From Basidioascus undulatus (taxonomy: Eukaryota): 37,765 nucleotides of DNA. Below, piece by piece: positions 1-37,765 of this stretch (positions are counted from its first letter, which is position 1; every line of letters starts with the position of its first letter). A program made the position numbers and the translations under genes. The stretch covers positions 1-37,765 of the forward strand of contig JTLS01000048.1 of the NCBI GenBank assembly GCA_000826855.1, written 5' to 3'. The notes beneath the pieces were generated by a model. The model was not told the DNA's origin and made no database searches. It saw only the letters and a list, made by a program, of their open reading frames with translations.

Positions 1-10
1 AACTCGCCAG

Positions 11-228
11 GTAACCTCGCAACCGAAGATGTCGTCTACGCGCTGCACGAGCTGGGCTATTCAACAGGCGTGGACCTCTCGTCCCTCGCGCGCACCGGCG
101 AGTGGATCTCGCGCGTGCTGGAGCGACCGAACGCCAGTCGCGCGGGGAGGGCGTGGTTGGCGAGGGCGGAGAGGATGGAGAGGCTGGAGAGGGAGAGGAG
201 GGGGGAGGGGAAGAAGGCGAAGCTGTGA
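11..228 (+). CDS. HMGCL: Hydroxymethylglutaryl-CoA lyase, last exon (5' part outside window), C-terminal PTS1
   Basis: Frame 1 reads GNLATEDVVYALHELGYSTGVDLSSLARTGEWISRVLERPNASRAGRAW...KKAKL* (TGA 226-228). GNxATEDxxYxL..G..TGVDL is the HMG-CoA lyase C-terminal signature. Probable acceptor CAG at 8-10. Missing from the ORF track because there is no start codon. Confidence 0.9.
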
Positions 229-889
229 GGGGCAGGTCCATGCATGCATCGAAGATGGCTGTTGCGCGATCAAAACGTTCAACCGAACGAAGCTGCGTCT
301 GCTTGGAGCATGAATTTGAGACGCGCCAATTGGCCAGCCGCAGCGAGGTGTCTCGCATGCCGCCTGGTCCCGGTAGTGCTGGGCAGAGCTTTCCATCCGC
401 GTATTGAATGCATCGTTCCAGCTCAGCTCTTGTCGGACCCGCCGAGAGAGTGGTCGTATTCGTGAGGGGATTCGATGCTTTGTGCCGATCTGAGCTGTAC
501 AAGAGACAGAATTCTAAAGGTCGGTCGTGAGTGTTGCTGTGATGCACGATTCAAGAAGCGATCCACCAGAAGCGCGATTGTTCCATCGGCGAAACCACTC
601 GGTCGAATGGCAGGAGGGTTGGGATTTTACGGGTGTTGGTGCGGTCATTTCACACGCTCTGTGTTTGAACGACATCTGTCACACAAACCATTGTCACGTC
701 GAAACATCGCAACTCCACAGTAAAGTAAAATGGCAGCAAGAAAAATAACAACAAGCGTCGGGAAGCAATCCTAGGAGGACGTCCGCCCACGCGAGCGGTG
801 TGGGCGGAGGGGTATCTGAAACTGGGACGAAGGGACTAACTGGCAAAGAGTGTCTGGTGGGAAAGAAGAATCGATGAGACCAAGCCTAT

Positions 890-906
890 AGAGAGAGAGA
901 GAGAGA
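890..906. repeat. (AG)n microsatellite, about 8 units
   Basis: agagagagagagagaga seen directly, just downstream of the stop of the minus-strand GPI protein gene. Confidence 0.8.
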
Positions 907-938
907 AGGGGATGGGATGGAAAGGTGAAGACGGGAGA

Positions 939-2246
939 TCACAACATCGCGGATGCTGCGAGGACGGCAAGGAGGGTGAGCGCGCCGGAGGCGACGAGCT
1001 TGGGGGCGTCGTCTGTGGGGGTCGGACACGTGTCATCAGCGGATTTTGCAACCAAAAAGGGAGCGAGGGGGGAAAGATAAGAAAAGCGAAGTGAGCGACT
1101 GACTGTAATAAGCCACCCCCGCGGGCGTGACGCTCGCCTGCTCCGCGACGTTGCTGGCCCAGGTGTCACCGCAGGTGGCCTTAGCGGCTTTCCAGAGGCT
1201 GCTCTGCCCGCCGAGGATAGGGGAGTTGCGGAGGCCGACCGTGTACGGCGTGAGGGCCTCGAACTCGATCCAGGCCGCAAAGACGTTCTTCGCGCATGCG
1301 CCGCAGAGCGTCGCGGCGTCCGCGTCGGGCTGGAGGAAGAGGAAGGGCAGATTCGTCTGCTTGAAGGTCGAGAAGGTCGAGTTGTCCGCGGAGGTGAAAG
1401 TGGAGGAGGAGGTGGAAGAGGAGTTGGAAGCGGAGGAGGTGGTGTTGGCCGAGAGCGCGAGGAGACAGTAGTCGCCGGAGGTGGTGTCCTTCGAGCAAAT
1501 GGCGGCCTTGAGCGGGTTGAGCACGTAGAGCACGTCGTACATGTAGAGGAGCGCCTCGTTGTCGGCGGAGGACAGCTCCGACAAGCACGCGTTCGAGAAG
1601 TCATTCAGCTTGGCGCGCACGAGGCTGTCGCTGCACCCGTTGCGCGCGGCGCACACCTCCGCCAGCGCGCTCTCGACGTCCGCGTCCGCGGAGGCGTTCG
1701 CGGAGCTGAAGGCGGAGGTGGCCGTCAGGAGCGGGGCGGTGCACGAGGCCAGGTCCGTGTCGCTGTTGAGCGTGTCGATGAACTTGGAGCACGCGTCCGA
1801 CACGCTCACGGTTGCGGACACGAGGACGGGGGACGCGGACGACGTGGACGTCGCGCTGAGCGCGGACGAGGCCGAGGAGGTCGCCGTCTCGGTGGAAGCG
1901 GAGGAGGAAGGCTGCAGGAGAGGCGGGGGATAGGGCGTCAGTGAACGTGAAGTCAGGGGGTGGAAAGGGGCGTGGCTGGCTCGTCTCGGCCCGTTATGAG
2001 CGTGCTCTTCTCTGCTATCCTCCTCGTGCTCCACCATCCGCCATTCACTCTGAATGCGAATCCTTCTCCCTCCGTGCCCGGCCCTGCGCCCCCCAGGACC
2101 ACCACCTCCGCCGGCCCGGCGCCCGACCCTCACAGCCCATAGCTCCAACTGCTCACCTCAGCCGCGGAAGACGAGGACGAGTCCTGCGCGTGCACGGTCG
2201 CAGCGAGGAGGAGCGAGAGCGTCGCGGACGCTGAGAGAAGCCTCAT
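939..2246 (-). CDS. Secreted, probably GPI-anchored Ser/Thr-rich, Cys-containing cell-surface protein (3 exons)
   Basis: ATG 2246 gives signal peptide MRLLSASATLSLLLAATVHA-QD. Intron 2156-1912 (GTGAGC...CTGCAG). The main exon has a Ser/Thr tract and a Cys-rich domain (ACSKF..ASC..EVC..GC..AC..AICSKD..DYC..LCGAC..TCG). A second intron near 1103-1013 leads to the hydrophobic tail NDAPKLVASGALTLLAVLAASAML*, typical of a GPI signal. Confidence 0.8.
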
Positions 2247-5200
2247 TGTTGAGGTTGATTGATCGGGTCGGGTCGGGGTAGGGGTGGGTCGGTCGGAAAG
2301 CGAGTGTGATGTGTTCCGGTGTCAAAGAGCGTAGGGTGCCGCTGGCGGGTGGGGTTGTCGGAGTCGGGGGCGGGCGGGGAGCGGCGTGGAGAATGAAGAC
2401 GGGGAGAAGAGACGGGCGACGACGAGGAGACAAGGAGAGGGGCAAGCGAGCAGACAGTTGGAGACACAAGGCTCCAGGCGGCGAGGCCGATCAAAGGGCA
2501 TTGAATACAGTAGGCTGCAAAGCTTGAATGAAATCTGTTCTCCAGGCACGGTGGCTAGGAACACTGCCCTTCGCCGAACTGGTCCTGCTGCGCATGTTCC
2601 TAGTCGCACAGTATGCATTGCCTGCAGGCGCACATTCGTATTGTGCTCACAGAGTAAGCGGTTGGGAGTGAGGCCGGCAAAATAATAATGCCAGTCCGCA
2701 AAATTGGAGGCGGGGCGTTGACCGGCGGACGCGTTTCAAGCTTGGCAGCCGGCGCTCGCCCTGTGGCAGGACACGTCTTCACTTTTTTCTCACTCGCTGG
2801 TAGCAGTTCGGCTCACCTTGGAATCGCCCCGGGACTTCCAAACACTGTACTTGGGGGCTTAATTAAACTGAAGATACGTTATTTCATTGGACGGCGGTGG
2901 TGCGGGAGGAGGGACTACGAGTGCGATCCACGGCTAGGGCTTCACGACTACATGGGCCGTGCAGGCGTATGGCGGAGCTGGCAAAAAATAAGCTCACCAT
3001 GGGTCAGAGACGACTTTCAGCAGGAACATCTTGAGACATAGAATTAAAAAATAAAAATAAAACACAAGCACTAGGCCGCTGTGAACCCAGGGTGCCTGAC
3101 GAGTTACGCCTGCAGCGCTGTGACGACAAACCATGTTTGCGCACACCTGCAGTCTTTGCTTGCTACACATCGAACCGGTTCATAGTAGGTCATTAAGGAA
3201 ATAATCATATCCAGCCCGACCCACCTCGTCCACGCTAGCTCCCTGCACCCTTCAGCTTGGTTGTGCTGCCCCGCTGCCTTTCAGCTTTCGACATTTCCCT
3301 GCTTCCCACGCACGGCTGCAGTCGGTTATCGCTCCCTTGGAAGCAATGCCGGGAATAGAAAATATTACCTCCTAGTAACTACCTTTCAAAAGGTGGGTGG
3401 GATGTGCAGGGGCCGAGTATGCTGCCATGCCGACAATGTTTTCGAGTAAAGCCACAACGCCCGTGGTCGAACGGGGGTGTACTAAAGGCTTGCTGTTGTT
3501 ATACCAGAGATAGTGTTTCTGCCTTTAGTAGCGGCAGCTTGATCTCAGCGCTTCTTCGAGGTTCAGATCCTCGTTCCACACTCGGCCTCACTTTCGCCAG
3601 GCTCCGTTCGATGCCTCTTTGCTGTACGCGACAGACGAGGCTTACACTGGGAACTCACTTGCCTTCAAAGTTCTGACAATAATGTGAGGGAGTGTATTCA
3701 AAGCATTCAGGAAAGGATCTATAGGGATCACATGTATTTGACAGTGGAACGAAACCAAAGTGAGAAAGGCCTGGGCACAGGGGGCAGCCAGGTTGCCCCT
3801 TTGGCTGACCCCATCGACAAATACCTACAGCTGTCTCAAAGGCTCCCCTGGTCTCTGAGGCAGACCGTTCCTGATAATCCAGCACTGTGCAGCCAATGTC
3901 GAGTATTTAAGAAACCCCTGTACCTTTCCTCCGTTTCCGCCTGTAACGTCTCATACCAGTGCCGCACGGTCTACCACTCTGGCTCCCGAGACTGGCGGCG
4001 ATGTGGTGCTCGAGCCATCGGACACGTTCGATCCGGAGATCTACGTGTTCGGCAGGGGTTCTCACTCACCCGACAATAAAGTCTTTGTTCTATTAAGTCC
4101 GTCTCGCTCCCTCCCCTCCCCGTTATCCGGACCTGCGACGTGTGCGCTTCCTGCTGAAATAGACGACCGGCTGGACCTCTGCAGATTTCTTCGGCATACC
4201 GGAGGGGGGCCTTCAGGTCTTTGTACAACTGAGCGCCTTTAACCGCGTTTTATTGGCCTAGAGAAGGACCTGGTCGTCTTGTACTACTGTGGCGGTGAGT
4301 CGTGTAGCCTTTGGTGAGGACTGAAGGCGATCACTGACGTCCTGCGCACAACACTGTAGGCCCGAGTGGCGTTTATGTGAGCCCTTGCTGTATCCCTCCT
4401 CGTTCCCGGTGTTGCATGTCTGGCTCACCTCTTCTCGCCATCCCGAGCAGGCCGTGTAGTGCTCTTTGGTCCCCTCAGGCCCCCTGCCGTTATTTTGGCT
4501 CTGTCCTTCGTCTCTGTTCGTTTGTGAAATGGACTTGTTATGAATAATTGTTTGAGATTGAGAACTCTTGGAATCAAGGTTTGTTTGCCCTGTCAATATG
4601 GGTCATGGACTGGAAAGCACGGGTTCTCGTCTACGCCCGCAGTCTGGGCTCAGTCCATCAATGCAGGCTGTCCTCCACTCAAAATGAAGGATTTTCTGTA
4701 CTTGTATATCGACGTAGTGGAAATTCATCTGACGCTGCCTTAAAGCTCCAACGTTTCTGCGAGTGGCATAGCGGCAGCCGTGAGCATGCAGTGGGCGGCG
4801 TCCACGCGTCCAGCTCTCCTTCCATCAAACTGTTCGAGCTCCGTTTCTTCCTTTCCTTGCTTCACCTTCTCTCATGCGTTTGGCTTCCAGTATGTACGTT
4901 GTAATGTGAGACGCATATTGGAATCTTGCCCCTAGCGCACGGCTCGATTTACTCTGCAGCGCTCAGCGTAGCGGACAGCTGTCTTGTAGCTACGCAGGCG
5001 AGCATTACCAATCTTATCCCGTGCTGGTTGCACAATCTCTGAATTGTGTAGGAGATGCCATGCGTATGGCTCATCAATTTGTCAGAGCGCCCAACTACTG
5101 CAGTTCCTTCGCAGTTGTACAGGCTGCGCGTTTGTTTGCACGTGATTGCGAGTGCGAGTGAAGCTCGAAGTCAAGTCGAAAGCTCCGTCGCGGTGTTGCC

Positions 5201-5425
5201 GCAAGCGCCCAAACGCAAGAAGTCCGTCCATTTTGGTAGCGGAGCGGGTCCGAAGCCGGAATGTGAGAGTCAGGAGTCAGGAGAGCACACAGTCAGGCGG
5301 AGGAGGTCTCGCTTCGTAGCATCGGATCCCTCCCTCCTTCCTTCCCTCCCGGTCACACGGCTTGGCTCTCGACCACCACCATCCCTACCACCTGCGCCGC
5401 CAGTTCAGGATATACGGTAGCCGCC

Positions 5426-8112
5426 ATGGAAGCTCTTCCAGACCGAGTTCTCGACGGTATTATCGTCTCATGGCCTAGAGAATCGCACCCTCCCGCTAAC
5501 GCATGCAGTCGCACCGTTTCACTTCCCCACCCAGAAATCGTGCAAACCACGCTCTCCCTCAACGCGTCCACGACGCTCCCGCTTCTCCTAGTCTCCCGGC
5601 GACTCTCAGACTCTACCAAGCGCGTTTGCTTCTCGCGTCTCGTCCTGCAGGACATTAAGCCCCTCGCGCTCGACAGCAAAGCCGCTGCGACGCTCGCGCG
5701 ATGCCCCACGCTCGTGCGGACGCTCGAGGTCGGGTCGCCGCCGCCCGCAGCGGAAGCTGGAGAGGAACGGGAGGTCCCGGGGGGCCTGAGGGAGGAGGAC
5801 CTGGAGGGCGTGTTGGAGCGATGCAAGGAGATTGAGGAGGTTGTGTGGAAGGCGGGCGGGGCGCTGCCGGAGGAGTTGTGCGAGGTGCGTTTCATTTCCC
5901 GTTGCCTTCATGTCCAGCAGCATCCCAAAACCTCCAAGCGTTGACCTTCCCTTTCCCACCCAGCTGCTCGCCGCCTATCTCCCCAACCTCACGCACCTAT
6001 CCCTCCGCCCGCTCCCGCACTCGTCCACCCACCGCTTCAGCGCCCTGCACCTGTCCCTCCTCGCCCCGCAACTCACCCACCTCTCCCTGCGCGGCCTCTC
6101 GCAAGACGGAGCGCGCGCACTAGCACGGTCCCTCCCGCTCATGCGCGACCTCCTCAACATCGACGTGGAGACTATCTTCTTCGATGACTCCCTATGCCGG
6201 GACGGGATCTGCGCGGCGCGGAAGTTGCGGGAGGTGGTCGTTGAAACGCGGGGGACTAAGCTCACGGATGTGAGTTCTAGGTATACTTTATCTATGGCCG
6301 GTAGATGGGCTGACACGCTCGTGGGTCATCGATGCAGCGCGGCATGTGGGTTGGCTGCCCTTCAAGCTATGCGGCTGTGGGGGCTTGACATGGGCGGAAT
6401 CACAGTCTTGCTCTCTTGGACCTGCCTGAGCTCGCTGCGCTGACGCTCAACGAGGTTGAGGGTGAGCATCGGCTCGTTCACAGTCTCTTCGAAGCGCGGC
6501 TTCTTTTGAAAGGTCGCCCGTAGGCCGCCTCTCCAAGTACCTCTGGACGAAAGTCGAGGACTTTTTCCCGGACACGCTCAAGTCCATCACCATCATCTCC
6601 GGCGAAACGTCCGGACACCACTCGTACGCTCTCCCCCACTCGTCCCTTCCCACCCCGTCAGCCAACCATGCCTTCCCTGACCCTCGCTCCCCCCCAATCC
6701 AGCTGGGTTCTCGACCACCTCCCCTCTCTCTTCGAGTCTCCTCTCCTCACCTCGCACTCACTCAAAACGCTGCGCGTCACGCGCGCCGTCCCCAAGATCG
6801 CGCTCGCCGCGTTCGCAGCGCCGGGCAGCTTCGTCCCCCCCGTCGACGACATGGCGGCCCCACGACTGCTGCCGGAGGGCGCGCTGGAAGGCTTGCTTCA
6901 GAGTGTGAGGAACGGGCTTGAGGTGCTTGAGCTGGATTGGTGGCTGCTCGGCGTGGAGGACCTCAAGGCTGTCAGTCTCGGCTGGCCCTCCCCTTACCTG
7001 GTCGCTCACGACTCTTGCGGTTGTTCTAGATCGCCCAAGTCGGCAAGAACATCCGCGTCCTGTCCATTTTCCTGGACGCGCCTTTCGCCAAGCTGGTTCG
7101 TCTCCTCTGCTTCCCCCCCTACTGCCCTTTTCCTTGACTGCCTTTCCCAATGCCTACCCCCGCTCAACCACCACTCCCCGCCCAGCTGTCCCTCACTTCC
7201 ACCTTTCTGCACTTCACGTCCCTCCAAGTCCTCCGCATCTCCATCCCGCCAGAACATCTTCCCCTCCCACCGGCCGACATCTCGCCCACGGTGCGCCACG
7301 CAGTCCTCCCGCCCACGCCGCCATGCGCGTCGCCCGTCCTCGGTTCCCTCTCGCCAGCCAAGGAGGACGGGGCCTCGCTCGGATCGGACGGAGGTGCCGG
7401 CGCGGGCTCGCCGAGCGCTGTGTTTGCCGTTAGCCTGTTTGGGTCCAGCCATACAGCTGCGTCGTGGCAGGCGACGCTGCCAGTGCGCTTCGTTCCTTTC
7501 TCTTGATTTTCTCTGAAGTCTTCTTAGCTTACTCGGTAACTGTAAACAGCCGATGCGGGAGATCAAGAAATTCGTAAAGAGTGCGTTTAACCAGTCTCAT
7601 CGCAACGCAGTCCGCCAGACTCAGCCACTTTCCTTGCGTCCACAGAGACCCCCCGCCTCGCGGAGCTCACTTGGGGCGGACGCGGCGGGCGGGGCACATG
7701 GTGGATCACGCACGGCTCATCATCGAGCGCGCGCTCAGTCACCTCTTCAAACGTCGTAATCGACTTCGAGCCCGTCCTCCTCACCTCCTCCCCCGCCGAC
7801 CCAGCCTTCTCGCCCGTGACGCCCCCGCTCTCGTACCGCTCCCGCTCCGACTCATCGAGTACCGACTTCTCCTCGCCGTCGGCGTCGGGCCCGGGCAACC
7901 GCCGCAGGTCCAGCACGGGGACGAGCATCAGCTCCGCGGGCGTCGCGCCCCTCGAGGAGCTCCCCGAGATGTCCGTGCTCAACCTCGATCTTGGGAGCCC
8001 CTCGCCTGCTGGACGAGGGGGCCGCCGGCGCGCGGGTTCGGCGGGCGATGCGCTGGGGTCGAAGGCGAGACGCTCGGGTGGGGGAGCGAGGAAGGCATCG
8101 CTGCCGAAGTGA
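5426..8112 (+). CDS. Uncharacterised multi-exon protein with F-box-like N-terminus, RNI/LRR-like repeats and a disordered Ser-rich C-terminus
   Basis: MEALPDRVLDGII...LLVSRRLSDSTKRVCFSRLVL resembles an F-box start. LRR-like units LPNLTHLSL, APQLTHLSLRGL, LKTLRVT, LEVLELDWW, TSLQVLRISIP. GT-AG introns, e.g. 5885-5964 and 6269-6455. Ends ...RKASLPK* at 8112. Some exon boundaries are approximate. Confidence 0.7.
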
Positions 8113-9357
8113 ACGTGGCTACTGCGACCATCTGGACCCTCCTTCGCTTGACTCATTCTACAGATGGGACTGTAACGCTTCGTAGATACCCGTAGGTATA
8201 CCGGCTTCTATTTTTCTTGTCACACACCGCTTTTACTGTTCGCACGTCGCAGTTTCGCATTTCGTAGTCCCCCTTTCACGCGTTCGCACACGCACTCGTA
8301 CGCGCAGCTCTGACCGTTCGCCCGCTCGCTCGCAATCAGCAGAAGTTATACATAGCTTGACTAGTATATCTGTGATACTAGCATTCCCAAGAATGTCAAT
8401 GAAGTTCTCGTCAACTTGAGTTGGCGCTCGCTGATGTGTCGCTGCTGCATGCCACAACAACCAAGATGCATTCTCCAAAACGAAAACAATGCCTACTGAA
8501 GACTATTCCCACCCGCAGCTCGTCGTGCAGCTCAACTCGGCGCTCGACAGCTTACTCCCACCGCCTAGCCCACACTGCCATGGGGTGTGAGAGTTCCGCA
8601 GAGTCACTCTGAAGCAGAATCATGCGGTCTAACTTTACCCCTCCCTTCTATTGAATACTTCTGTCCAGTTAATACTGCAATGAAATGGTACAGCTGAGTG
8701 CGCGAAGGCTGCATGGACATTCACTGAACCAGTCAGCTGCTCGCCCGTTCACTTCCACAAAAGGTCCATGTGACGTTGGACCTGCTGCTCGGATATGTCT
8801 GGAGTTATAAATTTGACTTCGATTGGCTGCTTTCCCAGATTTGGCCGCGTCGGATGGCTCACCCGCCTGGGCATGCCACAGGAAGCAAACAAGAGTGTCT
8901 CCTGGCCCCCCTTACTTCTTTCGAGGCTGATCGGGAATACTACGGTCAAGATAGCAACATACTTCCACGAAGACAAACAGTCGATGATCTGTATCGACAA
9001 GGAGGAAGCGCTCGGAAAGGTTGCTAGTCCGAGGGACGTAGTTGTACTCGGAACCCCGAGCGTCTCGCGGCGCGATTCGCTTCACCCAGATGAGCGTGTT
9101 CACCGTGAGGTGGACACGAGATCGGCCTGGTAGTGGAGGAAATTTATCTCATGCTCTTCTCGAGCGCCTCCACCGAAATTTTTCCACAATGCTGTGTTGC
9201 CTTTGGTTGCCTGCTGATCTTTGGGCGGAACTCCGCGGCTACCCCCATATGTGCCGCGTTGCCGCCGGCACGCATCAATATGTCGGCATCTCGTCTTCTC
9301 GCTCCCCGTTCGTGCTCCTCCTCATCCTCCATCTCATCCATCTCTTGTCTTTTGGTC

Positions 9358-11008
9358 ATGGCGGCTCCTCAGAAGCGAGCATACCCTTTCTGGTGAGCTA
9401 CGGCTCTTTGCCTCCTTGCTGCATAGTAGTGGCTAAATGAGTCTTGGATGCAGGCTCGGCGGTATGTCCTTCGCGCAGACACGTCGGATTGAGGAAAGCT
9501 GATAATGATACACCCCAATCCTCGCAGGCGCCGCCGCGTCCATGGCCGCTACGGTCACCCATCCGCTTGACCTTACCAAGGTCAGGATGCAGACCAACAA
9601 GTCTGCGCGGCCAAACATGCTCCGGACTATGGTCGAGACGGTGAAGACGGACGGTGCGCGTCTTCTTTCCTGTCCTTGGGTGCATGGTCCCCTCGACTCG
9701 GACCTGTTAGACTGATGGGCGGGGTGATGTTGGCGGGTCGTAATAGGTGTGCGCGGGCTGTATGTGGGCTTGTCAGCGTCCATATTCCGACAGTCCGTCT
9801 CCCGGCTCCCTGTTGCGACGCCCATTGCGCAGACTAACCAAGTCAGCTGGACCGCAGAATGACCTACTCTGTCACTCGATTCGGGGGATACGAGTACCTG
9901 AAGGGCCTCGCTGCCACTCCTGGTCGTGCGTTCATCATCGTGGCCTTCGAGAACGCCCGATGTGCTCATCGCGCGACCACAGAACCCCTCACTGCAACTC
10001 AAATGATTCTCTGCGCGTCGGGCGCTGGTGCTTTGGGTGGTCTGGCGGGGAACCCGGCAGGTTCTTCAACTCACCCATTCCTAATGATCCGTAATCCCCT
10101 TTCCGGGGTGTCCGCGTGCTCACTTTGTGCTCAACCTCAGACATCATCCTCGTGCGCATGACTTCCGACGCCGTGCGACCGCCCTCCGAACGGCTGGGGT
10201 ACCGGAACGCGTTGGACGGTCTGGTGAAGATGGTCCGCGACGAGGGTGTGGGCTCGCTGTTCCGCGGGCTGGGCCCGAACACGGTGCGCTGGGTCATTCC
10301 ACGAGAGGGGAAAAAAAAAGGCAAACCTTGCTGATACTGTGCGGGTCTGCGACAGGTCCGTGCGGTTCTCATGAACGCGTCTCAATTGGCGTCGTACGAC
10401 TGGTTCAAGGCCGCGCTGCTCAGGAGCAATGTCTTCGACGAAGGCCTTCCCCTCCACTTCTCGGCCTCCTTCCTCGCCGGCACGCTCGCGACTAGTGCGT
10501 TGGTGCCTGCCGTCTCCATTATCCCGTTCACTTCTAATACTGACCCATGCTGTGCAATCTGCAGCCGTCTGCTCCCCTGCGGACGTCATCAAGTCCCGCG
10601 TCATGGCCGAGTCGAAGAAGGGCGGAGTGCGTTCCATTCACACTCATCTGTCACACTCCGAAACTGACCATGTTTCCTACTGTTCTGCAGAATATTCTCA
10701 CCATGCTCCGGACATCCCTCGCTTCGGAGGGCCCGGGTTTCCTCTTCCGCGGCTGGACACCTGCATGGTATGTCGAGTCGGCCTCCATCCAAAGGAAGCG
10801 GCAGTTACTCACGCACGTACCACCGGTTACAGGATCCGTCTCTGCCCCAACTCCAGTGCGCTCTTCAACATTCATGCCTTGGCCTTCCCCATCGCTGCGC
10901 TTGCTGACGCTCTTCACCCCCCTCCATTGCGCAGTCCTCCTCTTCGTCTTCCTCGAGCAGCTGCGCGCAGGCATCGACACTCTCCGTGGGACGAACAAGC
11001 TCGTCTAA
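9358..11008 (+). CDS. DIC1: Mitochondrial dicarboxylate carrier (SLC25 family)
   Basis: Spliced: MAAPQKRAYPFWLGGAAASMAATVTHPLDLTKVRMQ...GLSASIFRQMTYSVTRFGGYE...GNPADIILVRM...YRNALDGL...RAVLMNASQLASYDWFK...CSPADVIKSRVM...GWTPAWIRLCP. Three PxDxxKxR-type carrier motifs plus the YPFWxGG N-terminus typical of Dic1. Confidence 0.93.
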
Positions 11009-11691
11009 ACCCATTACCCTCCCGTCTTTCCCGCTGTTCTCCCTTTCCTCCTCGCGTTCCGCTCCGCCCTCCTTTTCTCCGCGCCGCCCTCCGACTCTCC
11101 TCCCCCGCGTGCAACGCAGTTCTTTCTTCTCGCCATGGACCCTTTCGGCACAATTGTTCCCATCTCGCAACATAGACAAAGCCGCGGCGGACGTTCCTCG
11201 ACGGAAAAGGAGGTTCCCTCTCGCGCATCATACCCTACTACCTCTACACGCAATTTTGCGGCCTGTATACTACTCTGTCGCCCGGAGGAACTGCACGATA
11301 TGCGGCTGCGGTCTAATCATGTTGCACACGTGTGCATGGCCGAACTTTCCTAACGCAATGCAACGCATCCTGTAAGACGTACATTGCAAGGCGGCCGTGC
11401 TTTGATGCGGGGTCAGAAAGAACATGGTCTTCCAGCGGCTTGCCCGTTGGTGCTCATGAGCGCAGCGCCCCAACGATCGCCAGCATACACTGCACTGCAA
11501 GGATAACGCAGCAAGGGTCAGGTCAATTATTGGTCGATTTGCATTCAAAAGAGTGTACTACAACGCAACATTGAGAGGGAAAAAGTCCTTGAAAAGAATC
11601 TTGGAGTGTCTGCAAATGTCAAAAAAGAAAACGCAACGGGTACAGTGCAAGTCCGTCCGTTCACAACACCCCGCATCGGCTGGACCCCGCC

Positions 11692-14595
11692 TCAGGCAGC
11701 AAAGACAGCCGTAACCAATCCGCAAAGAGCCAGAACGGCAAGGGAAGACGAGGCGTCGAGGGCACCGTTGTTGCCGTCGTTGTTGCCGTTGCTACCGGTG
11801 GGCGTTGACGTCGGGCTGCCGGCGCGAGTCGGCGTGAAGGTGGGCGTCACGCCCGAGAAGCACTGGTCCTCGGCACTGGTGATGCCGGGCTGATCGGTCG
11901 GTGCGTTCCGGTTGATCTAGGCACCGAGTAAAAGAGCAAAGTCAGCGGGAAGAGCGCGGCGAAGCGGTGTGCAATGGACTTACAGTAGCGTTGTCAGAGA
12001 AGTAGCACGCCTGTGAGTTGAGGTCCTCCGAGACCTGAAGGGATCGAACGCCATTCCATCAGCGGCGATTATGTATGCATGGAGAGGAGACGCACATAGT
12101 ATTGCGAGAACGTGTAAGAGAGCTTAGTCGCCGGGTCGCAGAACGAGTAGCGGCTGTGCACCCACTCCATCAATCAGCACCTCCGCCTCCGAGGGAACGC
12201 AGGACCCAACGCAGCGCGTTCGTTGAACTCACCCGTACGTGCCCGCAGCGCCGTCCGAACCGATAGGGTCGCAACTCACGCCGGCCTGGCCGAGCAGCGA
12301 GCACGTGTAGTCGAGCAAGCTGCCCAGCACGCTGGGGATGCCGCGGCTCGCGGTCGCGACGACGCAAGGGAAGGCCGAGGTCGTCAGGCAGTCGCAGACG
12401 GTCTGGTCGGGCGTCGGAGGCAGCTCGCGGGACGCGACGACGAAGTCGGACGTGGCTGACGTGGGGCAGGCCGGGTAGGAAGACTCGGACGCGGACGACT
12501 CGGACGGGTCGTTGGGCCCTGTCGCGTTCGCGTAGGCGTCAACGAGGTTGTCGAAGTCGGTCGAGGTCGTCACGGTGTTGTTGTTGGAAGACAGGGTGAT
12601 CATGCCGTAGCCTTGGCTCTGCGGGAAGTACGAGAAAGCGAGACCGCCGGAGAAGTTGTCCTGTTTTGCCGCCGCCTTCATAAGCCTCCCTTCTGATTCT
12701 AATCCAAATCGACTGCACGTGGGACTCACGGTCATCGGCGAGCTGAACAGCGCGGCCACTTCCTCCCAGGTCCTAGGAGTCTGCTCGATGCATCCGAACC
12801 TGCATGTCCGTTGTTCTCGAATGAGCTAGTCATTTCGGATATAACGTGTAGTCATCATGAGGACGCACTCCGAGAAGTACGCCGGGACAGGGATGTCCGC
12901 GAAAGCCTGGTTGGTCGACTCGTAGGAGCTAGAGTACGAGCCCGCCGAGCCACACCACTGCGCAGCCCATCGCAGTCAGCGCAGGCTCGGCCGGAGGTTC
13001 AAACCTTCATGGATGTTGCTCACGCGGTAATCGTTGAGCCCGATCAGATCGACTGAGACCTCCTCGCTGCCGCAGGAGAGGTATTCTGGTAATTGCGCGC
13101 TTCGTCAGCTAGGTTCGATATGGAATGTGCAGGCGTGACGACGTACCCAGCAGCGGGTCCCGCCACCTCTCTCCGTCCGTACTTGCGTATGAGACGAGTC
13201 CTGCGTAGTTCTTCGACTTGATGTAGGCTGATCGTGAAGTCTATCCATCAGCCCCCGACAGCATATGGCGGTACTATCGACGATACCCGACCTTTGACAT
13301 CGCGCGCAGCGGCTTTGATGTACGGAGAAGCGACGGTCGTCGTGGAGTTCGTCACAACCTGGGAGTGAAAGGATTGGTTTAGTAAAGGGTTATTTCGCCG
13401 CTGGTACATGTCAACAAGCCAAGCGAACCTCGTTTGCAACTACAATCACACACGGGTGTCAGCAAGGGGCGTGAATGTGGTGATTAAGACAAACAACGGA
13501 CCGTTGTAAGCGAGAATGTTGTTGTAAGTGGAGAACGTGTCAACGGTTGTGAGGTACAGCTGTAATCCTCAGAAAACATCAGCCCGCGCATTCGACACTT
13601 GAGGCGACTGAGGTTCGGCCGCACATCGAGGAGGTTGGTCGTCCACGACGGTGCCGACCGGTCGATCGAGCCGTTGAGGGGAAGGGAAAGGTCGATGCTG
13701 CGCCGCCATCCGCCCAGTTCAGCAGGCCGCGTTTCAGGGACATGCTCTCGGAGGCGTACATCGTGTAGATTCCCGCGTCCTCCAGGAGCTGCATACACCG
13801 CGAGTGATCCAGAGCATTATTGACGCTGCGAATGCAGACGTGAGCAACAGGCCGTGAAGAAGAGTGGTGTGTCGCGCTCGCACCTGTAGACGCGGATGGT
13901 GTTGACGCCGAGGCGCTGGAGAAACGGCACGTCGCGCTCGCACGCATCCCTGATCGCGCACAGCAAGCGCATCAGCTTCAATCCTGGACAGGTCACAGAG
14001 ACCACCCGATATAGATACTGACCCCATGGACAACCTGGGAATAGGTGCGGCGGATCAGAGGCAGGCACGCGACGAGCTCGGAAATGAAAGGGCTTACGGG
14101 TCGGTGTAGTCGGACGGCTCAGGGAACCCGCCATTGTCGTCCGACACGATGTTTCCCTCCTCCTGGTATGCAATGCCCTGTAAGGAGAAGGACCACCGTG
14201 GCACGTGAGTAACAATTGCTGATTCTCTGTGCGGCTTTTATGTGTTTCCCATCACCGGGACTGATAGTCACAGCGGGCCTGAACTGAAGCAAGCATCAGC
14301 TGGACTTTGTGGACATAGTGCGCAGCTTCTGCATATGTTCCGCCAGAACAATTGTAAGCGCGTCCAACTCAGGGGAGAGTATTCAGCTGGGCCATACATC
14401 AGCTCCGCCATGCGACCACAACGATTAGACGAGCGAGCGCACCTTGATGTAAAACCTCTCCCCGCTCTCATTATACAAGTACTTCCCCTTCGCCGTAATT
14501 CTCGGCAGCGCGCTAGCCGGCGCGGGCAGGAGCGCGAGCAGGGTCGCAGGGAGGAGGAGGGTTGCCGCGCTCGCCGCGTGCATAGCGAGCTTCAT
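11692..14595 (-). CDS. GH72 1,3-beta-glucanosyltransferase (Gas/Gel family) with X8/CBM43 domain and GPI signal
   Basis: Signal peptide, then LPRITAKGKYLYNESGERFYIK|GIAYQ...DP..ACERDVPFLQRLGVNTIRVY; catalytic ANEV and YFSEFGC motifs; SGGLAFSYF; LPPTPD..C.C; X8 domain CDPIGSDGAAGTYG; hydrophobic tail LAVLALCGLVTAVFAA* (TGA 11694-11692). Confidence 0.93.
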
Positions 14596-16495
14596 GATGT
14601 CGTCGTTCCGGCTCGTAAAGACAGATAAGTGTGAGGGTTCCGCAGCGGTGGGCGACGGGTATCAATGGGTTGTGTGAGCGTGGTCGGCTGAAGTGGATGG
14701 GAGTTTGCGGAAAGGGCGAACGGGCTGAAGAGCTAGCGCGTAGTATTGCGTAGGTACGGTACCTAGGCACGAGGCGCGTGATATTTGTGCCTTTATTGAC
14801 TCGGCCCGGCCTTGCGGACGCGCCGCCGCCGCCGGACAACCGCCCCCGTACACTCGCCGGACAGCCCGAAGCTGGAAAACGCTGCAAAGGAGTTGAAAGG
14901 CCAGTAAAAGATTCAAAAAGAAGACTGCCCACTTCGTAGGTAAATTCCCTGTTGCCTTGTGGAAATGCTGTATTGTTTACAAACCAAATCACACTGTCTG
15001 CGCGGTCTGCGCATATCGGCGTCTACCCTGTGCGCACATTTCCCAGACCTGATTCGGCTTCGATGCGGTTTTCCTTCCACCCGCCTCGTCCTACCTCTGA
15101 TGAAGACACTTTCCCATGTTCCGACCCGCAGCGTATGTAATAAAGCAGAAATCCCGAACCCGTTCAACTTGAAAGAAGACTCGGGCGGTGTGAATGGCTG
15201 GGTCAGTGCGTGCCGCCACCTTTTGAGAACAGTCCCTTTACCGCCAAACGGCGCGATTGGCAGAGGAAATACATCACGATTTTTAGCGAAAGACCATTCT
15301 TATTGTCAAGAAGGCGTATCGGAAGGACGTTTGTTGTGCTTGATATAGTGTTGCACGTTGGCTGTGTACCTCGCCTTGGACACCGCTTTCCTAACGTCGA
15401 CGCGCTGATTGACTTACATCGACCTCGATTGCTCCCTTTTGAGCAATCAAGAGCATCCGTATAGAGTACAGGCGCGGAGGAAAATCAGCCGCCCATAGCG
15501 GACAGAGAGCCCTTGCGTGTGAGCTGGTCGCCGTGTATGTGCATTCAATACGGCTTAGTAAATCCTGGACCATGGGTAGAAAGATAGATCTCAAAACCTT
15601 TAATGCTCGTAAACATTGCAGCTGTGTTGAACACGCGCCTGTAACTGCAGAGTCGGTCAGTCGCTTTGGACAACTGCTCTATGCTCTCACAGACAAGGCA
15701 CTGCCACAGTGCCATTGTCCTCCAAATCGACTTCTTTTTGTCCCTTCCGTTTGAATTCACGTTTTCAGAGAGTCCGCCTTCAATCACAGACAAACATTCG
15801 GAGCATCGTGACGTTGAAACCGCCCCATAGCCACAAGTTTCCAATCGTCTCGTAATGCGCTCCGTACTTGCAAGACTCTAGAAGGCAAATGTTCGACTTC
15901 TTTTAGACTTTTTTGACACCGAGTTCGGCATAAAGAGAGATTTATTGCCAGCAAGATGAAACGAGAGCACAGGAGCACAGAACACCAAGACGGGAAAAGA
16001 CCGCGGCTGCATAGCAGCTTTCATCGCTGGGTACAGACTTCCGCGCCTCATGTAAAGCTTAGAGCGGCCTATACGAGTGGATTTGGGCATGATTTTCAAC
16101 GTAATGCAGGCATCCCTTGGATGATGCGGTGCAGTCACAGCTGGTCTTGGCTGGTTTACTGCATGCCCCAGCAGTTCAGCAGCTGAGCCGCATCGCCCCT
16201 GCTTTCCCAGTCCGTGTAGTTCTCAAAAATTACCACACTTTCGAATGAAACTATTCAAATGTGCTTTTATATGACCACAAGTAGATCGTCCCGCGGGCTT
16301 CGCGAGGACTTCAATGCAGATAGCCCGGGAGTAACCCTAACTACGGGAGCGGTGGAAGCCCCCTCCTTCACGCGTCAGTCAACCTTCTCACCGCGTCGAT
16401 ACGTCTGTTCCCCATCGCGCTCCCTCTCTATCGGCCCGCCGCCCCTTTCCTCTCGCTTCAAGGACGCTGCGCGCGTTCAGGATTTTGGTTGAAAC

Positions 16496-17489
16496 ATGTC
16501 CGGCCGTCGGCAGCAGGTGATGGTTCAGCCCATCGTGCGTCCTGTCCCTCTTGCTCCGTTCCGGTCTCACACGCTGATCCTCCCCGCGCTTCTTTCCTTT
16601 CTGTGCACCCTTCACGCACATTCGCCATCTACCCATCTCTCTCCACCCTCCTCCCCACATTGCTTTCCCCCCGACCCGGCACGCGCCTCCTTCCCGCCTC
16701 GCTCGACAAACAGAACGTCATCTTCAAGAACCTCCAAACAGTGCGCCTGCACCTCCAGCGCGCAGGAGGACCATATGTGCTGATGGGCATGGGGCCACGC
16801 GCAGAAAACTAAGATCCAGGTCTGGCTGTATGACCACCCGGACCAGCGGATAGAGGGGCGCATCATCGTGAGTCGGAGATGGGCCGGTCGTGTGAGGGCG
16901 GAGGAGTGCAGCGGTTTGGTGCGAGGGCGCGGTGGCGTTGGGAATGTGGCTCGGAGAGGGTTGGGACCGTGGGGATGAGGGGTATGAGCGGGTCACGCTG
17001 CTGGTTGGAGGCGGCACCCACCGGAGCCCGGTTGAGAGCACGCAAAGGCGCTGCCTTCGAACTACACACTTTTCTTCTTTCGCCGCGCTTCTAAAGGGCG
17101 TGTGCTCGCGCAGTCGATCCGCAGCTGCATGTTTAGAACGATCTCGCCGCCCACACAATCTCCCTCCGCTGCACCATTTCCTGACACCCGCGTCTTCCTG
17201 TCTGCACACAGGGCTTCGACGAGTATATGAACGTTGTCATCGATGAGGCGGAGGAGGTCTTTATGGGAAAGAAGAAGGGACAGCCCCGTGTCACGCTGGG
17301 TGCGTCTTCCATGCCTTGCCCACTTACCTCAGCGCCTTCTTCCCTTTCCTTAATATCCGCTCACGGGTCTTTCTACAGGTCGGATCATGTTGAAGGGTGA
17401 CAACATCACGCTGATCCAGGTTAGCCGCGATCTCTTCATGTTAACACAGACACCTTTTACTGACACTTGGTCGTACACAGCCTGCATGA
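16496..17489 (+). CDS. SME1: Small nuclear ribonucleoprotein SmE (6 coding exons)
   Basis: MSGRRQQVMVQPI|NVIFKNLQT|KTKIQVWLYDHPDQRIEGRII|GFDEYMNVVIDEAEEVFMGKKKGQPRVTLG|RIMLKGDNITLIQ|PA*. Classic Sm1/Sm2 motifs of SmE. Confidence 0.96.
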
Positions 17490-18309
17490 GGGGTTGCGGG
17501 AGGTTGGTGACCGGTGGAGGACAGGGAGGCGGAAAGGCCTTATATTGCGCGTTCGCGGAGGCTTGCGGGAGGCCTCATGCGCGGACGTTTGATACTACAA
17601 AAGCGTGTTTGCGATAACCACAAAACCCCGGCGTATATCAGATCACCGTCTGCCGTTGAGGGAAGGCATGATCCTTCGATAGGGCCCCGCATCCGTAAGA
17701 AGTTGCTGAGGCAACGGAGAGTCGTTCTCGTTTTGAGGCCATGTGCAAGAACAACAGAAAACGAAGACGGGAGCAGGTCGATGGCAGTGATTTCGACGAC
17801 GGAGGTCACCGCGAAAGTGACCTCCACTACCCTGAAAACTTGACTCCATTTGCGAACTACAGGCGCACATGTTGCTGGTGTGACTTGAATGAAGTTGCTT
17901 TTGACGTGCTGTACTGCTGATTGCTCTTCCTGTTCCGCAGTCAGCGATGCAAGCTAGCGACAGCACGTTGAGAAGTGTAGCTGCGCTCTGACCACCTGCG
18001 CCTCGTCATAGCGCGTTGCAGCGCGTCGTGCCATCGAGAACACGAAGAAGGGCCGCTCTCGGCTCTCCTGTGCAGGGTAAAGTCTAGTGAGGTGGGGGAA
18101 GGGGAGGGGATCAGTTCCTTGCAGTGCCCCCTTCCTGCGTCCGAACACCCATCGTCCCCGTCGCCGTTGCAATCCTCGCTTTCCGTGTACTCCTCGTTCG
18201 TCGTTCGTCGCCAGTCAAGGCGACGCTTTCAATCTCTCTCGAACCCCACGCTCGCTGCTCGCTTCACTCCACTCGTTACCGCACGCTCGCTTGAATCACG
18301 TTCACCGTA

Positions 18310-20303
18310 ATGATTGTCCCCTCTTCCGCTGCCGCCGCGTCCCTCCTGGCGCTGCCGCTCCTCTCCTCGGCGCTCCCGCAGCCTGTGACGCCCCCACAAG
18401 GCTTCTCCATTCCCTTGCGCTCCCGATCGTCCCTCGTTCCGCGCGGCCCCGACCACGTCGCGAACATCGAGAGCCTGACGCGGCATGCTGCGTTCGCGGG
18501 TAGTAAGTACAACCCGCACGCGAGCTTTGCGGAGAACTTTTTCAGGCACACGTACGTTCGGAGGAGGCCGAAGGGTTGTGCGGGACGCTGATGATTGGGG
18601 GCTGCGCCGTGATGGACGGGTAGCGGAAAGAAGCTTTTTGATTTGGTGGAGGACATTGGGGATGCGGTGGGGGACGCGGTGGAGGGGTTTACGAAAGGGA
18701 AGGTTGCGCAGAGGGCCACATTTGCCGACCCGCTGACGGATTACGACGGTCTTTGGGCGGGAAAGATTACGTGCGTGATCCCGTATTGCCAATTATTAGG
18801 AGTACCGGCGAATCTAACTGAACAGAGCGATTGCTTTACAGGATCGGCACCCCGCCGGTCGAGTTTGAGGTCGACTGGGACACGGGTCAGCTTCACGCTT
18901 GCCGTGCCATTCTGCGACACTTGGAGACTGACGGCAATGGCGACCCAGGGTCTGCGGACTTGTTCGTGCCTCTGGATGCATGCAACGCATCCTGCGCAAA
19001 CAGGGTCAAGTACACGCCGTCGCAGTCGTACGTCTTCTTTCTTCCGTTGTCAGTCCGCGCTGTGCCAGTTTCACTAACTGTGGGCTGGTACCCAGCTCCA
19101 CCTCGGTCACAATCGACGGCCAGGCCTTTCTCCTCAGCTACGGCGACGGCTCTCGCACGTCTGGCAACCTCTACAACGACACCATCAGCGCAGGGCCTCT
19201 GACTGCGGTGGGCGCGACTTTCGGCGGGTGGGTCCCACACGTGCATCTCAATCCCCGAATTTGCTCGCTGATTGCTTTCCCCTCTGCTCCTTCCTCAGTG
19301 CGACGTACATGTCCAACTCGCTGAGCTTCCAAAACTTCCCACCGGGCGGGCTCGCCGGCCTATCCTTCCCCTCACTGTCCGCGTTCCCGGACGTCCCCGG
19401 CGTCGGGGGTACGTTCCTTGATGCGCTCAAGGCGCAGGGCCAGCTGGACGCGGGCATTTTCGGGTTCTACCTGAGGGAGGGCGAGGGCAGCAGCCTGTTC
19501 TTCGGCGGGCTCGAGCAGGGCAAGTACACCGGCGACGTCAGCTGGAGCCCGGTCGTGCAGGAGAGTTACTGGCTCATCGACCTAGAGAAGGGTGAGTAAG
19601 GTTGAAAACGCTCTGAGAGACCAGATAAATCTGATTCGGATGAGATGGGACGTAGTCATCAGCATCGGCAACAACGCGACTGCGTCGGACCGTAAGGCTG
19701 TCATCGATTCTGGCACAACGCTGTAGGCCGCTGTTTTTCGAAACTTGTCGTACTTCTTTTAATATTACTGGAACCTCCGCAGCATCTACGCCTCTTTCGG
19801 CGATGTCGGTCATCTTGATTTCCGTCCATGGTGTCAGCGCTGACCGGCAACCATCGCTCCTTCACACTCAGGTCTCCGCCTTCTACTCGTCCATTCCCAA
19901 CGCGACTGAGGAGAAGGACAAGCTTGGAGCGGGCTTCTGGTCGTTCCCGTGCGCCTCGGCGCCGCAGCTGTCTCTCCAGTTCACGGGCAAGGTCTGGACC
20001 GTCAACTCGGCCCACTTCAACCTCGGTCAGCTCGAGGCGGGCAGCGACCGGTGTATCGGCGGACTGGTGGGCATGAACACCCCCAACAACTGTACGTTGT
20101 CTCTCCTGCTCTCGGAGAGCGATTGCTGACCGATTGGGGGATACAGACTGGATTGTAGGCAGCGTGTTCATGAAGGGCGTCTACTCCGTGCGTACCGCCT
20201 GCACATCCTTACTCCGGCCCTTCACTACACCTTCTTTTCTTCTCTCAACAACCAGGCTTTCGACTTTGACACAAAGCGCGTCGGCTTCGCTCAGCTGGCC
20301 TGA
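18310..20303 (+). CDS. Secreted aspartic protease, pepsin (A1) family
   Basis: Signal peptide and propeptide; ITIGTPPVEFEVDWDTG|SADLFVP; flap LSYGDGS; GGLAGLSFPSLS; second catalytic motif AVIDSGTTL; CIGGL; WIVGSVFMKGVYS|AFDFDTKRVGFAQLA*. Reading frame is consistent across the introns I checked. Confidence 0.93.
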
Positions 20304-21402
20304 ACGCGCAGCGCGTCTGTCGTGACGTTCCCCATTATTCTCTTCTCTTTGGACACGCACCCCCAACCCTTTTTAATCATTAGGAGCTGCAAAGCAATTC
20401 GAGCGTTTTCTCTTCGCTGCTGGGTTTGGCTGGTACTCGAAGGCGCGCATCGCTCGATGGACTGACTCTCTTATGTAGCTCTTCAATAATTAGTCAACGA
20501 GAAAAGTGCAGCACTGGCAGACAGATCATTGTCTTCGTTTGAGTGTGTTAACTGAACAGGCTCCACTTTGAAGTCCACGCTCATTTGCGGTCAACCTGGG
20601 GGTACATGCATTGCCAGCGACAGACATGACTGGGTGCAGCTGGCCTTGTGTTCACGCAACGCCATGACAAGGGGACTATCAACAGCAACTGGCCGCTACT
20701 CTTTGAGCCGGCGGTGGTTTGCATAAGTAATGTGACAGAGCGAGCCTGGCGAGCCGCGAGTAGGTTGACACGTCAATTGCAAGGGACAGGACTCAGTACT
20801 CGTACGTCGGGTTTCCATGCGTGGCCCACACTCACAACTTTCACCCTCACGGAGGTGGTTCAATTCCGCATAGCGAACTCAGGTTCGCATGTTTCGACAA
20901 CGGGCGACTGTTTGATTGCTGCTTACAAAACTGCTCTACGCCGGACAATACGGACCACACCCAAGAGGTGCACTTGGTTCTGTTGGTGAAGTCGGCCGCG
21001 GGCTCCTCTGCAGCCTTATCACCCGCGACGTCATCCCCCTTTGGCGTGCTTCCGGCTTCGCGACTCGCAAGACTCTCCGCCTTGTGTTGAACGGTACTTT
21101 CGGGGCACACGCTATAGAAAAGCACCAAAAATACAAGTCATATTGAGTACTACTGCTTCCCTGTTGTCGGAGGGTGGCTGATTGTGCGAACGTCATCCGC
21201 AGGGCGCTGCGTTGCGAGTCGACAGCATCTCTGATGTCACTTGCTCCATGCCCATGCGCCGACCGCCCCACCTCGCACGCTTCTTAGGCAAGCAAGCACT
21301 TCTCCTTCCGCTCCTTCCCCAGATACCATCACCATAGCACTTTACACCCTACACTTATATTCACCCAAGCCTCATCTCTAACACTCGAAACCACAATCGA
21401 TC

Positions 21403-22219
21403 ATGTCTACCACCAACGCCCCCACCAATTCTGTCCCCGGCGCCGTGTACGCCGACCGGAACATCCAGAACGCCCAGAACGCCCCGGCCCCTTCTAAGGG
21501 ATCTTCATTCGATGGTGCGTGGCAGTCTATTCGCTAGGATTACACCATGGTGTGCTGAAGGTTGTCCGAACATGCAGAGCGGAGCCCGGCAGGCGACGTC
21601 GCTACGGGTCCTGGTGGGCGCTCAGAGGAGGCTGGTGAGTAGACACACTTTCCATTCGATGAGAAGGGGAACCGCGGTGCTCAGAGTGTACCGTCTTCCC
21701 TCTATTGCAGCTGCGAAGTCGGCCCGGGACACCGAGCACAACACCGCCGCCGGCAAGCGTGTCGCGGAGGGGACCGTCGGTGCCGAGGGCACCGGCCAAT
21801 CCGAAGGCGGTCACCGCGAGTCGCACTTCCACGAAAATGCCGGCAAGACCGAGGGCGGCTTGCAAGCCGCCGCGAGCGACTACAAGGGCGACGATGTTGA
21901 GGGCAAGCGCGCGCTGGAGAAGCGTGCTGCGGAATGTGCGTCCTTCCCTTCTTCCGTTGCTGTTCTGGCCAATTGCTTACGGGGAGGTGTTTGGCATCTT
22001 TCTCCAGTCGTCCCGAAGGAGACGGTCAAGCCCGACGTGGGCGAGACGGACCCGGCCGCTGCGGAGCTCCCCGCGGGATCCAAGGCGGCAACTACGGGCA
22101 AGGCCGGATTTGGTGACAAGCTGAAGGGCCAGGCCGAGATACTTTCTGGCAAGCTGCATCACGATCAGGCGAAGGTGGCGGAGGGCGAGGAGATCAAGGC
22201 GCACGGCGTCAAGCACTGA
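21403..22219 (+). CDS. Hydrophilin/LEA-like stress protein with CsbD-like C-terminus
   Basis: ATG 21403 after an A/C-rich leader; three GT-AG introns. Gly/Ala/Glu/Lys-rich with almost no aromatic residues or Cys. Ends GFGDKLKGQAEILSGKLHHDQAKVAEGEEIKAHGVKH*, matching the DKxKGxxExxxGKxxxDxxKxxEG pattern. Confidence 0.75.
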
Positions 22220-22726
22220 GAGCACCGAGACGCCAGACGTAACGGACGTTTACGCTTATATGTTATATTTAATGTAATGAGATGTACGACCTGATGACTG
22301 AACGCATTGCAAGTCTGCCCACCGTGCGACTCAAACTATGAGATGAAGCTGCGAGGTTGAAGGAAGAGGCGGCCCGACGTGCAGTGCAGCCATATGCATG
22401 GTGCAGCGACGCTCCCTCAGTTGTGCTGGCGGCCCACCGCCTTGTAGCTCTCTTTTCGCTAGGGCTTTTCCGATCACGAGCCGAAGGCGAACCTGTGTAA
22501 GCTGTTTAGCATCGATCGTCTTCAGTTTCGGCATTGCCAGGATGCAACGCGTGATGCTGAACATTGAAGCTGTGTGCCCCGAGTCGCTCGCCTTCACGCA
22601 CGTAGCAAGCTGCAGCGGGCACGGCGCGGTACGCAACGCAGACCATGCTTCCCTTTGGATAGGCCATCGCCTCGCTCTCTGGCGCTATCATGATCCGATT
22701 CCCCCGCCGGCCCTTCACCCGCCAAC

Positions 22727-24064
22727 CTACAAACTGAACCCGGGTATCCGAGCCTGCACCACCTCCCCGCCCTCCATTCCCGCAGCCGTAGGCGTGCCCT
22801 CCGCGTCCAAAAGTTCCCCGTCGAAGTAAAAGCACATCTCGTCCAGACGTGGGGGTACGGGCGGTCCTAGCGCGAGGTGGAAATCCGCGATCCTTTGGCG
22901 GGCGGCGATGAGGACGCGGGAAAAGCGGGTCGTTCGACGGACGTCTGCGAAGCGGAGGCGATCAGCAGCTTAGGACGGGAGGTTCGATGAGAGTGACCTT
23001 ACCGATGTTGAGTCTTTGCTCTACCCAATGGTGAGTGAAGGAGATGATGAGGCGGAGTTTGGCCGGGCTGTCCGAACGAGCAGAGTCAGTACTTGCGCAG
23101 ATGGGAATGGGAGCGTTTCAGCAGGATGAAGGACAGAAAGGGAATCGGACCTCGCTGGACGTTCTTTCACTGTCATTAGATATTTCGAATCAGCGCACAA
23201 GCAGTCTCAGAAGAAGACCGACCAAAAGCTCACCCGTTGCTGGCGGGACGGCCTGCTCCTTCCCCACAGCCTTCTCGGTCACCTTCTCCTTCTCCGGCAA
23301 CACCAGCCTGATATGCTCCACGTTCGGGTGCGCAGCCTCACACAACCTTTCCGACAGGTTGGCGTCCACCCCGCCGACTCGCGCCGTCATTCGGACGTCC
23401 CCCACCTTCGATCGAAGCCTTCAGGCACCATTGCGAGCGGCGAAGCGAGAGCAACGGCGAGGGGGAGAGGCGAAGGACGGGGAAGGTACTCCAGTCGATG
23501 TCCGAGTCATCACCCTCGTCTTCTCCGATCCATTTCAGAGTTCTGGGTAAAAAAACGGTATGTCCGCCGTACCCACCCTGCTGCTAGCGCAAGTACTTCA
23601 GAGCGTCGGCAGGGGTCATGCTCGACGTCCGCGAGGTCTACGCGGTCTTGAGCAGCCGGGCCCCCGAAAGCCCCGTTTCGGAGACGCACGTACCGCAGAG
23701 CCTCTCGAGGCTCCAGGCTCTGCACGAACTCGATGTCCGCGAGGTCCGCAGCGTCAGGATCGTTTAGCTGGATTGCGCGCTCTTTCATGTGGACGAGTGT
23801 GCCGTGGTCCGGTAGAATGTAGCGGACGAGGCTATCGCCCATCATTTCAAGCTCGAAACGATGGAAAGGCTGTTCGAAGGGCTCCTTTTCGACGAGCGAG
23901 AGAGAAGGAGCAAATGCAATAGCAATGAAGGAGGCTTCGAGGTTGCGCGAAGGGTGGATAGAGATCGAGGGCAGGGGCGTGGCGCCAGGATTCAAACCGG
24001 TTGGCTCGGTGTGTTTAAGGGTCAAAGCCTGTTTGTCCGACTCATTGTACCCGTAAGAGGAGAG
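22727..24064 (-). CDS. Protein with C-terminal SUMO-like (Rad60-SLD type) domain; 5' end uncertain, possibly pseudogenised
   Basis: The last exons splice in frame to ...PAKLRLIISFTHHWVEQRLNI|DVRRTTRFSRVLIAARQRI...EMCFYFDGELLDAEGTPTAAGMEGGEVVQARIPGFSL* (TAG 22729-22727), matching the SUMO pattern KxTT.LxKL...FxFDGxxx.xxTPxxLxMEDGDxI. There is an in-frame TGA at 24067-24065 and a frame break near 23480-23410 that only a weak intron would fix. Confidence 0.65.
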
Positions 24065-26222
24065 TCAAGCGCGGGCAAGGTCGAGCGCGAGGCCTTGGTT
24101 GGCCAGAACTTCAGAGGTTGATGCGGAAAGCGCGATGCGAAGTGTGCGTCGAAACGCCGATGAAGAGAGTAGGCGGCGTTGACGACGCGAGGGCAAATGA
24201 CCGACAAGGCCACAAGAGGAAATATTTTCAAGTGATGGAAGTACAAGAAGAAGAGTAACGGGCCGGGAGGGAGAACAGGTGCCTCTGACAGCAAACACAG
24301 GGGTCTCCGCGAAGGGCGAACAAAGGCGAACAATGAAAGGACCGCCGAAAAGGAACAGTCCGTGGGACCTGGGCTTGGACATTGCAACGAGCGTTTTGAC
24401 ATTGATTTTAACATACATAAGGCGCTCCGCGCGCACCTGGACCTCTGCTGCATGCATGGGCATTACATTCAGTCAAGCAGCATTGACGTTCAGGATCGTA
24501 TATGGCATCTGATTGGAACAGTTTCTATGCATTATGTCACAGTCGCAGTTTAAACGTGCAAGGTTGACCATTTGCCGGCACATTATGTCCTTATTTGCCC
24601 AATCGAAAGACCAGCCGGAACTTAGTCTTAGGCCAAACTTTGCAAGTTCCTTGGCTGCCCCACAGCGGCGTTTGGTACCCATATATAATTTTAAACGAGG
24701 AGTCCATTCATGTGCCAACAGCAAGGACTGGATGGCAAGATATCCCAATGAAAGCATGCAACTGTCAAGCCGAATATGCCAAAGCGGCACTGTCCGCTGT
24801 CAAAGGACAGCAGCAAAAGTGCTGTCCATCCTTTAAGTCCCTTTATTCTGAGTCTTCCAAGCATTTATCTGAGAAGAAACATCATCATGGCTTGTTGGCT
24901 CTCTTGCACCGCTTCTTGTTGGGTGCAGGTCTGCGGGTGCCGCATATGCCGTCAGCCCAACTTCATGTGGTCAGCATGCCCCACCAGCACAAATGAGAAA
25001 GGCAGAAAAGGGATCACCTTGTGGTTGCCAGTTCATTCATCCATTCCACCTCTCCCTGCAACCTTCTCACCTTCTCATCCTGACGTATGGAGCAGTGCGC
25101 TGAGCACGCTATCGCTAGACTAGTTTGGCAAGCATCCAAGCCCCCTGCAGCCAGCATATTCTCACCTTGAATGTAGGTATGACGAAGTACATGAAATTTT
25201 GCAAAATTGAATCCGGACGATGCCACCGTTGACTTATCGCCCGGATGTTGTGCAGAGCGCGCGCGGCGCACCTCACTCAACCATGCCGACTGTTCTAGAC
25301 GTGACAGTCAGCATCTCCGACCGGAAAAGAGGATCATGGAAAATATGAGCCTTTGCGTAGTTCCGCTCTAGCTCACAGGCACTTTCAATCTCACACCAGC
25401 TTCTTATCGTTTTGAGCGCACCACTCGCTCGACCCCGTAGACTAATGCCAGTGCACTATGCTCAAGGTTCTTCCGCGACTTCTAGACCACGATAAATATA
25501 TATTGTTCTATATGCTACAATAGACTCCTACCGAACACATTTGGGGACTGGGACGGACTTGCAGCAAGCTGCTCATGAGCACCAAGGCTCAGGCGCGTAA
25601 TAATCAACAACCAGAGGTCCAAGTTCAGGTCGATATCCAAGGAACTTTGTGCTATTTTGTACTTCGGATTCAGAATACAATGCCTCTGAAGGACGGCTGA
25701 TCGGAGTAGCAATAAGGAAAGGAGTGCGGTACACGACGGTTACACGAAGCCAAGGTGTTGCGGCATGCTGTGAAGCGCCGACAGGATGAATTCACATCAC
25801 CTAAAGCAGGTCTGCACCGATTTGGGGGGTGAAATCTTGCTCGAGAGCCACCCTGCACTGATCACATACGCATGCTTATGTTGTAAAATGGTCTGATGTA
25901 ATGGGCATTCGCGAAATGCTATGTATGCGCCGCAGCTCATTCCACAAAAGCTGGATTGGGAGGCGAATTCATGCTCCCAAGACCTGTCCCAGAGGTCCAG
26001 GAATAGCTCTTCCTTTGATGTGTATGTCAGACAGCGGGGATGCACTGTTGCCGCAACGACTCGTACAATACGACAGACCTTTCAAAGTATGGGCTGCAGC
26101 TTGCCAGTGCTTTGCTGCAAGACTCAATTTGTCGCAGCGACGTCGACCTCCACAATACAGAATGCAGATATCTCAACAGGAAATATCCAATCATTCCGCT
26201 ACATACGTCCTCCCGCTGAGTA

Positions 26223-27541
26223 TCATGGAGACCGCCGGTCGACGCGGCGGTTAATGGCCCCGACCAGCGCCTTGACCAGCCGCTCGGCCGTAAGCGGCTG
26301 CTGCGGGTCGTACGGGTACGTGTCGACGATGTCTCGTACACCTCAAAATCCAATGCCCTGTCAGTTATATTCTCTGGCAGAGGCAAAGGCGGGAAGTTGC
26401 ACGGGTACGCACCCTCTTGAGCGATGCCGTCGTCGAGCTGCTGCAGGTACTCAGTAGCTTGAGGGTCTGTCATAGGCGTCGCGGAGAATTAAAGAAGGAA
26501 AGATAGGATAATAAAGTCATAAAGGATACCTGAGCCTATGTGTATGAACTGGAAGGCGGCGCGAAAGTCAGTCGGTCTTCCTTGGACGTAGCATCAGAAA
26601 AGGCCGCGACGGACCTGCACGCCCAGCTGCGTGAGGGGACATTTGAGCTCGTCCAGCTGCTGGTAAAGCCAGGGGTGCATAGTTTCAGCCTAAGCAGAAT
26701 ACCTGAAAACACAACCTTCACGAACACGAGCAACTTTGGGCAAGTACTCAAGTGCTGACGGCCTGTAGTCGGCGCTCTCTTGACCGTCCTGCGCGTGATG
26801 TGAGCTTGGGTTTAAGGATGAGGCATTTTGGAAACACCTACTGTTATGACAATCTACCAAGCAAATTCACACTGTCAGTCTACATGGTTGCGCCGCTGTG
26901 ACCCGGGAGAGCGTCACGCACAATGTTGAGCGGCTTGGGCTTAAGCTTCTCCACCTTCCGGGCGTCCTTTCCCTTTGCCTCGGCGTCCTTCCAGCGCTTA
27001 ATATCGTCCAAATAGTCGTCGGTGATCTTCTCCTTCAAGCTCGTCCCTATCGGTGTGCCGTTCCTGGGAGATACCTTGGAGAAGAGGGCGGCGATCTTCT
27101 GGGCGTCGGCGTCCTTGACGTGTTTGCTCTGCAGCCGTGAGGTCACTGAGTCCTAGCCGACTTAGAGGGATGAGGTGGTTTGGCAGTGCACCGAGTTCAT
27201 GAAGTAAAGGTCAACTCCCTTCTGTATAGCCCAGAGGACGAGCCCGAAAGCGTTCAGCCACTTCCCCGCCACCCATTCCGTTTCCGTCTGAATGCAATAT
27301 GCACGCACCTTGTCCCACTTCAGCGCCTCGTTGACGAACTCCTCAAGCAGGGTCTTCGCGTGCCCCCAGCGTGTTGCTTGGCCCTCCATGGTCCCCATCT
27401 GTAAAAGAAGTAGGGGCATCTAATTCAGCGGCATTGGAGATAGACAACGTCTGTGAAGAAAGCACGGACGCTGCCGCTGTCGTCGAGCAGGAAGCAGGTG
27501 TCGAACAAAGACAGCATGGCGAGGGGATTCTCTGAAGACAT
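26223..27541 (-). CDS. Fungal stand-alone von Willebrand factor A (vWA) domain protein, intact MIDAS
   Basis: Spliced: MSSENPLAMLSLFDTCFLLDDSGS|MG..RWGHAK..LKWDK|KGVDLYFMNS|..LFSKVSPRNGTPIG..KPLNI|IVIT|DGQES..KVAR|QLDELKCPLTQLGVQ|FIHIGS|DPQATEYLQQLDDGIAQE|GVRDIVDTYPYD..LVKALVGAINRRVDRRSP*. MIDAS DxSxS, T and TDG are all present. Confidence 0.88.
26467..26529 (-). other. 63-nt intron with U12 (minor spliceosome)-type signals
   Basis: GTATCCTTTatgactttattatcctatctttccTTCTTTAATtctccgcgacgcctatgaCAG, phase 1. Removing it restores FIHIGS-DPQATEYL. The intron itself is well supported; its U12 class is tentative. Confidence 0.5.
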
Positions 27542-27955
27542 TGCGAGCGAGTGTGACCTGGGAGTGTGGGTAAAGGGAGGGTGCTAGGTTAGAGATGGGG
27601 AGATGGGGAGATGGGTTGGCGGTGTCGAGATAGCAGTACGTTAAAAGAATTATCTGACGCGAAGCCAAGTCCTTCCGATTCCAAACGAGCGTTCTTGATG
27701 GAAGGTGTGCATGAGTAGCTAAGAATGTTTGGATGTGTCAAAGCGGTGCAGAAGTGATGCCTCAACCGGCTCACGCAAAACAACGCATGACGGGTGCAGA
27801 GGCATGAGGCTGTACGCAGGCCGAGACACCCAGTTGGCTGGAGCAGTACGAAGCGGTGTCCCTTCGCAAAGCTTCTTGCCACCACTCCCTCGTTCTCCAA
27901 TTCATTATACAACATACTTCTGGAACTACCGCAAGTTCTCAATAGAGCTATCAAG

Positions 27956-28772
27956 ATGGTGAACTTTGTCACGAAGCTGTTCTCGCCCCGCTCGTCGTCG
28001 TCTGCACCCCCTGCCACGCAATAGGCTGCTTATGCCCCATCCGGCTCTTCCGCATATCCGTTCGACCTATCCTCCAGCGCCTCAGAGTACCTTCACGTCC
28101 CCACTCCCTTCTTACGCTCAAGCCTCCTCTTCTGACAAGAAGCACTCCTCTCCCGACGCGAAGGCGCCCCGGCCACAAGCAATGCAGCCTGCAACGCAGT
28201 GGTCGACCTCCCTCGGCAGGACCGCTTCAGGACGGGAGAACGCTCTCGCCCTCCTCACTAAGTATAGCGTTGTGCTCGTCGTGGATGACTCCGCTCCGGT
28301 ACGAGCTTCTACAACATGCACACCTTGCTTGTCTAATCCTGGGGTCCGCAGATGGCAGAGCACTGGCACCAGGTCCGGGACGTGCTGCGGAACATCGTGG
28401 TTGAGGCGGTACGGTACGACAAGGACAGCATTGGTAGGCCTCGGGTTTTCCCCTTCATAGGAAGTTGTGCTAAGTATAACCCGGCTCTCTAGACATCGTC
28501 TTCCTCAACCTGTGCGAGGCGCGAACTTGCGGTACGCGGTGCCACTCCCAGTCACAGCGCTACCGGCTATCTTCCCTCAGTGAGGTTTCACTGACGCCTA
28601 CTTTTCAATCAAGACCTCAGAAAATGCAATGAACCTCTTCTCCCAGATGAAGCCGATCGGCGAGGTCACGCTGTGCGTTCTCGGCTCCCAGTCTCAGTTC
28701 CTCGACTCGTATGTGCTCCGGGGGGATGTGAAGCGAGGCGATAAACTTGGGGCGGTATACGAAGACTTGTGA
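27956..28772 (+). pseudogene. Truncated/degenerate vWA paralog, divergently oriented
   Basis: GRENALALLTKYSVVLVVDDSAP|MAEHWHQVRDVL..AVRYDKDSI|DIVFLN..|..MNLFSQMKPIGEVT..FLDSY aligns with the neighbouring vWA gene. MIDAS is altered (DDSAP). The ATG 27956 frame stops at TAG 28022-28024 (ATG 28032 would bypass it). The frame ends at TGA 28770-28772 with no ITDG or GxQF half. Confidence 0.7.
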
Positions 28773-29383
28773 GCCCGTTTTCCTTGCCCTATTCTGAACA
28801 CGATCATTTTTGCCGTACTCCACTGGCACTCGGCTGATTCTCGTCGGACAAAAAGGGGTTAAGGGGGGCTCACACTCGAGGACAAGCAGAAGGAAGGGGC
28901 GCCGCTTCGGCTGTACTATCAGCTTGAGGAATGATCCTACGAGGGCGCCAAACGGAGGCCATTTGCGTCGCCCCGAGTCCAACGGATTCGGTCATCTTTG
29001 AACAAAGCGCAAGGAAACTCCTGCTCCATTCAGTGCAGCCGGTTTCACGGCACGCCCGGGTAAGAGCGCAGCCTCAGCGTGCGGCTTGTGAAGATTTTTG
29101 TACTCCGCATCGGCCACTGGACGACAAAACGCTTCAGGAAACGCCCCCGATAGCGCATAAGGTCAATCTACGCAGTATTATCAGGTTGTCGCATTGTGCA
29201 TCTTCAGCTTGCGGTATAATAGACTCGGGTGTTGCGCTAGAAGTACATGATTGCGAATAAGAGAACGAGCTCAAGAAACGAAAGTGGCGGCGGGCAGCGA
29301 ACGTAAGCAAGAAGGGTACGATAGAGCCGAGAGAAGGGAAGGCGAAAAGGAGCGAAGGAGCGAGGCGAGCGTCCCGCGCCACG

Positions 29384-31520
<2,137 letters not shown>

Positions 31521-31926
31521 TTCGAACAGGTTCTGTGGCTGGAGGCGGCTGAGCGGAGGGAGGACACCGGTTGCAACATCGGGCGGGCGACTCAAATAGG
31601 CCCGGACCGCAAAGGCCGACACCTAACGGCGCTCCGCGAGTCCGCTCACTCTGTGACTCAGTTTGTCCAGGAAACAGCCTTTTATTCCTGCTATGACTCT
31701 AGCCACGATAAGAACGTAGCTGACTCGAAAGATAATGCCAAAGGACATATAGTCTTCTGGACAGCTATCTGAAGTATGTGGTGTGCTCTGCTGACTAACC
31801 AACGTCGGTACCTGAGGTATGCGACCCCTCGGACTTTTGCAACTCGTGGCCCAAAAGCATCCAGAAGTATCTCTTGTTCGTCTTCGGTTCATGAAATATA
31901 GCAGGTACAAACAGCTCTGGCCCCCC

Positions 31927-34900
31927 TCAAGCAACGTATCTAAAGCGCGGGTTCTGCTTGTCCGTGATGTCCTCCAACGCAGCCGCGGCCTCGTGGTCCT
32001 CCTCGTCGGCCGCTGCCTGCTGGCGATCACGTCGCCTGTTCTCCGACAGGAAAATGAACCGGAGCATGAGAATAATGACGATCTCTAGCGCGTTGCACGT
32101 CAGGATCGAGGCGATACCGAGGCTGTGTCAGACGTAACAGTTCAGCTTGCATTCCTGTCGCAGCATGAGGTACTACGAAACGCGACTGACCGGTACTTGG
32201 GTGCGTCCTGGGTGCGGTAGAAGAATGGACCTGGCGAATATTTCAGAACCCTTTAGTACGCTTTGACACTTTGCTTGCTATGTAAAGAAGACGTACCTAT
32301 GATGTTGCCCGTGCACATGCTGAAGCAAGCGAAAGGTTAGCGTTCTGCATCAATTTAACCACCCGCAGCACGTATGGAAAACAGCAGTTACCCAAGGAAC
32401 ACGGCGGCGTTGCCTGTGGGAATCAAGAATGAGTAACGACTCAAGACAGAAGAATCTGTTAGGTGTAGGCTTACAGATGCGCTTCTTCGTATCGCCAGCA
32501 ACATTGCCTGCGTCAAGCATGTTCAGCTTCCACGTCTTCAATCATGTCGAGTAACACAGTTGGATTACTGGTAATCAGCGAGAGTCCGAGTACGAAGGTC
32601 GCGTTGTAGCTTCCCTGCGCATCACCCACCAAGTTCAGCATCGTTTCTGTCGTCTAGGAGTGCGCCACTCACCAGAAGGTAGTACGCCACCAGCCGTCCA
32701 ATGCGGCGCTCATCGGGTACTGTCAACAAGCAGATCGTGCCTGTGTACACATCAAAGCGTGAGCGGGTCCTTCAAATAGAGCGTAGTGGATGTAGGACCT
32801 GAACGCACCGACCACGTTCGGGATCATGTACGCCGTCATGACGAGCGTGCGGCTGTTCTTGGGCATCTTGGCGTTGATGTACACGCCGGAGAGGATGCTG
32901 CACTATAGGCTCAGCCGGGGCGCTGTGCGAATGTTCAGCATACCTACGCACCAGAATGAAACCCAGGCCCCACGCGGGATCTCAAGCAGCGAGGTTTGGA
33001 GGGTGTTGAAGCTGTCAAGCTGCGTCAGCGCTCGCTTTCGATCTCTGGCCGATAGAACACAACGGACCCGAGCCCTTGGATGATGAGGGTCGAGAAATTG
33101 CTCAGACCTTCAGGAGTGGGTGTTTAGCTGAAGAAGATGAACATCTGGGCGATAGGTAGCGTACCTCCGTTCGGAACGTTCGCGACCAATCCCATAGCGA
33201 AGAACAAGTAGGTTTTCCTGTTCCACAAACGAAACATGTAAGCTTGGAATTCGAAGAATTCTCTCGCCCAAATCGGTCGGAGGTCAAGATAGAAAGACCG
33301 AGCAGGAGGGGGAGGTCGAGATAGGAAGACGGAGCAAGAGGGTGCGTACAGGTCAAGAAGCGCCTCAACCACTTGATCCCACTTGAAGCTGATACGAGCA
33401 ACGAAACATTCAGCCCAATTTGCTCTTCAATACCTTGGATTTGGGAAATCTGAGGACTTACTGCTTGTTCTCCACGCCCGTGTGGTTGTCCTTCAGGCGA
33501 GCCACAGCCATGAGGCCTGGCGATTTGGCAGATTGTCATCAGTCTGACTACAGGGCCGCATTGCAAACCAAAACCCCATCAAGATTCAAGGTATTAAAAA
33601 AGTCTACGCACGCTCTCTCCGGTCAAGCCAGAAGGTGAAAATCGGCGAGTCTGCAGTGTACCAAGCTACGGTCAGCCTGAAACAGCATCGCCAAGCTGAC
33701 GACCTTGGACGCCCCGAAAGATAGGCGCACCGGGAAGCGAGATGAAGATGTAGATGCCCCATGCCAGGCACAGAGCGCCGATGATCAAGAACTCATACTT
33801 CCAAGAAGCGAGTGCACCGTTGATTTGGCCGATTGCGTAGCTGTGTTGAGCGGAATACTGTTAGCGGTCTGCAGCATAGGTGCCAAACCGCAACGGCCTT
33901 ACGTACCCGAGAAGTCCACCGAAGCCGATGCCGAGACCTGTAGACTCTTTTTATAAGTTTGAGTGTATTTATTAAGGAGAAAGCAAACTCCCCGTTCGCT
34001 GAGTACCACCAGCCGATGCGCACTGGCTGTTCAGGTCGGCTGTAGAACTAGATAAAATCATACCTTGCTCAGTGGCCTCCTAAGGAAGTCTGGAACATGG
34101 GACCCATGTCTTACCATCGCAGTAATGAACCTGATGGGGTGTATGGACCACATTACCTCGTGAATAAAGGCAAAGAAAAGTGACGGACGCACATGAACGC
34201 CGGATCCGCTGTGGACTCAAACGCCCCGCCGAGAACGCGGAGGACTACCAGCTGCGTGAAGTTCTTGGCTGCCGCTTGACACCTGGAGGAAAGTGGATCT
34301 CAGTCACGGCTGAAACACACCATTTGCAACACACCAAAATGGAATCCACCAACGCACATGAGGAGGATGCCCCACTATCGTGACGGGCGGAAAGGTGAGC
34401 AAGTGCGTTTCGACGAGGAATCTGTGGAACTGACCATCATGATGTTGAATCCCAGATATTTCCCAACGGGGAACTGATGAAGTGGGTTTTCATCAACATC
34501 GATGTTCCATAAGGCTGCATACAGGGAATAACGCACTCGCTGCATGATGAGGTTCGTCGGAACAGCCCAGACCAACCATCTGTGTGACCCTTATGAGACG
34601 ATTCCCTGCTTCATTAACGGTGAGACGAACCCGAAGTAGCTGGGAAGCGGATCAAGGCGTCAGTGGCATCACATACACAGTTTGAAAAGAATGTCGTACA
34701 AGACACTGCCGAGCCACGAATACTCGGTCTTTCCCAGATTCAAGTCCTCACGAATGCCGAAGAGTGCCTTCAATACGGGCTCACGCCTTTAGCTTAGCAC
34801 TGCTTAAACGGCTACCGAGAACACTCACAGCGAAGGACAGCGTTGTCTTGTCGATGTAGTAGCTGCCGATGCAGGACGTATCAGCCGCAAGTAGACTCTT

Positions 34901-35254
34901 GACAAAAACATGCATGCTCTTACAAAGCATAACACACTGAGTTTGACGGTCAGTGCATCTCCCACAGATGGAGAATGTAATGCGGCTGTACTCACCGGCA
35001 AGGGATGGAATGATGAGCCAGTCAAGCTTGCGCCGAAGGCGGCGCTCCTCGTCAGGATCCACCCCGTCGTCGAACATCTGCAAGTCTTGGACAAATTTCT
35101 TGGGGACGTCGCCCTTGACCAGGACATCCTTGCGTAGGAAGTCCGTCCACTTCGCTTCGCGCTCATCGTCCCCGGGGAGCGATGCGTGCTCCACCCAAGA
35201 CTCCTTGCCCTTCTCCTCCTGGGACGGTGTTGGTGTAGGCGATGTGGTCGACAT
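31927..35254 (-). CDS. MFS transporter, Dal5/allantoate permease-like (anion:cation symporter family), more than 20 exons
   Basis: EERRLRRKLDWLIIP..YYIDKTTLSFA|ALFGIREDLNL..YSWLGSVFYFGWLVWAVPTNLIMQR|FPVGKYLG..EQPVRIGWWYSANG..SWKYEFLIIG..TGVENKHFKWDQV..NVPNGGLSNFSTLIIQGLG..NVAGDTKK..GNIIGPFFY..ENRRRD..DITDKQNPRFRYVA*. Confidence 0.92.
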
Positions 35255-35909
35255 GTTAATGCCTGATTGAATACGGTTTTGGGCGAAAGCGGAAGTTGCG
35301 GCACACGCCGAGGTTCATCGTCTTTTGTACTTCCGGTCCGCGCTACATGATATTCGACGTTGTTCAACTCAGACGACCGCCTCCACGATCACATGACGGG
35401 TAATCGGCAACCACTGGTGTGAACGCTACCCTGCAATGGCTGTACCTGCAGAGCTTGGCCGACAGCGGTTGCCCGTGCGTAACCGGGCGATTGCCGCAGT
35501 TCGAAAAAGAATTTTTGCGTCTCTGTCACAAGCCGTCAACCGAGACAGACAGGTAGTACAAACTTCAGGCTTGTGCAGATTTGCCCCAGTCGCGTGGCAG
35601 TACTTAGTATCGCTTGCTAACAACCAAACAGCTTCCACCTAATCTGATCGACAGACGAGGCTGGAGCTGGTCCTCGTCCAAGGATAGGAAAATGCCGCGT
35701 TGAAGACTGAGGAATAGCAGCTGCATATGCAGCCCGCGGGCGCTGTCAGCTCATTGACTTCCATGCGAAGGTCAGGCAAGTGAATTGGTTCAGAGCAGCA
35801 ATGTGCAGGCTGGCAACGTCTCACAAAGTACAGAATACACCTTAATATCCGACTTCGCCAGCCTCGGCTAGCTTAGGTCACAAAGGTGCAGGAATGGCAA
35901 AAGCAAAAC

Positions 35910-35917
35910 AAAAAAAA
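35910..35917 (-). terminator. Pol III T-tract terminator of the tRNA gene
   Basis: T8 run on the minus strand 4 nt after the tRNA 3' end. Confidence 0.75.
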
Positions 35918-35921
35918 GAAC

Positions 35922-35994
35922 TGACCACTGCAGGGCTCGATCCTGCGACATTTTGCGTGTTAAGCAAACACTCTACCAACTGAGTTAAGCGGCC
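35922..35994 (-). tRNA. tRNA-Val(AAC), intronless
   Basis: GGCCGCTTAACTCAGTTGGTAGAGTGTTTGCTTAACACGCAAAATGTCGCAGGATCGAGCCCTGCAGTGGTCA. Acceptor stem GGCCGCT/AGTGGTC, D arm ACTC/GAGT, anticodon arm TTTGC-TT(AAC)AC-GCAAA, T arm GCAGG/CCTGC; 73 nt. Confidence 0.93.
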
Positions 35995-36507
35995 GTTGAA
36001 TTAAAATACAGCCTTAAATACCAACTTCTGCTAAGCAAAGGCATTAATGCTCATCTCGCAGTTTTCCCTTGAGCTGCCGGAATCCGTGATGCACACGCGA
36101 CTTAGCGACTTATCACAATACATGGGATCGAGGGGCATTGATCGCTGCAACGCCTCACCAGCTGGACCCAGTTGTCGACAATTACCTCACCGTCGGCTCG
36201 GCGTTCACAGAAGCCCAAGACCCGGACGCTAACTACGGATAGGTAACTTTCAGATGCTGTACCTGGACGGTCCAAAATAACTTAGAGGAACAGGTCAGGA
36301 ACGCGCGCAGGCCGAAAGAGACTGGACGAGCAGTGTCGAGCAGTCATTAGAGGTGACCGTAGGGGAGATGGTCCAGGCCTCGAAAAGATCCACTAAGCTC
36401 TGAGCGTGTCTATGAAGGAAGAGGAAGTGCATGCTGTCCGACATCCAACCACGCCCTGCACGCGAGGGGCCACATAGCAGCGAGTTTCTTTCATGCACCT
36501 CACTAGC

Positions 36508-37765
36508 TCAGTAGCACACCGTCCCCCTCTCAACGAACCGCACTCTCTCCCTCCACCCCCCCTCCTTCGCGACGCTCCACAAATACCCATCAACCTGCAC
36601 GTCGCTCACGCCCTCGAACCACTGCCCCCGGCCCTCCGGGCCGTTCGCGTACGCCACGAGCTCCTGGATCGCGTGCACCGCGCCTGCGCGGAGGATGGCT
36701 GCCTCGGAGGCGGTAAGGTGCGGGCCTTCGATGGGCGGGCGAGGGGAGAACGAGGCAGCCAGGTTGGGCGGGGGAAGGAGCAGCGAGAGGTGGATTAGCA
36801 TGGAGGGGATTACGTTGTCTGAGAACTATGGTCGAGAAGCAGAGTGAGTGGGTTGGATGTGGGGGGAAAGGGGGAGGGGGAGGGAGCGTACAGCGGGGAG
36901 CGGGCAGGTTTTGGGCGAGGGGAGCGGGAAGGGTGGAGACGGCTGCGAGCCGAAGCGGAGCTCGACGGCGTGAAGAAGGAAGAGCGCTTTTTTAAAGAGA
37001 TAGATGGGCAAGGGGACGGAGGGGACGCGGTAGCAGTCGCGGAAGGCGGGGAAGATGGACACGAGCTGGGACGGGGTGGGTGGAGTTCAGTGTCGGGAGA
37101 AAGCAGAGAAAAGCAGAGGCAGAGACAGAGAGAGGTAGGAAGAGTGAGAAGGAGAAGCGCACCTTCTCCAGCACCATATCCGCCGAGGGCCCGCCTTCGC
37201 CCTTCTCCTTCCCGGCCTTGTCCGCCTCGACCAGCGCGTCCCTAACAAACGCACCCAAGTTCTCCCACCCACCCTCCACCAAGATCTTCCCTGTCTCATT
37301 CAACACGGTTGTGATGAGCGTGACGAGCTCCGCGAGCGGCCCGCCGCGCTGCCCAACCGTGACGAACGGCATGGTAGGGTGCTGGCTCTCGACGTGAGTC
37401 GGAAGCCGCGCAAGCTCAGCGACCTGCGCCTCAGAGACGTCGCGCATTCCGCGGGCGCTGAGGAGATCCTCATCGCTCAGGTGGAGCGAGAGCACGAAAG
37501 CCCGGACGGTGTCGAACGCGCCGCGCCCCGTCGCCTCATGGAGGGGCACGCGGTACCCGGAGCCGAAGTTGAGGAGCGCGAGGACGGCGACGAGGTTGAG
37601 CTCCTCGAGAGGGGAGGAGAAGCGGAGGGGGAGCGTCACGCCGTGCGCGGTGGACAAGCGTTCAAACGTCTCGCGCGGGGTCGTCGACCAGAAGTTTGCG
37701 ATCGCATTGGGTGCGAGCTGCGATACGGGGCGGGTGGGCGCGCGTGAGGGCGGGTGGGGGATGTC
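36508..37765 (-). CDS. DUF2419/queuosine salvage (QNG1/C9orf64)-like protein, start beyond window
   Basis: LPLRFSSPLEELNLVAVLALLNFGSGYRVPLH..GRGAFD..|LVSIFPAFRD..IYLFKKALFL..LPA|FSDNVIPSMLIHL..ILRAGAV..VDGYLWSVAK..GTVCY*. The LNF, FPxFRD, KKA, DxxxPxxL, LRA and DxxLW motifs follow the DUF2419 pattern. Confidence 0.75.

Follow-up and report, generated by a model that had tools for sequence, protein, structure and literature searches.

A U12-like intron in a vWA gene of Basidioascus undulatus that is very probably a weak U2-dependent intron, often retained

The vWA gene and its eighth intron

The window (the whole stretch of DNA that was analysed, 37,765 nt, contig JTLS01000048.1 of assembly GCA_000826855.1) carries a vWA gene with nine introns on its minus strand and, on the plus strand, a vWA paralog oriented head to head with it. 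The features of this locus are as follows.

27541 to 26223, minus: vWA gene, nine introns
27470..27541, minus: exon 1, from the start codon; ends in the DxSxS motif of the vWA domain
27469-27399, 27308-27222, 27191-27129, 26921-26854, 26841-26789, 26725-26660 and 26614-26549, minus: introns 1-7, phase 0, U2-type
26530..26548, minus: exon 8, 19 nt; 26548/26615 joint present in an RNA-derived contig
26529..26467, minus: intron 8, 63 nt, phase 1, GC 0.38
26521..26531, minus: donor of intron 8, exonic AG and then GTATCCTTT
26496-26488, minus: TTCTTTAAT, the only YTRAY of intron 8; carries an in-frame TAA
26467..26469, minus: CAG acceptor of intron 8, fixed by homology
26413..26466, minus: exon 9, by homology; the RNA-derived contig extends over its first 27 nt
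26342..26412, minus: intron 9, GTGCGT donor and unusual GAG acceptor, as predicted from frame and homology
26223..26341, minus: exon 10 with the stop codon, by homology
27956-28710, plus: vWA paralog in head-to-head orientation; expressed, with three introns spliced out

The 236-aa product of the spliced model matches PF00092-type homologs from end to end and carries the MIDAS motifs DxSxS, T and ITDG; alignment with phmmer to full-length fungal vWA proteins gave E values of about 1e-40 to 1e-50. The vWA homologs (49) were reached via the paralog's 44-aa exon, while searches with the 69-aa exon returned nothing, or two spurious proteins, and Pfam found no vWA match in single exons taken alone. 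Fungal single-domain vWA proteins (PF00092 on P0006, P0017 and P0020) share the end-to-end alignment and the three motifs with the product described here, which differs from them in having no proline-rich N-terminal extension. A canonical paralog is found on another contig (G000:C1790), and most of the nine intron positions of the gene are absent from it, only one coinciding exactly between the two; the consecutive phase-0 introns that this paralog mostly lacks suggest heavy intron turnover. Intron 9 has an apparent need for a GAG acceptor; its branch motif is followed immediately by a nearer CAG. Just downstream of the vWA gene (25668-26006) are repeat pieces that are 80-95% common with two other contigs, and a neighbouring alanine aminotransferase has its best single-domain matches in Microbotryomycetes (63-65% identity), which points to a basidiomycete host, probably one of Pucciniomycotina, with no close sequenced relative among the matches.

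Intron 8 has GT-AG ends and starts with GTATCCTTT, the sole RTATCCTT within the window, after an exon that ends in CAG, i.e., with AG at positions -2 and -1. Its length is a multiple of three, so that its presence does not shift the frame; because of a TAA in frame at 26491-26489, the intron is nevertheless needed for the full protein, the product having 192 aa if it is retained and 236 aa if it is removed. Compared with 11 homologs (13 aligned), the spliced model is free of gaps over the junction. Judged from this alignment, intron 8 is real, its predicted removal yielding a 236-aa fungal vWA protein, and the original prediction that the vWA reading frame requires the intron is borne out. An alternative AAG acceptor 9 nt downstream was rejected, as it would delete three aligned residues.

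The same prediction had described a U12-type donor at 26529, a branch-like motif and phase 1, and all three are confirmed. The motif TTCTTTAAT is one mismatch from TTCCTTRAY; its As lie 24 and 23 nt from the end of the intron, 18 nt separate it from the CAG, and 21 nt lie between its end and the intron end. Two points had gone unmentioned, namely the exonic AG and the fact that the mismatch in TTCTTTAAT removes one of the two Cs. The genome's introns were described by an ab initio model built from 432 kb of the genome, which gave 180 high-confidence introns, is unvalidated and misplaced at least one donor (that of SmE). A G, absent from intron 8, is present at +5 in a fraction of 0.82 of these introns; the intron at 27191 (GTGCAC) of the same gene also lacks it and is spliced. 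The further statement that intron 8 lacks a CTRAY branch typical of its neighbours was overstated: CTRAY occurs in three of the eight other introns of the gene and in 96 of the 180 introns genome-wide, which makes its absence unremarkable.

Removal of intron 8 and the strength of its splice signals

Contigs assembled from run X3 (labelled 'DNA?') skip GT-AG introns and are therefore RNA-derived. In one of these (contig 7; 644 nt, depth 552) all seven introns upstream of intron 8 are removed at the predicted coordinates, with exons 2-7 between them, and the sequence then continues unbroken from 26548 to 26440, i.e., with intron 8 retained, an observation that comes from one run and one assembled contig. 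The RNA thus bears out the predicted junctions of introns 1-7, while splicing of intron 8 was not seen. A 12-nt micro-exon (26853-26842) is also confirmed by RNA. A simulation reproduced the 644-nt length of the contig and placed the end of the retained-only 31-mers at 26440 if a spliced or exon-skipped form coexists. The contig end at this position is only a hint that some molecules have intron 8 spliced, the matching 5' break being absent. Cover by X3 ends at 26440 on exons 9-10, and the gap beyond carries no weight.

Taken at face value, retention in the sole RNA-derived contig, at a depth of 552, is what would be seen if intron 8 were effectively dead, its donor having decayed in a fast-evolving vWA copy so that its removal is rare or does not occur at all, while the gene mostly gives a truncated product or is a pseudogene in the making. 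The GAG acceptor needed by intron 9 points the same way, as does the head-to-head paralog, in which the third spliced joint shifts the frame and the C-terminal half was not found up to 29200, and which is itself probably an expressed pseudogene. Exons 9 and 10 of the gene described here are, however, intact and align over their full length to relatives, and the contig end at 26440 is the merge point for a spliced or skipped 31-mer path, with the same weight of a hint. A dead intron is accordingly considered unlikely.

Measured against the 180 ab initio introns, the donor of intron 8 scores near the 5th percentile and its branch between the 1st and 5th percentiles, and its GC is lower than that of every one of them. 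The commonest distance from branch to 3' end in these introns is 19-23 nt, and the TTAAT of intron 8 lies at -23. The original caveat that TTAAT could act as a U2 branch point was well placed, TTCTTTAAT being a likely weak U2 branch point at the usual distance. Branch motifs with at most one mismatch from TTCCTTRAY are found in six of the 180 ab initio U2-type introns. With the 5' end of the genome's U1, the donor can form 6 of 11 pairs, of which five are contiguous (-2 to +3) and none fall at +4 to +7. Intron 8 therefore has the attributes of a U2-type intron: GT-AG ends, a donor that pairs with U1 and, at the usual distance, a yUnAy branch. GTGCGT is the donor met most often in the genome (41 of the 180 ab initio introns).

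Very probably, then, intron 8 is a common U2-dependent intron whose signals are weak and resemble the U12 consensus ('minor-like'), and which is inefficiently removed and often retained. U1 would be bound through the exonic AG and GTA, the five contiguous pairs offsetting the missing +5 G, and U2 would use TTTAAT, which lies about 23 nt before the intron end, as is usual for branch points in this genome. With donor and branch both near the bottom of the genome's range, splicing would be slow or incomplete; in a large share of transcripts the intron would remain and translation would end at its TAA, after 192 aa instead of 236. The likeness to U12 introns may have arisen from a U2 donor of the rare GTATCC form with a T-rich intron body after it. 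Inefficient removal by the major spliceosome fits the retention seen in the one contig. The same retention can also be held against a weak U2 intron, since slow removal is a trait of U12 introns as well, according to passages of one study (PMC3584512).

Minor-spliceosome components and U12-like signatures in the genome

An RNA-model search of 2992 contigs, in which 40-49 of 474-1091 candidates were scored, gave no matches to U12, U11 or U4atac at E<=1. The U6atac model gave three matches, all below the cut-off, two of which are U6 at 80 bits while the third has no Rfam match, so that none of the four minor snRNAs was found. U1 (2 copies), U2 and U6 are present in the genome, U1 and U2 having been detected by the same tool as was used for the minor snRNAs. 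Because few candidates were scored, over 2992 contigs, and U1 itself fell below the cut-off (42 against 69.5 bits), a U11 or U12 of divergent sequence could have escaped detection. The two U1 genes (G000:C700 and G000:C2593) are divergent, both lying below the Rfam cut-off, and have a T for the usual G at position 11. Several of the matches to U2 come in pieces (model positions 7-84 and 88-185; G000:C1982, C1270, C1631, C974, C867 and C2235), and may represent either intron-bearing U2 genes or fragments.

An exon-by-exon family search for proteins, with DIM1 and CRIPT as the only eukaryotic positive controls, gave no match to zf-U11-48K (the SNRNP48 finger), CCDC84 (CENATAC) or Ubiquitin_4 (25K), and two matches to zf-SCNM1, both below the cut-off. 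These four families are taken here, in part by assumption, as markers of the minor spliceosome. The DIM1 family is represented by one gene, of the TXNL4A type, and TXNL4B was not found. An intact-looking CRIPT ortholog lies on another contig (G000:C1591), no other minor-spliceosome part having been found. CRIPT is a protein of the minor Bact complex but is not exclusive to it: parts of the literature describe its co-purification with major complexes and its other roles (PMC11874965), its presence in Caenorhabditis elegans (PMC7782867) and the lack of U12 splicing in that animal (PMC2846911).

The motif RTATCCTTT occurs 257 times genome-wide, compared with 199 for the reversed control and a Markov expectation of 205-333, and is thus no more frequent than chance, contrary to the excess of U12-type donors that a working minor spliceosome had been expected to leave. 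A full signature, defined as RTATCCT, CCTTRAY and YAG or YAC in two length ranges, gave 36 and 21 raw matches against 13 and 7 in the reversed controls (about threefold), or 26 and 18 distinct starts (44) against a Markov expectation of 17-22 each. No recognisable intron, including AT-AC introns, was present among these 44 sites when they were filtered and inspected by eye; the starts read by eye included those on C2795 and C2892 (of the 26 short-range ones) and that on C2935. The two most convincing sites with the full signature were rejected as candidates, one (G000:C377) running antisense in a decayed LTR retrotransposon and the other (C50) lying within no recognisable gene.

A looser signature, GTATCCTT with YTRAY and YAG, has 43 starts, of which four break clear reading frames: intron 8 and introns in genes for INO80, an MFS transporter and a PP4-like phosphatase. 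The coding-flank filter is insensitive (it flagged two of the 43 starts and missed intron 8 and the MFS and PP4-like introns), and reading by eye was added. In the other three introns the branch point is CTGAT or CTGAC, and a U12 branch is absent.

G000:C1026:2082-2014 (L131/L097), minus: INO80 intron, exonic AG and then GTATCCTTC, CTGAT branch
G000:C1357:15841-15903 (L134), plus: PP4-like phosphatase intron, exonic ATA and then GTATCCTTT, CTGAT branch
G000:C2289:2977-3042 (L142), plus: MFS transporter intron, GTATCCTTC donor, CTGAC branch

Under an independent-position model with an assumed 35,000-50,000 introns, 0.9-1.3 such donors would be expected against the four real ones, a mild and unexplained excess, which a model of this kind may understate. 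Exonic AG followed by GTATCC, with a U2 tail, has 31 starts, one of which belongs to a clear intron within a metallo-beta-lactamase motif. Further along, the PP4-like phosphatase gene contains an in-frame stop, and it may be in decay. INO80, PPP2C, PPP4C and vWA-named genes are all absent from the human/mouse table of minor-intron genes, in agreement with the original caveat that the host of intron 8 is not a classic minor-intron gene. The INO80 intron was considered as a relic and rejected, the table holding only INO80D and searches of the literature and of a partial supplement being empty.

Ancestral minor-intron positions were examined in three genes, SmE (SNRPE), TRAPPC2 and UFD1, the first of which lies inside the window.

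16496-17490, plus: SmE (SNRPE) gene
16535-16713, plus: first SmE intron, after an ATC codon, donor GTGCGT (U2 type); human has its U12 intron at this position
17300-17378, plus: later SmE intron, U2 donor GTGCGT; contains an exact U12 branch look-alike, TTCCTTAAT, at 17346-17354

Positions were mapped from three exonic bases, phase, alignments to solved homologs (two genes) and a presumed human exon structure. A PDB search with the SmE N-terminus gave no match, and for this reason the SmE mapping depends in part on that presumed structure. All three positions hold U2 introns: GTGCGT in SmE, where the human and mouse SNRPE donor is ATC followed by GTATCCTAC; a phase-1 GT-AG intron with donor GTCAGT in TRAPPC2, against an ATATCC donor in human; and, in UFD1, a phase-2 intron that starts with GTACGT, against a U12 donor in human and mouse (human and mouse donors from entries in the supplement of PMC6717393). 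Since these ancestral positions are fully converted, relic donors have not generally lasted in this genome.

These data bear on the idea of a retained minor spliceosome, here a live and divergent one that removes intron 8 slowly. The U12 donor consensus, the selective retention of intron 8, the presence of CRIPT and the limited sensitivity of the searches would all agree with it. Against this, no minor snRNA was found even though the U6atac model picked up U6; five diagnostic proteins (CENATAC, 48K, 25K, SCNM1 and TXNL4B) were not found; the SmE, TRAPPC2 and UFD1 positions are converted; no AT-AC or full-signature intron was recognised among the 44 signature sites; CRIPT occurs in major complexes and in C. 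elegans; and passages of three surveys report no convincing minor introns in Basidiomycota (PMC10639083, PMC11347168, PMC2846911). Such a spliceosome is highly improbable. Equally hard to credit is the more specific picture of a poorly sampled Pucciniomycotina lineage that keeps a shrunken, highly divergent minor spliceosome, with CRIPT retained and snRNAs too divergent for the sensitivity of the search, for a few GTATCCTT introns (intron 8 and the INO80, MFS transporter and PP4-like ones), slow removal throttling the vWA protein; if true, a divergent minor spliceosome in this fungus would be the earliest case of functional minor splicing in Dikarya and would overturn its accepted loss.

Origin of intron 8 and its place among U12-like introns

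The canonical paralog has a GTGCGT intron (G000:C1790, 1372-1442) 4 nt downstream of the position of intron 8, and a distant paralog (G000:C502) has a GTCCGT intron 10 nt upstream of it. The near coincidence of these introns (+4 and -10 nt) possibly reflects intron sliding. Among metagenome loci, in a set that is biased to transcripts and intron-poor genes, the motif was matched in 76 of 80 and an intron at the site was seen in none.

The exact 9-nt donor, phase 1 and a branch motif one mismatch off the consensus are also what an ancestral minor intron might leave if its donor had been kept after loss of the minor spliceosome and its removal had passed to the U2 machinery. In Phakopsora (Pucciniomycotina), one U12 and one U4atac RNA have been described as possible remnants (PMC2396436), which lends such a relic some plausibility; a literature search on minor splicing in Pucciniomycotina and Rhodotorula found nothing relevant. 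The paralog introns 4 nt downstream and 10 nt upstream are of U2 type, the position being unconserved within the genome, true ancestral positions are fully converted, and the human/mouse table holds no vWA-named gene. The exonic AG also points to a major origin: in the sections of PMC11347168 that deal with it, AG at -2/-1 is given for 3% of minor and 32% of minor-like introns, the CC of the branch marks use of the minor spliceosome, and AG together with a lost CC marks minor-like introns that use major factors. A relic of this kind is very unlikely. The third possibility raised in the original prediction, chance, taken together with splicing by U2 machinery, is supported by the minor machinery that was not found, the converted positions and the weak U2-type signals.

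U12-type GT-AG introns of animals, plants and early-diverging fungi share with intron 8 the GTATCCTTT donor, phase 1 and a TTYYTTAAY-like branch. Intron 8 differs from them in its exonic AG, its branch without CC, its branch distance of about 23 nt (an optimum of 11-13 nt is given for U12 introns in passages of PMC3584512) and its pyrimidine-rich 3' half, as well as in its host, which is not a known minor-intron gene, its position, unconserved among the paralogs, and the machinery that was not found. In other words, intron 8 has the U12 donor and has neither the branch CC, the short branch distance nor the avoidance of AG, and the genome yielded no minor snRNAs among the candidates scored and no other minor introns at the three ancestral positions examined. 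Four defining features having been tested and not found, intron 8 is not regarded as a U12 intron. What was found corresponds largely to what the original prediction had named as speaking against it: the searches gave no minor snRNA and none of the five diagnostic minor proteins looked for, and there is no excess of RTATCCTT donors.

Several observations remain on the other side of a weak U2-dependent intron. Intron 8 is retained in the RNA-derived contig, CRIPT is present, there are four GTATCCTT donors where about one was expected, the raw full signatures are about three times as numerous as in the reversed controls, the snRNA search had limited sensitivity, and the nearest sequenced relative among the matches has 65% identity.

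The closest published counterparts are the 'minor-like' and 'hybrid' introns of basidiomycetes (Olthof et al. 2024, PMC11347168), which, in the portions of that paper that describe them, have the same U12-like donor, AG at -2/-1 and a degenerate branch without CC in genomes without minor snRNAs. Entries in its supplement give minor/minor-like/hybrid counts of 0/19/15 for Microbotryum violaceum, 0/34/84 for Cryptococcus neoformans and 3/132/197 for Melampsora larici-populina, and list no minor snRNAs for these three genomes except one U6atac entry in Cryptococcus. The class label given to intron 8 is by resemblance to those introns, and the RNA-derived evidence of selective retention is additional here.

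Intron 8, as a weak U2-dependent intron, is a new example of this known minor-like kind, which is to be expected in any intron-rich basidiomycete. It carries the caution that an exact U12 donor alone is insufficient to identify a minor intron, the converted SmE intron serving as a control within the same window, and its selective retention indicates that a U12-like donor can be costly in the absence of a minor spliceosome.
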